Shown: positions 1 through 64,000 of the stretch, piece after piece
How positions within the stretch are numbered: the first letter of the stretch is position 1
How the letters are laid out: every line of letters begins with the position of its first letter
Source of the DNA: a virus
Length of the DNA: 64,000 bases
Virus record (IMG/VR): IMGVR_UViG_3300042863_000390
Span: 2,286 to 66,285 of that record
Reading direction: 5' to 3' (one strand)
Translations under genes and position numbers: made by a program
The notes under the pieces: generated by a model
The model's input: only the letters and a program-made list of their open reading frames with translations
What the model was told of the DNA's origin: nothing
Database searches by the model: none

Positions 1-66
1 TTCTGAATTTTATTCTATTAATTATAGTACTTTATGTAGTTGGTTAAATAAATCAAGACCTAACAA

Positions 67-83
67 AAGTAATTTTATTTATA
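67..83 (+). promoter_or_regulatory. Candidate class-II (middle/late) promoter AAGTAAT-N6-TATA
   Basis: Same motif precedes several other operon starts (8666, 15826, 37320(-), 46638, 54900, 58681). Confidence 0.4.
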
Positions 84-92
84 TTTAATTTT

Positions 93-368
93 ATGGAAAT
101 AAAAAAAGCAAAACAAGCAATTATACAGGCGGGTAAAGAAGCAGTTGATGAATTAATTAAAGTGGCTAAGTCTCCAATATTAATGGGTAATGAAGATGAT
201 CCAGAACCTGAAAAATTGAAGAATGCTGCTGCCACAAAAAAGCTGGCTATATTTGATGCTTTTGAAATCCTTAGTAGGATTGAAGAGGAAGAAAGAATGT
301 TAGAAGATAGCGAAAAAGAACCAACGGCAAAAACGTTTAAAGGTTTCGCAGAAGGGAGATCCAAATAA
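93..368 (+). CDS. Putative terminase small subunit
   Basis: 91-aa helical protein whose stop overlaps the terminase large subunit start; position-based. Confidence 0.6.
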   Translation: MEIKKAKQAIIQAGKEAVDELIKVAKSPILMGNEDDPEPEKLKNAAATKKLAIFDAFEILSRIEEEERMLEDSEKEPTAKTFKGFAEGRSK

Positions 369-2587
369 TGTACGAAAATACTTTATTCAAAGTTTTACCT
401 GATTATATCAAGTCAAGTGTTTTAAAGAAAGAGAATAGGCTTAAAACATGGAAGTACGGTTATAACAAACAACACGATATAGTTGTTATAAGTAAGACCG
501 GAAAGATTGGTGAAATATACGAGATTCAAAATCTAAAGATTGCTTTACCTCTAATAGAGGATTCATACCAAAGAAGCCCGAAAAAAGAATTACAATATTG
601 GGAGCAATTAGAAGTACCTAAGGAGTTAATTAAAATAAAGAATGTATTCGATTGGAATAAATATCCGGATGCATTTAAAGAGAAGTGGTACGATTACATT
701 GACAATGAATTCAGATACAGAGACGAAGGTTTCTCATTTTATAGTAATGGAACTCCTACATATATAACAGGTACACATTACATGTACCTACAATGGAGTA
801 AAATAGATGTTGGTGCCCCAGACTTTAGAGAATCAAATAGATTGTTCTTTATATTTTGGGAAGCTTGCAAAGCGGATTACAGATGTTACGGAATGTCTTA
901 TTTAAAGAATAGACGTTCTGGATTTTCATTTATGTCTTCCGCAGAACTAGTTAACCAAGCTACTATGTCAAGTGACTCAAGATTTGGTATACTATCTAAA
1001 TCAGGTAGCGATGCTAAAACGATGTTCACTGATAAGGTTGTACCAATATCAATTAACTACCCGTTCTTCTTTAAACCTATCCAAGATGGTATGGATAGAC
1101 CTAAAACAGAGTTAGCATATAGAGTGCCAGCTTCTAAGTTTACAAGAAAGAAATTAGATAATAATGAAAACCCTGAAGAACTTGATGGTCTTGATACAAC
1201 AATTGACTGGAAGAATACAGGAGATAACTCTTATGATGGGGAAAAGCTAAAGCTTTTAGTTCATGATGAAAGTGGTAAATGGCTTAAACCTGATAACATA
1301 TTAAATAACTGGAGGGTTACTAAAACTTGTTTAAGATTAGGTAGTCGTATTATCGGTAAGTGTATGATGGGTTCGACATCAAATGCTTTAGATAAAGGAG
1401 GAGAGAATTTTAAGAAACTTTATTACAACTCAGATGTTACGAAAAGAAACGCCAATGGACAGACTAGCTCAGGATTATATAGTTTGTTCATACCTATGGA
1501 ATGGTCCTACGAGGGATTCATTGATACTTATGGCTTACCTGTCTTCCACACTCCAGAAAAACCAATCAAAGGAATCGACGGAAACGAAATTGAAATAGGT
1601 GTTATTGAGCACTGGCAGAATGAAGTTGATGGTTTAAAGTCAGATTCAGATGGTCTAAATGAATACTACCGACAGTTTCCAAGAACAGAACAACACGCAT
1701 TTAGAGATGAAACAAAACAATCGTTGTTTAATCTTACAAAAATATACGAGCAAATTGATTATAATGCAGACCTACGTTACTCTGGTGTTTTAACACGAGG
1801 GAACTTCCAATGGGATAACGGCATACTAGATACAAGAGTAAGCTTTTATCCAAATAAAGACGGTAGGTTCATAATCTCTTGGGTACCACCTAAACATATG
1901 CAAAACCGCGTAATAATAAAGGATGGGTACAAATATCCTGGTAATGAGCACTGTGGCGCATTTGGATGTGATAGTTACGATATATCCGGGACAGTTGACA
2001 ATAGAGGATCGAATGGATCTCTTCATGGGTTAACAAAGTTTTCAATGGAAGACGTACCAGCAAACCATTTCTTTTTAGAATATATTGCAAGACCTCAGAC
2101 AGCTGAAATATTCTTTGAAGAAGTTTTAATGGCTTGTGTATTTTACGGTATGCCAATACTTGCAGAGAATAACAAAGCAAGACTATTATATCATTTCAAA
2201 AGAAGAGGCTATAGAGGATTCTCAATGAATAGACCTGATAAAGTATGGAATAAGTTATCTCCAGCTGAAAAAGAAATTGGAGGTATACCAAACTCAGGAC
2301 AAGATATTATACAAGCCCACGCAGCAGCAATTGAAACTTACATAGAAAATTATGTAGGAGATTTAGGGGATTCATATGGAGATATGTATTTCCAAAAAAC
2401 ATTAGAAGATTGGGCAAGGTTCAACATAAACGATAGAACAAAGCATGATGCTTCGATAAGTTCTGGGTTAGCTATAATGGCATGTAATAAACACATGTAT
2501 ACGCCAACTAGCAATTTCCAAAAGGATAAGACTCCTTTAAACTTTAAAAGATATAATAATGAAGGTTATAGTTCAAAAATAATATAA
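368..2587 (+). CDS. terL: Terminase large subunit
   Basis: Walker A-like KNRRSGFS, Walker B LLVHDESGK, motif III GST, C-terminal RNase H-like GCDSYD...HDASIS. Confidence 0.9.
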   Translation: MYENTLFKVLPDYIKSSVLKKENRLKTWKYGYNKQHDIVVISKTGKIGEIYEIQNLKIALPLIEDSYQRSPKKELQYWEQLEVPKELIKIKNVFDWNKYPDAFKEKWYDYIDNEFRYRDEGFSFYSNGTPTYITGTHYMYLQWSKIDVGAPDFRESNRLFFIFWEACKADYRCYGMSYLKNRRSGFSFMSSAELVNQATMSSDSRFGILSKSGSDAKTMFTDKVVPISINYPFFFKPIQDGMDRPKTELAYRVPASKFTRKKLDNNENPEELDGLDTTIDWKNTGDNSYDGEKLKLLVHDESGKWLKPDNILNNWRVTKTCLRLGSRIIGKCMMGSTSNALDKGGENFKKLYYNSDVTKRNANGQTSSGLYSLFIPMEWSYEGFIDTYGLPVFHTPEKPIKGIDGNEIEIGVIEHWQNEVDGLKSDSDGLNEYYRQFPRTEQHAFRDETKQSLFNLTKIYEQIDYNADLRYSGVLTRGNFQWDNGILDTRVSFYPNKDGRFIISWVPPKHMQNRVIIKDGYKYPGNEHCGAFGCDSYDISGTVDNRGSNGSLHGLTKFSMEDVPANHFFLEYIARPQTAEIFFEEVLMACVFYGMPILAENNKARLLYHFKRRGYRGFSMNRPDKVWNKLSPAEKEIGGIPNSGQDIIQAHAAAIETYIENYVGDLGDSYGDMYFQKTLEDWARFNINDRTKHDASISSGLAIMACNKHMYTPTSNFQKDKTPLNFKRYNNEGYSSKII

Positions 2588-2590
2588 TAG

Positions 2591-4999
2591 ATGATTTATA
2601 CAAACACTAATAGTTCTTTCCCTACCCAAGTAGTATCAGATGAAGAAAAGCAAAGTCTTGAATATGGAATTCTAGTTGCTAGGGCTATTGAAAACGAATG
2701 GTTTCGTGGAGATAGAGTTGGAGCTGGAACCGGTAATAGATGGGGGTCAAATTGGCAAAACTTTCACAATTTACGTTTATATGCAAGAGGTGAACAATCT
2801 GTACAAAAATACAAAGATGAGTTGTCCGTTAATGGTGACTTATCGTATCTTAATTTAGATTGGAAACCGATTCCTATTATACCTAAGTTCGTAGACATCG
2901 TTGTTAATGGTATATCTAATAAGAACTATGAGATCAAAGCTTATGCCGAAGATCCAGAAGCTGTTCAAGCCAAAACAAAATATGCTGAAGGTATTATAAG
3001 AGATATGATGGCAAAAGACTTATTAGATAGCATCCAATCTAAATTGGGTGTTAATCTATATAATAGTCCAAACCCTAAAGACTTACCTGAAACAAAAGAA
3101 GAATTAGAAATTAAATTGCAATTAGATTACAAACAAGCGATTGAAATTGCAGAAGAAGAAGTAATAAACCAAATATTAGATCGTAATAGATATACTCTAA
3201 TTAATAGAAGACTTAATTATGATTTAACTGTATTAGGTATTGCAGCGGCTAAAACAAACTGGAATGAAGCCAATGGTGTTGTTCTTGAGTATGTTGACCC
3301 TGCTAACCTTGTTTATTCTTATACAGAGGATCCAAACTTCGAAGACATATATTATGTAGGAGAGGTTAAGTCAGTAGCATTAGAGGAGCTTAAAAAAGAA
3401 TTCCCGTATTTAACAGATGATGAATTAAGAGAAATAGAAAAATACCCGGGGAATGCTAATTATACTCGCGACTATTATGGAACTGATACAAATGATAATA
3501 CTGTTCAAGTATTATATTTTGAATATAAAACATATTCTAATCAGGTGTTTAAAATTAAACAAACCGAAAATGGATTAGAAAAAGCGCTTGAAAAACCGGA
3601 TACATTTAATCCGCCAGCCAATGACAATTTTGAAAGAATATCAAGATCAATCGAGGTATTGTATTCAGGCGCAAAAATATTAGGATTTAACAAAATGCTT
3701 AAGTGGGAACTAGCTGAGAATATGACTAGACCACTTGCGGATACTACAAGAGTAGAGATGAATTATACTATCTGTGCTCCTAGAATGTATAAAGGAAGAA
3801 TTGAATCATTAGTAAGCCGTATAACAGGGTTTGCAGATATGATACAATTAACACATTTAAAACTACAACAAGTACTATCAAGAATGGTACCTGATGGAGT
3901 ATTTGTCGATGTTGATGGATTAGCAGAAGTTGATTTGGGTAATGGTACAAACTATAATGCAGCAGAGGCATTAAATATGTATTTCCAAACGGGTAGTATT
4001 GTTGGTAGATCAATGTCTCAAGATGGGGGTCAAAATCCAGGTAAAGTGCCAATCCAGGAATTACAAACATCGTCAGGTAATGCTAAGATAAGTTCTTTAA
4101 TCAGTACTTACCAATATTACTTACAAATGATACGTGATGTAACCGGATTAAACGAAGCAAGAGATGGTAGTACGCCAGATAGAGATGCTTTAGTTGGGTT
4201 ACAGAAAATGGCAGCAGCAAGTTCAAACACTGCAACACGTCACATATTACAATCAAGTTTATTCTTAACATTAAGATTATGTGAGAATATTGCTTTAAGA
4301 ATTAAAGATTCATTAGGATTCCCATTAACTCGTAAAGCACTTATTGAAAGTATATCAGTTTCAAATGTAGAAACATTAAAAGAGATAGAGAATTTAAACT
4401 TGCATGATTTTGGTATCTTCTTAGAATTAGAACCTGAAGAAGAAGATAAAGCACAATTTGAACAAAACATTCAGATTGCTTTACAATCAGGGGGAATTGA
4501 TTTAGAAGATGTAATTGATCTAAGACAAATTAAGAATTTAAAACTAGCTAATCAATCTTTAAAATATAAGAGAAAGAAAAAGTTAGAAAGAGATCAAGCA
4601 AATCAACAAGCAAATATTGCGGCGCAGGGTCAAGCAAATGCACAAGCGTCAGAAGCAGCGGCATTAGCCGAAGTACAAAAGCAACAAGCTTTAGCGCAAA
4701 CTGAGATTCAAATATTACAATCTAAATCTCAATTTGAAATACAAAGAATGCAACAAGAATTAATGCTTGAGAAACAAAGAATGGCAGTTAAGTTTGATTA
4801 CGACATGCAGCTTGCTCAAATGCAATTAGGTGTTGCTCAACAAAAACAAGCTCAAGCAGAAGACCGTAAAGATCAAAGAACAAAGATACAAGCCACACAA
4901 CAATCAGAATTAATAGACCAAAGAAAAAATAATTCATTGCCAAAAGACTTTGAAGGAAGTGAAGATGGATTCGATCTATCACAGTTTGGTCCACAATAA
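2591..4999 (+). CDS. Portal protein
   Basis: 802 aa after terL, PIIPKFVDIVVNG motif, long Q-rich coiled-coil C-terminus typical of podoviral portals. Confidence 0.8.
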   Translation: MIYTNTNSSFPTQVVSDEEKQSLEYGILVARAIENEWFRGDRVGAGTGNRWGSNWQNFHNLRLYARGEQSVQKYKDELSVNGDLSYLNLDWKPIPIIPKFVDIVVNGISNKNYEIKAYAEDPEAVQAKTKYAEGIIRDMMAKDLLDSIQSKLGVNLYNSPNPKDLPETKEELEIKLQLDYKQAIEIAEEEVINQILDRNRYTLINRRLNYDLTVLGIAAAKTNWNEANGVVLEYVDPANLVYSYTEDPNFEDIYYVGEVKSVALEELKKEFPYLTDDELREIEKYPGNANYTRDYYGTDTNDNTVQVLYFEYKTYSNQVFKIKQTENGLEKALEKPDTFNPPANDNFERISRSIEVLYSGAKILGFNKMLKWELAENMTRPLADTTRVEMNYTICAPRMYKGRIESLVSRITGFADMIQLTHLKLQQVLSRMVPDGVFVDVDGLAEVDLGNGTNYNAAEALNMYFQTGSIVGRSMSQDGGQNPGKVPIQELQTSSGNAKISSLISTYQYYLQMIRDVTGLNEARDGSTPDRDALVGLQKMAAASSNTATRHILQSSLFLTLRLCENIALRIKDSLGFPLTRKALIESISVSNVETLKEIENLNLHDFGIFLELEPEEEDKAQFEQNIQIALQSGGIDLEDVIDLRQIKNLKLANQSLKYKRKKKLERDQANQQANIAAQGQANAQASEAAALAEVQKQQALAQTEIQILQSKSQFEIQRMQQELMLEKQRMAVKFDYDMQLAQMQLGVAQQKQAQAEDRKDQRTKIQATQQSELIDQRKNNSLPKDFEGSEDGFDLSQFGPQ

Positions 5000-5031
5000 G
5001 AATACATTAACCAATTTTATATTATCATATT

Positions 5032-6219
5032 ATGTCAGAACAAGTAAAACAAGAGGGGGAATTCAAATTACAAAAGAAGAGATCTCCCATGAAAAAGTTA
5101 GTTAATTCTAATGAAATTTCAAAAGTAGACTTAAGAACAAATAAAACACCAGAAGATGCCGTTCAAATCGAAAACACAGATGAAAGCATGTTGGGCACAA
5201 AACAATCCGAATTGGGATTGCAAGAAGTGGAGCAAGGAAACGAAGAACATCAAACAGTTACCGTTCAAGCTACAGCCCAAGAAGAAGTAACAACAGTAAT
5301 ACAAGAGATTACTCAAGAAGAAGTTGATACTACAGCCGCAACACTCGTTGAAGAGGCAAACAAAGCTATTGAGGTACAAGAAAATACAGGTAAGCCATTA
5401 CCAGAAAATATTAATAAGCTTGTTGCTTTCATGGAAGAAACAGGCGGAACAGTTGAAGACTATGTAAGACTAAGCTACGACTATTCTACTATTGACAGTG
5501 AGGCTTTACTAAAAGAATATTATAAAAAATCAAGACCACATTTAGATTCCGAAGAGATTCAATTCTTAATGGAAGATGAATTTAGTTATGATGAAGATTT
5601 AGATGATGAGCGAGACATCAGAAAAAAGAAACTCGCATTTAAAGAAGAAGTTGCAAAAGCCAAAAACTTTTTGGAAGACCTTAAAGGAAAATATTACGAC
5701 GAGATCAAGTTGAAACCGAGCGTATCTAAGGAACAACAAAAAGCAATGGACTTTTTTAACCGATATAATGAAGAACAGGCAAACGCAGAAGCACTGCATT
5801 CAAAGTTCAAGAATGAGACTAAAGGTTTTTTCTCACAAGAATTCAAAGGTTTTGATTTCAAATTAGGAGAGAAAAATTTTAGATATGGAGTTCAGAACAC
5901 AGAAGCAGTGGCTGATAAACAGTCAAATATAAACAACCTAATCAAGAAGTTCTTGAATGATAAAGGTGAGATCGTTGACATGAAAGGTTATCATAAAGCT
6001 ATGTATGCTGCCGAGAATGCGGATACTATTGCAAATCATTTTTACGAGCAAGGCAAAGCTGATGCTGTAAAAGACATTGTTGCAAAATCCAATAACATAA
6101 CCAATACGCCAAGAGTATCTCCGGCTAATACTGGTTTTATAAATGGGTTCAAAGTTAAAGCTATAAACGGCATTGATTCTTCTAAATTAAGAATACAAAC
6201 AAAAAAATTTAACAATTAA
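5032..6219 (+). CDS. Putative capsid scaffolding protein
   Basis: Acidic, helical 395-aa protein between portal and capsid genes. Confidence 0.55.
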   Translation: MSEQVKQEGEFKLQKKRSPMKKLVNSNEISKVDLRTNKTPEDAVQIENTDESMLGTKQSELGLQEVEQGNEEHQTVTVQATAQEEVTTVIQEITQEEVDTTAATLVEEANKAIEVQENTGKPLPENINKLVAFMEETGGTVEDYVRLSYDYSTIDSEALLKEYYKKSRPHLDSEEIQFLMEDEFSYDEDLDDERDIRKKKLAFKEEVAKAKNFLEDLKGKYYDEIKLKPSVSKEQQKAMDFFNRYNEEQANAEALHSKFKNETKGFFSQEFKGFDFKLGEKNFRYGVQNTEAVADKQSNINNLIKKFLNDKGEIVDMKGYHKAMYAAENADTIANHFYEQGKADAVKDIVAKSNNITNTPRVSPANTGFINGFKVKAINGIDSSKLRIQTKKFNN

Positions 6220-6230
6220 AATTAAAAATT

Positions 6231-7703
6231 ATGGCTAATGTGATTCCACAATTTGGGACAATTAAACCGTCTCAAAAACAACAAGCGCTAGAAACAAATT
6301 ACTTAAACTTTACAAATGGAAGTGGTAATGATTTCGCGCAACAATATTTACCAGAAATCTACGAAGCAGAAGTAGAGCGTTACGGAAACAGAACATTATC
6401 TGGATTCTTACGTATGGTAGGTGCTGAAATGCCTATGTCTTCTGATCAAGTAGTTTGGTCTGAACAAAATAGATTACACATTGCTTACAAAGATGTAACA
6501 TGTGCTTCAGCTACAACTTTAACTTTTTTAACTGGTGGTACTGGTGCTAACTTCGTTAACAACGTTATCTCTGTAGGACAAACCTTAGTGGTTATGAGCC
6601 CTTCTACAGGGAAAGAACTTAAAGTATATGTAACAGCTTCTACAGCAGATGCTGCTACTGGAACTGGTGGCGCTATTAGCCCTGCAGTTATTACTGTTAA
6701 ACCTTATACTCAACAAGATTTGACTCTTGCTGGCTCACCTGCCGGAACTGTTAATTTCACTGGAGCAACAGATCTTAAAATCTTTGTATACGGTTCTGAA
6801 TTTAAGAAAGGTACTACAGATGCTTCTTTAAACTCTGTAACTCCTTCTTTCACTCAATACAGTAACTCTCCAATTATCATCAAAGAAAGATACCAAATCT
6901 CTGGATCTGACACTGCTCAGATTGGATGGGTAGAAGTTGCTACTGAAGATGGAGCTAGTGGGTTCTTATGGTATTTGAAAGCTGAATCTGAAACAAGATT
7001 GCGTTTTGAGGATTATTTAGAAATGTCTGTAATTGAGGGTGAATTAGTTGGCGGAGGTTCTACTTTAGGTAGCGTTAACAGCATTAAAGGAACACAAGGT
7101 CTTTTTGCTGCTGTTAAAGAAAGAGGTAATGTTGTAAATAACTTTACTGCTGCTGCTGGTTTATCTGACTTTGATTCAATCTTGAAAAACTTAGATACTC
7201 AAGGAGCTATTGAAGAAAACATGTTCTTCTTAAACAGAGCTACTTCTCTTGACTTCGATGATATGTTGGCTTCTTTATCTTCTGGTGCTGCTGGAGGTGT
7301 TGCTTACGGTTTATTCGAAAACTCTGAGCAAATGGCATTGAACTTAGGATTCTCTGGATTCAGAAGAGGTTCTTACGATTTCTACAAAACTGACTGGAAA
7401 TACTTAAATGATGCATCTACTCGTGGAGGTATGAATAATACATCTATCGATGGTATCCTTATTCCTGCTGGAACATCTACTGTATACGATCAACAATTAG
7501 GTACTAACATCCGTAGACCTTTCTTGCACGTTCGTTACAGAGCTAGTCAAGCTGATGACAGAAGAATGAAAAACTGGATCACTGGATCTGTTGGAGGTGC
7601 TTACACTTCTGATCTTGATGCAATGCAAGTACACTTCTTGTCTGAAAGATGTTTAGTTACACAAGCAGCTAACAATTTCGTATTGTTTACTTCTTCAAAC
7701 TAA
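6231..7703 (+). CDS. Major capsid protein
   Basis: 490 aa, strongly biased codons, position after scaffold, followed by a terminator. Confidence 0.8.
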   Translation: MANVIPQFGTIKPSQKQQALETNYLNFTNGSGNDFAQQYLPEIYEAEVERYGNRTLSGFLRMVGAEMPMSSDQVVWSEQNRLHIAYKDVTCASATTLTFLTGGTGANFVNNVISVGQTLVVMSPSTGKELKVYVTASTADAATGTGGAISPAVITVKPYTQQDLTLAGSPAGTVNFTGATDLKIFVYGSEFKKGTTDASLNSVTPSFTQYSNSPIIIKERYQISGSDTAQIGWVEVATEDGASGFLWYLKAESETRLRFEDYLEMSVIEGELVGGGSTLGSVNSIKGTQGLFAAVKERGNVVNNFTAAAGLSDFDSILKNLDTQGAIEENMFFLNRATSLDFDDMLASLSSGAAGGVAYGLFENSEQMALNLGFSGFRRGSYDFYKTDWKYLNDASTRGGMNNTSIDGILIPAGTSTVYDQQLGTNIRRPFLHVRYRASQADDRRMKNWITGSVGGAYTSDLDAMQVHFLSERCLVTQAANNFVLFTSSN

Positions 7704-7708
7704 TATGT

Positions 7709-7754
7709 GGTGATATTACCCCTGTTGAATTTACGGGGGTAATTATTACCTTTT
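7709..7754 (+). terminator. Intrinsic terminator after capsid gene
   Basis: Hairpin GGTGATATTACCCCTGT/ACGGGGGTAATTATTACC followed by TTTT. Confidence 0.7.
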
Positions 7755-7782
7755 AAAACAAATTATTAAATTATATTATATT

Positions 7783-8664
7783 ATGGCAATAGCAAAAAAA
7801 CAAACAGCACCAAGTAGTGCAAAATCACAAGTTACAGTACAAGACGTTGATATGGTTAATGAAATAGAAGTTAACGAACCTACACTGGTAATTGATGAAA
7901 AAAAATACGCAAAAAAAGACTCTGCACCGACCTGGGAAATAAAAGATAGAACTTACCTGTTAGCGGATAATAATTCTCCTATAACATATACATTACAAGG
8001 TAAGCATACTCTTAGATACCCATTATTGTGGTTTGACAAAAAAACAGGTCAACAAGAAGAAATAAGATATGCGACAAATCAAAATTCGCCATTAGTTAGC
8101 GAACAAAAAGGTCAAGTAACATTAGGGCACATTATCTTTGAAGAAGGTGTTTTAAATGTTCCAAAAGAAAAGCAAAACTTACAAAAGCTATTATCTTTAT
8201 ATCACCCTGGTTTAGGAAACAAATATACAGAATTTGATCCTACAATGGAAGCTGAAGATGATTTAGATTATTTAGAAATGGAAGTTGAAGCAATGAATAT
8301 GGCTTTTGAAATGGACATCGATGCTGCAGAAGCAATTGTTCGTGTGGAAGTTGGATCTAGAGTTAATAAAATGAGTTCTAAAGAAATAAAAAGAGACTTA
8401 TTATTATTCGCTAGAAAGAATCCTTCTTTGTTCATTGAGTTAGCAAACGATGAAAATGTTCATCTTAGAAATTTAGCTATTAGAGCTACAGAATCAAATA
8501 TAATAAAACTATCACATGATCAAAGAACATTTATGTGGGGAGAGAATGATAGAAAATTGATAACTGTACCATTTGATGAAAATCCATACTCAGCGATGGC
8601 CGCATTCTTTAAAACTGATGAAGGTATTCAAGTCTTCCAGTCGATAGAGAAAAAATTAAAATAA
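7783..8664 (+). CDS. Conserved morphogenesis-region protein
   Basis: 293-aa clean ORF between capsid and tail genes. Confidence 0.6.
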   Translation: MAIAKKQTAPSSAKSQVTVQDVDMVNEIEVNEPTLVIDEKKYAKKDSAPTWEIKDRTYLLADNNSPITYTLQGKHTLRYPLLWFDKKTGQQEEIRYATNQNSPLVSEQKGQVTLGHIIFEEGVLNVPKEKQNLQKLLSLYHPGLGNKYTEFDPTMEAEDDLDYLEMEVEAMNMAFEMDIDAAEAIVRVEVGSRVNKMSSKEIKRDLLLFARKNPSLFIELANDENVHLRNLAIRATESNIIKLSHDQRTFMWGENDRKLITVPFDENPYSAMAAFFKTDEGIQVFQSIEKKLK

Positions 8665-8665
8665 T

Positions 8666-8683
8666 ACGTAATACTAATATATA
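8666..8683 (+). promoter_or_regulatory. Candidate class-II promoter ACGTAAT-N7-TATA
   Basis: Shared motif; followed by hairpin AGGCGGTGGC/GTTACCGCCT. Confidence 0.45.
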
Positions 8684-8729
8684 GGCGGTGGCTAAGGTTA
8701 CCGCCTTAATATTATAATAAAAATAACAA

Positions 8730-9425
8730 ATGGCAATAAGTGTAGATACGGTTTATAGAACCGTTTTATTAATCATAAATAAGGAGCAAAGAGGTTATAT
8801 AACTCCTGATGAATTTAATAAAACAGCAACTCAAGTACAGCTTGAAATATTTAACGATTACTTTGACAGTTTAAATCAACAAATCCGTGTACCGGATAAT
8901 GATACAGAGTATGCTGATCGTGTAAAAAATTTACAACAAAAAATTGCAATCTTCCAAACAGATGGGGTGTGTGCTCCTATAGCAGGTGGATTTAATATAC
9001 CAGCAGTAAACGACTTTTATAAGTTAGGTACTGTAATATATAATGATGACAAAGAAGTTCAATACGTTCAACCAAATGAACTATTAGAGCTTAACCTATC
9101 GCCAATTACTAAACCTACAAAGTATTGGCCAGTATATACCTTTAAAGATTTTATAATCAAGGTATACCCAACAACGATAACTTCTGGAATTACTTGTACT
9201 TATGTTAGAAAGCCCGCTGATCCGGTATGGAATTTTACTTTAGGTCCAAACCAACAATATATATACGATGCCATCTCATCAGTTCAATTTGAATTGCATC
9301 CAATAGAACAAACTAACTTAATAACTAGAATATTACTTTATTCAGGTATAGTTATTAAAGATCCACAAATTGTACAAATCGCTGCGCAACAAGTGCAAGC
9401 AGAAAGTATTAATTCAAAAAGCTAA
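8730..9425 (+). CDS. Putative head-tail adaptor / tail ring protein
   Basis: NKEQRGYITPDEFN and YVRKP motifs recalled from ring/adaptor proteins of Bacteroidota podoviruses; position. Confidence 0.6.
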   Translation: MAISVDTVYRTVLLIINKEQRGYITPDEFNKTATQVQLEIFNDYFDSLNQQIRVPDNDTEYADRVKNLQQKIAIFQTDGVCAPIAGGFNIPAVNDFYKLGTVIYNDDKEVQYVQPNELLELNLSPITKPTKYWPVYTFKDFIIKVYPTTITSGITCTYVRKPADPVWNFTLGPNQQYIYDAISSVQFELHPIEQTNLITRILLYSGIVIKDPQIVQIAAQQVQAESINSKS

Positions 9426-9431
9426 TAAAAA

Positions 9432-10676
9432 ATGCCGACACCAAATGACGGTTTAATTACCGAAACAAACAGACAATACTACGAAGGAGCACAGGGGTTT
9501 ATTGCTAGTGGTACCGAAAGAGTTTTTATTACAACATTTAATACAGATTTGATATTTGGTAGCTACGATCCAAATAATACCAACTACGCTTTAAATAACT
9601 TTAAAGTATATCAAAGCCCATACGGAACTCCTGGAACATTTAATGAAATAATTACCGCATATACAGTAGCGAATAATGTAATAACACTTCCTACTAATCC
9701 GGCGGCTGGTACTTATATTGTTGTACAATTAAAAGTTTTAACTGGCGGAAATTACGGAGATCCAAATGATCCTGCAACATTAGCTTATGGTAACACCGTA
9801 GAAGACAATTATGGAGGTTATGCCTACATATCTTTAAATGATGTTATTAATAATTTTATGGTTGCTTACGTGGGTCCTGGTAAGCTAATAACGGATGTTA
9901 AAAGAACAGATGTTATATTCCATGCTAAAAGAGGATTACAAGAATTCAGTTATGATACTTTAAAGAGTGTTAAGTCTGTAGAGTGGAATATACCTCACAG
10001 TTTAAGTTTACCAATACCACAGGATTATGTTAACTATGTAAAATGTTCATGGGTTGACAGGCATGGTATTAAACACGTTATTTACCCTACCACATTAACA
10101 AGTAACCCAACTCAACCAAATGTTCAAGATTCTTTAGGTAATCCAGTTCAGGATAACTTTGGTAATAACATTGACGGAGTATCATTAACTGATGAGCGTT
10201 GGGGACATAATAATATAGATTTTATATTAAACGATATTGTTTGGAATGGCGACGCATTTGCTTATGATGATTATGGTTATGGCTATGGCTATGGTTATGG
10301 TGGTACATATGGCAGAAGATACGGCGGAGATCCACAATATATGAACTTTAATGGAACATTCACTATAAACGAAAGAGAAAATAAATTTTCATTTAGTAGT
10401 GATCTTGTTGGAGCTTTAATAATATTAGAATATATATCTGATGGATTAGCTTATGACATGGATACTAAGGTTCCTAAAATGGCTGAGGAAGCGATGTACT
10501 TACATATTTTGCACAGTATCCTTAGCGTTAGATCAAGCAGCCCAGAATACTTAGTTCAAAGATTTAAAAGAGAAAGATTTGCGGCATTAAGAAATGCTAA
10601 GATAAGATTATCAAATATTAAGTTAGAAGAGATTACTCAGGTTATGAGAGGTAAGTCTAAATGGATTAAACACTAA
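9432..10676 (+). CDS. Putative tail ring/tubular protein
   Basis: 414 aa, LPIPQDYVNYVK and LEYISDG motifs; position. Confidence 0.55.
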   Translation: MPTPNDGLITETNRQYYEGAQGFIASGTERVFITTFNTDLIFGSYDPNNTNYALNNFKVYQSPYGTPGTFNEIITAYTVANNVITLPTNPAAGTYIVVQLKVLTGGNYGDPNDPATLAYGNTVEDNYGGYAYISLNDVINNFMVAYVGPGKLITDVKRTDVIFHAKRGLQEFSYDTLKSVKSVEWNIPHSLSLPIPQDYVNYVKCSWVDRHGIKHVIYPTTLTSNPTQPNVQDSLGNPVQDNFGNNIDGVSLTDERWGHNNIDFILNDIVWNGDAFAYDDYGYGYGYGYGGTYGRRYGGDPQYMNFNGTFTINERENKFSFSSDLVGALIILEYISDGLAYDMDTKVPKMAEEAMYLHILHSILSVRSSSPEYLVQRFKRERFAALRNAKIRLSNIKLEEITQVMRGKSKWIKH

Positions 10677-10681
10677 AATAA

Positions 10682-13600
10682 ATGGCTGAAATTAAAAATA
10701 GTTTTCTATCGTCTAAAATGAATAAAGATTTAGACGATAGACTTATACCTAATAGCGAATACAGAGATGCCTTAAATATACAAGTAGGCAAATCCGAAAC
10801 AAATAATATTGGTGTACTGCAAAATGTATATGGCAATGTTGAAATACCTATAGAAGACATCACGGATTTAGAGTGCATTGGTATGTTTATGGATAACCAA
10901 AATAATAGAATATACCAGTTCTTAACAAACTATAATGATCCAGCTCCAAACCAAATAACCTTATGTGAAACATTACCATATTCCCCTTTTCCTGAAGGCT
11001 GGGTAATGAAAATAACAGTGTATGATTTAAATACATTAACTTCATCAACATTAGTTCAGGGAACTTTCTTAAACTTTTCAAAATCAAATTTAATATTAGG
11101 GGTAAACTTAGTAGAAGGATTATTATTTTGGACTGACAATAGAAATCAACCTAGAAAAATAAACTATAATAAGGCAATAAACAACCCTAACTATTATACT
11201 ACAGAGGTACAAATTTCTGTAGCTAAATATGCACCTATTGAGCCTATATCATTAATACGTAAGGCAGTTACGAATGTTGCAACCGTTATAGATAGCAGTA
11301 CATTTGAATTAGAATCCGCAGTCGGTATAGTTGAAGGTATGACTATTGTAGCGGATGGATTGAGTTCTTGCAATTATACTTATGTTACAAGTGTAGATTA
11401 TCTTACAAATATAATAACTACGTATGCTCCGGCAGCTGCAATAACTAATGGTTTACAATTAACATTTTTAATTTCTACCATGACCAACAAATCAGATGAT
11501 ACAAGTTGGCCAGGGGATCCTGCGTTTTTAGAAGATAAATACGTAAGGTTTAGTTATAGATTTAAGTTTGATGATAACGAGTACTCTTTAATGGCTCCGT
11601 TCACTCAAATAGCATATATACCTAGGCAAAAAGGTTATTTCATTAATGGGGATGAAACTGGTGCTTATAGCAGCACAATAGTTAAATGGATGGAAAACAA
11701 TGTTAATAATATCGAGTTATTAATTCCATTACCAGATACAGGCGCAAATATAAATTCAACCTATAAAATAGTAAGTGTTGATGTATTATATAAAGAATCA
11801 GATTCATTAGCGGTAAAAGTATTAGAGACGGTGCCTTGGACAACTATAAGCAATAGTATACCTACTATAAATGTTTATAATTATCCATACCAATCGCAAA
11901 AGCCATATAAAACATTAAATGAAAATCAAACGACTAGAGTATATGATATTGTACCTACTAGAGCTTTAAGCCAAGAGATATCAGGTAATAGAGTTATATA
12001 TGGTAACTTTTACAATATGTATACTCCTCCTGCTAATATAAATTATTATACAGCGGTACAACCAAAGTCTGATGCATTTACAAACTTTATAGAATATCCT
12101 AACCATACTTTAAAACAAAACCGTAATTATCAAGTAGGGTTTATTTTAGCAGATAAGTTTGGTAGACAATCTTCTGTTTTATTATCTACTGTGGACCTTA
12201 CTAATATACAAGAAGGATCTATAAAATACGGCGGGTCAACGGTCTATGCCCCATATAAACCAGAAAGTGATTCATCAGATGTGAAATGCTGGTTTGGGGA
12301 TGCTTTATTAGTGCTGGTCAATGATCCAATAACATCGTTACGTAATATACCTGGGGGAACTCCTGGATTATACGCTGAACAAACCTCTCCTAATGGTTTT
12401 TCAATAACTGATGGAGAAATAACAGGCAATACTTATAAGTTTGTTTTAGAACCAACCGCTACAAATACTATACCATTTGCAGGGCAATCTATGCGTGGAG
12501 CCTTTACAGACTACGTGAGAATAAATAATGTTTCCGCCGGACCTTCTCCTTGGGACTATACTATAACAACTACTGCTCAAGTAAATAATTTATATTTATC
12601 AGTACCTACAGCGCCTGGAGTATTTGACACGAAGTTTGTTTATACTATAAATGAAATAGGATGGTATTCATACAGAGTAGTTGTTAAACAACAACAGCAA
12701 GATTACTACAATGCATACTTACCCGGAATGCTAGATGGTTACCCATCAGGGCAAACCTTTGGAAGTCAAGTAACATATACTGGTACCTTTGATCCAACAT
12801 TAGAGAACGGAATAAACACCACTAATTTTCCAGTAGGAGAGGAAGGTAAAACAAGCCATATTGTATTAATCAATGACAATATAAATAAAATACCAAGAGA
12901 TTTAAGTGAAGTTGGACCAGACCAAAAACAATATCGTAGTAGCGTGCAATTATTCGGTAGAGTAGAAAACACTGCTTTAACATATGAATTAGAAAGTGAA
13001 TTACCTTTTAATAATAAATACGCTACCACTATAACATATGATTTAGCGGCAAACCCACTTATATTTGATAATGTGAAACCTGGAGATGGGATACAATCTG
13101 TGGAAGCTAATGCTCCATATCCTAATCCAGATCCTTCTCCTCCTGGTCCTCCAACTATAGCAAGTCCATATGCTTGGTATGGAGATACCGTAGTGGTGTC
13201 AAATATAATTGACCCATTAGATCCAACTAAAGGTATAATAACATTCTCTCCACCAAACTGGACAAGAGAATCCGGAGGAACACCAGGTCCTGGGTTTATA
13301 AATTATATTATTACTAAAGCTGAAAACGTACAATATTTTCCTACAAGAAAAGCGGACGTGGTATCATCTATTGCTACAGCAACTGACTTCAACTTCTTAG
13401 AGAATACCGTAGACAATGTTAGAGGTTCCGCTGGGCTTAACTTTTATCAATTACAAACAAGACCATTGATAGGTAGAGTTTCTACAACAAAAACAATCGG
13501 AGTTCCTAGCGATTTAATGGTCCCTTTTTTAAGTGTTTATGAAACGGCTCCTGAGACTTCTGCTTTAGCATTGTTCTGGGAAACTGCATCAACCGGATAT

Positions 13601-15799
13601 ATATCTGATTTAAACTACGATGTTTTAAACGGCTATGATGGTCCTGCTTCTATAAGCCCTACCGAATTTGAGTTCTTTGAAGACCAAGATCCAGATGGGC
13701 CAGGTTTAGTAACTGGAGCAGAAGATTCACCATATATAACAGGAGAATTTGAGATATTAAATAATACAGGATTTCCATTAACATTAATTAGCACTCCAAT
13801 TCTTCTTGAAGTTACTAATCTTTTGGGAGATGTAGTGACAGATAAGTTTGAAATAGAAGAAACCACCCCTGGATTTTATAGACTAAAAATAACAGATTAT
13901 TTTGTATTTGATTTTAGTGCGTCTTTAGGAGGTAGCACTTTTATTTTTACACTTAATGTAGAATGGCAGCCCGGAGTATTCAATACAATAACTTATCAAA
14001 ATAGATTAGGTAATATCGCACCATCATTTGACTTGCCTTTCCCTGATTATAATACAGTTATAGATCAAACAGTTGGGCCAGTAGTAACTATGACTGCAAA
14101 GAATGGCACTAGCACTCCAGGACTAGTCGCTAATCAGATTAATTTATATTGGGATATTCTTAACGGTAATGATGATAATTATTTTTCAATAGACAATACA
14201 ACTGGAGTAATAACTTTAATCAATGCAAGTGTTCCTTTGGGAACTTATGTATTAGAAATTATAGTATATGACGCGTATCAAGCTGTTCCACCTACTCCTG
14301 TAGTCGGGGTGTCTCCTTATAGATCATTCTCTGATGATATACTAGTTAATATTACGGTTGGTCCAAAGCCGGTTAATGATTATTTACAATATTATAATAC
14401 ACAAGACTTTGTTTGGCAATATTACACAGGATCAGGCATAACTTGTGCCCCTGTTCCAGGACAAGGATACGGAGCGGTATATATTGGTAGAGGTGATTAT
14501 GAATTAGATCCAATAACACATATTAATACAAACTTACCAGACTTATTACAAACCACTCCAGCTCCGGCTACTAGAGCATATCAAGCTTATAGAAACGTTC
14601 AAATTGAAAACGGAGCAGACCCTGTAATTGATTCGCCTTCTATATTTGGACTTACAAAAGGTTCATTAGAATGGACTATAAGAACAAAAGGTATTAGTAA
14701 TTCGGTAGAAAGTAGAGAAAGCGATGTAAAGTTTATATTATATTATCGACCTTCATTTGATGCTCCTAATAATATATGGGCACCTGTTTTAGATGATAAT
14801 AATGTTGGACCGGTATTAGTTGTGCCTACAGTATGGGCAAATGGATTTGAGAATTCAGGAATATTAGATTACAAATTAGGCGTAAAAACAATATCTGCCG
14901 GTACAACTTCAGGCACGTATGTTGAAAGATCTACTTCTTTTGTAACATCAACTCCTGGAGAATATTGTTTGGTTATATGGCATCAATATAATACATTATT
15001 AGATCCAGGAGAACCGCAGCCTGCTTGTTCTGTTGAATTTGCTACTTCGGTAGAAGTTAAGGACGCTAATTATACTTATGCTGATTTGCCTCCTAATCCA
15101 ATTTCTCCAAATCCAGATTTTGTTAATCCACCAGCTATTACAACAGCTTATGAGTATAACGTTCAAATTAGAGATTATTTCAATGATCCTAACGGAGTTC
15201 CGTATGCTACTCAGGACGCAGCAAATGGATTTTATTTTACAAAGCCAGGCACATTAGCAAGCACGGCTACTATTGGCACCAACATATTAAATTTAACAAC
15301 AGCAGATCCTCAATTAGTAGATGGATTATATGTAACCTTACCAGGAGTTTCAGCTACTTTACAAATAACAAATGTTAGCGGAACAACTATTATATTATCA
15401 AACAATTTGGATGCAACTGTTGCCAGTGGAGCGATTGCTACATTTAGTTATGCGATAACAGATCCTAGAGGAACTGTATGGGCTACAACTGACAATGGAT
15501 TGCATGTGCAACAGTTTTACACGGATTCTAATCTTGCAGATGTTTGGTTACCACCATTGGCGGATAGTTTTTATTTATTCCAGAATACCGATAGAGATTA
15601 CAATATAGAAGTAACAGGCCCTTACCCATCAACCCCAGCGGTTACTAATAAACCTTTGTTCTCTGCTAAATTTGATAATTTAGGAAGAGTTACTGGTTTA
15701 CCTGTGCCTGAGAATACAAATCAAACAGCATGGGCGGAAGACGGAGACTCATTAATTAATTTCGGAAGGAATCTATCGCAATATGTGGAATTAGCATAG
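10682..15799 (+). CDS. Tail nozzle/stabilisation protein with C-terminal Ig/cadherin-like extensions
   Basis: N-terminal KMNKDLDDRL..EYRDALN and LFWTDNRNQPRKIN beta-propeller-type motifs; cadherin-like FSIDNTTGVITL. Confidence 0.6.
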   Translation: MAEIKNSFLSSKMNKDLDDRLIPNSEYRDALNIQVGKSETNNIGVLQNVYGNVEIPIEDITDLECIGMFMDNQNNRIYQFLTNYNDPAPNQITLCETLPYSPFPEGWVMKITVYDLNTLTSSTLVQGTFLNFSKSNLILGVNLVEGLLFWTDNRNQPRKINYNKAINNPNYYTTEVQISVAKYAPIEPISLIRKAVTNVATVIDSSTFELESAVGIVEGMTIVADGLSSCNYTYVTSVDYLTNIITTYAPAAAITNGLQLTFLISTMTNKSDDTSWPGDPAFLEDKYVRFSYRFKFDDNEYSLMAPFTQIAYIPRQKGYFINGDETGAYSSTIVKWMENNVNNIELLIPLPDTGANINSTYKIVSVDVLYKESDSLAVKVLETVPWTTISNSIPTINVYNYPYQSQKPYKTLNENQTTRVYDIVPTRALSQEISGNRVIYGNFYNMYTPPANINYYTAVQPKSDAFTNFIEYPNHTLKQNRNYQVGFILADKFGRQSSVLLSTVDLTNIQEGSIKYGGSTVYAPYKPESDSSDVKCWFGDALLVLVNDPITSLRNIPGGTPGLYAEQTSPNGFSITDGEITGNTYKFVLEPTATNTIPFAGQSMRGAFTDYVRINNVSAGPSPWDYTITTTAQVNNLYLSVPTAPGVFDTKFVYTINEIGWYSYRVVVKQQQQDYYNAYLPGMLDGYPSGQTFGSQVTYTGTFDPTLENGINTTNFPVGEEGKTSHIVLINDNINKIPRDLSEVGPDQKQYRSSVQLFGRVENTALTYELESELPFNNKYATTITYDLAANPLIFDNVKPGDGIQSVEANAPYPNPDPSPPGPPTIASPYAWYGDTVVVSNIIDPLDPTKGIITFSPPNWTRESGGTPGPGFINYIITKAENVQYFPTRKADVVSSIATATDFNFLENTVDNVRGSAGLNFYQLQTRPLIGRVSTTKTIGVPSDLMVPFLSVYETAPETSALALFWETASTGYISDLNYDVLNGYDGPASISPTEFEFFEDQDPDGPGLVTGAEDSPYITGEFEILNNTGFPLTLISTPILLEVTNLLGDVVTDKFEIEETTPGFYRLKITDYFVFDFSASLGGSTFIFTLNVEWQPGVFNTITYQNRLGNIAPSFDLPFPDYNTVIDQTVGPVVTMTAKNGTSTPGLVANQINLYWDILNGNDDNYFSIDNTTGVITLINASVPLGTYVLEIIVYDAYQAVPPTPVVGVSPYRSFSDDILVNITVGPKPVNDYLQYYNTQDFVWQYYTGSGITCAPVPGQGYGAVYIGRGDYELDPITHINTNLPDLLQTTPAPATRAYQAYRNVQIENGADPVIDSPSIFGLTKGSLEWTIRTKGISNSVESRESDVKFILYYRPSFDAPNNIWAPVLDDNNVGPVLVVPTVWANGFENSGILDYKLGVKTISAGTTSGTYVERSTSFVTSTPGEYCLVIWHQYNTLLDPGEPQPACSVEFATSVEVKDANYTYADLPPNPISPNPDFVNPPAITTAYEYNVQIRDYFNDPNGVPYATQDAANGFYFTKPGTLASTATIGTNILNLTTADPQLVDGLYVTLPGVSATLQITNVSGTTIILSNNLDATVASGAIATFSYAITDPRGTVWATTDNGLHVQQFYTDSNLADVWLPPLADSFYLFQNTDRDYNIEVTGPYPSTPAVTNKPLFSAKFDNLGRVTGLPVPENTNQTAWAEDGDSLINFGRNLSQYVELA

Positions 15800-15825
15800 T
15801 GGATTCGTTAAAAACATAAAAAAAC

Positions 15826-15843
15826 AAGTAATTATTAAATATG
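15826..15843 (+). promoter_or_regulatory. Candidate class-II promoter AAGTAAT-N7-TAT(G)
   Basis: Shared motif abutting the start codon at 15841. Confidence 0.4.
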
Positions 15844-17394
15844 GCAGCAACACTAGAATTAAAATATTTTAATTCATTTTGGTTAAAGAAAATGGATACT
15901 ATTGTGAATGTCACAAACGGATCTTATATTACCGATAGTGACGTTACTGTTGGTAGCAATACTATGATATTAACTACTCCTAATACTTTTTTAGGGGTAG
16001 GTCAATCTTTAGAATATACTGTTGACGATGTATTGTACATAAACGTAGTATTATATATGCTAGCCCCTAACTCAGTAGTCTTATTAAACCCAATTGAAGT
16101 AGAAATACCAGCCGGTACTACAGTTGTATTTGGCCCTATCGTTGATTTTACACATATACCAGCCGCTTATGATCCTACTCCAGTTTCTGATTGGTATGTA
16201 GAAGAAGCAAGAATTAGAGGCGGGTATAATAATACATCCGTAGATTTTGGGGTTAAAGCGTACTTAGTGGAAGATTCCATAACTCAGCAGCATCGATTTA
16301 ATTCATTAATTTATTCTGGAGTATTTAATTCAAGAACTGGAGTTAATAATACAAATCAATTTTCAGTAGCTGATGATATAACAAGAAGTTTAGACCCATC
16401 TGTTGGTTCAATACAAAAGTTATATGCAGAAGATACTAACTTAATTATATTCCAAGAATCAAAAGTAAGTAGAGCATTAATTGATAAAGATGCAATTTAT
16501 TCTGCAGAGGGACAACCAATAACTACTTCTGGTGCTCAAGTAATTGGCCAGGTTCAACAATATGCCGGTAACTACGGCATTAGTACTAACCCGGAAAGTT
16601 TTGCTGTTTATGGATACAGAAAATACTTTGTAGATAAGAATCAAAACGTTGTTTTAAGATTGTCTCAAGATGGTATAACTGAAATATCAGCATACGGAAT
16701 GATAGATTACTTTAGGGATAACCTATCGTTGATTGGTGGTACAGGTAGATTGATTGGTGGATGGGATATGTACAATAAACAATATGTATTATCATTACAA
16801 CCACCTGATACAGAAGACTACCAAACATTAGCTTTTGATGAAGATTGTAACGGTTGGACAAGTAGATTCTCGTTTAAACCAGATTTAGCGGGAAGTTTAA
16901 GAAATAACTTTTACACATTTAAGAATGCTAATATATGGAGACACTACGCGGATCCAAGTACAACATTAATAAATTATTGTAATTTTTACGGTGTACAATA
17001 TGACGCTACAGTTACTTTAATATTCAATCCTGAAGTATCAATGTCTAAGAACTTTAATACATTGAATTATGAAGGATCCACGGGTTGGGCTTTAGAAGCT
17101 TTATACTCTAATTCAGATGTTGCAATACCAATTGAAAAATCTGTTAATGCAAATAACTTAGCTGCTTTAGAAAATCAATTGTTTACGAATAATTTTAAAA
17201 GAAAAGAAAATAAATATTTTGGAACAATTATAAATAATACACCACCAACTTATGGCGAAATTATTTATGGTAATTCTATGAATGGTATAAAAGGATTTTT
17301 CTCTACAGTTAAAATGGTATTTGTAAACCCTTCAACTCCGCAAGCTGCAGAATTGTATTCTGTATCATCAAATTACGTCATGTCATCCTATTAA
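15841..17394 (+). CDS. Tail nozzle-related protein (resembles C-terminal half of stabilisation proteins)
   Basis: YGISTNPESFA, VLRLSQDGITEIS, FKRKENKYF motifs. Confidence 0.55.
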   Translation: MAATLELKYFNSFWLKKMDTIVNVTNGSYITDSDVTVGSNTMILTTPNTFLGVGQSLEYTVDDVLYINVVLYMLAPNSVVLLNPIEVEIPAGTTVVFGPIVDFTHIPAAYDPTPVSDWYVEEARIRGGYNNTSVDFGVKAYLVEDSITQQHRFNSLIYSGVFNSRTGVNNTNQFSVADDITRSLDPSVGSIQKLYAEDTNLIIFQESKVSRALIDKDAIYSAEGQPITTSGAQVIGQVQQYAGNYGISTNPESFAVYGYRKYFVDKNQNVVLRLSQDGITEISAYGMIDYFRDNLSLIGGTGRLIGGWDMYNKQYVLSLQPPDTEDYQTLAFDEDCNGWTSRFSFKPDLAGSLRNNFYTFKNANIWRHYADPSTTLINYCNFYGVQYDATVTLIFNPEVSMSKNFNTLNYEGSTGWALEALYSNSDVAIPIEKSVNANNLAALENQLFTNNFKRKENKYFGTIINNTPPTYGEIIYGNSMNGIKGFFSTVKMVFVNPSTPQAAELYSVSSNYVMSSY

Positions 17395-17438
17395 TTAGGA
17401 TTAAATAAAAATAATACGAACTTAAAAAATAAATAATT

Positions 17439-18380
17439 ATGCCAGTACCATTAGTAGCAGGTATGCTTGTAAGTGCAGGAGCCAATATAATTGGAGGAAT
17501 AATGGGGATGGGATCTGCTGATCGCGCCGCTGAAGCCGCTAGAAGGGAAAAAGCTAGATTACAAGCAGAATTAAATAGCTTAGAAAATAGCAGACAAGCC
17601 ATTATCAATCCTTATGAAACAACTAGGGATATTAGTGGGCTTGCTAAAGATTTATCTGGAATGATAAGTAATCCTTATGCTAATTTAGGTGTAGCTACCC
17701 AAGCTGCAAAAATGCAAGCTGAGGAAGCTGATATGTCTTTAGCTAATACTTTAGATACTCTTAAAGAAACTGGATCAAGTGCCGGTGGAGCAACTGCTTT
17801 AGCGCAAGCTGCATTAAAAAGCAAACAAGGTATATCTGCTAATATTGAGCAACAAGAAGCTGCTAATGAGAAATTAAGGGCTCAAGGAGAGGCTGACATG
17901 CAAAGAATGAAAATGGCAGAAGCCCAAAGAATACAAGGCGTTCAAATTAGCGAAGCGCAAAGAATACAAGGTGCTGAAGCTGCGGGTAAACAATTTATGT
18001 TTGGGGCAAGAGAAGGAAGGGAGCAACAAAAGATTGATAGAGTTGCCGGACAATTAGGAGGCGCACAAGCACAAGAGGGGCAGGCTAATGCAAATTATAC
18101 ATCGGCATTAACCGGTATGATTGGTGGAATTGCTTCTACAGCAGGATCTTATATGAGTGCTATGGGGCAATCAGCTTCGGGAGGTACTACTAATAATAAC
18201 TTTGATTGGAGTGGGTCGGTACAAAGTAGTGGTTTAAATCCAGTCAGTATGGCAACACCAGTGGGGGCTTCAATCTCTCAATTTAATCCTAATCCAATAA
18301 TACCAACTGCGGCTCCGTTATCAATACCCCCAAATTATGGGATGCCTAATTACGGGGCAGCCGGAACAAGATATAGATAA
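17439..18380 (+). CDS. Putative DNA ejection / internal virion protein
   Basis: Ala/Gly/Gln-rich helical protein with hydrophobic glycine-rich N-terminus, first of three genes after the tail. Confidence 0.55.
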   Translation: MPVPLVAGMLVSAGANIIGGIMGMGSADRAAEAARREKARLQAELNSLENSRQAIINPYETTRDISGLAKDLSGMISNPYANLGVATQAAKMQAEEADMSLANTLDTLKETGSSAGGATALAQAALKSKQGISANIEQQEAANEKLRAQGEADMQRMKMAEAQRIQGVQISEAQRIQGAEAAGKQFMFGAREGREQQKIDRVAGQLGGAQAQEGQANANYTSALTGMIGGIASTAGSYMSAMGQSASGGTTNNNFDWSGSVQSSGLNPVSMATPVGASISQFNPNPIIPTAAPLSIPPNYGMPNYGAAGTRYR

Positions 18381-18400
18381 AAAATAAATATACATAATAT

Positions 18401-19873
18401 ATGGGAGCTTACTCAAATCCAGAAACATTTATAGATACGCAATCAGCACAAGCATACCAAAGACTACAAGATACTATATCTGGTACTTTTGCTAATGTTG
18501 CGCAGTCTTATGCTACAAGGCAAAAAGAAATACGTGCACAATTAGAAGAAAATGCTAAGCAAATAAAAGCTAATGAAATGAAAGCTCAGGAATACGAGTT
18601 CTCATTATATACTGATTTAGCAAAGTCTACAGCATCAGATCCTTCTGTTGACTGGGCAAAAACATATGAACCATTGATTAATGAAGCGGTGCAAATTCGT
18701 TCTGGAATGTTAAATGGTACATTGAAAGATAAGCAAGGAGCAATGAAAAGGCTTGGTCAAATACAAGGATCAGTTGACAATGTAGTTCAATCAATCGCTA
18801 CAATGTCCGGTGCTAGCGAAACCTTTATGAAAGATATGGCTAAAGGAGTCGCTGTTCAAGGTGGAATTGCTTCAAGTAATAGTCCTAAGTTTCTTAATGC
18901 AATGAATGTATTATTGCAAAAAATTCCCGGGAAAAAAGAAGTATATTTTAAAGACGGTGATCCTTCAAAATTAATGTGGAAAGTAAGTGACGCAGAAGGT
19001 AATGTTTTACAAGAGTTTGATGCGGATCAATTAAAGAAAATTTCACAAGGTAATGGTATTATTAGAACTATACCAAATCAAATAGCGGAATTTGATAAAT
19101 TAAAATCTACAAACTCAAGCATATTTGAAACTGTTCCACCAAAACCAGGCGAAAAAGGAGATCCAATGCCTACAGGCCAAATTAACCCTCAGTTTTTAGT
19201 TAAAAAAGATGGTAAACCTAAAGTTATAGTAAATAAAATAAAAACGCCCGATGGTACCGATGTAATAACTTACACACAAGAAGTAGATCTTAAAGCAATT
19301 AGAGAGGATGGTAATTTCCAAACTACATTAACAGCTCAAGCCAATGGTCTACTAGACTCAAATCAATCCGCTGCGATTGACTTCTATAATGATATAATGA
19401 GTAATCCGCAAGGGAGATGGAAAGGCACAGGTTTATCATTTGATCCTAATAAACCATTGGATGAAGCAGGTAAGAAAAAATTTATTGAAGATTATAAGGA
19501 ATACTATATTAATACTCAAATAGTACCAACGCAACCATTACTAAGACCTGATCCAGATCAAGTAGCATTTGTAGAAAAAGCTGAAAAACCTAAAAAAGGA
19601 GAGGGTGTAAAAACCGATAAAAGCGCAAAAGCATTTTTTACCGAGGCAGAAGTTGAAAGTTATAAACAACGCTTTGTAGATTTAGTTGATGGGACAATAG
19701 AAAAAATTGAATTACCAACTAAAGGCAAAGGCAGAAGAATCTTTGAATTTAATGAAGGCAAAGTACAGGAAGTAAATGCTAAAGGTGAAATATTAAATGA
19801 TAAAGTAACGGGAGAAGAATTTAGATCATATCTTGGTATTATGCCAAAATCAAAAAAAGTTAATTTACCTTAA
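18401..19873 (+). CDS. Putative internal virion/ejection protein
   Basis: 490 aa, position between ejection-type genes. Confidence 0.5.
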   Translation: MGAYSNPETFIDTQSAQAYQRLQDTISGTFANVAQSYATRQKEIRAQLEENAKQIKANEMKAQEYEFSLYTDLAKSTASDPSVDWAKTYEPLINEAVQIRSGMLNGTLKDKQGAMKRLGQIQGSVDNVVQSIATMSGASETFMKDMAKGVAVQGGIASSNSPKFLNAMNVLLQKIPGKKEVYFKDGDPSKLMWKVSDAEGNVLQEFDADQLKKISQGNGIIRTIPNQIAEFDKLKSTNSSIFETVPPKPGEKGDPMPTGQINPQFLVKKDGKPKVIVNKIKTPDGTDVITYTQEVDLKAIREDGNFQTTLTAQANGLLDSNQSAAIDFYNDIMSNPQGRWKGTGLSFDPNKPLDEAGKKKFIEDYKEYYINTQIVPTQPLLRPDPDQVAFVEKAEKPKKGEGVKTDKSAKAFFTEAEVESYKQRFVDLVDGTIEKIELPTKGKGRRIFEFNEGKVQEVNAKGEILNDKVTGEEFRSYLGIMPKSKKVNLP

Positions 19874-19892
19874 TAATAAAATAAAATAGAAT

Positions 19893-22800
19893 ATGCCTAT
19901 ATATATTTATAACGGAACAGAATTTTCAGAAGAAGACGTAATTGCTAAGGCAAGAGAAAAAGATATGGATTTAGAATCCTATATTAATAAATTTGGTATT
20001 AAGAAGGTTGAAGATAAAATGCCGGGAAAGCCAAAACCTGTTGTAAAAAAGGATGCAGTTGCAACAGTAAAAAGTACGGCATCCAAATCGGCGGAACCTT
20101 CTTCGGCGTCACCTGTTAATCCATTTGGTAAACCTAAAACAATTGATCCGCTTGGATTAGAAAAACTTAAAAGTGCCCCTGCTCCAAAAGCAAAAAAAGA
20201 AACTGTGTTTAATCCAAAAAAATTTGCTAATGAGGTTAGCTCTCAAGCAAATGAAGGATTCTATACAAAAGGGGAAAGAAACATGCTGCTTAATAATACA
20301 AAGCAAAAAGAATTAGAGAAAAAAACTGTAGATAAGGTTTTTAATGATTTTGATAATTTAAATTACTCTAGTTTATCTCCTGAAAAAAAGCTTGAATTAG
20401 ACGATACAGCGGTAAAAATTTTAACAGCAAATCAAAAACCGGGAACACCGTATAAATTTACTACAAACGATATAGAGTTAAAATCGCAAGAGATTTTAGC
20501 TAAGGCATCGGACAAAAAGAAATCTATAGAGGGAGCGTCTTACTTGGATAGAGTCATAAGCGGTATTGCTAAAACTACTAATTATGTTGGAGAAAGCTTT
20601 GCTTCAATGCCAGAAACCATTTATAGGGTATTTGCACTGCCTCAAAATGCCGTTGCTGCTATTACGGGTAATAAAGAACTAGAAGCCACTCCTGAAAAAT
20701 TTAAAAAACAAACCGGGTTAAATAACCCTGTAATGGACTATTTTGTAGACGAACAAAAAAGAATACAAAAAGTTAATAATATATTTGACAATGCCAACTA
20801 TGACTCTCAAAGCATAACTGAGAATTTAAAAACCGGTAATTACTCAGATGCTTTTAAGCTTTTAGGGGTTGGTTTAGCGGAAAGCGCTCCAATAAGTATT
20901 GGTATGATGGCCGGAGGTGCAAATATGAGTATTGGTAAATTAGCTGCAGCGTCAACCGCTGTTATGGCTGGTCCTGAAATTAGGCAACAAAAGGAAGCAA
21001 ACCCTGATTTATTTGAAATAGAAAATGTAATGAATGGTTTTGGCATGGCTGGAGCTGAAAGTGTATTTTCCGCAATAGGCGAAGGTAGTATAGGTAAAGT
21101 ATATAAAGATATAATAAAAAAAGAGGGTCTTGAGAATGGAGCAAAAATATTTAAAGACGGCTTAATATCAACTTATCAAACAGCATTAAAAAAATATGGG
21201 GTTCCAGCAGCAATGTTAGGAGAAGGATTAGAAGAAGTTGCTACAACAGTTACACAAAATTTAATATCTAAAAAACCAGCTTTTGAGAATACAATGGACT
21301 CATTTATAGCAGGTGTTGGTGGTGGAGCTGTTTGGGGTTCTCCTATTACATTACAAAAGTCAATAGTAGGATTTAAAGACGGGCTAACCGTGCACAAAAT
21401 AAATACAGAATTAAAAACCGGTAACGCTTCCAATTTAAAAGAAGTATTTAATCCGAATACGCCTATTACCGAAACTCAAATAAAAATTGCCTCAATACCA
21501 AATTCTTATAAAATATTAACTAGCCAAATTGATAATGATATTGCGGCTGATAATATGACTGCTGAAGAAGGTGATAAAATAAAAATGGAATATGCAGCTA
21601 CTTATCACGCTGCGAATCAATTAAAGCCGTTAGAACTTCCTAATACTACTAGTGTTGAGGTTGCTAATTTATTAAAAAATAGAGATCAATTAACTAGAAT
21701 AATTAAAAATGTTAATGATCCAACTTTAACAACATTTCAATTAGATAAAGTAAAAGAAATAAACTCTAGAATAAGTGAATTAACAAGTGCTGTTGCTAAA
21801 GAAAAAATGGAAGGTACTATTAGTGCTGACATAGAAAGAACCGCGATTGCTTCTCAAGCATTAGAGGTGGAAGAAGAGATTGAATTACCTAATTTAAATA
21901 CAGCAAATGATGTAATAAATTATTTAAGTAAAAATACTGATCTTGATAAAGATACTATAAATGAAGCCGCAAATAAATACGGTGCATTTATTCCATTATC
22001 AAATGGTAAAGAAGCATTAATAATAAATAAGGAGGAAGCAGCAATGGATCAGGTAGTAACTACGGGTCAGCATGAGTTCTTACATAAACTTATATATAAA
22101 GCGGTAAAAGATAATGTTGATTTGCAAAAAAAAATAGGTGCGGATTTATATAATCACATTGAAAATTATATTGGTACTGAAACTCTAAATAATACTGAAT
22201 TTAAACAAAGATATGATACATATAAGCTTGATTTTGAAGATACAAAATTTGAATTAGAAGGTAAAATAACAAAAGCAAAAGAATATTTTAATAAAGGGCT
22301 AATATTACAAGATCAATACGATCAAACCCTTTCTCAGGCAAATTCACTTATAGCTAAAGCTGAGGGTAAGTATTTAGAAGAAACATTGCCTTTATTATCT
22401 GAAGCTTTAACTAAAGGAGATATTAAATATAATGAAACATTCTTTACTAAGATTGGTGATATATTACGTAGAATATTCCAAAAATATGGATTAAGTAAAG
22501 TAAAATTTAATACAGGTAAAGATGTATTTGATTTCGTAAGAGATTATAATAAGAGTTTTGAGAAAGGACAATTTACAAAAGCATTCAAGTCATTAGCAAA
22601 AGAAGGAGCTTATAAAGGATCTATTGCAAAAGGCAATGCTCCAGTTAGAACTGCTATTAAAACCGAAGTAAAGAAAAGTCAGGGATTATCACAAGTTGAA
22701 ACTTTAAAGAATCAACTAAAAGAAATACAAGATAATGAATTTGATTATGATCCTGATGATTTTGATCAACAAGTTGCTAACTTACAAGGTAAGATTAAAA

Positions 22801-25800
22801 AGGCAATTGAAAAGGAAAAAACCACTCCTGCTATTGAAACTAAGAAAGAAAAAGAAATCTCTGAAGAAGACGATGTAAAAGAAATTATAAAAACTGAAAG
22901 AGGTTCCGTATCTTCTGATAGAGTGCAACAAATATATAATGATAAAGGATTAAACGGAGCGGCTGAAATTATAAAACTATTTAAACCAATTACAAATAAG
23001 ATAGTTGACAAACGTAGAGATGCTCCAGGTTTTGACAAAGAATTATTAACTGATGAAATAGAAACAGGCGTTGGTGGTATTTTAGATTTAATAAAAAAAT
23101 ACAACCCAGAATCTGGTATTCCATTAGCTGCTTATATTAATAAGTATTTACCTGTTAGAGCAATCGCTACTTCAAGAAGGATACTAGATCAACAGTTTAA
23201 AAAAGATGTAACTGAAGAGAAAGGCTTAATGGCTGAAGAAACAGTTATAGAGACAAAAGAAAAGCCAAAATATAAGAATGTATTAGAATCAAAAGTTTTT
23301 GAGCCAGAGACGCTTAAAACAATCAATGATAAGATATTAACCGTTGTTAGAACTTTAAAATCAAAGATTGATGAGCCAATATCATTAAATAGGACAGTTA
23401 CGCCTATAATTGCTGAAATCAGAGATGAAATAGGTAAACTTGTTGATATTGATGTTAAAACAGCAATGGGTGGCAAAAAAGATGATCAACTTAAAAATTG
23501 GTTATTAAAGAATAAAAGATATATTCTTGAAAATATGACTACAACCTGGTTAATGGGTAAAGATGGTCAAGGAGGAATGCCTATTGCTATTCAAAAACAA
23601 ATTGATGGTAGATTTGTAAATTATCCTGAATGGGTTGGTAAAAAAATAGACAGAGAAAAAACTTCAACTGATAATGCGGGTAGAACTTCTGGGGCAGAAT
23701 TGGTTAGAAGATTGCCTAATGTAGTAAATAACATTTCTGATGCAGACTACCTTGCACAAGTTTTAGCCGCAGATGGGAATCCATTAAGAGGTAGGAAAGA
23801 GTCTTTAGCAAAAGCTATTGCTGAGGAATCATCGTTTGATATTATCAATGACGATTTAGCAAATGAAGGAGTTATATACGATGCTTTAGAAACAAATCAA
23901 AAAAGATTAGGTGTTGAGCAATTAAATAACATTGCTGTTGAAATAAATAAACAAATAGAAAGAGGTAATGTTAAATTTTCTGCAAGATTAATTAAAGGAT
24001 TTGAGATATCTAAAGATAAATTAATTAAAGATATAATAGAAGCCCCTACAGCAGAGGATGAAATAAATGTAATTAATAATTGGATAGCCAGTGATGGTAG
24101 ATCGCTGCGCACAATGGCCTCTAAAATAGGCCCTGGTGAAATATATAAATTAAGAATTAATAGAGGTTTATTTGAAAATATATTATTACCTATAATTAAG
24201 ACTGCGTCAAAATTTGAAGGAAAAATTGGAGAAGATTCTTATAAGTTAGAACCTGTTAAAGGGGGTGAATCGATATATTTTGGAGAAGAAAAAGTTCCAT
24301 TATGGGCAGATATTAATAGAATAAAAAGCAATTGGGAGTCTAGTGTTTCAATAATAGATGATGAAGCTTTAAAAGCAACTAATGATCTTATTAATATTGT
24401 AAAATATTTTAAAGACAATAACTATACTAAAGAAGATTTTGAATCTTATGTTGAATTACTTAAATTTGATCAAAGGGGATTATTCCGCAAAGTTTCTAAA
24501 GCGGGTCTTGGGGTACTAGGATTAACAAAAAAACAAGAACCTCGTTTAGAACATAATGCACCTGCTCAAACAATTGTTGATTATACTATAGATTTATTTG
24601 ACAATAAAATAACTGAACAGGAATTTAGAGCATTTATAGATGAATCAAAAGTAAATTTAGTACCTAAGGCACTGGAAGACATACTACCTGGTTATATTCA
24701 AGGTGAAAACAGAATGTATGATCCAAAAGCGGTTTCATTTATTAAAGACTTAATAGACAAAGGATATAAAGTTGTAGGTCTAGAAAAAGAATACGGAACA
24801 AAAGCAAACTTTAATGCTCTTGTTAAATTAGCAAAATCAGGTATTAATTCTAAAGAGTCCTTACAAAACATATATAATAATGATGCGGTAACAAAGTCTT
24901 TAATTTCATTTTCTAAACCGGCAAAAGGTATTTCTGTTTTTGATTTTGATGATACTGTTGGTATAACTAAAAGTAATGTGCTATACACAATGCCGGATGG
25001 GACAAAAGGAAAATTAAATGCTGAAGAGTTTGCAAAAGACGGTGCAAGACTATTGGAAGAAGGAGCTCAATTTGATTTTTCTGAATTTAGTAAGGTTACT
25101 AATGGTAAGCCAGGGCCTATGGTCGAAAAAATGAAGAAAATGATTGGCAAGTTTGGCCCAGATAATTTCTTTATACTTACTGCAAGACCTGCGAATTCAG
25201 CTGGTCCTATTCATGGATTTTTATCTTCAATAGGCATAGACATCCCATTAGAAAATATAACTGGATTAGGAAATAGCACAGCTCAAGCAAAAGCTGATTG
25301 GATGATAGCGAAAGCAACGGAAGGTTATAATGATTTTTACTTCGCTGATGATGCAATTCAAAATGTAACTGCCGTTAAAGATGCACTAAATGTTCTTGAC
25401 GTTAAGTCAAAAATTCAACAAGCAAAAATTAAGTTTAGTAAAACTATATCTCCAGAATTCAATAAGATAATTGAAGAGAATACTGGCATGGCAGACTACA
25501 AAGTATTCTCAGATATTGTTGCAAGAAGAAGAGGAGCTGACAAAAACAAATTTGATTTCTATGTTCCACCATCCGCCGCTGATTTTGAATTATTATTATA
25601 TAAATTTATAGGTAAAGGAAAACGCGGAGAAGAACAACAAAAATTCTTTTCAGATGCTTTATTAAAACCTTATGCAAATGGTAATGATTTAATGGATGCA
25701 GCAAGACAATCGATTAAGAAAGATTACAAAGCATTGACAGATCAATTCCCTGATATTAAAAACAAAATTGAGAAGTTAACGCCAGATGGGGACTTTACAT

Positions 25801-27650
25801 ATGACCAAGCAATACGTGTTGCAATGTGGACAGAAGAGGGCGTTGAAATTCCTGGTATATCGCAAAGAGACCAAAAGAAGTTAACTGAGCTTGTAAATAA
25901 TGATCCTGAGTTAGCTGCGTTTAAACAAGGGTTAATAGTTACTGGTAGACAAGGTAAAGGATGGGTTACTCCAACTGAATTCTGGGATGCAAGTACAATT
26001 ATATCTGACTTACATAACTTAACCGAGGGAGAAGGCAGAAAGAAATTCCTTGCTGAATTTATTGACAATGCCCAAGAGATGTTTGGTAAATGGGAAAATG
26101 GAAAACTTGTTGGTCCTAATATTAATAAGGTTGAAGCAGTATACGGTACAAATGTAAGAGAAGCTATTGAGGATGTCCTATGGAGAATGACTACTGGTAA
26201 AAATAGAAGTCAAGGTAAAGATAAAGAAACTTCTAGATGGGCTAACTGGGTAACTGGATCTACTGGAGCTATTATGTTCTTGAATGTAAGATCTGCTGCA
26301 TTACAATTAATTGGGGCAGTAAACTTTTTAAACTTAAGAGATAATAATCCTGTAGCTGCTGCTGCTGCATTTGCAAATCAAAAACAATATTGGACTGACT
26401 TTGCGCGTATTTGGAATTCAGATAAAATGAAAGAAAGACGTGGCGGATTAAAAGAGGATGTTGCTGCCGCAGAGATTGCTAATGCTGCTGCTGGTAGTAA
26501 AAATAAAGTTGGTGCTGTCTTATCTTACTTATTAAAAATAGGTTACACGCCAACACAAATGGCAGATAGTTTTGCTATTGCTTCAGGAGGTGCTCCGTTC
26601 TACAGAAATAGAATAAAAAGTTACTTAAAAGAAGGAATGACTGAACAAGAAGCTGAGACTGCAGCATGGAATGACTTTACTAAAGTATCAGATGAAACAC
26701 AACAGTCGGGTGATCCAAGAGATATATCAAAACAACAAGCGAGTGCAGCTGGTAGATTGCTATTAACATTCCAGAATACTGCGATGCAACAATCGCGTAT
26801 CGTTAAGAAGGCTATATTAGATCTTAAGAATAGACGTGGTAATGATAAAACAAACGTAGCCAAGATTGCTTATTATCTAGCAATTCAAAATACAATGTTT
26901 GCCGTACTACAACAAGGTTTATTTGCTGTTGCATTTGGTTATGATGATGAGGATAAAGAAAAACCTGAAAAAGAAAAGAAACTAGAAGAGAAATTAGTTG
27001 ATGTTACAGATGGTGTTATTGATACTATATTAAGAGGGACAGGATTTACTGGTGGTATTATAGCTACTCTAAAGAATATGGCTAAAAAGTATTTAGAAGA
27101 GAAAGATAAAAAATTTAAAGCTGACTATGCTAAAGTAATGTTGGAAGGCGCAAATATTTCTCCTCCAATTGGATCTAAACTTAGAAAGCTATATTCAGGA
27201 CTGCAACAAACTAAATTTGAAAAAGATCTTATAGAAGAAAGAGGGTGGGGAGTTATGCAAGACGGAACAGTTCACTTAGGGCCAATGTATGGAGTGAGCG
27301 GTAAAGTTGTTGAATCATTCACAAACGTACCAATGGATCGTTTAGTTACTAAAATAGAGAATGCTTCTCAAGCAATGAATACACAAAATGAAGCTTGGCA
27401 AAGAGTTATGGTTGGATTAGGATGGTCTCCATATAGTATTGGAATCGAAGAATCCACTGGAGATCAAGCTATAAGAGCTAAAGCTAAAGAAGTAAGAAAA
27501 GAGGAGGGTAAAATTAAATCAAAAGAAACTCGCCAACGTACTAAAGATTCTATTAATGCTTTGCCTATTGCAGAAAAAATAAAATTGCGACAAGAAAAAA
27601 GATTAAAAAGAAGAGAAGAAAGATTAAAGAAACGTAGAAAAATGGGTTGA
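19893..27650 (+). CDS. Giant polyvalent internal virion protein (hydrophobic segment, HExxH zincin, sigma70 region-2-like domain, HAD phosphatase)
   Basis: 2585 aa; HEFLH at 22071; GILDLIKKYNPESGIPLAAYINKYL near 23076-23150; HAD motifs VFDFDDT, ILTAR, K, FADD at about 24930-25360. Confidence 0.7.
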   Translation: MPIYIYNGTEFSEEDVIAKAREKDMDLESYINKFGIKKVEDKMPGKPKPVVKKDAVATVKSTASKSAEPSSASPVNPFGKPKTIDPLGLEKLKSAPAPKAKKETVFNPKKFANEVSSQANEGFYTKGERNMLLNNTKQKELEKKTVDKVFNDFDNLNYSSLSPEKKLELDDTAVKILTANQKPGTPYKFTTNDIELKSQEILAKASDKKKSIEGASYLDRVISGIAKTTNYVGESFASMPETIYRVFALPQNAVAAITGNKELEATPEKFKKQTGLNNPVMDYFVDEQKRIQKVNNIFDNANYDSQSITENLKTGNYSDAFKLLGVGLAESAPISIGMMAGGANMSIGKLAAASTAVMAGPEIRQQKEANPDLFEIENVMNGFGMAGAESVFSAIGEGSIGKVYKDIIKKEGLENGAKIFKDGLISTYQTALKKYGVPAAMLGEGLEEVATTVTQNLISKKPAFENTMDSFIAGVGGGAVWGSPITLQKSIVGFKDGLTVHKINTELKTGNASNLKEVFNPNTPITETQIKIASIPNSYKILTSQIDNDIAADNMTAEEGDKIKMEYAATYHAANQLKPLELPNTTSVEVANLLKNRDQLTRIIKNVNDPTLTTFQLDKVKEINSRISELTSAVAKEKMEGTISADIERTAIASQALEVEEEIELPNLNTANDVINYLSKNTDLDKDTINEAANKYGAFIPLSNGKEALIINKEEAAMDQVVTTGQHEFLHKLIYKAVKDNVDLQKKIGADLYNHIENYIGTETLNNTEFKQRYDTYKLDFEDTKFELEGKITKAKEYFNKGLILQDQYDQTLSQANSLIAKAEGKYLEETLPLLSEALTKGDIKYNETFFTKIGDILRRIFQKYGLSKVKFNTGKDVFDFVRDYNKSFEKGQFTKAFKSLAKEGAYKGSIAKGNAPVRTAIKTEVKKSQGLSQVETLKNQLKEIQDNEFDYDPDDFDQQVANLQGKIKKAIEKEKTTPAIETKKEKEISEEDDVKEIIKTERGSVSSDRVQQIYNDKGLNGAAEIIKLFKPITNKIVDKRRDAPGFDKELLTDEIETGVGGILDLIKKYNPESGIPLAAYINKYLPVRAIATSRRILDQQFKKDVTEEKGLMAEETVIETKEKPKYKNVLESKVFEPETLKTINDKILTVVRTLKSKIDEPISLNRTVTPIIAEIRDEIGKLVDIDVKTAMGGKKDDQLKNWLLKNKRYILENMTTTWLMGKDGQGGMPIAIQKQIDGRFVNYPEWVGKKIDREKTSTDNAGRTSGAELVRRLPNVVNNISDADYLAQVLAADGNPLRGRKESLAKAIAEESSFDIINDDLANEGVIYDALETNQKRLGVEQLNNIAVEINKQIERGNVKFSARLIKGFEISKDKLIKDIIEAPTAEDEINVINNWIASDGRSLRTMASKIGPGEIYKLRINRGLFENILLPIIKTASKFEGKIGEDSYKLEPVKGGESIYFGEEKVPLWADINRIKSNWESSVSIIDDEALKATNDLINIVKYFKDNNYTKEDFESYVELLKFDQRGLFRKVSKAGLGVLGLTKKQEPRLEHNAPAQTIVDYTIDLFDNKITEQEFRAFIDESKVNLVPKALEDILPGYIQGENRMYDPKAVSFIKDLIDKGYKVVGLEKEYGTKANFNALVKLAKSGINSKESLQNIYNNDAVTKSLISFSKPAKGISVFDFDDTVGITKSNVLYTMPDGTKGKLNAEEFAKDGARLLEEGAQFDFSEFSKVTNGKPGPMVEKMKKMIGKFGPDNFFILTARPANSAGPIHGFLSSIGIDIPLENITGLGNSTAQAKADWMIAKATEGYNDFYFADDAIQNVTAVKDALNVLDVKSKIQQAKIKFSKTISPEFNKIIEENTGMADYKVFSDIVARRRGADKNKFDFYVPPSAADFELLLYKFIGKGKRGEEQQKFFSDALLKPYANGNDLMDAARQSIKKDYKALTDQFPDIKNKIEKLTPDGDFTYDQAIRVAMWTEEGVEIPGISQRDQKKLTELVNNDPELAAFKQGLIVTGRQGKGWVTPTEFWDASTIISDLHNLTEGEGRKKFLAEFIDNAQEMFGKWENGKLVGPNINKVEAVYGTNVREAIEDVLWRMTTGKNRSQGKDKETSRWANWVTGSTGAIMFLNVRSAALQLIGAVNFLNLRDNNPVAAAAAFANQKQYWTDFARIWNSDKMKERRGGLKEDVAAAEIANAAAGSKNKVGAVLSYLLKIGYTPTQMADSFAIASGGAPFYRNRIKSYLKEGMTEQEAETAAWNDFTKVSDETQQSGDPRDISKQQASAAGRLLLTFQNTAMQQSRIVKKAILDLKNRRGNDKTNVAKIAYYLAIQNTMFAVLQQGLFAVAFGYDDEDKEKPEKEKKLEEKLVDVTDGVIDTILRGTGFTGGIIATLKNMAKKYLEEKDKKFKADYAKVMLEGANISPPIGSKLRKLYSGLQQTKFEKDLIEERGWGVMQDGTVHLGPMYGVSGKVVESFTNVPMDRLVTKIENASQAMNTQNEAWQRVMVGLGWSPYSIGIEESTGDQAIRAKAKEVRKEEGKIKSKETRQRTKDSINALPIAEKIKLRQEKRLKRREERLKKRRKMG

Positions 27651-27684
27651 TAATAAAATAGGCACCATACCTAATAATCCATTA

Positions 27685-27721
27685 AAGAGAAAGGGACACT
27701 AATTATAGTGCCCCTTTTCTT
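27685..27721. terminator. Bidirectional intrinsic terminator between convergent arms
   Basis: AAGAGAAAGGGACACTA-ATTA-TAGTGCCCCTTTTCTT. Confidence 0.75.
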
Positions 27722-27727
27722 ATTTAA

Positions 27728-27952
27728 TTAAATTTCTAATTTTGGCTCGTCTTCAAGTTTTTCTTCAAGACTTTCCTTTGCGCGGTCTGTTAAAGTTTGT
27801 ATTGCTTCTTCATAACCTGGCATAAGTTTCACAGCTTCTAATGTACCTGCTGCTAACGTAGTTAAATGTTGTTGTTCATTCATAACTTGTTGGATAATTC
27901 TTACAACAGCATCCAATTTGTTTTTCATTTCAACTAAAGTTTGTTCTTTCAT
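27728..27952 (-). CDS. Hypothetical protein
   Basis: 74-aa ORF packed behind nrdJ. Confidence 0.6.
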   Translation of the reverse strand: MKEQTLVEMKNKLDAVVRIIQQVMNEQQHLTTLAAGTLEAVKLMPGYEEAIQTLTDRAKESLEEKLEDEPKLEI

Positions 27953-27956
27953 TTTA

Positions 27957-29825
27957 TTAAGTTATTTCGCAACCAGCTGGACCACAGGCAACTGATTCGC
28001 TAAAGTTAGTATTATCTTGAATTTCGATTACTTTTGATAGATCAACATCTTTTAATGTTGCCATCATTTGATCGTACATTTCCTTTGTACAATCTTCAAA
28101 TGGTGTTTGTTTATATGTACCTCCGTGATACGGTAAAACAGATAATCCATTATAGTAATCTTTGTTTGCCCACATCCATTCACCAATAATCTTCCACTCA
28201 TCATCTCTTACCGAAACAGTACACGAAACGTTGTGTGTATTATTACCTTTGTTGTGACCTTGCTTAACCCAATCCTTAGATACAAGCTTAACTCTTTCTA
28301 ATAGATCTAATGTAGACTCATGTCTTGTTATGGCACCATTTGGAGCTTTCTGAGGCACAGATATGACTGACTGTAATGTTGGATTAAAATATTCATCTTC
28401 AATCAATTCTGGATGATTTATTGCAAGATAAGAATAGATTGCTTCATTCTTGCCTAAGCGCATGCGACGTATGTAATAATCATTATGCCAAGCATGAATA
28501 CCACTGCTAGTACCCAACACCAAAGAAGTAGTTCCAGCGGGCTTGACGGCCGTCGTTCTAGCTGCCCTGTTGATGTTAAGGGCGGCAGAAATGACATTAT
28601 TTGTATCTTTAACCACTTGAGCAGCTTCTTCATAGTTTAAATTTAAATTAGATTCTGATGCAATACCTGTCATTGATACACCAAGTAATGCGTCTTTTTC
28701 TGTATTCTTTCTCCATATATCTCGCAGATAATGGAAGTCCGAATACGATGCCTGCAATGTTCCTAAGAATGATGCCGCTGATGCTCTTGCATTAAAGTCC
28801 TCCTGGCTTTCAATATTAGCCATATTAATTTCAGTTAAATTACAAAACTGATAAGGACGTAAAGCAATCTCACAACAAGGATTAGTACCCCAATCTTTAT
28901 CATTAGTAAGGTAAATGCCTGGCTCACCCGATCCAGAAGCCTCAATACGTTCCCAAACTTTGTCAAATGTTTTCTTGTCAATTTTATGTCTTAAAAGTAC
29001 TACTGAATTATTTGCTCTACCTCTTTGAGGATTTTCTTCCCACCAGTTTCCGGCCTTACAATTTAACATTGCATTACTATCAAGATCAAACAATGAAATC
29101 ATTGCAGCGCGTCTGATACCGCCCGCTAAAACAGCATCGGCGATATGACACTGAATATCATGACACTCAATATCGGTTAATTTAGATCTATCTTCTTTAC
29201 TTCTTAATATAGCCTCTACTTTAACTAATGCAATTCTTAATGGCTCTGGCCCTGGCGCTTTACCACCTGCTGTTACAAGCAATGCACCCTTCTGTCTTAT
29301 GTCAGATAGATCAAACTCGATATGCGAAGTTAATCCTCCTGTGTATGACTTGAAGAGGGTTTTGATTGCGTCTGCCCATCCGATAATACTGTCTTGAACA
29401 ACATACCTTTTCTTACGATCATAATTAGGTTTTCTAATCTCAGGTAATTTGTCAATCTGATGTTGCTGGACCGAATAGCCAACTCCAGTACCTCCAAGCA
29501 ATAAAAACATAGTCTCAGAAAAACTATGGATACTATCAACAGGTAAGAAAGCGCAGTTATAAATGCGAGCGTTATTAAGCTCAATAGCTTTACCACCAAA
29601 CTGTAAGCTTCGCATCGAAGGTAAAACTTTTTTAGTGAATACAAAATTTTCATATACGGCTTCTATTGATTCTTTCATTGTAGGAAACTTAGCAACGTGC
29701 ATTTCCATATTCCTTGTTACTAATTCATGCCAGGTCTCACGCCTTTCCTTGTTTGGCAAATACTTAGCATATTTAGTGTACACTGTTATGTCACTTAAAA
29801 TCTGCTTATCTAATGTTAAACTCAT
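27957..29825 (-). CDS. nrdJ: Class II (B12-dependent) ribonucleoside-triphosphate reductase
   Basis: YNCAF, GTGVG, GGIRRAA, TNPCCEI, VKPAGTTS, C-terminal CGPAGC; no beta subunit gene nearby. Confidence 0.9.
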   Translation of the reverse strand: MSLTLDKQILSDITVYTKYAKYLPNKERRETWHELVTRNMEMHVAKFPTMKESIEAVYENFVFTKKVLPSMRSLQFGGKAIELNNARIYNCAFLPVDSIHSFSETMFLLLGGTGVGYSVQQHQIDKLPEIRKPNYDRKKRYVVQDSIIGWADAIKTLFKSYTGGLTSHIEFDLSDIRQKGALLVTAGGKAPGPEPLRIALVKVEAILRSKEDRSKLTDIECHDIQCHIADAVLAGGIRRAAMISLFDLDSNAMLNCKAGNWWEENPQRGRANNSVVLLRHKIDKKTFDKVWERIEASGSGEPGIYLTNDKDWGTNPCCEIALRPYQFCNLTEINMANIESQEDFNARASAASFLGTLQASYSDFHYLRDIWRKNTEKDALLGVSMTGIASESNLNLNYEEAAQVVKDTNNVISAALNINRAARTTAVKPAGTTSLVLGTSSGIHAWHNDYYIRRMRLGKNEAIYSYLAINHPELIEDEYFNPTLQSVISVPQKAPNGAITRHESTLDLLERVKLVSKDWVKQGHNKGNNTHNVSCTVSVRDDEWKIIGEWMWANKDYYNGLSVLPYHGGTYKQTPFEDCTKEMYDQMMATLKDVDLSKVIEIQDNTNFSESVACGPAGCEIT

Positions 29826-29841
29826 ATTTGGTTTTTAATTA

Positions 29842-30024
29842 TTAATTATCTATTTCTAATGCAATATCTACAAATGGTAAGTACAAAACATGTGTGTTAA
29901 AATCCCTTTCCTCATAAGTTCTAAACCCAAATAATATTCCTGGATAAAGCCCTATTGTGATACTCCAATATTTTTCATTTGGTTCTTCTGGTACTTCTAC
30001 TAACTTTGGTTTCTTTTTTGTCAT
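29842..30024 (-). CDS. Hypothetical protein
   Basis: 60-aa ORF in operon. Confidence 0.55.
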   Translation of the reverse strand: MTKKKPKLVEVPEEPNEKYWSITIGLYPGILFGFRTYEERDFNTHVLYLPFVDIALEIDN

Positions 30025-30466
30025 TTGTTTTGGTTTTTAAAATTAATTCAACAGTTTTTAAGCACTCAGCTTGATTTTGGGGTTTATATAGTGTTCTATT
30101 GTCACATGCTAAAGTCATCCAGTATTTAAACATTTTCCAGCGCAATGGGAAAGCATCATTTGCTCTACCTTTAGTTTCAATTATAAAACTATCACCAACA
30201 AAGTCCGGAGTGTATTTTAAATTCAATACTTTTTTATTACCTCTATTTATAAAATCACCTTTACTATTAGCTTGTCTTTCTATACAATCATTTAAGAATG
30301 TAAATGACGGTAGTAATTCAAATGTGTGCTTTTCATATTCAGCAGGTATGTTGGCATCTTTCAATGCTTTATACATGTATTTTTCTAATCCAGATTTAAA
30401 GGTGATACCATCATATGATACCACCTTAGAAGTTACTGGTCCTTTTTTTCTGCTAATTTTCCTCAT
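29975..30466 (-). CDS. T7 endonuclease I-like resolvase (PD-(D/E)xK)
   Basis: FKSGLE, YTPDF, IIETKG motifs. Confidence 0.8.
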   Translation of the reverse strand: MRKISRKKGPVTSKVVSYDGITFKSGLEKYMYKALKDANIPAEYEKHTFELLPSFTFLNDCIERQANSKGDFINRGNKKVLNLKYTPDFVGDSFIIETKGRANDAFPLRWKMFKYWMTLACDNRTLYKPQNQAECLKTVELILKTKTNDKKETKVSRSTRRTK

Positions 30467-30523
30467 TTGTGAGTTATTGGTCTTTTTTTCCGTTAATTTG
30501 CAGTTGTTGGTCTTTTTTTTCCA

Positions 30524-30973
30524 TTAGTCGTTATCCTGTGGATGCAACAAATCAAAATGGCTTCTAGTTGTATTTGAAACATATCTTGCTTGAGAATTGT
30601 AAGCAGGTTCATCTATTGTAAAAGTAAAATGATCACCACGACCAAGCTTCTGCCCCGAAGATTTTTTCTGCTTCAGTTTCTTCTCTTTTTTTTTAGGTAT
30701 GAATACAAACTCATCTATAATATCGATTTCATTTAATTCATTTATCAAAGCTTTTTCTTCTCGTAGATCAGATATTTCTTCTTTTAAACGTTGAAGATAC
30801 AATGTAGCATCCATTAATTCTTCTTGTAAATGATTAAGCCAAACAAAAACGTCAGACTTATCATCTCGCATAGTCTTGCCGTATTTAGCAAAGCCAACAT
30901 CGGAACGATCTACAAATTTATTTACTACTGATTGTACAACTGGGTCTCTAAATTCAATTTCTTGTTTTCTCAT
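30524..30973 (-). CDS. Putative all-alpha nucleotide pyrophosphohydrolase-like protein
   Basis: GFAKYG...WLNHLQEELMDATLY. Confidence 0.5.
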   Translation of the reverse strand: MRKQEIEFRDPVVQSVVNKFVDRSDVGFAKYGKTMRDDKSDVFVWLNHLQEELMDATLYLQRLKEEISDLREEKALINELNEIDIIDEFVFIPKKKEKKLKQKKSSGQKLGRGDHFTFTIDEPAYNSQARYVSNTTRSHFDLLHPQDND

Positions 30974-30974
30974 A

Positions 30975-31826
30975 TTATAGTGTGTTTGTTACGTCGTATT
31001 TTGATTTTGTAATTACAACTGGTCTTTCTTTAACAAAAGTTCCATTAATCATTGATCCTTGTCTTGATTTAATTACTTCATAAGCTGATGTAACACAATC
31101 TTCAATCTTTAATCCTTCTAATGCGGCAAGATTAGTTAATACAACTACAGCATCTCCAATTGCATCAATAAATTCTTCGCGATTATTTTTTAATATAGCT
31201 CTGGCAAGTTCACCAGTTTCTTCTTGAAGCTTTATAAACTGTGTTTTAGAATCTCCATTTCTATATATGCCCCGTTCATCAGCCCATTGTCTAATAAGAT
31301 CATACACATTAGGATTTTCAACTTTTACTTCTTCAGGTTGATTATAATGTTCCATAGCCATTGATTTTTTACCTAATGATTGAGCAAACTCATCTAATGC
31401 TTTGTTATAAACATAGGATCTTGCTGGATTGAACATTGAGGTGCTAGCATTATTAATTATCCAATCAGATAATTCTTGGGTTAAAACATATTTGCCAAAC
31501 CCAGTTTCTATTTTAATACCTAAATTATCCAATAAATTGCCTTTAAGCTTATTAAGTGGGCATGGGAATGTGGTTGTTTGTTCTGTAACATTTAATTTCA
31601 TTTTATTTGATTTTTTTTGAGTTAAATTCTTATATGATTGCCGATCTAGTTTGTAGCCGTAGATAGATTGAAGTTCTAGTTCCCGTTCAGATACATAATC
31701 TATATCGTCACTGGTTTCTAAAACTTCATATTCATCTTCTTTGTAACCTTGCTGGCTTGTAACCCTATTATTAAGATTACGTGTAACTCCGATCTTTTTA
31801 CCAAAAATGTGATAGATATAATACAT
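30975..31826 (-). CDS. MazG-like NTP pyrophosphohydrolase with N-terminal GIY-YIG-like segment
   Basis: KLQEETGEL...DAIGD MazG core; N-terminal YYIYHIFGKKIGVT..R. Confidence 0.75.
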   Translation of the reverse strand: MYYIYHIFGKKIGVTRNLNNRVTSQQGYKEDEYEVLETSDDIDYVSERELELQSIYGYKLDRQSYKNLTQKKSNKMKLNVTEQTTTFPCPLNKLKGNLLDNLGIKIETGFGKYVLTQELSDWIINNASTSMFNPARSYVYNKALDEFAQSLGKKSMAMEHYNQPEEVKVENPNVYDLIRQWADERGIYRNGDSKTQFIKLQEETGELARAILKNNREEFIDAIGDAVVVLTNLAALEGLKIEDCVTSAYEVIKSRQGSMINGTFVKERPVVITKSKYDVTNTL

Positions 31827-31834
31827 AATTTAGA

Positions 31835-32602
31835 TTAAATGGCCACTTTTGCTGAAATTACTGGACCGTGTTTATAATTTATTAAGGTTAATGCTCCGTT
31901 TTTGTAAAAGTACTGTGGCGACTGAAAAGTTTCCTGATCAAGATATTTGTGTATAGCATCGTGTTGATTATTGTAAACGTGGGCATCTACGATTTGTATG
32001 TCAATGAAGTTAGCTTGTAAAGCGACTTTGTCAGCAACATACAAAAGTATTTTTGAAAACAAAGCTACATCATAAGGTATGCCTAAGAACATATCGCCAG
32101 ATCTTTGTACAACAAACATATTAAGATCTAATCCATCAACGAAAAATTGAAAATACAAATAACAAGGAGGCAATGCCATTTGATTTGTTTGAGCCGGATT
32201 CCATAAACTTATAATGTGTCTACGGCTGTCTGGATCCTCAATTAAGTCATCAATAAGCATTTGCATCTGATCTATATTTTGATCGTTAAAATTGCGCATT
32301 TGATGCCCATATACAGGACCAAGATCGCCATTCTCATCTGCCCAAGCATCCCATATCTTTACATTAGCATCTCGGAATCTTTGTACATTGGTTTCGCCAT
32401 TCATAAACCATTCGAATTCTGTATCGAAAGTTTTTTGAAACATTTTTCTACCAGTTAATAAAGGGAAACCTTCTTTAAGATCTATTCTTAAGTTAGCATT
32501 AAAAATAGAATTGCAGCCCACCCCAGTACGGTCATTACGCTTAACCCCGCTAGCAAGACACTTATATAGTAATTCTTTGTATTGTGATTCATACTTTGTC
32601 AT
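31835..32602 (-). CDS. thyA: Thymidylate synthase
   Basis: DRTGVG, LGPVYG.Q.R, SRR, ALPPC, QRSGD.FLG.P, DAHVY. Confidence 0.92.
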   Translation of the reverse strand: MTKYESQYKELLYKCLASGVKRNDRTGVGCNSIFNANLRIDLKEGFPLLTGRKMFQKTFDTEFEWFMNGETNVQRFRDANVKIWDAWADENGDLGPVYGHQMRNFNDQNIDQMQMLIDDLIEDPDSRRHIISLWNPAQTNQMALPPCYLYFQFFVDGLDLNMFVVQRSGDMFLGIPYDVALFSKILLYVADKVALQANFIDIQIVDAHVYNNQHDAIHKYLDQETFQSPQYFYKNGALTLINYKHGPVISAKVAI

Positions 32603-32603
32603 A

Positions 32604-32942
32604 TTAAAATAATTGTTTATCGTTTGATTGTTGTTTTACTTTTACTACTTTCTTTTTATCTTCCAGCATTGGATTGATCTTTATATCTGTATTGTATTTG
32701 TTATAATAATAAAGATAGAATAAATACATTTGCTTCCATATATCAACTTTCTTATAAGTCTTAGGGCTTTTGTTTTCTTTACCGTTCATTACAATACAGA
32801 CATACCATTCTAAAGTATTAAATGCTTTTGGTGATATATTGATTCCGTTATTAATACACCAACGTCTAGCAGCTTCTTCAGCTTCACTTGCTGCATAAAA
32901 ACCCATATCAATTTTACTTTTATTATTAAATCCACTGCCCAT
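32604..32942 (-). CDS. Hypothetical protein
   Basis: 112-aa ORF in operon. Confidence 0.6.
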   Translation of the reverse strand: MGSGFNNKSKIDMGFYAASEAEEAARRWCINNGINISPKAFNTLEWYVCIVMNGKENKSPKTYKKVDIWKQMYLFYLYYYNKYNTDIKINPMLEDKKKVVKVKQQSNDKQLF

Positions 32943-33142
32943 TACTTTTCTTCAATTAATTTTAATCCATAAGATTTATCTTTTATTCTCAAAGTATGGC
33001 AATCATATTCAGGTATATTACGCATCATACCTGGCTGAGTAAAACCTATATCTTTATATTCCTCACCATAAATTTTAAATTTTGGCCATGGTGGGGTTTC
33101 TATAAGTTCATATTCCTTTCCGTTAAATACTAATTTATCCAT
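32942..33142 (-). CDS. Hypothetical protein
   Basis: 66-aa coupled ORF. Confidence 0.55.
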   Translation of the reverse strand: MDKLVFNGKEYELIETPPWPKFKIYGEEYKDIGFTQPGMMRNIPEYDCHTLRIKDKSYGLKLIEEK

Positions 33143-33159
33143 ATTATTTGTTTTTATTA

Positions 33160-33480
33160 TTAAGGTCTATATCCGTTATAGCCCATTAAATGTAATTGAG
33201 TTTCCATTAAATGCGCCCTTATTGGGTTTTCAAAACACATTAATACTTCCCAGTCGTCAATAATTTTTCCTAAATGTTTATGCTTAGACATACGAGAATG
33301 AATATCGTTACTCATGCCAACATAGTGTTCTTCTGGTATATAATATACTGCATATCCTGGATATTCATTTGCTCTTTTTTCTCTATAAGCTTTTGAATAA
33401 TCTTTATGTCTTTGTTTTTGTTTTTCAGTATATTCGTTTTTATATTGATTTCTTTTCATATATATATCTATTTTTCCCAA
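33160..33480 (-). CDS. Small GIY-YIG-like nuclease
   Basis: YAVY...YVGMS..IHSRMSKH...E...GYN. Confidence 0.55.
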   Translation of the reverse strand: MGKIDIYMKRNQYKNEYTEKQKQRHKDYSKAYREKRANEYPGYAVYYIPEEHYVGMSNDIHSRMSKHKHLGKIIDDWEVLMCFENPIRAHLMETQLHLMGYNGYRP

Positions 33481-35177
33481 GGCATCAAATCGTTATTAAT
33501 ATTAACAGGTTCGTGAGGTATAAAACAACCGGAAGCTGGATCCCATTTGAAATGACATTCAGCACCATTCTCTCCAAGATTCTGAAACTTACATTTAAGC
33601 ACTTTTACTTTAACGGTTTTATCTTCATAGTTTCTATGAACTAATAATCCGTGATAGGAAGCATCGTACCATTCACCACCACCTTTAATGTTGTACATAG
33701 TAGGCTCTTCAATATTACCCTTAGCATCTTTATACATTTTTGTAGGGTGGGCAACAACCATTACCAGTACATCGTACTTTTTAGCAAAGATTTCAATCTT
33801 ACTTAGATATTCTAATGTATAAACATTAACATCACCTGAAGCATCGTTGTCTCTTACTTTGTTGAATGGATCAATAACTAAGCATTTAATACCTTTACGT
33901 TTAACTAGCTCAGCTCCTTTTCTAAGTACTGAATCTAAAGTATAACGTTCCATATCAATAAAGAAGTAATTGTCGTTAACATGATCGGCAACTTGATTCC
34001 ATTTGTCACTATTAATATCAGCAACAGTAGGCATACCTTGCCAAGTTTTGCGCATTAACTTGTGAGCATGTAAATATGTAGGAGTATTCTCAGGTGATGC
34101 ATATGCAGTCTTCCAACCGTACTTTTCATTATAACCAATAATCATTTGATCTACAAAGTCAGATTTTCCCGAACTAGGGATACCAGTAACAGTAATAAAC
34201 TGGCCAGTATACGTAGAAAAAATACTGTCAAAATTATCCAGGCCAACTTGAAACCCAGGTTTGAAACCGTTTCTAACAAAATCGGTAACCTCATCTTCAA
34301 TGTCTCTAAACGTTGTAACATTTTCAAGTGGAACTGGCTTAGCCCTTGAAATTCTTTGGGATAATGCTTCTTTTCCATATTTTAATAAGTATTCATTTGC
34401 GTCTTTACATTCTTCAAACGATGCTAAGTAACAAATTTCAGATCCTAACCTTCTTACCAGCTCAGCCTGTAAAGCTTGCCCGGCAGAGTCGGAATCAACA
34501 GCAATAATGATTCTATCTTTATCATCAAAATAGTCAATACAATTATCAAGATATTCCAGGTTATTTGTACCCAATGTAGCGCCATTAGGCACAGATATTG
34601 CATTAGTAATTCCAGCCTCATGTAATGCAAGGACATCCATTTCGCCTTCCACAATAACACAATACTCGAAACCAACAATACTATTAATATTATAAAATAC
34701 TTTTTCAGCCCCTTTATAAAGTTTAAAGTTTTTACGCCCATCTCTGTATTTTACATTTGTAAGTTGATCGCCAACATAATAATTAAAGTTGATTACATTT
34801 TCTTGTTTACCTGTTTGAGGCATGAACTCTTGGCCTTCAGTAACGCTAAGCTCGTTTAATGTTTGTTCTGAAATACCACGTGTTGCAAACCATTCAACAA
34901 CTTTTGAGCTTGGAGGAGTGTGTATAGCAACGTCAGGTTTAACGTATACTTTTTCGCTTTTGCCTTTGCGTTGGTATGTATGTAGTTGAAAAGTTTTATT
35001 ACAGTTATGGCAAGTACCTATACCTCGTTCCCAATCGTAAGAGGCACACTTTGCTTTCTCATTCTGAGGTTTTCTATCTGGCGAGCATATTGGACAAATG
35101 CCTTGAGACTTACCTTCTTCAAGCTTGTATTGATTGAATTGGTCAATCAAAAAACCATTTATCTCTATTGTTTGCAT
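33468..35177 (-). CDS. Primase-helicase (T7 gp4/Twinkle-like)
   Basis: Zn finger CPIC...CHNC, TOPRIM VEGEMD/DSD, KDANE, Walker A GIPSSGKS, LVIDP, VAHP. Confidence 0.92.
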   Translation of the reverse strand: MQTIEINGFLIDQFNQYKLEEGKSQGICPICSPDRKPQNEKAKCASYDWERGIGTCHNCNKTFQLHTYQRKGKSEKVYVKPDVAIHTPPSSKVVEWFATRGISEQTLNELSVTEGQEFMPQTGKQENVINFNYYVGDQLTNVKYRDGRKNFKLYKGAEKVFYNINSIVGFEYCVIVEGEMDVLALHEAGITNAISVPNGATLGTNNLEYLDNCIDYFDDKDRIIIAVDSDSAGQALQAELVRRLGSEICYLASFEECKDANEYLLKYGKEALSQRISRAKPVPLENVTTFRDIEDEVTDFVRNGFKPGFQVGLDNFDSIFSTYTGQFITVTGIPSSGKSDFVDQMIIGYNEKYGWKTAYASPENTPTYLHAHKLMRKTWQGMPTVADINSDKWNQVADHVNDNYFFIDMERYTLDSVLRKGAELVKRKGIKCLVIDPFNKVRDNDASGDVNVYTLEYLSKIEIFAKKYDVLVMVVAHPTKMYKDAKGNIEEPTMYNIKGGGEWYDASYHGLLVHRNYEDKTVKVKVLKCKFQNLGENGAECHFKWDPASGCFIPHEPVNINNDLMPWEK

Positions 35178-35193
35178 TTATTAAATTTAATTT

Positions 35194-35237
35194 GTTACAT
35201 ATATATTATCAATAAACAATCGTGTTTAGATTGTAAG
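35194..35237 (-). promoter_or_regulatory. Class-I 44-bp promoter-like motif, copy 1
   Basis: TACA-N8-ACGA-N8-TGATAATA-N4-TGTA on minus strand, upstream of primase-helicase. Confidence 0.7.
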
Positions 35238-35302
35238 AGCTCACTATTATAGATAATTAAACCCCAACTTGTGGGGCTTAACTATTCTATAAATTTATAA
35301 TA

Positions 35303-35617
35303 TTAAAATGGTAGATCATCTTCTACTACTGCGGCCACTCTTTGTTGCGGGGCAGACTGCCCATCAGTTCTGGGTGCTGCAGCAACATTACTGCCATTCG
35401 TCCATACCACTTTAACATTTCCAAGATATGTTTTAGCTGCTTTAGATTCACGTTCTTCTTTTGATTGTTCTACTTGTATTGGTCCTTGATTTCCAAATTG
35501 ATCTACTTCATCATTCAATGTAATTGTAATGGGAAGGTACTTTCCTTTAGCCCCGTCAATTATTTTGTGTTTTGGAATTGCATTAAGATTAATGCTCGCT
35601 TTAATTATACTTGCCAT
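35303..35617 (-). CDS. Putative single-stranded DNA-binding protein
   Basis: Small beta protein with acidic DDLPF C-terminal tail. Confidence 0.7.
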   Translation of the reverse strand: MASIIKASINLNAIPKHKIIDGAKGKYLPITITLNDEVDQFGNQGPIQVEQSKEERESKAAKTYLGNVKVVWTNGSNVAAAPRTDGQSAPQQRVAAVVEDDLPF

Positions 35618-35621
35618 TTTT

Positions 35622-35981
35622 TTATAGTTTTAATTGATTATTATTAGTTAAATAGTTTACTGCTTTTAATACCCCCTCGAGATTATCACCTAAAAATCCT
35701 ATACCAGAATTACAAGACATACATAGTATTCCTCTTATCTTATTTGTTTCATGGCAATGATCAATATATGTTGATCTCTTATCAAGTATTTCTTTACCGC
35801 AACAATGGCAATTAGTACTATCCATTAATGATTGGGCTTGATCTAATGTTATTTTATAATTTCTTGCCCTGGAATATAAACACTCGCAAGTTTTACATCT
35901 TGATTTTAATCTACCCGTATCTGTTCTGTTATAGAATTCTGTTAATGGTAATTCTAATTTGCAATAGGTGCATTTTTTCAT
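35622..35981 (-). CDS. Endonuclease VII-family HNH nuclease
   Basis: CxxC pairs, IDHCH...RGILC..CN.GIG. Confidence 0.85.
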   Translation of the reverse strand: MKKCTYCKLELPLTEFYNRTDTGRLKSRCKTCECLYSRARNYKITLDQAQSLMDSTNCHCCGKEILDKRSTYIDHCHETNKIRGILCMSCNSGIGFLGDNLEGVLKAVNYLTNNNQLKL

Positions 35982-35982
35982 G

Positions 35983-36714
35983 TTATAATGTACGTGTTAA
36001 TAGGTGCTGTTGAGGGTCAAAGTCCTCGGTCTTGTAAAATAACTCGTATGCTTCGGCAGCTCTTTTGACTTTGTCTTCGCCTGCTTGTAAGAACTTGTCG
36101 GAGCAATCAAATATACCAATTTGATTTGTGCCTTTATCTATTGCAATGAAAATAAGATCATATCCGAATAGATTTTTGTAAATGTATGCTTGACTATCAT
36201 AATTATATTTTCGTGCTGAATATGCAAAGTCTGCTATGTTAGAAGTTGTTTTAAGATCTATGATAAGGCCTTCATCGTGGTTAACAATATCTGCTTTACC
36301 TTTCCACATCACGTTAAATAATTCTGTAATACCAGGCTTTTCATATTCAACATTGAAACCTCGTATTAGATCTTTACAAATGTTATTAGCTAACATTGTA
36401 TCCTTCATTAGTTCGATCTTGTCTGCTTCATGTTGCAGCAAACAGATTTCACCGCCAGATAATTCTTTATATACATTAGTATTCCTGGTTGTTGCTTTAA
36501 TAATCTTGTACTTATCTAACTTATCAGGCTCCAAGATTGCTGTATGAAAATAACCACCAATAACAAAGTTTGGATTCGGAGGCTGAGGTTCATACAACAA
36601 TAAAGGATTAGTAAGCAATGCAGATATGTTTGAATTACTTAAGAAATTTCTGCCGAATTGGCCGTAATATTCTTGATCATCTTTTAACTTCTCTAAGATT
36701 TCTTCTTTAGTCAT
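35983..36714 (-). CDS. PD-(D/E)xK exonuclease (RecE/DUF3799-like)
   Basis: G.YFHTAILEP, KGKAD, IIDLKTT, Y..QAY.Y. Confidence 0.8.
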   Translation of the reverse strand: MTKEEILEKLKDDQEYYGQFGRNFLSNSNISALLTNPLLLYEPQPPNPNFVIGGYFHTAILEPDKLDKYKIIKATTRNTNVYKELSGGEICLLQHEADKIELMKDTMLANNICKDLIRGFNVEYEKPGITELFNVMWKGKADIVNHDEGLIIDLKTTSNIADFAYSARKYNYDSQAYIYKNLFGYDLIFIAIDKGTNQIGIFDCSDKFLQAGEDKVKRAAEAYELFYKTEDFDPQQHLLTRTL

Positions 36715-36715
36715 A

Positions 36716-37276
36716 TTATAATGATTGTAATGCTACAGCAACATTGTCAGCTAGTTCATACTTCTTTTTGATTGTATCAATCGATCCTCCTTTAGCAATA
36801 AAGTCTTTAGCTTTTTCAAACGCAGGATCTGTTAATGTTAATAAAGCTTTTTTAGTTTCAGGTTCTGCTTTGCCATGATCAGGATCTTGAGTGTCATCAA
36901 TTAAGAATAGATTACCTAATGCATACTTCTTACCATAACTTGATGCTGACCCAAACTTCTGAGGCATTTGCATACCTTTTTGATCAAGATCAACACCAAC
37001 GATTGCTACTGCATGTAAAGCACCATTCCCATCGGAAATTGTTGCAGTGGACTTTAAGATGGGGAAACCTTGACTAGATTCTATTAGATCCTCTGTTACC
37101 GTAACTGATACACCAAGCCGTAATAAGAATGGTTTAGTTGCTTCAAGAATATCTTCAGCTGATCTAAAGTTATACTTACCAAATGAATTGAATCTAGACT
37201 TCTTAGATTTAAATTCTGTTTGAATTACCGCTAACTTATCATTAAGCGTTAATCCTGTTTCTTTTTTTTCTGCCAT
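36716..37276 (-). CDS. ERF-family single-strand annealing protein
   Basis: FGKYNFRSAEDI, Q..GSASSYGKKYAL..LF.IDD..DPD. Confidence 0.85.
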   Translation of the reverse strand: MAEKKETGLTLNDKLAVIQTEFKSKKSRFNSFGKYNFRSAEDILEATKPFLLRLGVSVTVTEDLIESSQGFPILKSTATISDGNGALHAVAIVGVDLDQKGMQMPQKFGSASSYGKKYALGNLFLIDDTQDPDHGKAEPETKKALLTLTDPAFEKAKDFIAKGGSIDTIKKKYELADNVAVALQSL

Positions 37277-37301
37277 ATATTTGATTTAATTGTTTAGTTT
37301 C

Positions 37302-37320
37302 TATATTAATATAATTACGT
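37302..37320 (-). promoter_or_regulatory. Candidate class-II promoter ACGTAAT-N8-TATA
   Basis: Shared motif upstream of the ERF operon. Confidence 0.45.
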
Positions 37321-37367
37321 ATTTTGTAACATATTTAGTCAATTTATGCTACAAATTTTGATTTAAC

Positions 37368-38132
37368 TTATAGGTAATCAAGGACTTGCGAGGAATCAAC
37401 ATTATCAATTAACTTCTTAATTGCTTGCTTTTTTATCTCTGAAATTCTAACATAAGCGCTTGCTCCTTCAATTCCTAAATAGTCTGCAATATCATTTGCT
37501 GAATGTTTATCACAGTCTAAACCATAACTTAATCTTAATACTTCAAACTCACGATCATCTAAATGTTTCTTCAATAAACTTGTTAGATATAAATTCATTA
37601 AACCTACATTGTAAACTTCTGATTGATCAGGAATTTGATACAACATATTATCTTCATCATCATCGTTGATTTGTTCATCAATGCTTAAGAATATTGAATT
37701 GAAAAACATTGCAACTAATGTATGATCCTTGCTGTTATCTTTTCTAATTTCATTAAGCTTATGCTCTGGAATCTTAATTGATCCTCTATTAATATCAATA
37801 GCTCTTCTAATGGATCCTTTAATTCTTTTAGATAAGAATGATTTCAATGTGCTTTCTTGATGATCGCTGTCTCTGATTGTATCCCATTCAATTTTGTCAA
37901 TTGCCTGCACTAAACCGATAGATCCATATTGAATAAGATCTGTAATGTCTAATACACCACATGCCTGCGTAGTTGTAGAAAACTTCTTTGCAATGTTCTC
38001 AACTAATGGTAAAAACCTAGCAATCAACTTATCCCTGGGGTATGATTTAAAGTCAATTGATTCGCTATCTTTATTAGTTTGTTTAATATCTTCTTTATAC
38101 CTGATATAATTTGGTATGTTGTAACTTTTCAT
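37368..38132 (-). CDS. Phage sigma70-family RNA polymerase sigma factor
   Basis: Region 2 LPLVENIAKKF...DLIQYGSIGLVQAIDK...RIKGSIRRAI; region 4 LDDREFEVLRLSYGL...IADYLG. Confidence 0.88.
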   Translation of the reverse strand: MKSYNIPNYIRYKEDIKQTNKDSESIDFKSYPRDKLIARFLPLVENIAKKFSTTTQACGVLDITDLIQYGSIGLVQAIDKIEWDTIRDSDHQESTLKSFLSKRIKGSIRRAIDINRGSIKIPEHKLNEIRKDNSKDHTLVAMFFNSIFLSIDEQINDDDEDNMLYQIPDQSEVYNVGLMNLYLTSLLKKHLDDREFEVLRLSYGLDCDKHSANDIADYLGIEGASAYVRISEIKKQAIKKLIDNVDSSQVLDYL

Positions 38133-38136
38133 AATC

Positions 38137-38442
38137 TTATTTGTTTTTAAATTGTTCTAAATATTTACCTTCAAAATGAGCCATTCTATCATCAGAATAT
38201 TGACCAACATTTTTAATTAAGAACCAAGCAAAGTTTAGCATATCTTCCTCACTATAACTTCTTTCTTGTTGCCATTTAATTATTTCTTTACAAACAGCAA
38301 TCATTAACATTCCATTTGGAGTAGTAGTTTCAAATGATTTTGTATCTGCTCTTGTTTCATAACCAAAATTTGGTGCTAAATTCTCATAAGTATTATGAAA
38401 TAAAATAGCTAATTGAACTTCTTCAAGTGTTTCTTGTTTCAT
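38137..38442 (-). CDS. MKQETLEE/KWQQERSYSEE-type small protein, copy 2
   Basis: Shares three identical blocks with the adjacent gene. Confidence 0.7.
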   Translation of the reverse strand: MKQETLEEVQLAILFHNTYENLAPNFGYETRADTKSFETTTPNGMLMIAVCKEIIKWQQERSYSEEDMLNFAWFLIKNVGQYSDDRMAHFEGKYLEQFKNK

Positions 38443-38446
38443 AATC

Positions 38447-38701
38447 TTATTTGTTTTTAAATTGTTCTAACAGTTCTTTAATAACATATTCGCTTTCATT
38501 ATCTAAATTATTAAATTCAGATAACCATTGTCCAAATTTTATAACTTCTTCCTCACTATAACTTCTTTCTTGTTGCCATTTAGTACCAAATTTTACTGCT
38601 GATATAATATCGTGTCTGCAATATTCATTTTTATTCGTTGCAGGACATCTATATATTTCTGAATATTGCTCTATAGCTTCTTCAAGTGTTTCTTGTTTCA
38701 T
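38447..38701 (-). CDS. MKQETLEE/KWQQERSYSEE-type small protein, copy 1
   Basis: Shares three identical blocks with the adjacent gene. Confidence 0.7.
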   Translation of the reverse strand: MKQETLEEAIEQYSEIYRCPATNKNEYCRHDIISAVKFGTKWQQERSYSEEEVIKFGQWLSEFNNLDNESEYVIKELLEQFKNK

Positions 38702-38898
38702 ATCTTATTTGTTTTTATATTGTTTTTCCACTCTATCCAAAATCCTATAGCTACTAATATATTCAGCCAAAAGGAGGTAATAATTTCATAAATATCTTCA
38801 TATATATTAAATGTTAAATGTACATGACCTACAACCCAGAAGGGTATTGTTAAGTTACTAGCTATCCAAGTTATAGTGAATATTACAAAACGTTTCAT
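38698..38898 (-). CDS. Small membrane protein
   Basis: 66 aa, two hydrophobic segments. Confidence 0.6.
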   Translation of the reverse strand: MKRFVIFTITWIASNLTIPFWVVGHVHLTFNIYEDIYEIITSFWLNILVAIGFWIEWKNNIKTNKI

Positions 38899-39515
38899 AA
38901 TGATCGATTTAATAATTCTTTTTCTTTTTTAAGTTCATTGCTCATGTTTCTATGTATTGTTCGTGACGTACAACCAAAATGATCAGCAAGGTTTTTAATT
39001 GTAATTTTTTTGCCGAGGTCATTCGTGTATAGCATTGCTTCGTAAATGTCAGATTCACTAACTTTCTTAGTTTTGCCAATCATCTTTCCTACTATAGATA
39101 ACTTCTCAGTGACAGTTAACTTACAGTTATCCTTAAATATAATCTTACGAGTTTTATTATAAGGAGGTTCATCAAGATCTTTTAAAGATACTTCGTACAT
39201 CATGCTTTGTAATAGCTGTTCACTTACATTGAACGTTACAAAACCATTATTCTTTTCACATATAAACCTAGCGATAGCTTCAAATGCATTCTGATCCATA
39301 TCAGGATTTAAATACCATATAACATATAAATGCCACTTTAAAGACTTATATGTTGGAATTTTAGCTTTACTCCTGAATAATTCATAACATTCGTTTGTAC
39401 CTGATTCATAGAAGTTACCCCATTCAAACTCTTCACTTGGTTTATCATTAACTGGTCCACGCCTATATATCACTCGTTTTTTATTTAAATATTCTAGGTT
39501 TCTACTATGCGACAT
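38895..39515 (-). CDS. HTH DNA-binding protein, possible replication initiator (PriCT/HTH-like)
   Basis: C-terminal HTH ITIKNLADHFGCTSRTIHR; start codon lies inside a conserved palindrome. Confidence 0.55.
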   Translation of the reverse strand: MSHSRNLEYLNKKRVIYRRGPVNDKPSEEFEWGNFYESGTNECYELFRSKAKIPTYKSLKWHLYVIWYLNPDMDQNAFEAIARFICEKNNGFVTFNVSEQLLQSMMYEVSLKDLDEPPYNKTRKIIFKDNCKLTVTEKLSIVGKMIGKTKKVSESDIYEAMLYTNDLGKKITIKNLADHFGCTSRTIHRNMSNELKKEKELLNRSL

Positions 39516-39554
39516 TAGCTTGCTATTTTATTATATTAATTAGCTAACGTCACA
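39508..39554 (-). promoter_or_regulatory. Quasi-palindromic site, copy C
   Basis: TGTGACGTTAG-N24-GCTAATGTCGCA on minus strand. Confidence 0.75.
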
Positions 39555-39574
39555 TTTATTCACATTAGCATTTT

Positions 39575-39772
39575 TTATTTATTATCTTGTTCTATTAACT
39601 GGAATATATAACTCCACACTTTAACTTCACGTTTATGTGATTCAATCATATCTTTTACTGTATCGCTGCTTATGCCCCAATTGACATACTTATCCATATC
39701 TTCACGTAATAATACCTGAAGTTTAGATCCAATTTTGTTACTCGCTAATTCATTTAATTCTTCTCTTGTCAT
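39575..39772 (-). CDS. Hypothetical protein
   Basis: 65-aa ORF. Confidence 0.55.
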   Translation of the reverse strand: MTREELNELASNKIGSKLQVLLREDMDKYVNWGISSDTVKDMIESHKREVKVWSYIFQLIEQDNK

Positions 39773-40248
39773 AATATTGCAGGTCTTGTTATTATAGATT
39801 CGTTTGCATTTTTTACATTAACTTTTTCAGCTTCATAATAATTCCAGTATGCTTCAACACTATTGCCAGGAACTTTGTATTGATCGGGCATGCATTGTGG
39901 CATTGGAGTTAATTCAGATTTAGTTACATTAGTTGGTACTTTACTTAGTACGCCACTACATTTTAATATTGTTAAATGTTTTTTGCCGTAACGTCTAGTA
40001 TATTCTTCACCAAGCGCCATCATATGATCATATAACCATTTGTAATTAGACTTTGATTCACGTGCCCATATGGCAGAAGGATGGTTTTTGTGAGTAACTT
40101 TATAAGGTACGTCAGCATCAGGACCGTCAGATATTACATGAGCGGTACATAATAATTGTGCGGATTCTAAGATCATCTTTACTACATGCTTGTTATACAT
40201 GTACTTAGCGGCTTTTGTAGGATCTGTAGACAGATAAAATATATTCAT
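39769..40248 (-). CDS. Pyrimidine-dimer DNA glycosylase (DenV/endonuclease V-like)
   Basis: MNIFYL..DP, KHVVKMILESAQLLCTAH, HKNHPSAIW, EY..RYGK.H. Confidence 0.8.
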   Translation of the reverse strand: MNIFYLSTDPTKAAKYMYNKHVVKMILESAQLLCTAHVISDGPDADVPYKVTHKNHPSAIWARESKSNYKWLYDHMMALGEEYTRRYGKKHLTILKCSGVLSKVPTNVTKSELTPMPQCMPDQYKVPGNSVEAYWNYYEAEKVNVKNANESIITRPAIL

Positions 40249-40263
40249 AATTTGATTTGATTG

Positions 40264-40307
40264 GTTACATTAATATTATCATTCTTTAATCGTGTTTAGA
40301 CTGTAAG
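40264..40307 (-). promoter_or_regulatory. Class-I 44-bp promoter-like motif, copy 2
   Basis: Same consensus and spacing; upstream of DenV-like/HTH/sigma operon. Confidence 0.7.
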
Positions 40308-40431
40308 CAGCTAATCTTTTATAATGCTTATGTAAACGGTTGTCTCTACAATAAGAGCATGCTCCATTGTTTCTGCATGTTTTATCAAACACTCTTGATT
40401 TTCTGTACGCTTGTTTTACTGTTCTGCTCAT
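40279..40431 (-). CDS. Small basic Cys-rich protein (50 aa, not in ORF track)
   Basis: MSRTVKQAYRKSRVFDKTCRNNGACSYCRDNRLHKHYKRLAAYSLNTIKE, translated by hand. Confidence 0.6.
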   Translation of the reverse strand: MSRTVKQAYRKSRVFDKTCRNNGACSYCRDNRLHKHYKRLAAYSLNTIKE

Positions 40432-40445
40432 AATCTTTAATTTAG

Positions 40446-40511
40446 TAGTCAGGCAAGGACTCGAACCTCCTCCGCTTTATCAGTGCGGTGCTTCCATTCA
40501 GCTACCTGACT
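40446..40511 (-). tRNA. Truncated tRNA-like element (Ile-GAT-like loop)
   Basis: Acceptor AGTCAGG/CCTGACT+A, T-loop GGTTCGAGTCC, loop CTGATAA; only 66 nt, variable loop almost absent. Confidence 0.55.
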
Positions 40512-40578
40512 TATAGTTAATTACCACCACTAAGCGTGTAACTGGGTGGATTACTGAACTCACGCCTTATTAACTATA
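40512..40578 (-). ncRNA. Predicted pseudoknotted small RNA (RNA-C)
   Basis: Outer stem TATAGTTAAT/ATTAACTATA, inner stem AGGCGTG/CACGCTT, loop CCACC complementary to downstream GGTGG. Confidence 0.5.
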
Positions 40579-40584
40579 TATATT

Positions 40585-40675
40585 TGGAACTAAAAGGGGA
40601 ATCGAACCCCAAAACCCGTCGGTTGTGACAATGCCCGGAGACTGAAACAGATCCATTTAGCCCAGCACTTAGTTC
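40585..40675 (-). ncRNA. tRNA-like element with non-canonical central part
   Basis: Acceptor GAACTAA/TTAGTTC, T-arm GGGG-TTCGATT-CCCC, 3' end TTCCA; no canonical anticodon arm. Confidence 0.5.
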
Positions 40676-40676
40676 T

Positions 40677-40774
40677 TGTTAATCCGAGGACCGGTTATTT
40701 TCTTTATCCCATATTTCGGTTGCAACCAGCTAGCTAAGCTTGGTATGACTCCACGCAACCCCGAGTGATTAACA
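40677..40774 (-). ncRNA. Predicted multi-stem small RNA (RNA-B)
   Basis: Closing stem TGTTAATC..CGGGG/CCTCG-GATTAACA; inner GCTGGTT/AACCGGT and TGG/CCA hairpins. Confidence 0.45.
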
Positions 40775-40782
40775 TTTTGAAC

Positions 40783-40873
40783 AGTTCTTATTTAACGAAC
40801 TCACTGCTCCCTGAGTCGAACACGATTGCCAGCTGCTCGAGCACTACATGCATGAACAACCGTGTATAGCAAC
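40783..40873 (-). ncRNA. Predicted structured small RNA (RNA-A)
   Basis: ACACGGTTG/CAATCGTGT stem, ACTCA/TGAGT hairpin whose loop GAGCA can pair with TGCTC, AGTTC/GAACT hairpin. Confidence 0.45.
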
Positions 40874-41100
40874 TACAGTTTCTTAAATCTGTATTGAGCT
40901 AATACGTATTTGTTTAAGAATTTACCTTTAGAAGGGGCTTCTCTTAAACCATTCATTACATGGTTAGGTACGTTTAAATATTCGTACGCTTTACCGCTAA
41001 TGAATAGAACAATTAATTTTTCAACACTTGGATAGTAAGCGACTTCAGAAATTGCGCTACTGTCAACCGTTAGTGATTCCACTAAGTTTACATTTGTCAT
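40873..41100 (-). CDS. KTSC domain protein
   Basis: VDSSAISEVAY...LIVLF.SG..YEY..VP........APSKGKF.N. Confidence 0.85.
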   Translation of the reverse strand: MTNVNLVESLTVDSSAISEVAYYPSVEKLIVLFISGKAYEYLNVPNHVMNGLREAPSKGKFLNKYVLAQYRFKKL

Positions 41101-41110
41101 AGTTATTATA

Positions 41111-41443
41111 TTAGATAGTTAAAAAATATTCTTCATCAAATTTATCTTTGAAACCTACATGCTTGATACCGTATACTAATATATCAAATTGATCAGAGCT
41201 AATAGGTATGCATTCTTGTTCAAATACAGAACATAAATTTTCTACAGTAGCCACAACATTACTTAATAATTTATAATTAGTTTCAAGTTCAGCAACAATG
41301 GTAGGCTCAATCAAATCATGATAGCTACCGCTGCTTTCTGTTAATTGTAATAATGTATAACCACGTAGGTTTTTTAGATAATCCATTACTTCTTGGGCTG
41401 AATAAGGATTGTTAAGCAGCCCGATATTGATTGTAAAAGTCAT
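41111..41443 (-). CDS. Hypothetical early protein
   Basis: 110-aa ORF; INIGL, EPT.V, QECI motifs. Confidence 0.6.
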   Translation of the reverse strand: MTFTINIGLLNNPYSAQEVMDYLKNLRGYTLLQLTESSGSYHDLIEPTIVAELETNYKLLSNVVATVENLCSVFEQECIPISSDQFDILVYGIKHVGFKDKFDEEYFLTI

Positions 41444-41455
41444 ATTATTTATTTA

Positions 41456-41707
41456 TTATTGGTTATATATATCGTAATAATCACTCATTGTATTTATTAA
41501 TTCTCTTCCGTATGCAGTATGAAAACCATAACTATGTGTATAATTATTTATTGGTGCATTTTCTAATAACAAATACAACATATCAAATTCATTCTGATCA
41601 AACTTTTTACTCGCTCTTGTTATAGCTTTAGCCAAGGCACTACAACTGTGTCGAGGCGTTTGATTAAGGGTATTTTCTATATAATCTTTTACTTGCTTAG
41701 CCTTCAT
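41456..41707 (-). CDS. Hypothetical early protein
   Basis: 83-aa ORF. Confidence 0.6.
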   Translation of the reverse strand: MKAKQVKDYIENTLNQTPRHSCSALAKAITRASKKFDQNEFDMLYLLLENAPINNYTHSYGFHTAYGRELINTMSDYYDIYNQ

Positions 41708-42062
41708 TTTCTTCAGGATTAAGTTTAAAATAGTCAGTTAATTCGCTAACGAATGATCTTGTAAATTGGTATGCATCGAATGAAGTATTTAACTCAAGAG
41801 TAAAACTATTGCCATATGATCCGCATAATTCAGGCTCACTCATTATAAATTCTTCAAAGTCAAAGTTATCTAATAAATCTTCAACAGAATCAGTAATATA
41901 TTTAGGCGTCAATCCAGAAGGTTTTAATTCTGATACTTCCATTAATACATTAGTACGTAGTGCACTTAATAAGTTAACAACATCATCTTTAGAAAAAATA
42001 CTTGGGTATGCATCTACAGTTTTTGTAATTTCCTGATCGAACAGGTTGTTTATATTTTCCAT
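41697..42062 (-). CDS. Hypothetical early protein
   Basis: Acidic 121-aa ORF directly after promoter copy 3. Confidence 0.6.
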   Translation of the reverse strand: MENINNLFDQEITKTVDAYPSIFSKDDVVNLLSALRTNVLMEVSELKPSGLTPKYITDSVEDLLDNFDFEEFIMSEPELCGSYGNSFTLELNTSFDAYQFTRSFVSELTDYFKLNPEENEG

Positions 42063-42079
42063 TTTATTATATTTTATTG

Positions 42080-42123
42080 GTTACATTTATATTATCATTT
42101 ATTGATCGTATTCAGACTGTAAG
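42080..42123 (-). promoter_or_regulatory. Class-I 44-bp promoter-like motif, copy 3
   Basis: Same consensus and spacing. Confidence 0.7.
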
Positions 42124-42320
42124 ATTCCATTTTCTTCAACAACTTCGCAGAATAAGGTGTATAGCAAACTTTCTATTTGCTGCAATCTATGTAATTGATG
42201 TACGGTTAAAAGCGATCTTTCTATTCTAAAATCCGTATTTAGGTTTTCTTCAATTGTTAATGTTCCTTCAAAGACTGCTAGCTTAATTAAGTCTAGTTCT
42301 TTATCGCTTAGTACTCTCAT
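42099..42320 (-). CDS. Hypothetical early protein
   Basis: 73-aa ORF. Confidence 0.5.
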   Translation of the reverse strand: MRVLSDKELDLIKLAVFEGTLTIEENLNTDFRIERSLLTVHQLHRLQQIESLLYTLFCEVVEENGILQSEYDQ

Positions 42321-42468
42321 ATATTTTTATTTCTAATGCATTGTTAAACACTCGATCGTATGCTTCTGCCATTTTATTATTATCGGCATAGTGTACAGTC
42401 TTTACTATTTCGCGCATCCACACTTCAAATGCTAATGCTTCTTGATGAGCTAATCTTTCTTTTGTCAT
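42301..42468 (-). CDS. Hypothetical early protein (55 aa, not in ORF track)
   Basis: MTKERLAHQEALAFEVWMREIVK... fills the gap in the operon. Confidence 0.5.
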   Translation of the reverse strand: MTKERLAHQEALAFEVWMREIVKTVHYADNNKMAEAYDRVFNNALEIKIYESTKR

Positions 42469-42470
42469 AA

Positions 42471-42713
42471 TTAATCTGTTAAAACTATTCTTAATGATCC
42501 ATCTTCGTTTTCGCCGGTAAAATTACCAGTTGATTCATTGTATACTAATACTATATCGAAAGCTTTAGCTACTTTAACGGCTGCAATACCAATCTCGCCT
42601 TGTAATGTTAATTCGCCGCGTCTAGGATAATACTGTATACTATAGAATACTTCAAACTCTACTTGCTCATTTACATATCTTAATTTTTCTAATAACCACA
42701 TTCTTCTATCCAT
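42471..42713 (-). CDS. Hypothetical early protein
   Basis: 80-aa ORF after promoter copy 4. Confidence 0.6.
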   Translation of the reverse strand: MDRRMWLLEKLRYVNEQVEFEVFYSIQYYPRRGELTLQGEIGIAAVKVAKAFDIVLVYNESTGNFTGENEDGSLRIVLTD

Positions 42714-42732
42714 CTTGTTATATTTTTTATTT

Positions 42733-42776
42733 GTTACATATATATTATCAATTGTTAATCGTATTTTGATTGTAGG
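42733..42776 (-). promoter_or_regulatory. Class-I 44-bp promoter-like motif, copy 4
   Basis: Same consensus and spacing. Confidence 0.7.
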
Positions 42777-42995
42777 CTACTCAATTACCTTCATAAAATC
42801 ACCATTTTTATTATATAATATGGTTAATTCAAACTTATGGTCTAGGTGACATATCATTTCGTTGATGTTAGCAAATGATAAGGCCATTGAGAATTGATCA
42901 GGAGCGGCGGTTAAACCTTCCGCTTGAGCAAGCGTGTATAGCAAACCGACGTCGAGTTGGTTACTATTACGCATTTTAATATACTCTGCTTTCAT
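42777..42995 (-). CDS. Hypothetical early protein
   Basis: 72-aa ORF. Confidence 0.6.
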   Translation of the reverse strand: MKAEYIKMRNSNQLDVGLLYTLAQAEGLTAAPDQFSMALSFANINEMICHLDHKFELTILYNKNGDFMKVIE

Positions 42996-43186
42996 TATTT
43001 TTGTTTTAAGGTTAATGCTTTAATCTTTTCGATTGTTTCAGATACAACCATGTCTACATAATCCGCAGTCATCAAAGCATTTTTACCTTGTGCTTCAACT
43101 TCTTTAATATCTTTCTTCCATTCATTCCTAATTGCATTCAATCCTTCGATTACTAAATAACTTTCAAATCCGTTTAATTTTTTCAT
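42995..43186 (-). CDS. Hypothetical early protein
   Basis: 63-aa ORF. Confidence 0.6.
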   Translation of the reverse strand: MKKLNGFESYLVIEGLNAIRNEWKKDIKEVEAQGKNALMTADYVDMVVSETIEKIKALTLKQK

Positions 43187-43187
43187 A

Positions 43188-43436
43188 CTAATATTTATCT
43201 TTAATTTCTGTTAATGTTAAGTGATAGTGATTCCAATATCCGCTTCTACTGTGTGCTTTTGCTTTTGCACCAAAGGATGATTTCATTTTAGTCTTGATTT
43301 GTTTATAGTCATTACTATTAAAACTTTTACACAAGCCATCAATATTCACCGCATTTATACGGTTCGCTCTATTACGTGCTTTCTTTTCTTCAAGATATTG
43401 ACACGCTTCTTTCATATTGTTTGCTATTGTTATCAT
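43188..43436 (-). CDS. Hypothetical early protein
   Basis: 82-aa basic ORF. Confidence 0.6.
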   Translation of the reverse strand: MITIANNMKEACQYLEEKKARNRANRINAVNIDGLCKSFNSNDYKQIKTKMKSSFGAKAKAHSRSGYWNHYHLTLTEIKDKY

Positions 43437-43437
43437 A

Positions 43438-43620
43438 TTATTTTATTAAAGTTAAACCTAATTCATTTGCCACATAATTCACATGCTTTGTAGTTGTTCT
43501 TGACCACCAACCCAATACTTTAAGGGTATCGCCATCTCGTCTTGCAACGATTGTAGAGTAACTCCATACGTCATTACCAACCATTCTTAAATTGTCTTTG
43601 TATCTATTGAACTTTCTCAT
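43438..43620 (-). CDS. Hypothetical early protein
   Basis: 60 aa, SYSTIVA...WSRTTTKHVN motif. Confidence 0.6.
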   Translation of the reverse strand: MRKFNRYKDNLRMVGNDVWSYSTIVARRDGDTLKVLGWWSRTTTKHVNYVANELGLTLIK

Positions 43621-43621
43621 A

Positions 43622-43804
43622 TTACTTTTTGATTATATAAGTTAAACCTTTAAAATTAAACCACTCACTTGTGCCGTCGGATTCTTTATTAGCATCGTAG
43701 ATAAAACCAAAACTTGGGGGTAGATCGCCGATTAAGTAAGGTGTGTATAGCAAACCGTTTAATAAGATTTGATTGTACTTTAGGAATTTAATTGAATTTG
43801 TCAT
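43622..43804 (-). CDS. Hypothetical early protein
   Basis: 60-aa ORF after promoter copy 5. Confidence 0.6.
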   Translation of the reverse strand: MTNSIKFLKYNQILLNGLLYTPYLIGDLPPSFGFIYDANKESDGTSEWFNFKGLTYIIKK

Positions 43805-43819
43805 AGTTAATTTGTTTTA

Positions 43820-43863
43820 GTTACATTTATATTATCAATTTTGAATCGTATTTATTTTGTAAA
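43820..43863 (-). promoter_or_regulatory. Class-I 44-bp promoter-like motif, copy 5
   Basis: Same consensus and spacing. Confidence 0.7.
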
Positions 43864-43870
43864 TACTTTG

Positions 43871-43942
43871 TAGTTAGGGTAGGAATCGAACCTACATTGC
43901 GGGCGCCTGATCGGCCTGAGTTTACCATTACTCCTCCTAACT
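43871..43942 (-). tRNA. tRNA-like element with defective anticodon arm
   Basis: Acceptor AGTTAGG/CCTAACT+A, D-arm GAGT-AATGGTAA-ACTC, T-arm GTAGG-TTCGATT-CCTAC; positions 27-43 do not form a canonical stem-loop. Confidence 0.6.
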
Positions 43943-43949
43943 CCTATTA

Positions 43950-44177
43950 TTAATCTTTGTACTTAACATCCGCCATGAATCTTTCAATTATACCGGCTTC
44001 AAAAGCTTCTTGTTCTTTATAGTATTTTGCACGTACTATTCTATCTAATAACCATTCAACAATCACTTCATAATCCGTGTGATGTTTAGTCATACCGTTT
44101 TCTATAATCGCTTTATAATATGTGCGCTCAGGAAAGTACGGGTTTTTATACTCTATAATTTCATAATCTCCTATCAT
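43950..44177 (-). CDS. Hypothetical early protein
   Basis: 75-aa ORF. Confidence 0.55.
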   Translation of the reverse strand: MIGDYEIIEYKNPYFPERTYYKAIIENGMTKHHTDYEVIVEWLLDRIVRAKYYKEQEAFEAGIIERFMADVKYKD

Positions 44178-44179
44178 AA

Positions 44180-44347
44180 TTAATCGTTATATATTTCAAA
44201 TTCAACATCATCAAAGTCGTTAGCGTCCAACACTATTTCTTCACCACAATACATTTCTTCCGCTAATAATCTTGCATCGACTTCATCATCGGCTTCAACT
44301 TCAATTATCTTACTTAAATACTCGGTTATTTTTACTTGATATTTCAT
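44180..44347 (-). CDS. DpnD/PcfM-like small acidic protein (55 aa, not in ORF track)
   Basis: MKYQVKITEYLSKIIEVEADDEVDARLLAEEMYCGEEIVLDANDFDDVEF. Confidence 0.65.
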   Translation of the reverse strand: MKYQVKITEYLSKIIEVEADDEVDARLLAEEMYCGEEIVLDANDFDDVEFEIYND

Positions 44348-44363
44348 ACTTTACTTTTTAATA

Positions 44364-44480
44364 TTAATCTTCATTTTCTCCATCCCAATCGGTAAACTCG
44401 CAATGTTCTAAACAATCACCACACAACTCATCATATATATGGTGTCTACTCGCGCCACAACAATCACTATATTCTTCCAT
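44364..44480 (-). CDS. Small zinc-finger protein (38 aa, not in ORF track)
   Basis: SDCCGA...CGDCLEHC. Confidence 0.6.
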   Translation of the reverse strand: MEEYSDCCGASRHHIYDELCGDCLEHCEFTDWDGENED

Positions 44481-44484
44481 ACTT

Positions 44485-44784
44485 TTATTTATTTAAATTA
44501 AACAATCTTTCACACTTTCTATTACAGTACTCAAAGTGAGCCCATATCGCCGCATTAATTTTACCAACTTCGTCGTTTCTCGCATCTAAATACGGTTCAA
44601 TCGAGTGATAAAAGTCGGTTAACTCTTCGTCAATATAATTAAAATCTCGTTTAAACATATCAAGTTCATCACCTTGCATGTAATTTAACCCAATTATATC
44701 TTCATCTTCTTTAATGATTAAAATATATCTATCATCGCCATCACACCACACTATTTCTCTACTTTCTACTACTTTATAATTCAT
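44485..44784 (-). CDS. Hypothetical early protein
   Basis: 99-aa ORF. Confidence 0.6.
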   Translation of the reverse strand: MNYKVVESREIVWCDGDDRYILIIKEDEDIIGLNYMQGDELDMFKRDFNYIDEELTDFYHSIEPYLDARNDEVGKINAAIWAHFEYCNRKCERLFNLNK

Positions 44785-44808
44785 ATTGTATTTTTTTACT
44801 TATTAATA

Positions 44809-44907
44809 TTAGTTTCTTAGGGCCATAGAGGCGTATTTCGCTTGAATTAAGAACTCTTTTTTTACTTTTAATAATACCACTCTAAAGGCACTTGAATAAC
44901 GTCTCAT
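44809..44907 (-). CDS. Micro-ORF (32 aa)
   Basis: MRRYSSAFRVVLLKVKKEFLIQAKYASMALRN directly after promoter copy 6. Confidence 0.4.
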   Translation of the reverse strand: MRRYSSAFRVVLLKVKKEFLIQAKYASMALRN

Positions 44908-44931
44908 ATTTACTTGTTTTAGTTTGTTTTT

Positions 44932-44975
44932 GTTACACTTATATTATCATTTCACAATCGTATTTTTATTGTAAA
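44932..44975 (-). promoter_or_regulatory. Class-I 44-bp promoter-like motif, copy 6
   Basis: Same consensus and spacing. Confidence 0.7.
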
Positions 44976-45080
44976 GAGGTTGAACTCTATTTGCTTACTT
45001 TTAACTAAGAGCAGGTATTACAGAGTATCCCTTTGTTTGCAAGCCTTTTCAACCATTTTACCATCGATTATTGTTATTTT

Positions 45081-45124
45081 GTTACATATATATTATCAAA
45101 TTGAGTTCGTGTTGATATTGTAAG
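45081..45124 (-). promoter_or_regulatory. Class-I 44-bp promoter-like motif, copy 7
   Basis: Same consensus and spacing. Confidence 0.7.
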
Positions 45125-45203
45125 CACTTTTTGAGTGAAAATAGAAAATAGTTAACTATAGTGTAGGACGGAGTCTACTCTTTCGACAGTGTTTCAGTGC
45201 CAG

Positions 45204-45247
45204 ACTACACATATATTATCAAATTACCGTCGTAATGTTATTGTAAG
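45204..45247 (-). promoter_or_regulatory. Class-I 44-bp promoter-like motif, copy 8
   Basis: Same consensus and spacing. Confidence 0.7.
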
Positions 45248-45314
45248 GGGTTTTTAGGTGGATGCTATACGCGTTGCTATACACTTTGTGTAAGGTTCCG
45301 ATGGAACACTTTGT

Positions 45315-45371
45315 AAAAGTGTGACATTAGCTCATTAAGTTAATAATATAGTAGGCTAACGTCGCACTTTT
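45315..45371 (+). promoter_or_regulatory. Quasi-palindromic site, copy A
   Basis: AAAAGTGTGACATTAG-N24-GCTAACGTCGCACTTTT. Confidence 0.75.
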
Positions 45372-45373
45372 TA

Positions 45374-45574
45374 TTATAGGTTTTCTATCTCTTTTTTAAC
45401 TTCGTTCCAATTTATATCCTGACCGTAGCATTCGTATTTACTGCATCCGCTTTTTTCTTTAATTATCTCAGTAACCACTATCAATGCGCATTGTTTAGCA
45501 TCTAACATTAAATAATGTTTTGATTCATAATTAAACTTATTTACTAACTCTTCTGCTTTTTCTTTTGGTGTCAT
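45374..45574 (-). CDS. MTPKEKA-type small protein
   Basis: MTPKEKAEELV.KF...AKQCALI.V.EI...W.EVKKEIENL. Confidence 0.65.
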   Translation of the reverse strand: MTPKEKAEELVNKFNYESKHYLMLDAKQCALIVVTEIIKEKSGCSKYECYGQDINWNEVKKEIENL

Positions 45575-45586
45575 AATCTTATTTGT

Positions 45587-45630
45587 TTTACATTATTATT
45601 ATCATTATTCACTCGTATTTAGATTGTAGA
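45587..45630 (-). promoter_or_regulatory. Class-I 44-bp promoter-like motif, copy 9
   Basis: Same consensus and spacing. Confidence 0.7.
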
Positions 45631-45636
45631 AGAGAC

Positions 45637-45987
45637 TTATTCAGCCTCAACTACTTCTAAAACCTCAACCGTAGCCAAATGTCTTACATTACTTGGCATA
45701 TCGGTAGATTGCGACCAATATTCACGTTTAATCCAACATGGCATAAGGTTTAACTTTGGCAACATAACTTTTAGAACCTCGTCATGATTGTAAGTTATAC
45801 GTTGATTCTTGTTATTCACGAATGTGATTACTTGATTACGACCCAACCAAGACTTTCTTACTACAAAGTTAGCTCTTTCGATTGGTGGATAGATTAAAGC
45901 CAAGTCTTCAGGAGACAGTTTAGCAATGGCTTCAGCGATTAATTCTTTAGATGATTTTACAACTTCGTTTGTTACTTGATTTTTCAT
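45637..45987 (-). CDS. Hypothetical protein, first gene of the minus-strand arm
   Basis: 116-aa ORF after two tandem promoter motifs. Confidence 0.65.
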   Translation of the reverse strand: MKNQVTNEVVKSSKELIAEAIAKLSPEDLALIYPPIERANFVVRKSWLGRNQVITFVNNKNQRITYNHDEVLKVMLPKLNLMPCWIKREYWSQSTDMPSNVRHLATVEVLEVVEAE

Positions 45988-46015
45988 ATTATTATATTTA
46001 ATTTGTTATTACTTA

Positions 46016-46059
46016 GTTACACTTATATTATCAATTAGACTTCGTATTCTTATTGTAAG
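46016..46059 (-). promoter_or_regulatory. Class-I 44-bp promoter-like motif, copy 10
   Basis: Same consensus and spacing. Confidence 0.7.
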
Positions 46060-46086
46060 AACTTCTTAACCATTTGGTGCTTGTTG

Positions 46087-46130
46087 CTTACATATATATT
46101 ATCAAATACCATTCGTACTCAGACTGTAGG
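46087..46130 (-). promoter_or_regulatory. Class-I 44-bp promoter-like motif, copy 11
   Basis: Same consensus and spacing. Confidence 0.7.
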
Positions 46131-46133
46131 GAA

Positions 46134-46222
46134 TGCTATACGCAAATGCTATACATTTGCTATACGCTTCGCGTGTTACCACGCTCCACGTATCGGTCTC
46201 CATACGCATCACGTATCGGTTC
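46134..46222 (+). repeat. TGCTATAC x3 and CACGTATCGGT x2 short direct repeats
   Basis: Seen at 46134, 46147, 46158; CACGTATCGGT twice within 46187-46222. Confidence 0.8.
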
Positions 46223-46423
46223 ATTATAATAAACACACAGCAATACATTATAACAAACAAACGGTGCTCACAGCAGCTCCAGTGTTCTCCTAGCAATAGC
46301 CAGATCATACGCCATGCGTACCGGAAAAGGCAAAACATTTCGAAAAGAACCAAAAAAAATACGGGGGGTGGGTAAAATCAAAGTCGTTTTCTTTCTGGGC
46401 GGTGCAGGCCAAAACAGGTGTAT

Positions 46424-46528
46424 AACCCCTTGCTTTATTATTTGTAATGTACTTTTATAAAATCAACCCCTTACTTTATTATTTGTGATATAATTTTTTA
46501 ATTTACCCCTTTATTATATATTTGTAAT
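46424..46528 (+). repeat. Three iteron-like repeats ACCCCTT...TTATTAT..TTGTRAT at about 40-bp period
   Basis: Copies at 46424, 46465, 46505. Confidence 0.75.
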
Positions 46529-46565
46529 ACAAATTTAAAAGAACGTGTACATATTATTATTATAT

Positions 46566-46619
46566 AAAAGTGTGACGTTAGGTAGTTATATTAAATAAAT
46601 AGCAGGCTAATGTCGCACT
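46566..46619 (+). promoter_or_regulatory. Quasi-palindromic site, copy B
   Basis: AAAAGTGTGACGTTAG-N24-GCTAATGTCGCACT. Confidence 0.75.
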
Positions 46620-46672
46620 GTAAGATTGGTTAACTATGCGTGATTGTATATACTATATTAAACGTTCAGATT

Positions 46673-46948
46673 ATGGAATATACTTTTGGTATACAGTCAC
46701 CTTTATTGAAGCAGAAACTATCTCCTATTGCGGCTAAGGCAAAGGCGAAGAGAGATTTGGCGTATGCTAAGACGGATGATAGAACGGCGAAGAAGGCACA
46801 TGCTCAAAGAATGCATCGTAAGAATCCCGGTAAGAAAGGTATGGACTATGATCATGAAGACGGTAGGTTTGAATCTGTGAAACAGAACAGAGGAAATGAG
46901 GGTGAGGGTACAAAAAAAGAAAGTGGTAAAGATTATAAAATAAAGTAA
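46673..46948 (+). CDS. Small basic protein with HNH-like remnant
   Basis: Likely start MEYTFG; DYDH...NRG; SPLLKQK tag. Confidence 0.6.
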   Translation: MEYTFGIQSPLLKQKLSPIAAKAKAKRDLAYAKTDDRTAKKAHAQRMHRKNPGKKGMDYDHEDGRFESVKQNRGNEGEGTKKESGKDYKIK

Positions 46949-46949
46949 T

Positions 46950-47276
46950 ATGAACGCAAGAGGAATAGGGCCGCAAGGTCTAGGAACAAGTAAGAATAAT
47001 GGGTATACGATTGGCGAAGCCAAAGGAGGATGTAAATGCAAAGGTATGTGCCAATGCGGTAAAAGCCCAATGAAGAAGTTAAAAGATTTAAGCGGTGACG
47101 GTAAAGTTACTCAGAAGGATGTTTTAATCGGCAGAGGTGTTATTGAATCGCCAATGAAGCAGAAGTCTCCGTTGAAGCTTAAAGATGCATGTTATAATAA
47201 AGTGAAAGCAAGTTATAAGGTATTCCCTTCGGCATATGCTTCAGGAGCTATCGCTAAATGCAGAAAAAATAAATAA
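46950..47276 (+). CDS. Small basic modular protein
   Basis: SPMK/SPLK tags, EF-hand-like DLSGDGKVTQKD, DACY.KVK..Y.VFPSAYASG..AKCRK module. Confidence 0.65.
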   Translation: MNARGIGPQGLGTSKNNGYTIGEAKGGCKCKGMCQCGKSPMKKLKDLSGDGKVTQKDVLIGRGVIESPMKQKSPLKLKDACYNKVKASYKVFPSAYASGAIAKCRKNK

Positions 47277-47548
47277 TGTATACTTCACCTTTACAAGCCG
47301 TGCGCAAGACTAAAGAGGGAGCGTCGTTGAAAAGATGGTTTGCCGAGAAGTGGACTGATGAGAAAGGTAATGAATGTGGATCGGCGGATAGAAAAGGAGT
47401 GAAAGCTTGTAGACCTTCAGTGAGGGTTAATAGCGAGTCGCCAAAGCCTTGGAGCCAAATGTCACAAGGTGAAAAAGCAAAGGTAGTATCAGCTAAGAAA
47501 AAAGTTGGTATGGGTGCTAGAAGATCTAGCAAAAGTAATGTATCTTAA
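47276..47548 (+). CDS. Small basic protein
   Basis: SLKRWFAEKW...CG...CRP motif common in aquatic phages. Confidence 0.65.
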   Translation: MYTSPLQAVRKTKEGASLKRWFAEKWTDEKGNECGSADRKGVKACRPSVRVNSESPKPWSQMSQGEKAKVVSAKKKVGMGARRSSKSNVS

Positions 47549-47558
47549 ATAATAAAAT

Positions 47559-47909
47559 ATGAGACCAAGTATATTAAATCGTTTTGCAACGAACAATGAC
47601 ATGCTGAAAGACAATTGTGGATGCGATCATTCACCTTTAAAGAAAACTGCTGCGTGGACACGTAAAGAAGGCAAAGATCCTAAAGGAGGGTTGAATGCTA
47701 AAGGTGTTGCAAGTTACAGAAGAGAGAACCCTGGATCAAAGCTGCAAACGGCTGTGACAAAAAAACCATCGGAATTGAAAGCGGGTAGTAAAGATGCTAA
47801 AAGACGTAAGTCGTTTTGTGCTAGAATGTCTGGTATGCCAGGACCTATGAAGAAACCAAATGGAGAACCAACAAGAAAAAAGCTTGCCTTAGACAAGTGG
47901 AACTGTTAA
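47559..47909 (+). CDS. Small basic protein (DUF6321-like)
   Basis: AWTRKEGK.P.GGLNAKG...RRKSFCARM...ALDKWNC. Confidence 0.7.
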   Translation: MRPSILNRFATNNDMLKDNCGCDHSPLKKTAAWTRKEGKDPKGGLNAKGVASYRRENPGSKLQTAVTKKPSELKAGSKDAKRRKSFCARMSGMPGPMKKPNGEPTRKKLALDKWNC

Positions 47910-47922
47910 TAAATAAAAAGAC

Positions 47923-48579
47923 ATGTCAATAATCCCAGCAACAGATAAAGTTTATATGGTCCGTGAAGATGTTAATACCACTTACGGGGGTAGTGCGGCT
48001 TTAAAGGTTTTGCAAAATTGGTATACAATGCAAGACATCGTTGATACAGTAGGTTTTATAAGTTATGCGGGCGGCATATATGCTCAAACAGCAAACTCAA
48101 CCGCTGTAACAGGAACTACCGTAGAAACAACATTGATAAATGGGGGCGTTGGTACATTAACTATTCCCGCAAATGGATTTCAAATAGGAGATAGTTTTAG
48201 AGCTGTATTTGGCGGTGTTATGAATGCTGCTAATAATCAAACTATTAGAATTAGAGTTAAAGCAGGAAATGTTACGTTATTAGACAGTGGAGTGCAATCT
48301 TTAACTAATAGTATTGTAAATGACATTTGGAGTTTAAACATAGACTTCACTGTAAGACAAATTGGAGGTGTTGGTACAGCGTCTATTGTTTCTTTAGGAT
48401 CATTTCATTATATTAAAACATCTAATGCTTCTACACAAGGATTTGCGTTTAATGTAGTGAACAACACAACATTCAATACAACAATTAGCACTACATTAAA
48501 TGTTACAGTTGAATGGGGAAGTAATAACGCGGGTAATTCTATATATAGTGACCTCTTCGTATTAAACAAAACATATTAA
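47923..48579 (+). CDS. Putative virion structural/fibre-associated protein
   Basis: Thr/Gly-rich beta-sandwich-type sequence ahead of the fibre gene. Confidence 0.55.
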   Translation: MSIIPATDKVYMVREDVNTTYGGSAALKVLQNWYTMQDIVDTVGFISYAGGIYAQTANSTAVTGTTVETTLINGGVGTLTIPANGFQIGDSFRAVFGGVMNAANNQTIRIRVKAGNVTLLDSGVQSLTNSIVNDIWSLNIDFTVRQIGGVGTASIVSLGSFHYIKTSNASTQGFAFNVVNNTTFNTTISTTLNVTVEWGSNNAGNSIYSDLFVLNKTY

Positions 48580-48589
48580 AAAATAAAAC

Positions 48590-48907
48590 ATGGCAATATT
48601 ATACAGCTATCCAATAGCATCACCTGCACTTACAGATTTATTATTAGGAACTCATATAGATCCTGAGAGACCGCAAGACGGGAATCCTACTAAATCTTTT
48701 CACATATCAGACGTGGTAAACTTAGTATCTAACACAACTGTTAGTAATCCAACAGCTACAGCACTTAGCCTAGCTACATTGAATGCATTGTATCCAAGTG
48801 CAATGATAGGGTTCAAAGTGCAATGTGCAAACCCTGCTGTATTAAAAATATATGAAAAAACTAATACTACTGCTTGGGTATCTTATACTATAGCAATAGT
48901 AGCATAA
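48590..48907 (+). CDS. Putative small structural protein
   Basis: N-terminus (MAI..YP...D.LLGT) resembles that of the following fibre. Confidence 0.55.
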   Translation: MAILYSYPIASPALTDLLLGTHIDPERPQDGNPTKSFHISDVVNLVSNTTVSNPTATALSLATLNALYPSAMIGFKVQCANPAVLKIYEKTNTTAWVSYTIAIVA

Positions 48908-48916
48908 AACAAATAA

Positions 48917-51900
48917 ATGGCAATAGGTAATTATTATCCAGTAAGCGGTACTGTCGTAGATCAGGATTTATTTTTAGGTACAAAAGCGGGTAATAACAAT
49001 ACTGTTAACTATACTGCGCAGACTGTAGCTAATTATTTAAATACTAATTCTAAGGTAGCCATTGGAGGACAAATATCATTTAGATTTGATATATCCCCAA
49101 ATATACCTAAAACAATATCTTTCAGCGGTGGAGGAGGAAGTGGAACTCCTTTCTCTAGCATAACGCAATTAATAGTTTCTGGAATAGATTTATCCAGTAC
49201 AGATATAACTATTTTCTTAAATTATTTAAATGGTAGTGAAATACTATTAGCACAACAAAATCAACCAAATTTATTTGGTAACTATAAAATAACCAGTTAC
49301 ACTCAAATTGGTACTTCAAACTTTTATACTCTAGGGTTACAATTTATAGGCGGTAATGGAACTATTACAGAGAACACTTATTATAATTTAAGTTCTTTTG
49401 TTTTATCAAGTGGTATTGACGTACCTACATTAAACCAAGTATTAACTGCTGGTAATACGTCTATAATCGATGCTAAAGTTGGTAACTTGTATTCTTACGA
49501 CAACGTTAATGCTGACTATGGTATAGTTCAGTTTTACGATAGTGGGGTTGCTTTAAAAGGGGCATCGACAAATAATCTATTATTTTACAATGACGATACT
49601 GGTACTGTAAAATTTAGCAATGGAACTTACGCGCCAACACTAAACTTTGCAGGGGTTGGTAATAATGTATACACATTCCAAAATGCAAATGGTACTTTAG
49701 CTTTCTTAAGTGATATACCTTCATTGAGTGGATATGTACCTTATACTGGCGCTACTCAAGCGGTAAACTTAGGAGCGTTTAATTTGCTTGTAAATGGAGT
49801 ATCTGTTGGTATAGGTGCGGGGAGTATAACTAGTAACACAGCGATGGGTAATTTAGCTTTAAGTTCAAATACAACAGGCACATTTAATAGCGCTTTTGGA
49901 TCCCAATCAATGTTAAGTAATACAGAGGGTAGGTATAATTCAGCTTATGGGCACGGGTCTTTGCAAAATAATACTACAGGGCAATACAACACGGCGGTTG
50001 GATTAACGGCTTTACTTAATAATACTTCAGCTCTTTATAATACTGCGTGTGGTTTCCAAGCTTTACTTCTTACTACTACTGGTGGTGAAAACTCAGCTTA
50101 TGGTAGACAGGCTTTAAGAAATAATACAACGGGTATACAAAACGTAGGCCTTGGGGCATTTAGTTCTTTATTAAATGCGACTGATTCAAATTGCATAGTA
50201 ATAGGTTATAATGCGACAGGAGCAGGTAGTAATACCGTTACTTTAGGAAACACATCTATAGTTACTACTATATTAAGAGGCAGCGTAGGTATCGGAACAA
50301 CAGCTCCAAGTCAAAATTTACACGTTAGCGGAAATGCAAGAATAACAGGGGCAATATACGATTCAACCAATTCGCCGGGAACAGCTGGACAAGTTTTAGC
50401 TTCTACTGTAACAGGTACAGACTGGGTAAGCCTTTCTGAGATTACAGGTGTTGACGGAACAGGTACAGCTAACTATGTACCAAAATGGTTAGATGCTAAT
50501 ACCATTACAAATAGTTTAATCTATGATAATGGAATAAGAGTTGGAATTGGAACAATTAATACTTCTGCAAATTCTGTTTTGACACTTGGTAATGATATTA
50601 CCTCTAGCGCAACTATTGGGTTGTCATTTAGTACTGTAGGTGTTGAAAAAGGTTTCTTAGGAATGTTTGGTTCTAGTGGTGAAATGCGTTTAAGTTCTGG
50701 TTATTCAGGGTATGGTGGCTTTTTAACATTTTTTGCCAATGGCTCCCAAAGAATGGTTATTACTCAATCAGGGGATGTTGGAATTGGAAATATAAATCCT
50801 ACGCAAAAGCTTCAAGTTAATGGAAATGGATTATTTGGTGTAGCTAAAATAGGGAATTGGGCTATAAACTCAGATTTTGCAAGGTTTGGGCATGCCTCTT
50901 ATGATGGGGCTACTAACTTTGGATTTTTACAATATTCAAATGGTGAAACTTATATTGAGGGTGCAACAAATAATTTTTATGCAACAACTTCAAATATATT
51001 TTCTACTGCTGGTATAGAGCGTATGCGCATAACATCAGCAGGTAATGTTGGAATTGGCCTGAATAACCCTTCATCTTTATTAGAAATTGCTGGACCTGCT
51101 CCAGTGTTAACAATGAATAGGACTTCTGGTTCATTCACAAATACAATAGATTTTAAAACAGGCGGTTCAAGTGTTGGTTCAATTTTATCAAACGCTGGAA
51201 ATGGAGAGCAAAGATATAGTATTGGACCTTCAGCTGGATGGGGCGGTTATCATACATTTTATACTGATACTTCAGAACGCATGCGTATCACCTCAGCTGG
51301 CAACGTAGGTATTGGAACAACAAGTCCTAACAATAAGTTATCTGTTTCAGGAGGAAGTATTGAAATACAAAGTGGGGCAGGTAAAATAGGCTTTAATGTT
51401 AATGATGCTTTTACAGCATACGGAGGTTCAATAGCACAATATGGAATATCGAGAGCCAACGGAACAGACCCTGTGGCTATTTCAGGATATTATGGAGTAA
51501 GTGTTTTTACAAATGGAGCCGAAAGAATGAGAATCTTAAGAGCTGGTAACGTTGGAATAGGGACTACAAGTCCTGTATCAAAACTAGATTTAGGTGCAAC
51601 TGAAAATCAAGAACTTGCAATAAAGAGTGCTACTTCTAACAGGGCTTATTACGCGGGTTGGCAAGATGAGGCAATCATGTCGGTCAATAGACAAGTTTCA
51701 GATGGAACTTTTGCAGATATAACGAAAGGAGCTGGCAGTATAAATATAAACTCTAACGCTGGAGGTTCAAATATAAAATTCCTTACATCAAATGTAGTTA
51801 ACACGCTTCAAACAGAAAAAATGCGTATTACTGAAACAGGAAATGTAGGTATTGGGACTACTACTCCAGGACAATTGTTGGATGTTTCTGGAACTGGAAT

Positions 51901-53176
51901 GGTAAGGCAATTGTATATTAATTATGGAAATAACGACTTTATTTCAAACATAAATTTTCCTGCTATTTATGGAACTTTCAATGGTGGCGCAGCCTATCCT
52001 TTTCTTACAGCCGGAAATTTAATAATTCAACCTCGCACAACTTTAGGGCGAGATATTGTCTTTGCTAATGGAGCTACAACTCCTACAGTAAAAATGGTAA
52101 TAGATAGCACGGGTAACGTAGGTATTGGAACAACTGCTCCAAGCACTAAACTTCACGTATCTGGAGACGCAAATGGTATTCTAGCTCTTGGGCGTTTTGA
52201 AAATACAAATGTAGGGACTGCAGCGCAATCAAGGATTCAATTAGGCGCTGGAACGGCAACCTCATTAATTCAAATGTTTGGTTCAGGACACTCAACTACA
52301 CCACGTTTGTTTAGAATAAGCGGTTCTAGTGACGGAGGGGATATGTATTTAGCAACAGGTGGAGTTGATAGACTTGCTATTACCTTAGCAGGTAATGTAG
52401 GTATTGGCACAACAAGTCCGATATCCCCATTGCAGGTGACTGGTGATTTTACTGGAGTATCACTCAATCCACAATTAACAGTATCAGGGAAAACAAATGA
52501 CGCAAAGCGATTAAGATTTGGAGTTGATACAGGAGCTGCTACAATGTACAGCTGGATCCAATCTGTTGAAAATAGCGTAAGCGTTAGAAATTTAATTCTT
52601 CAGCCTGAAGGTGGCAACGTTGGGATTGGAACGGCAGCACCAATAGCAAAGCTTCATGTAGCAAACACATTAGAGACTGAGATTAGAGCTTCAGAGAACA
52701 CTAATAATAATTTTATAGGACTAACTCAACAAGCAACAACTTCTTATTTAATAGCAGGAAGAGCAGGAGCTACTCCTACACAACCTTTGGCGATATATAC
52801 TGGTGGCTCTGAAAGAATGCGTATTACCTCAACAGGCGACGTAGGTATTGGAACAACTGCGCCAGTTGGTAGACTTGACGTAAGAGCGCCTGGCGCATTA
52901 TCAATTGACACTGCTTTTAGAGTTAGAAACAGTGCGGATAGTAATAACTTGATGATTATCAATGGGGCAGGAGGAATAGGAGTTGGAACAACATCTCCAC
53001 TACCATCTGCAGTATTGGATATTAATTCAACAACACAAGGTTTCCTTCCTCCAAGAATGACAAACGCGCAAAGGCTAGCAATATCATTGCCCGCAGTTGG
53101 TTTAATGGTGTATTGTACAGACGTAGTAGAAGGATTATATATATACAAATCCACAGGGTGGACATTCATAATTTAA
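48917..53176 (+). CDS. Tail fibre protein
   Basis: About 12 (ERMRIT..)GNVGIGT..P repeats, NT.G/NTTG repeats, C-terminal GFLPPRMT..QR.AI..PA.GL.VY.TD. Confidence 0.85.
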   Translation: MAIGNYYPVSGTVVDQDLFLGTKAGNNNTVNYTAQTVANYLNTNSKVAIGGQISFRFDISPNIPKTISFSGGGGSGTPFSSITQLIVSGIDLSSTDITIFLNYLNGSEILLAQQNQPNLFGNYKITSYTQIGTSNFYTLGLQFIGGNGTITENTYYNLSSFVLSSGIDVPTLNQVLTAGNTSIIDAKVGNLYSYDNVNADYGIVQFYDSGVALKGASTNNLLFYNDDTGTVKFSNGTYAPTLNFAGVGNNVYTFQNANGTLAFLSDIPSLSGYVPYTGATQAVNLGAFNLLVNGVSVGIGAGSITSNTAMGNLALSSNTTGTFNSAFGSQSMLSNTEGRYNSAYGHGSLQNNTTGQYNTAVGLTALLNNTSALYNTACGFQALLLTTTGGENSAYGRQALRNNTTGIQNVGLGAFSSLLNATDSNCIVIGYNATGAGSNTVTLGNTSIVTTILRGSVGIGTTAPSQNLHVSGNARITGAIYDSTNSPGTAGQVLASTVTGTDWVSLSEITGVDGTGTANYVPKWLDANTITNSLIYDNGIRVGIGTINTSANSVLTLGNDITSSATIGLSFSTVGVEKGFLGMFGSSGEMRLSSGYSGYGGFLTFFANGSQRMVITQSGDVGIGNINPTQKLQVNGNGLFGVAKIGNWAINSDFARFGHASYDGATNFGFLQYSNGETYIEGATNNFYATTSNIFSTAGIERMRITSAGNVGIGLNNPSSLLEIAGPAPVLTMNRTSGSFTNTIDFKTGGSSVGSILSNAGNGEQRYSIGPSAGWGGYHTFYTDTSERMRITSAGNVGIGTTSPNNKLSVSGGSIEIQSGAGKIGFNVNDAFTAYGGSIAQYGISRANGTDPVAISGYYGVSVFTNGAERMRILRAGNVGIGTTSPVSKLDLGATENQELAIKSATSNRAYYAGWQDEAIMSVNRQVSDGTFADITKGAGSININSNAGGSNIKFLTSNVVNTLQTEKMRITETGNVGIGTTTPGQLLDVSGTGMVRQLYINYGNNDFISNINFPAIYGTFNGGAAYPFLTAGNLIIQPRTTLGRDIVFANGATTPTVKMVIDSTGNVGIGTTAPSTKLHVSGDANGILALGRFENTNVGTAAQSRIQLGAGTATSLIQMFGSGHSTTPRLFRISGSSDGGDMYLATGGVDRLAITLAGNVGIGTTSPISPLQVTGDFTGVSLNPQLTVSGKTNDAKRLRFGVDTGAATMYSWIQSVENSVSVRNLILQPEGGNVGIGTAAPIAKLHVANTLETEIRASENTNNNFIGLTQQATTSYLIAGRAGATPTQPLAIYTGGSERMRITSTGDVGIGTTAPVGRLDVRAPGALSIDTAFRVRNSADSNNLMIINGAGGIGVGTTSPLPSAVLDINSTTQGFLPPRMTNAQRLAISLPAVGLMVYCTDVVEGLYIYKSTGWTFII

Positions 53177-53187
53177 AAATAAAAAAA

Positions 53188-53565
53188 ATGGCAAAACAAG
53201 CAACAGGAGTTATTTACGATTGGAATTGCAAAACAGTAGACGCATACCCAAAGGATGGGGAATACACGGACGTAGTGTACAATGTGCATTGGATTGTAAC
53301 AGGAACAGATGATTCTGTACCGCCAGTACAAGCAACTGTATATGGAACACAAACTTTAAATGTAGAAGACATTACAACATTTATTCCTTTTGAGGATTTA
53401 ACAAATGAGGAAGTTGTAGCATGGACACAAGCAGCAATGGGTGAAGAACAAGTAGCATCAATAGAAGCTAATATTGTAGGTCAAATTGAGCTTTTGATTA
53501 ACCCTACGTCCGTAACATTAACAATTGGAGAGCCTGTACCAGGACCAACACCACCGGCTGAATAA
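53188..53565 (+). CDS. Fibre-associated small protein
   Basis: Likely start MAKQATG; VVYNVHW, FIPFEDLT.E.V..W motifs. Confidence 0.65.
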   Translation: MAKQATGVIYDWNCKTVDAYPKDGEYTDVVYNVHWIVTGTDDSVPPVQATVYGTQTLNVEDITTFIPFEDLTNEEVVAWTQAAMGEEQVASIEANIVGQIELLINPTSVTLTIGEPVPGPTPPAE

Positions 53566-53747
53566 TGAGTAAGGAGCAATTAGACATACTATTAAATAAA
53601 TGGATTAGTAGAAAACTAATGGTGTTTATTGTGGCTTGTGGCGGCTTATTCTCTGGATATTTAGGTTCATCAGATTGGGTTATAATAGCAACAGCATATA
53701 TAGGCATTCAAGGATTTACGGACATTGTTAATAAACTTAAAAGATAA
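53565..53747 (+). CDS. Putative holin
   Basis: 60 aa, SRKL followed by two transmembrane segments, upstream of lysin. Confidence 0.65.
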   Translation: MSKEQLDILLNKWISRKLMVFIVACGGLFSGYLGSSDWVIIATAYIGIQGFTDIVNKLKR

Positions 53748-53947
53748 TGGATCAATGTAGCATTCGTGTTTATGGTTTAAACACATTAACCCTCATAATG
53801 AGTCTAACAAATTTGGAAGCAAGCCTAAAAATACTATTATTGATAATATCAATAGTGTATACCTCAATGAAAATATTCGATTGGTTAATAATTAAAATAA
53901 AAGGAAATAAAAATGCAGATAACAGTAAAGAGACTACACAAGACTGA
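53747..53947 (+). CDS. Small membrane protein (holin/antiholin-like)
   Basis: Hydrophobic 66 aa in the lysis cassette. Confidence 0.55.
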   Translation: MDQCSIRVYGLNTLTLIMSLTNLEASLKILLLIISIVYTSMKIFDWLIIKIKGNKNADNSKETTQD

Positions 53948-54299
53948 TACATCTACAATAGGTGAACTATCGATCGATGGGCTATTCGAATGTTACACAT
54001 TAGAGGATGTTGAACGCCCAGTAAAGATTAAGAATGAAACAGCAATACCTAAAGGTACTTATAAAGTAATAATAAATCAATCTAATAGATTCAAAAGATT
54101 ATTGCCTTTATTAATTGATGTGCCTGGTTTTGAGGGGGTTCGTATACATAGTGGTAATTCAAACCATGATACAGAAGGTTGTATACTTGTTGGAAGAACA
54201 CGCTCTAAAGATTTTATAGGGCAATCAAGAAAAGCATTTGAAAAATTATTTAAAAAAATGCAAGCGGCCAAAAATATAACCATAACTATATTATCATAA
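53913..54299 (+). CDS. Endolysin candidate (DUF5675, L,D-transpeptidase-like)
   Basis: STIG.L, CYTLE, AIPKGTY, VPGFEGVRIHSGN...TEGCILVG. Confidence 0.8.
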   Translation: MQITVKRLHKTDTSTIGELSIDGLFECYTLEDVERPVKIKNETAIPKGTYKVIINQSNRFKRLLPLLIDVPGFEGVRIHSGNSNHDTEGCILVGRTRSKDFIGQSRKAFEKLFKKMQAAKNITITILS

Positions 54300-54787
54300 T
54301 GAAAAAGATTATATTATTATTTTTAATCATATTAACATCTTGCGCAAGTAGACAAGTTCAAGTAGATAAATTAGACGTAAAGAAAGATAGTGTAGCTGAA
54401 ACAAAAGTTACAGTTACAACTATAGAAAACAAAATAAAAACAGATTCTACAAACATAGTTACAACTATTGATAATAGTGAAATTACGATCACCCCGATTG
54501 ATACATGTAAAGAAATTATCGTAGAAGGCAAAGTTTATAAAAACGTTGTTTTAAAGATAAAAAAAAATAAAGTTAATACTTTATATACAAATAACAAAAC
54601 AGAGTCTAATAATAAGCGTACGGACTCCGTAGCGACTGTTAAGGTGCAAGAAAAAGAACACGTTGTTGCAAAAGGAAAAAAAATAGATAAACCAGCTAAT
54701 TATTGGTGGATTCTATGGTTACTTTTATTAATATTAACATTATATCAATTATGGCGAAACAAACTGTCGTTGCTAAAATTATTGTAA
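54299..54787 (+). CDS. Putative unimolecular spanin
   Basis: Lipobox LTSC at the N-terminus plus a C-terminal transmembrane helix. Confidence 0.65.
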   Translation: MKKIILLFLIILTSCASRQVQVDKLDVKKDSVAETKVTVTTIENKIKTDSTNIVTTIDNSEITITPIDTCKEIIVEGKVYKNVVLKIKKNKVNTLYTNNKTESNNKRTDSVATVKVQEKEHVVAKGKKIDKPANYWWILWLLLLILTLYQLWRNKLSLLKLL

Positions 54788-54882
54788 AAGACATATCTAG
54801 ACCAGGTGTTCACGCTAAAACAAAAACATCTAAAATTAAAACCTCTAAACTTTACAAAAAGAAATACAGAGGACAAGGTTAG
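54751..54882 (+). CDS. Small basic protein ending KKYRGQG (43 aa, not in ORF track)
   Basis: MAKQTVVAKIIVKDISRPGVHAKTKTSKIKTSKLYKKKYRGQG. Confidence 0.55.
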   Translation: MAKQTVVAKIIVKDISRPGVHAKTKTSKIKTSKLYKKKYRGQG

Positions 54883-54899
54883 TAAAAATTTGTAAAAAC

Positions 54900-54918
54900 A
54901 AGTAATATATTAACTATA
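54900..54918 (+). promoter_or_regulatory. Candidate class-II promoter AAGTAAT-N8-TATA
   Basis: Shared motif upstream of groEL. Confidence 0.45.
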
Positions 54919-54939
54919 TCAATTTAATCAAATAAAATT

Positions 54940-56487
54940 ATGTCAGACGCAATAGTCAAAAACTTAAGTTTCGGAAAAGAAGCTAGTGATAAAGTATTTG
55001 CTGGAATAGAAAAATTATCTAAAGCAGTTAGCTCTACTTTAGGAGCCAGCGGTAAATGTGTTTTATTAGAAGACGCTGCAGGAAGACCTGTTATTACTAA
55101 AGACGGTGTTTCAGTTGCTGATTCAATTATTCTTTTAGATCCTGTTGAAAATATGGGAGCTACTCTTTTAAAAGAAGCAGCTAGAAAAACGGTTAGAGAA
55201 GCAGGCGATGGAACAACAACAGCAACGGTATTAGCTCATGCAATTTTAAAAAGTGCATACGCTATTGAAAACCCTAACGCAAGGAAAATTAAAGAAGGCA
55301 TTAATAAAGCAGTTGAAAACGTAATAAAGTATCTTGAGGATATGTCTATAAAAGTAGACGATAATATGTTAGACCAAATTGCTACTATTTCAACCAATAA
55401 CGATCCTGTATTAGGCAAGTTAGTTGGAGACGCTTTTAGATCTGTTGGGAATACAGGTATTGTAATGATGGAAACATCAGCAGAACCAGAATGTAGTTTA
55501 CAAGTAGTTGAAGGGGTACAATGCTCAATGGGTTTAAAAAATTCACACTTCATTACTAATCAAAAGAATAAAACTGCAGAATTAGATAATCCTTTAGTAT
55601 TGCTAGTTGAATCTCCAATAGAGAATATAAGACAGATACAATCTGTTTTAGAATATGTTATAAAGAACAATAAATCTTTACTTATAATAGCCGATATGGA
55701 GCAAGTGCCTTTAGCAGCTTTGGCAATGAATAAGTCTAAAGGTAATATAAAAATAAATGTTATTGATGCACCGGTTTACGGTGTTAATAGAAAAGAGATA
55801 TTTGATGATCTTGCTTTATTAACTGGTGCAACTTTAATAAACGAAGATCTCGGTGATGATTTAGATTTAATCCAACCAGAAGTATTAGGTAGTTGTATTA
55901 AGAGCATAACTAATCATGAAGAAACAATTCTTCACGTTGGTGAAACATCAGAGGAAATATTAGCGATTATTGAAGATGTTAAAAAGTCTTTAACAGAACC
56001 TAATAACAGTCACCAAGTAATAAAATTAGAAAAAAGATTAGCAAGACTAACAGCTAAGATTGCTGTTGTAAAAGTTGGTGCTAATTCAGAGATAGAATTA
56101 AAAGAGAAAGCAGATAGAATAGAAGATGCGATTTGCGCAACTAAAGCAGCGATAAAAGAAGGTATTGTACCTGGAGGAGGAATTGCTTTATTGAACGCTT
56201 CACATAACATAGATACTTTTTCCATTGGGGAAGAAATATTAATGGAATCTATTAAAGCACCTTTTCATACTATATTAGATAACGCGGGTATTGAATATGC
56301 TCCACTGGAAACAATATCAAAAATTGGGTATGGGCTTAATGTTATAACAGGCGAAACTGTAGATATGATTAAAGCGGGTATTATTGATCCTTTATTGGTT
56401 ACAAAAAGTGCTTTAAGAAATGCTGCATCAGTCGCAACTACTATATTGTCAACAGATTGTGTAATTAATAACTTACGCGTATCATGA
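54940..56487 (+). CDS. groEL: Chaperonin GroEL
   Basis: ITKDGVSVA, AGDGTTTATVLA, EGIVPGGG, GIIDP; no GGM tail. Confidence 0.95.
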   Translation: MSDAIVKNLSFGKEASDKVFAGIEKLSKAVSSTLGASGKCVLLEDAAGRPVITKDGVSVADSIILLDPVENMGATLLKEAARKTVREAGDGTTTATVLAHAILKSAYAIENPNARKIKEGINKAVENVIKYLEDMSIKVDDNMLDQIATISTNNDPVLGKLVGDAFRSVGNTGIVMMETSAEPECSLQVVEGVQCSMGLKNSHFITNQKNKTAELDNPLVLLVESPIENIRQIQSVLEYVIKNNKSLLIIADMEQVPLAALAMNKSKGNIKINVIDAPVYGVNRKEIFDDLALLTGATLINEDLGDDLDLIQPEVLGSCIKSITNHEETILHVGETSEEILAIIEDVKKSLTEPNNSHQVIKLEKRLARLTAKIAVVKVGANSEIELKEKADRIEDAICATKAAIKEGIVPGGGIALLNASHNIDTFSIGEEILMESIKAPFHTILDNAGIEYAPLETISKIGYGLNVITGETVDMIKAGIIDPLLVTKSALRNAASVATTILSTDCVINNLRVS

Positions 56488-56744
56488 AAGCAATAGGTAG
56501 AAATTTGATTATAGAGAAATTAAAAGAGGGTACAACCGTCACTAAAGGCGGTTTAATGCTCTCCGAGAATCAAAGAGAAGATATTAGGTATATACAGGCT
56601 AAAGTATTGGAAATTGGCGATGAGGTTGTAGGAGTTAAAAAGAATGATGAAATATTTTATGATAGACATGCTGGTCATAAAATCGAAATAGATAAGGATA
56701 CTTATCACGTTATAAAGTTAGCCGATGTAGTTATTGTTTTATGA
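56484..56744 (+). CDS. groES: Co-chaperonin GroES
   Basis: TKGGLML mobile loop, V..IG..V..VK..D, coupled to groEL. Confidence 0.85.
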   Translation: MKAIGRNLIIEKLKEGTTVTKGGLMLSENQREDIRYIQAKVLEIGDEVVGVKKNDEIFYDRHAGHKIEIDKDTYHVIKLADVVIVL

Positions 56745-57199
56745 AACGATTAGAAGCCTCAGATGTTAAAGAACTTGGGTTATTAAAGCATTATAGAATA
56801 ATACGCAGATGGGCATGCAAGAACAATGATTTAACAGATGCTGATTTAGAACTGTTAATTTATTTTGATTGTATGGATTTCTTTACAAAACAGGATTATA
56901 AAATAGGTACATACGCATATAGTTGGGACAATAAACGCTGGAACAGTTTATTAAAAGAAGGTTGGATAGTGGTTTGGAGAAATAGAAACCATACAACTCA
57001 AAAATACAATATATATAAAGTTTCATTTAAGTGTAAACAACTAATAAATAAAATGTACCGTATAATGCTGGGCAAAGAAGATATACCAACTGGCCGCAGA
57101 AATACAATAATGAAAGGAAAAACATATATGGATACGGTAGCAATAACGGCCATAGAAAATGTAAATAATGATAAAACAAGAAACAATAATGGATATTAA
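56741..57199 (+). CDS. Putative winged-helix DNA-binding protein
   Basis: LTDADLELLIY...L.KEGWI.VW pattern. Confidence 0.5.
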   Translation: MKRLEASDVKELGLLKHYRIIRRWACKNNDLTDADLELLIYFDCMDFFTKQDYKIGTYAYSWDNKRWNSLLKEGWIVVWRNRNHTTQKYNIYKVSFKCKQLINKMYRIMLGKEDIPTGRRNTIMKGKTYMDTVAITAIENVNNDKTRNNNGY

Positions 57200-57425
57200 T
57201 ACACAGCCGCAATTACCGTATAATAATATTAACCCTAAAGCTTTTTCAAATCAAGAAGCTATAGTTGGTATGTATGGAACAGCAAACCCTGGAACTTTTA
57301 CTAGAACAGTTGGGAACAATACTATGACTAAACCTGCTGATATGATGGCAAGTCAAGATGCACCAATTCCACCACCGGCTGGTATTCAAACGCCAATAAC
57401 ACCTAACTACGACTTAAACTATTAA
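57189..57425 (+). CDS. Low-complexity small protein
   Basis: Pro/Thr/Asn-rich ORF in operon. Confidence 0.5.
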   Translation: MDINTQPQLPYNNINPKAFSNQEAIVGMYGTANPGTFTRTVGNNTMTKPADMMASQDAPIPPPAGIQTPITPNYDLNY

Positions 57426-57427
57426 TC

Positions 57428-57646
57428 ATGGATTTAAACATCAAAAAACACCCAAACGACATACACGATAAGACTGCTGCTGAATCAGGAGTTGGAGCAA
57501 ATGCTTTGTGGAATGGTCCTTTTAATACTAATTCTTTACCAAAAGGAAAAGGATCAAGCTCTGGAATAACTGGAATTATATTAAACAATGATAAGCCGGT
57601 ATATAGTGCGTTACCAATAACTGAAAAAGCTAAAGGTAGAATTTAA
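57428..57646 (+). CDS. Small protein
   Basis: GVGANALWNGP...PKGKGSSSG. Confidence 0.55.
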   Translation: MDLNIKKHPNDIHDKTAAESGVGANALWNGPFNTNSLPKGKGSSSGITGIILNNDKPVYSALPITEKAKGRI

Positions 57647-57691
57647 TATTATTACTTTATAACTAAAAATAAACAAACTAAAAATTTTAAA

Positions 57692-57973
57692 ATGAAAAAA
57701 CCAGTAGCTAAAAAAATTGTAGAAAAGAAAACAGGTGAAAAGTATGTTTCTAAAGCAGCGATGATGAAACATGAAAAAGGTGAATCAAAAGCTGAGATGA
57801 AAAAAGAATACGGTAAAGTTAAACCTGCTGCAAAGCAAATGAAAACTCCTGCTAAGATGAATTCACCAATGCAAATGAAATCTGCAGCTTATATGAAAAT
57901 GGCAGATAAAATGGCTCCGACTAAAATGAAGGCAGCTGATAAAAAAGCTCCTATGAAAATGAAAAAATGTTAG
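57692..57973 (+). CDS. Lys/Met-rich basic protein ending APMKMKKC
   Basis: Repeated P-x-K-M units. Confidence 0.65.
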   Translation: MKKPVAKKIVEKKTGEKYVSKAAMMKHEKGESKAEMKKEYGKVKPAAKQMKTPAKMNSPMQMKSAAYMKMADKMAPTKMKAADKKAPMKMKKC

Positions 57974-58023
57974 TAATAACATTCTTTATATATATATAAC
58001 AAACAAAAAAACAAAAACAAAAA

Positions 58024-58296
58024 ATGGCAAAATTTATCCAAATCCCAACCACTGTAGCTGGTTCACCAAACATCTTATTTAACGCGGACACTGTTAGCTC
58101 TGTTGCTTATTTAACAGCTACCACGTTTGCAGTTTACGCTCAAGCAAAAGTATTTACATTTACAACTAGTGCTGCTGGTGCTGCTGGAACTGTAGCTGCG
58201 GTTATCAAAGCTATCTTGGCTCAGAATGGACCAGTTTTAGTAGATGTTGTAATGCCTACTGGTGTTACTATCGCTGCTCTACCTGTAGTATCCTAA
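58024..58296 (+). CDS. Small structural protein (possible capsid decoration)
   Basis: Ala/Thr/Val-rich, biased codons, followed by a terminator. Confidence 0.55.
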   Translation: MAKFIQIPTTVAGSPNILFNADTVSSVAYLTATTFAVYAQAKVFTFTTSAAGAAGTVAAVIKAILAQNGPVLVDVVMPTGVTIAALPVVS

Positions 58297-58304
58297 TTAT
58301 TTAT

Positions 58305-58343
58305 TTTAAATCCCCTATAGAGTAATTTATAGGGGAATTTAAT
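58305..58343 (+). terminator. Hairpin terminator
   Basis: TTAAATCCCCTATAG/TTATAGGGGAATTTAA inverted repeat. Confidence 0.55.
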
Positions 58344-58361
58344 AATTTAAACCGTATAAGA

Positions 58362-58676
58362 ATGGCATTTAAAATGACAGGTCCTCCTTATAATGTGGAC
58401 AACACACCTATTTATAGTACGGACATGGATGACAATATTTTAGGTATGGCTCAAAACAATGGAACTATATTGATTAATAAAGATATATCTCCATTGGAAT
58501 TAAAAAAGAATAAGACAATAGAACATGAAAAAGTTCATATTGATCAAATGAAAAGAGGCGATCTGGATTACACAGACACTCACGTAATTTGGAAAGGAAA
58601 AAAATACAAAAGATCTTCTATGAAAGAAGGGTCTAAAAAGTTACCATGGGAAATGGAAGCTTATAAAAAACAGTAA
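58362..58676 (+). CDS. Small zincin metallopeptidase
   Basis: HEKVH.DQ and LPWEMEAY; N-terminal MAFKM. Confidence 0.7.
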   Translation: MAFKMTGPPYNVDNTPIYSTDMDDNILGMAQNNGTILINKDISPLELKKNKTIEHEKVHIDQMKRGDLDYTDTHVIWKGKKYKRSSMKEGSKKLPWEMEAYKKQ

Positions 58677-58680
58677 ATAC

Positions 58681-58699
58681 ACGTAATAATAATATTATA
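58681..58699 (+). promoter_or_regulatory. Candidate class-II promoter ACGTAAT-N8-TATA
   Basis: Shared motif upstream of the exported protein gene. Confidence 0.45.
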
Positions 58700-58720
58700 T
58701 AAATCTAATATTATTTAATT

Positions 58721-59080
58721 ATGAAAAAAGTATTTTTGATTATCGCAATTGCATTATTTAGTTTAAGCACTTTCGCTCAACAAAAGATTAATGTTGATGA
58801 TTTAATTGGATATTGGAAACCAAATGAAGAATTATCAGAATTGTTTTTTTGGAAGAACACTAAAGGCGAATTACAAACGCAAGAAATAAGTAGTACATCT
58901 GGTAGAGTAATTGATTTAGTTGAATTAAAAATTAATAAAGATTCAATTTTTATTAAAACAATATTTATCCCAAACAACTGGGTAACAGAAAATACTTATA
59001 CATTTATAGACAGTAATACTTTAAAGCGCATTACAACTGGAGATGGACAAGGGACTACAATATATACAAAAGTTAAATAA
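58721..59080 (+). CDS. Exported lipocalin-like beta protein
   Basis: Sec signal MKKVFLIIAIALFSLSTFA-Q, LIGYW motif. Confidence 0.6.
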   Translation: MKKVFLIIAIALFSLSTFAQQKINVDDLIGYWKPNEELSELFFWKNTKGELQTQEISSTSGRVIDLVELKINKDSIFIKTIFIPNNWVTENTYTFIDSNTLKRITTGDGQGTTIYTKVK

Positions 59081-59098
59081 CAATAAAAAATAAAAAAG

Positions 59099-60043
59099 AT
59101 GGCATTTAAAATGAAACCTGGAAGATTGCCTTTTATGCAAACTGGGCGTGGTATTCCTACTCCTTTTATGCAACAAAAAACAAATGCAGGAACCGGAGAA
59201 GACTTAAGCGCTCAAGCTAGAGCTCAGGCCGAAGCTAAAGCAAAAGAAAAATTAGCAGCGTTAGGCGAAAATACAGGTACATCTAAAGACGTTAGGAATG
59301 TAGAGGCTACTGCTACCGTAACAAGAGAAGGCAAAAAGGTTGAAAAAATTGCTAAGACTCCAGAAGAAATTAGAAAATGGAAAGCGGCTTCGGAAGAAAG
59401 CAAAGCTAAGTATAAAAAACAATCTGCAACTGAAACGGTAAAATTATCTGATGTTGGTAAAGATAAACCAGTAACCCCTACACCTGAACCTAAACCAGAG
59501 GAGCCTAAAAGTTACGGTATGTGGCATAAAAATGTTACCGGTTCAAATAGTAATAACTTTGGCGGATCAACAATAACAGGTCGTGTTGACCAGTCAAATT
59601 CCGCAGACGCTAAATTTATTGAAGCTTCTCAATTAAAAGATTATACCGATAAATACCAAGGTAAAGATGTTATAAATAGAAACATTGCATCTAGTAGCAA
59701 AAATAGTTTTGAATTAAAACCAATAACAGAAGAAGAAAATCGTGTGTCTCGTTTACTTGGGAATAATGTAGTTAGTCCTTATGATAAACAATGGGCCGAT
59801 AAAAAAGGGGAAAATGCCGGCACTGGAGAAATTAGAAGACAAAATTTTATTGCTGGGCGTGTAAATTATATAAAAGAAAAAGAAGCTCAAGATAAAACAA
59901 GACAAGAAGCTAAAGATAAAATAATTGCTGAAGGTAAACGAAAAGCAGAAGAATTTAAAAATTCAAAAGCAAAAAAACCCGCTCCAGTTGCAATGCAATT
60001 AAAAAAGAAAGCAAAGGCTCCAATTAAAATGAAAAAATGCTAA
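59099..60043 (+). CDS. Basic protein with MAFKM N-terminus and APIKMKKC C-terminus
   Basis: Tags shared with 58362 and 57692 proteins. Confidence 0.65.
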   Translation: MAFKMKPGRLPFMQTGRGIPTPFMQQKTNAGTGEDLSAQARAQAEAKAKEKLAALGENTGTSKDVRNVEATATVTREGKKVEKIAKTPEEIRKWKAASEESKAKYKKQSATETVKLSDVGKDKPVTPTPEPKPEEPKSYGMWHKNVTGSNSNNFGGSTITGRVDQSNSADAKFIEASQLKDYTDKYQGKDVINRNIASSSKNSFELKPITEEENRVSRLLGNNVVSPYDKQWADKKGENAGTGEIRRQNFIAGRVNYIKEKEAQDKTRQEAKDKIIAEGKRKAEEFKNSKAKKPAPVAMQLKKKAKAPIKMKKC

Positions 60044-60292
60044 ATGAAAAATCTATCAACAACAGGTTATAAAAAGAATAGCCCGGATAAAGATAGACCT
60101 TATAACGTAATACCTAGCGGGGAAATCACAATGAAAAACGTAGGTTTCCCCGTTTTGGGTATTGATAATGAAGGCAATTCTAAATTGATGGAACCAGGTG
60201 AAGATTATTCTTTTCCTGGTAACACTGTATTAGAATTCAAACTTAATACAAAAAACAAAAGAAAGATATACAATAAAATATTTAAAAAATAA
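60044..60292 (+). CDS. Conserved small phage protein
   Basis: GYK.NSPD, IPSG.ITMKNV.FPVLG.D..G....M.PG.DY.F.G..V.E. Confidence 0.65.
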   Translation: MKNLSTTGYKKNSPDKDRPYNVIPSGEITMKNVGFPVLGIDNEGNSKLMEPGEDYSFPGNTVLEFKLNTKNKRKIYNKIFKK

Positions 60293-60294
60293 TT

Positions 60295-60561
60295 ATGGGA
60301 CAATACGGAAATCAACCAGACTTTGCAACTACTGTTGGTACAGTGGCTAGCTTACCATTAACAGGCATTAAATCAGCAGCTATATATATTGGAGCGGTAG
60401 TTGATCCATTGCTTAATACTACAATAACAGTAAGACCAGTTGGTAATACTACAGATGTAACATTCTCAGGTTTAACTAGTGGCACATTTCTGCCGGTTAT
60501 TGTTTCGGGTATTACATCGGCAACTAACGTTTCTGCTGCAAATATTTTATTAGTATACTAA
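60295..60561 (+). CDS. Small structural protein
   Basis: IYIG...V.F.GL..GTFLPV.V beta-rich pattern. Confidence 0.55.
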   Translation: MGQYGNQPDFATTVGTVASLPLTGIKSAAIYIGAVVDPLLNTTITVRPVGNTTDVTFSGLTSGTFLPVIVSGITSATNVSAANILLVY

Positions 60562-60562
60562 T

Positions 60563-62512
60563 ATGATAAATATAGGGATTGGGGTAGCTTGGGCTAAGTC
60601 TTTATATAGCGTGGCTAATAATATTATTGCTAACTTTAGAGCAAGAGTATTATCATATCCAAATAGTATATTTGAAGCGGGGCCTTGCTTAGACGCAACA
60701 TTGGAAGAATTAAATGCGGTAGGATTATTAGACGATGCTTCACTTATTGTTACCCCTAATGCGTACAATGAAGGAGTATTATATGACGTTATCCCTAACA
60801 CGCCACTTGGTGATATGAATGTTGTTCGTGCTACAACTGCAACGAGAGTAAATAGTGCGGGATTGATTGAAGTAGTACCGAGAAATTTAATAGGGTATTC
60901 AGACACTTTAAATGATTTTAGTGTTATTAATGCGACTAAAACAAATAATGTTACAACTTCGCCATTTGGATTAAATAACGCAAGTAGTTTAATGGAAACT
61001 GCAACTACTGTTTTTGACCATTACGTTACAAATGATGGGTTTGGTAGTTATAACAATTCTTTAACATATAGTGTTTATTTAAAACAAAACGGACGCAGAT
61101 ATGTTCAATTAGCAACAGTTTCAAGTCAAGGTGTTGCAAGACCTATTTTTGATTTACAAAATGGAGTTTATATAAATAACGTTGGCTCAAATACGGGTAT
61201 AACTACTGCTATTGAAAATGTTGGAAATGGTTGGTTTCGTTGTTCAGTAATTCATCCGTCTAATACAACTAATTTAGACCAAGTAACGGTTATTTTACAA
61301 AAAACTGCAACATACGAAAGTTATTTAGGGGATGTTACAAAAGGTTGTTTTGTTTTTGGCGCTCAATTAGAACAAGGCTCAACAGCAACAGAATATTTCC
61401 CTACAACAACACGTTTAAATATACCTCGTATTGATTACACAAACGGAAGTTGTCCGAGTTTATTGGTAGAGCCACAAAGAACGAACTTAGTTACTTATAG
61501 TCAAAACTTAAATACAAATTGGGTAAAATCTGCTTCAACAGTTGAAACTAATTCAATTATAAGTCCCGACGGAACTCAAAATGCAACTAAATTAAATGTT
61601 ACTACTTCAGGTTATTCAGGTTTATATCAATTAGGAAATTCATCTGTAGCTAAATTTAGTTCATCAATATTTGCTAAAAAAGGTAATAAGGATTGGTTGT
61701 ATTTTGTTGATGCTAATGGAAGTGCAAATGCAGCTTTTTTTAATTTGTCTAATGGAACTTTAGGTACAGTCAGTAACGGAACTGCAAAAATAGAAGATTA
61801 CGGCAATGGTTGGTATCGTTGTACTTATTCAGACGCAAACAATGTAACAAATTCTTATTTTCAAATAGGTTTAAGCGATGCAAATAATTCAACTTTACCA
61901 AGTTCAAGTGGTTATGGTTATGTTTGGGGTGCTCAAAGAGAAGTAGGAAGTTATGCCACTTCACTGATACCGACCCAAGCATCTTCAGTAACTCGTAACG
62001 CTGATGTTATTTCTAAAACAGGAATAAGTAGTTTAATAGGGCAAACAGAGGGTACTGTTTTTGTTGATGTTAATGTTGATTTGTCTTATACTCAAGCTGA
62101 TATGAGTTTTATTAATATATCAGATGGTTCAACAACAAATAGATGGTTTATAGGAACAAACGTTTCAAATCAATTTAGATTTTATTATAAAACAGGAGCT
62201 ACAACTTATGTTTCACAATTAATAACACTGACAAGCGGAAGGCATAAACTTGCTTTTGCTTATAAAAGTAATGATTATGTCGCTTATATTGATGGTACGC
62301 AAGTTTATAGTTTAAATTCTTTAGTTGTTGGGGCAACTTCACAAGTTGATTTAGGGAATAATTTTGCTGGTGGTAATGTTTCAAAACAATTTATAAACTC
62401 AGTTCAACTATACAAAACACGTTTAACAAACGAACAATTAACTTTACTTACAGGAGACTTATACGATAGTTATGCTGAAATGGCGAATAGTTTAAATTAT
62501 ATCTTAGAATAA
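60563..62512 (+). CDS. Head/tail fibre-spike protein with carbohydrate-binding and LamG-like domains
   Basis: RATTATRVN..GLI, two GNGW.RC / WGAQ.E.G modules, PRIDY, LLVEPQRTN, TRNADV. Confidence 0.7.
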   Translation: MINIGIGVAWAKSLYSVANNIIANFRARVLSYPNSIFEAGPCLDATLEELNAVGLLDDASLIVTPNAYNEGVLYDVIPNTPLGDMNVVRATTATRVNSAGLIEVVPRNLIGYSDTLNDFSVINATKTNNVTTSPFGLNNASSLMETATTVFDHYVTNDGFGSYNNSLTYSVYLKQNGRRYVQLATVSSQGVARPIFDLQNGVYINNVGSNTGITTAIENVGNGWFRCSVIHPSNTTNLDQVTVILQKTATYESYLGDVTKGCFVFGAQLEQGSTATEYFPTTTRLNIPRIDYTNGSCPSLLVEPQRTNLVTYSQNLNTNWVKSASTVETNSIISPDGTQNATKLNVTTSGYSGLYQLGNSSVAKFSSSIFAKKGNKDWLYFVDANGSANAAFFNLSNGTLGTVSNGTAKIEDYGNGWYRCTYSDANNVTNSYFQIGLSDANNSTLPSSSGYGYVWGAQREVGSYATSLIPTQASSVTRNADVISKTGISSLIGQTEGTVFVDVNVDLSYTQADMSFINISDGSTTNRWFIGTNVSNQFRFYYKTGATTYVSQLITLTSGRHKLAFAYKSNDYVAYIDGTQVYSLNSLVVGATSQVDLGNNFAGGNVSKQFINSVQLYKTRLTNEQLTLLTGDLYDSYAEMANSLNYILE

Positions 62513-64000
62513 TGGCACAGACAAGTTTAATAATAGGAGATACAAATTGGGCAGTAAAAGAAGATAGCCTATTGGGATATAATGTTATTCAAAATAAGTA
62601 TTTACCAATACCTATCGATACCGTACGTGCTACTACAGCTACAAGAGTAAATGAACAAGGGTTAATTGAGATTGTACCAAGGAATTTACTTTTATATTCA
62701 GAACAATTTGATAATGCTAACTGGGGTAAAATTAATGCGACTGTTACAACAAATACTACAACAGCTCCAAACGGAACTTTAACAGCTGATAAATTAATAG
62801 CTACTGCTGTAAATGGAACACACCTTGTTTTACAAATAGGTGCAGGAGCAGTACTCGGGCAAAATTTAACTTTAAGTGTATATGCAAAATCAGCAGGTTT
62901 AACAAGATTACAGTTTGTTAATAATGGTGGAGGTTCAGGAATTTCAAGTTATGATTTAACAACAGGAGTTGCTACTTTAAGCAGTGGAGTTTCTGCAAGC
63001 ATGCAAGACGTTGGAAATGGTTGGTACAGATGTGTTTTAACTTTCGTTCCTAGTGCAACCGGTAATTTTAATATACAAATTAGACTGCTTGACTCTTCAG
63101 GAAATTCTACATTTACAGGAAATGATATTGATGGTATTTTTGCTTGGGGCGCTCAAATTGATAATGGCTCAGTTGCTACTGAATACTTCCCTACAACTGA
63201 TAGATTAGATATACCTCGTATTGACTATTCAACAGGTACTGCTTCGTTATTGGTGGAACCTCAGCGAACAAATTTATTAACTTATTCGGAACAATTTAAC
63301 GATGCAAGCTGGGCAGTTAATGCCACAATAACTCCAAATACTACTATTTCACCTGACGGAACTCAAGACGCAGACACTATATTGGGCACGGGGTTTATTG
63401 GTAAAAATATTTTACAATCGGGAATACATACATTTTCAGTTTTTGCAAAAGCAGGAACTTCAAACGAAATAAGATTAAATGTTTTTGATGGCACAACTGA
63501 TAGAGGTGTTTATTATAATTTATCAAACGGAACTATTACATCAAGTTACGGAACTATAATTGCGAGTAATATTGTGCTTTATAGCAATGGTTGGTATAGG
63601 ATAAGCATTACAACAAATAACGCTACAAGGTCTTATGTTCAAATACATATGGATTCTGCTCAAACTTGTTTTATCTGGGGGGCGCAATTAGAAGTAGGAA
63701 CTTACGCCACAAGTTATATCCCAACAATAGCTTCATCTGTAACTCGTAATGCTGATGTTCTTAGTAGAACAGGGATTAGTGGACTTATAGGTCAGACTGA
63801 AGGGACTTTGTTTTTAGATATAAATTTAAAAGTTGGTTTAAATAGTGGTTTTATTGCGCAATTAAGTGATGGAACGCAAAATAATAGAGTTCAAATTGGA
63901 TTAGATAATATTTCTAATAATACTATTTATTATCAAATGAATGGTAATGGAAATCTTGGTATGAATGGACAAACAAATTTTACTGATAATCAAAGATTAA
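62512..64000 (+). CDS. Paralogous fibre-spike protein, truncated by window end
   Basis: Starts MAQTSLIIGDTNWAVK overlapping the previous stop; same RATTATRVN, PRIDY, LLVEPQRTN, TRNADV motifs; appears open to the window end. Confidence 0.7.
   Translation, partial: MAQTSLIIGDTNWAVKEDSLLGYNVIQNKYLPIPIDTVRATTATRVNEQGLIEIVPRNLLLYSEQFDNANWGKINATVTTNTTTAPNGTLTADKLIATAVNGTHLVLQIGAGAVLGQNLTLSVYAKSAGLTRLQFVNNGGGSGISSYDLTTGVATLSSGVSASMQDVGNGWYRCVLTFVPSATGNFNIQIRLLDSSGNSTFTGNDIDGIFAWGAQIDNGSVATEYFPTTDRLDIPRIDYSTGTASLLVEPQRTNLLTYSEQFNDASWAVNATITPNTTISPDGTQDADTILGTGFIGKNILQSGIHTFSVFAKAGTSNEIRLNVFDGTTDRGVYYNLSNGTITSSYGTIIASNIVLYSNGWYRISITTNNATRSYVQIHMDSAQTCFIWGAQLEVGTYATSYIPTIASSVTRNADVLSRTGISGLIGQTEGTLFLDINLKVGLNSGFIAQLSDGTQNNRVQIGLDNISNNTIYYQMNGNGNLGMNGQTNFTDNQRL

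What the first reader, a model, noticed from the sequence alone, without database searches (positions are those of the whole stretch)
40446..41100. KTSC gene followed by a tRNA-punctuated array of structured small RNAs
Seen: after the KTSC stop, about 430 nt without a convincing ORF and richer in GC is tiled by five folding units with 0-8 nt gaps: RNA-A (40873-40783), RNA-B (40774-40677), tRNA-like 1 (40675-40585), RNA-C (40578-40512), tRNA-like 2 (40511-40446). The closing stems of RNA-B and RNA-C end 1 nt and 0 nt before the 5' base of the next tRNA-like acceptor stem. Established: RNase P and RNase Z recognise the acceptor stem plus T-arm and do not need an anticodon; KTSC is a small nucleic-acid-binding domain. 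Inference: the tRNA mimics act as processing punctuation releasing discrete sRNAs, possibly bound by the KTSC protein, for example as anti-defence decoys or regulators.
Basis: partly seen in the sequence, partly recalled or inferred. Interest (0 to 1): 0.82.

Follow-up and report, generated by a model that had tools for sequence, protein, structure and literature searches.

The report
Phage array of tRNA-shaped small RNAs
A freshwater phage carries a conserved 430-base non-coding stretch in which folded RNA modules each sit directly in front of a tRNA-shaped element; this recalls the still unexplained "stable RNAs" beside the tRNA genes of phages T5 and T4, and the neighbouring KTSC gene is not needed for it.

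Summary
After the KTSC gene (Pfam E 1e-14) come about 430 ORF-free, GC-richer bases on the minus strand, made of discrete RNA modules. Folding energy alone does not separate them from shuffles (z -0.7 to -2.6). Comparison with relatives does.

- RNA-B is a three-way junction: 97% of cells paired, 9 of 18 pairs with compensatory change, 0 of 500 shuffles as good.
- RNA-C is a clamped pseudoknot, and both of its stems covary.
- tRNA-like 2 passes Rfam tRNA (45.9 bits) but has almost no variable loop.
- tRNA-like 1 (here TLE1) is a family of 47 distinct sequences. It has a nearly invariant acceptor stem and a hypervariable D-like arm. A 4-bp tetraloop hairpin replaces the anticodon arm.

Relatives shuffle the modules, but a structured module almost always ends 0-4 nt before a tRNA-shaped element. 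Processing by RNase P and RNase Z is plausible but untested. The KTSC link fails: five TLE1-bearing phage records have no KTSC gene.

The closest known case is the phage T5 tRNA region, with tRNA-like RNA1-3 and stable RNAs I, III and IV tiled against tRNAs. I rate it a new variant of a known kind. This scan has noted similar anticodon-less tRNA mimics in other phages.

The parts
40873..41100 (-). KTSC-domain protein gene (75 aa). It is the upstream neighbour, not an obligatory partner.
   Evidence: Pfam PF13619, E 1.1e-14. It is upstream in 11 of 17 TLE1 loci. Five TLE1-bearing records have no KTSC.
40862..40873 (-). Motif GTTGCTATACAC, which starts the island. It overlaps the stop codon and the 5' strand of hairpin M1.
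   Evidence: There are 13 matches with up to 2 mismatches in the window, against 5.5 expected (0 of 100 shuffles). The scan finds the motif core at or near the start of the island in most relatives, and after the tmRNA in L029.
40820..40865 (-). It has a 9-bp closing stem and a variable apex.
   Evidence: Among 17 distinct instances, pre-filtered to at least 8 of 9 pairs, 5 of 9 closing pairs show changes on both sides. The apex differs between relatives.
40779..40809 (-). M2 hairpin (second half of RNA-A). It has a 7-bp stem and a conserved 17-nt loop.
   Evidence: In 5 distinct sequences, 34 of 35 cells pair and 2 of 7 pairs show compensatory change. One G-U pair is invariant. The module occurs in 17 distinct contexts.
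40678..40773 (-). RNA-B, a three-way junction (P1, P2 with P3, P4). The P4 loop CCGG may pair with J1/2 to form a pseudoknot.
   Evidence: 97.4% of cells pair. 9 of 18 pairs change on both sides, against a shuffled mean of 4.3 (0 of 500 shuffles). Slid controls pair at 13-47%. 5 of 7 P4 pairs are compensatory. Single-sequence MFE recovers P1, P2 and P4 together in 9 of the 15 copies.
40586..40675 (-). It has a 7-bp acceptor stem, discriminator C, a hypervariable D-like arm with GG, a 4-bp hairpin with a GACG loop in place of the anticodon arm, and a T arm with loop UUCGAUU.
   Evidence: 47 distinct sequences. The acceptor stem is invariant in 45, with 2 compensatory and 2 G-U variants. The closing pairs of the D-like arm covary (UA 35 / CG 7; GC 18 / AU 17). 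Unconstrained MFE keeps at least 6 acceptor pairs in 47 of 47. Rfam gives only 15.1 bits, against tRNA-Sec.
40512..40578 (-). RNA-C, a 10-bp clamp around an H-type pseudoknot (S1 40567-40561 with 40538-40532; S2 40549-40545 with 40528-40524).
   Evidence: In 6 distinct sequences, S1 pairs in 38 of 42 cells with 2 of 7 pairs compensatory. S2 pairs in 30 of 30 cells with 1 of 5 pairs compensatory. In other phages it is a sub-domain of a larger conserved RNA.
40446..40511 (-). tRNA-like 2, a 66-nt non-canonical tRNA. Its anticodon loop is CUGAUAA (GAU, Ile-type), its variable loop is only 1-2 nt, and its discriminator is A.
   Evidence: Rfam RF00005, 45.9 bits. ARAGORN does not call it. Fold z = -2.61. 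The same slot and acceptor stem hold a UUA-anticodon tRNA in L011 and 124- and 132-nt tRNA-likes in L009 and L042.
40279..40431 (-). Small basic Cys-rich protein gene (50 aa, here SM50). It starts 14 nt after tRNA-like 2.
   Evidence: 26 homologues, all without Pfam domain or functional name. It is present in 9 of 17 TLE1 loci.
40255..40307 (-). Repeated promoter-like element that closes the unit and precedes the Pyr_excise-like gene (40248..39769).
   Evidence: blastn finds 2-6 copies of this element per related locus. The downstream gene matches PF03013 and phrog_624.

Best explanation
This is a conserved non-coding RNA island of a group of freshwater phages, probably infecting Flavobacteriia. 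It lies inside an early gene row and is read from the minus strand. It is built from dyads: one or more folded RNA modules (hairpins M1 and M2, three-way junction RNA-B, pseudoknot RNA-C) followed within 0-4 nt by a tRNA-shaped element (TLE1, then tRNA-like 2).

Inferred mechanism: the island is transcribed together with the flanking genes. The host's tRNA-maturation enzymes recognise the acceptor/T-arm shape. RNase P cuts at the 5' border, and RNase Z with CCA addition acts at the 3' border. This would free stable small RNAs and also trim the downstream small-protein message.

TLE1 cannot decode, because it has no anticodon. Its acceptor stem varies far less than its D-like arm. It is therefore probably a product in its own right that engages some tRNA-binding partner, not merely a cutting signal.

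The island is the same kind of thing as the tRNA-region stable RNAs of phages T5 and T4. The function of its products remains unknown.
For: Shown here:
1. The modules are real and act at the RNA level. RNA-B pairs in 97.4% of cells, with 9 of 18 pairs changed on both sides and 0 of 500 shuffles as good. P4 is compensatory in 5 of 7 pairs. RNA-C stems are compensatory in 2 of 7 and 1 of 5 pairs, M2 in 2 of 7 and M1 in 5 of 9. Invariant G-U pairs (RNA-B column 28-58 in 15 of 15; M2 pair 3 in 5 of 5) would be C-A on the other strand.
2. TLE1 has 47 distinct members with a cloverleaf-like four-way junction. The acceptor sequence is fixed in 45 of 47, although it was not part of the search pattern. 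The D-like arm ranges from 12 to 50 nt and has covarying closing pairs.
3. tRNA-like 2 passes the Rfam tRNA cut-off.
4. Relatives shuffle modules at the unit borders. Even so, 15 of 17 TLE1 copies have RNA-B 2-4 nt upstream, and the other two have a hairpin there. In L042, RNA-B sits just before an AGUCAGG-type tRNA-like.
5. No minus-strand terminator-like site lies in the region.
6. The same locus in relatives holds a true tmRNA (L029, 84.7 bits). tRNA-Gln sits just before KTSC in L007 and L009, and a UUA-anticodon tRNA sits in the tRNA-like 2 slot of L011. The site is therefore a tRNA-type gene slot.
7. Precedent: the T5 RefSeq record lists RNA1 ('tRNA-like stable RNA with unknown functions'), RNAI, RNAIII and tRNA-His tiled with gaps of 0, 4 and 0 nt.
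8. Precedent: plant mitochondrial t-elements are cut by RNase P and RNase Z (PMC1920247, passages).
9. Contigs from four RNA libraries of four studies hold the island. This shows presence only.

That RNase P and RNase Z need only the acceptor/T-arm shape is established knowledge, not tested here.
Against: - No RNA ends were seen. The RNA runs are assembled contigs and may contain DNA.
- One contig spans the RNA-B/TLE1 border with more than 31 nt on each side (X19 record 5, 40586-40728). That is what an uncut precursor, or DNA, would give.
- The RNA-C clamp abuts tRNA-like 2 with no single-stranded leader, which is not the usual RNase P substrate.
- The first T-stem pair of TLE1 is U-U in the window and in 18 of 47 members.
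- tRNA-like 2 lacks a normal variable loop, so its L-shape is uncertain.
- The folding energies of the units are not exceptional.
- The invariance of the GACG hairpin and the T arm in TLE1 partly reflects the search pattern.
- The host and its enzymes are inferred only from 42% identity of the primase-helicase to Cellulophaga phage phi10:1.
Confidence: 0.6

Rival explanations
1. The tRNA-shaped elements are not cut off. Each dyad is one mature RNA whose 3' tRNA-like end is kept as a handle. It would gain CCA, resist exonucleases or dock to tRNA-binding proteins. This is like the 3' tRNA-like structures of plant RNA viruses, or like the way tmRNA joins a tRNA-like domain to pseudoknots.
For: TLE1 is the constant 3' element behind a variable, collinear set of upstream modules (M5, M3, M4, M2, RNA-B). 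The linkers are only 0-4 nt. An RNA-library contig spans RNA-B and TLE1. True tmRNA genes occupy the same neighbourhood in L029 and L013.
Against: tRNA-shaped 5' borders are ordinary RNase P sites in bacteria. T5 lists its flush neighbours as separate stable RNAs. The contig may be DNA or a precursor. TLE1 stands with only a hairpin upstream in L012 and L083, so it does not need RNA-B.
Confidence: 0.22
2. tRNA-like 2 is simply a working, compact isoleucine tRNA (anticodon GAU) that supplements host decoding. The rest of the island is its leader and spacer RNA, with no function of its own.
For: Rfam tRNA at 45.9 bits, a 7-nt anticodon loop CUGAUAA and discriminator A. The copy in L008 has a perfect 5-bp T stem. 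The orthologous slot in L011 holds an ARAGORN-called tRNA. Canonical tRNA-Gln occurs in relatives.
Against: The variable loop is 1-2 nt and the anticodon stem has an A-A mismatch. ARAGORN rejects it. The same slot holds 124- and 132-nt non-decoding forms in L009 and L042. The upstream modules covary and are conserved independently of it. 14 of 17 TLE1 islands lack tRNA-like 2 altogether.
Confidence: 0.2
3. The RNAs form a ribonucleoprotein with the KTSC protein encoded just upstream.
For: KTSC is the immediate upstream gene in 11 of 17 loci. Pfam's family text, as quoted in PMC8541194 (passage), postulates RNA binding because the domain ends some lysyl-tRNA synthetases.
Against: Five TLE1- and RNA-B-bearing phage records have no KTSC match. 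Three of them are 96-100% complete. In five loci another gene takes its place. Another source calls the domain DNA-binding (PMC9503650).
Confidence: 0.07
4. The stretch is decaying remains of tRNA and tmRNA genes, or a DNA-level element such as an attachment site or origin, with no RNA function.
For: All three tRNA-like elements of this genome are non-canonical. Relatives carry intact tmRNA and tRNA genes at the locus. The 3' half of TLE1 is the best conserved piece, as an attachment-site core would be.
Against: Compensatory changes and strand-specific G-U pairs. The TLE1 acceptor is invariant across phages whose flanking proteins are only 54-94% identical. The exact 25-mer of its 3' half is absent from one genome each of 185,579 species. 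A degenerate T-arm/acceptor pattern hits only 3 unrelated MAGs. The phage record has direct terminal repeats.
Confidence: 0.03

Closest known systems
Phage T5 tRNA-region stable RNAs (RNA1, RNA2, RNA3 'tRNA-like'; RNAI, RNAIII, RNAIV), RefSeq NC_005859
   Same: They are phage-encoded and non-coding, and they are tiled flush against tRNAs. RNA1, RNAI, RNAIII and tRNA-His are separated by 0, 4 and 0 nt. RNA1 and RNA2 fold with an acceptor stem and a T arm around an enlarged middle. Their function is annotated as unknown.
   Different: I saw no sequence likeness by eye and ran no alignment. T5 has a large set of canonical tRNAs around these RNAs, whereas this phage has none. Here the anticodon arm is replaced by a fixed 4-bp tetraloop hairpin and the variable insert sits in the D-like arm. 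The companion modules are a three-way junction and a pseudoknot that are shuffled between phages.
Phage T4 RNA C and RNA D (species 1 and 2 RNAs of the tRNA cluster). Recalled from memory; no call verified it.
   Same: Small stable RNAs of unknown function, co-transcribed and co-processed with phage tRNAs.
   Different: Not compared here. T4 has eight working tRNAs in the same cluster.
t-elements of plant mitochondria (PMC1920247, passages read), and the MALAT1/mascRNA arrangement (recalled)
   Same: Non-canonical cloverleaves with a conserved T arm serve as RNase P and RNase Z cutting signals. They define the ends of neighbouring transcripts and can themselves persist as stable RNAs with added C or CA.
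   Different: Those act on organellar or nuclear mRNAs and long RNAs. Here the neighbours are small structured RNAs in a phage, and no ends have been mapped.
tmRNA (Rfam RF00023)
   Same: It combines a tRNA-like domain with pseudoknots and lacks an anticodon. True tmRNA genes sit in the same gene neighbourhood in relatives L029 and L013. The TLE1 stretch CUGG...CGACGGG recalls the tmRNA 5' consensus shown.
   Different: No Rfam match even at E up to 10. The acceptor strands are only 60-97 nt apart, not separated by a large domain. G3-U70 is present in only 2 of 47 members. There is no tag reading frame.
YrlA (bacterial and phage Y-RNA-like tRNA mimics, RF02553) and GOLLD/ROOL large RNAs
   Same: YrlA mimics the tRNA acceptor, T and D region without an anticodon. 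GOLLD and ROOL are ornate RNAs often found in prophages and near tRNAs (PMC5737381, passages).
   Different: YrlA scores 16.1 bits against a cut-off of 69 in relative L007, and there is no hit in the window. I did not look for a Ro/Rsr gene. GOLLD and ROOL give no hit and are much larger.

Membership tests
tRNA (Rfam RF00005) | Covariance-model score at or above the gathering cut-off (29 bits) | tested here: met
   tRNA-like 2 (40511-40446) scores 45.9 bits. This row is for tRNA-like 2 only. TLE1 gives no RF00005 match even at E up to 10.
tRNA (canonical, decoding) | Paired anticodon stem with a 7-nt loop, a variable loop of at least 4 nt, and recognition by a tRNA gene finder | tested here: not met
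   tRNA-like 2 has the loop CUGAUAA, but also an A-A mismatch in the anticodon stem and a variable loop of 1-2 nt. ARAGORN calls neither element. In TLE1 a 4-bp hairpin with a GACG loop stands where the anticodon arm should be.
tmRNA (RF00023) | Model match; G3-U70 alanine identity pair; tag reading frame; acceptor stem formed by distant 5' and 3' ends | tested here: not met
   No match at E up to 10 in 40200-41200. G3-U70 is present in 2 of 47 TLE1 sequences. The acceptor strands are local. The same tools did find true tmRNAs in L029 and L013.
Phage tRNA-region stable / tRNA-like RNAs (T5 RNA1-3, RNAI/III/IV type) | Phage-encoded non-coding RNAs tiled within a few nt of tRNA or tRNA-like genes, some with acceptor and T arms but no anticodon | tested here: met
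   The island is tiled with gaps of 0-7 nt. TLE1 has acceptor and T arms and no anticodon. The T5 layout was read from the RefSeq annotation.
Phage tRNA-region stable / tRNA-like RNAs (T5 type) | Accumulation as discrete, stable, processed RNAs in infected cells | not testable with these tools
   Only assembled contigs of RNA libraries were available. They show presence, not ends or stability.
t-element-like processing signal | Non-canonical cloverleaf with a conserved T arm (GGTTCRANYCC-like) | tested here: met
   GGGGTTCGATTCCCC in TLE1 and AGGTTCGAGTCCT in tRNA-like 2. The motif definition comes from the PMC1920247 passage.
t-element-like processing signal | Transcript termini coincide with the borders of the element | not testable with these tools
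   No raw reads were available. Contig ends at 40677, 40586 and 40777 coincide with module borders, but they are equally expected from assembly breaks where co-occurring phages differ.
YrlA (RF02553) | Model score at or above 69 bits | tested here: not met
   16.1 bits, E 2.4, in relative L007. Nothing in the window.

The most novel reading that the evidence does not exclude
TLE1 is the fixed 'chassis' of a modular phage RNA system. It is a tRNA-shaped handle with an acceptor sequence found in no cellular genome searched. On this reading the handle recruits the host's tRNA maturation and tRNA-binding machinery, while exchangeable cargo domains (the D-arm inserts, RNA-B, the RNA-C pseudoknot, and hairpins that copy the anticodon loop of tRNA-Ile) are swapped between phages. 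These cargo domains would titrate or redirect host translation or tRNA-targeting defence factors. That would make it a tmRNA-like design principle evolved separately in phages.
Probability: 0.15. Interest if true: 0.8.

Novelty: new variant of a known kind. Interest (0 to 1): 0.55.

Why it matters
Small stable RNAs beside phage tRNA genes have been known in T4 and T5 for decades (from memory; the T5 record annotates them) and are still unexplained. This locus gives a compact, well-conserved and highly modular example from uncultured freshwater phages, in which only one tRNA-shaped element even keeps an anticodon loop.

It offers clear handles for experiment:
- an invariant acceptor stem that matches no cellular tRNA found;
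- a hypervariable D-arm insert;
- two covarying companion folds (RNA-B and RNA-C) that are not in Rfam 15.

It also shows that the locus is a hot spot where relatives place tmRNA, a UUA-anticodon tRNA or long tRNA-likes. If the tRNA-shaped elements do direct processing, this would be a natural bacterial-virus counterpart of mitochondrial t-elements and of engineered tRNA-spaced RNA arrays.

Tried and rejected
1. Energy as evidence. The whole island gives z = -0.75 and the units give -0.67 to -2.61. This is not used as support.

2. '13-bp tRNA-Sec-like stack' for TLE1. I considered this after the weak tRNA-Sec hit. I rejected it on recount: the stack is a canonical 7+5, with the first T-stem pair A-U or U-U.

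3. TLE1 as a copy of a host tRNA 3' half (attachment site). The exact 25-mer is absent from genome contigs. A degenerate pattern hits 3 unrelated MAGs.

4. Known RNA families. Rfam 15 gives only the two tRNA hits at gathering threshold and only chance-level hits at E up to 10.

5. Cultured phages. blastn of 1001 nt found no match in 50,697 phage records.

6. RNA-library depth. Word depth is higher over 40598-40825 than over the flanks in three of the four runs. The tool states that contig depth cannot rank genes, and conserved modules collect contigs from several relatives. I therefore did not use it. Parts without cover in X20-X22, and contig ends at module borders, are also not used.

7. A constrained fold had the acceptor register off by one. 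Only its unconstrained folds are used.

8. The acceptor-finding heuristic was unreliable and was replaced by the explicit pattern. That pattern dropped two GC-rich non-family hits (L120, L122) and truncated copies such as L109.

9. The outer-stem count for RNA-C was out of register and is ignored. The clamp was read directly from the sequence (listing).

10. The M1 count kept only instances with at least 8 of 9 pairs, so it is biased towards pairing.

11. Literature. I found no description of this RNA family in searches. The supplementary tables of PMC10690425 (10,006 candidate viral RNAs from IMG/VR) were closed and may contain these motifs. For PMC5389517 I saw only the listing and the start of the abstract.

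12. The pseudoknot in RNA-B (L4 CCGG with J1/2) is compatible in 60 of 60 cells but shows no covariation. It remains a proposal.
Full report
WHAT IS THERE. The window is part of a 66,285-bp IMG/VR virus record with direct terminal repeats. Its primase-helicase is closest, at 41.8% identity, to that of Cellulophaga phage phi10:1, followed by Tenacibaculum and Flavobacterium phages. DNA runs that hold the stretch are lake and freshwater metagenomes. A freshwater phage of Flavobacteriia is therefore an inference.

The finding lies on the minus strand. The ORF 41100..40873 is a KTSC-domain protein (PF13619, E 1.1e-14). The next minus-strand ORF is a 50-aa basic, Cys-rich protein at 40431..40279. 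It is followed by a repeated promoter-like element and a Pyr_excise-like gene. Between 40872 and 40446 there is no minus-strand ORF of 30 aa or more. GC rises there to 0.39-0.44, from 0.25-0.34 in most flanking windows.

CHECK OF THE FIVE UNITS. Energy alone does not validate them. The 441-nt stretch folds at z = -0.75, and the individual units fold at z = -0.67 to -2.61. Rfam finds tRNA-like 2 (40511-40446) as tRNA at 45.9 bits, and nothing else in the stretch beyond chance-level hits. ARAGORN finds neither tRNA-like element. The case rests on relatives. I fetched 11 loci through the KTSC protein and 68 through the downstream gene. Pattern scans added 15 viral and 45 metagenome stretches. blastn shows that relatives share the island piecewise, with breakpoints at the borders of the units.

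RNA-B (40773-40678). Fifteen distinct copies align. RNAalifold and my counts give a three-way junction.
- P1 has 7 bp, 4 of them with changes on both sides.
- P2 has 7 bp, 5 of them with changes on both sides, and pairs in 105 of 105 cells.
- P4 has 5 of 7 anchored layers with compensatory change.

With the tool's controls, 97.4% of cells pair. Nine of 18 pairs change on both sides, against a shuffled mean of 4.3 (0 of 500 shuffles). Slid partners pair in 13-47% of cells. Single-sequence MFE recovers P1, P2 and P4 together in 9 of the 15 copies. A pseudoknot between the P4 loop (CCGG) and J1/2 is compatible in 60 of 60 cells but does not covary. An invariant G-U pair marks the minus strand as the RNA strand.

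There are 17 distinct copies in IMG/VR and 47 once metagenomes are included. Unconstrained folding gives a cloverleaf-like four-way junction, with at least 6 acceptor pairs in 47 of 47. Its features are:
- Acceptor stem GAACUAA/UUAGUUC, fixed in 45 of 47. Two members carry a compensatory A-U to G-C change and two carry G3-U70.
- Discriminator C, with no conserved encoded CCA. The next base is A in 30 and U in 17.
- T arm [A/U]GGGG-UUCGAUU-CCCC[U], which gives a normal 7+5 stack.
- A 4-bp hairpin with a GACG loop where the anticodon arm should be.
- A D-like arm of 12-50 nt, hypervariable in sequence, with covarying closing pairs (UA 35 / CG 7; GC 18 / AU 17). An A/U-G-G triplet follows the closing pairs in nearly all of the listed arms, by my reading of the listing.

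The GACG hairpin and the T arm were part of the search pattern, so their invariance is partly ascertainment. The acceptor stem was not part of it. The element cannot decode. Its 3' half is not a copy of a cellular tRNA. The exact 25-mer is absent from one genome each of 185,579 species. A degenerate T-arm, acceptor and discriminator pattern hits only three unrelated MAGs.

RNA-C (40578-40512). A 10-bp clamp encloses two crossing stems. In six distinct sequences, S1 pairs in 38 of 42 cells with 2 of 7 pairs compensatory. S2 pairs in 30 of 30 cells with 1 of 5 pairs compensatory. In L089 and L097-L106 the same core is a sub-domain of a larger conserved RNA.

RNA-A. It is two hairpins. M1 (40865-40820) has a 9-bp closing stem and an apex that differs between relatives. 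M2 (40809-40779) has 7 bp, 2 of them compensatory, and a conserved 17-nt loop. The conserved motif GTTGCTATACAC that starts the island overlaps the M1 5' strand and recurs in the genome.

tRNA-like 2. It is 66 nt long, with anticodon loop CUGAUAA (GAU), discriminator A, an A-A mismatch in the anticodon stem and a variable loop of 1-2 nt. The slot just before the 50-aa gene, with the same acceptor stem AGUCAGG/CCUGACU-A, holds other elements in relatives. L011 has a tRNA with anticodon UUA (called by ARAGORN). L009 and L042 have 124- and 132-nt tRNA-likes. Hairpins with the same loop, ACUGAUAAA, on different stems occur as separate modules in L009 and in a second copy in L007; the hairpin downstream of TLE1 in L007 has the variant UCUGAUAAA.

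ARCHITECTURE ACROSS RELATIVES. In all 17 TLE1 loci the order is as follows:
- the start motif;
- a variable, mostly collinear set of hairpin modules;
- RNA-B (15 of 17);
- TLE1;
- optional downstream modules: an anticodon-loop hairpin, a large RNA, RNA-C, tRNA-like 2;
- the 50-aa gene (9 of 17);
- the promoter-like element;
- the Pyr_excise-like gene.

RNA-B always ends 2-4 A-rich nt before a tRNA-like 5' end. In L042 that element is an AGUCAGG-type tRNA-like. The recurring unit is therefore a dyad: a folded module followed by a tRNA-shaped element. True tmRNA genes (84.7 and 77.4 bits) lie in the same neighbourhood in L029 and L013, and tRNA-Gln lies just before KTSC in L007 and L009.

KTSC. 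It is the upstream gene in 11 of 17 loci. Five have an unrelated ~148-aa gene of unknown family, and one locus is cut off. A whole-record search finds no KTSC in five TLE1-bearing records, three of them 96-100% complete. The RNAs therefore do not depend on KTSC. The domain's nucleic-acid binding is itself only predicted.

EXPRESSION. Contigs from four freshwater RNA libraries of four studies hold parts of the island, and one spans RNA-B and TLE1. These are assemblies, DNA carry-over is possible, and no ends can be read. I treat this as presence only.

HOW IT MOST LIKELY WORKS. What is shown: conserved, strand-specific, modular RNA folds, two tRNA-shaped elements, flush dyad spacing, and no minus-strand terminator-like site inside the region.

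What is inferred: the island is transcribed with the early genes and cut by RNase P at the 5' borders of the tRNA-shaped elements. RNase Z and CCA addition act at their 3' borders. This would give discrete stable RNAs and a trimmed message for the 50-aa protein. TLE1's acceptor stem stays fixed while its D-like arm varies freely, which suggests that it is itself a functional product engaging a tRNA-binding partner.

The main rival is that the tRNA-like end is retained as a 3' handle. A decoding role is conceivable only for tRNA-like 2. Decay products and DNA-level elements are unlikely, given the covariation and the absence of the sequence from cellular genomes.

COMPARISON WITH KNOWN SYSTEMS. 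The closest is the tRNA region of phage T5. Its RefSeq record lists RNA1 and RNA2 ('tRNA-like stable RNA with unknown functions'), RNA3 ('putative tRNA-like RNA') and RNAI, RNAIII and RNAIV. RNA1, RNAI, RNAIII and tRNA-His are separated by 0, 4 and 0 nt. RNA1 and RNA2 fold with acceptor and T arms around an enlarged body. T4 RNA C and D are similar, but I recall this from memory and did not check it. Plant mitochondrial t-elements show that such cloverleaves direct RNase P and RNase Z cuts (PMC1920247). Membership in tmRNA, YrlA, GOLLD or ROOL fails the model tests.

Earlier notes of this scan describe similar anticodon-less tRNA mimics with swappable inserts in other freshwater phages, and a longer island after tRNA-Gln and KTSC in a relative. 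They gave me the T5 lead, which I checked.

VERDICT. I rate it a new variant of a known kind. The RNA families are new (no Rfam 15 match; not found in literature searches; the supplements of PMC10690425 were not visible), but the type of phage locus is old and still unexplained.

Noticed in passing
window, e.g. 34920-34931(-), 42157-42168(-), 42934-42945(-), 43743-43754(-), 45273-45284(+), 46134-46167(+): The motif (G/T)TTGCTATACAC recurs: 13 matches with up to 2 mismatches, against 5.5 expected. Most of the copies with 0 or 1 mismatch lie on the same strand as overlapping called ORFs or as the island. Some are inside ORFs and some are in tandem. The motif also follows the tmRNA 3' end in L029. 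Its role is unknown.
   Followed up: partly
window 40255-40307 (-) and 2-6 copies per related locus: A promoter-like element of about 50 nt (...ACAGTCTAAACACGA...GATAATATTAATGTAAC...) precedes many gene starts.
   Followed up: partly
window 43871-43942 (-): A third tRNA-shaped gene (Rfam 40.1 bits). ARAGORN reports a two-base 'anticodon' for it. Its acceptor stem, AGUUAGG/CCUAACU-A, is nearly the same as that of tRNA-like 2.
   Followed up: partly
L029 2619-2935; L013 942-1297: Related phages carry full tmRNA genes (Rfam 84.7 and 77.4 bits; ARAGORN also calls the L029 copy, with a long tag ending in ...LIAA). In L029 the gene lies just upstream of the Pyr_excise-like gene. In L013 it lies after a 145-aa gene.
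   Followed up: partly
L011 3332-3401: A tRNA with anticodon UUA, which would read the UAA stop codon, sits in the slot of tRNA-like 2 and has the same acceptor stem.
   Followed up: no
L007 ~3700-3985; L008 ~2400-2650; L089 ~2230-2560; L097-L106: A conserved ornate RNA of roughly 300 nt or more (length estimated by eye), with a GAGA tetraloop hairpin, a 7-bp GUGUUGU/ACAACAC helix and the RNA-C pseudoknot as a sub-domain, ending ...GGGUGCUAAA. It has no Rfam match at E up to 10 in L007.
   Followed up: partly
L008, L009, L010, L020 (module 'M5'): A conserved module reads GA(C/U) GAA (C/G)AA CGC GCC UAA in one frame, and the changes seen are synonymous or conservative. It may be a tiny reading frame reminiscent of a tmRNA tag. 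It is absent from the window.
   Followed up: no
L009 ~3726-3750; L007 ~3646 and ~4511; L009 ~4406: Free-standing hairpins carry the loop ACUGAUAAA of tRNA-like 2 (the anticodon loop of tRNA-Ile GAU), or in one L007 copy UCUGAUAAA, on different stems. This suggests that the loop itself is under selection.
   Followed up: no
L020 ~2840-2935; L085/L089 M1 variants: Further tRNA-shaped pieces. In L020 an element with the 8-bp stem GUCGAGAU/AUCUCGAC and a T arm follows TLE1. The M1 hairpin of L085 and L089 contains a T-loop motif (GGTTCGAGTCC).
   Followed up: no
window 40779-40809 versus 40586-40675: The 3' arm of M2 (AAGAACUGU) nearly repeats the TLE1 5' strand (AAGAACUAAGU). It could pair with the TLE1 3' strand instead, which would allow an alternative fold, or it may be the trace of a duplication.
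   Followed up: no
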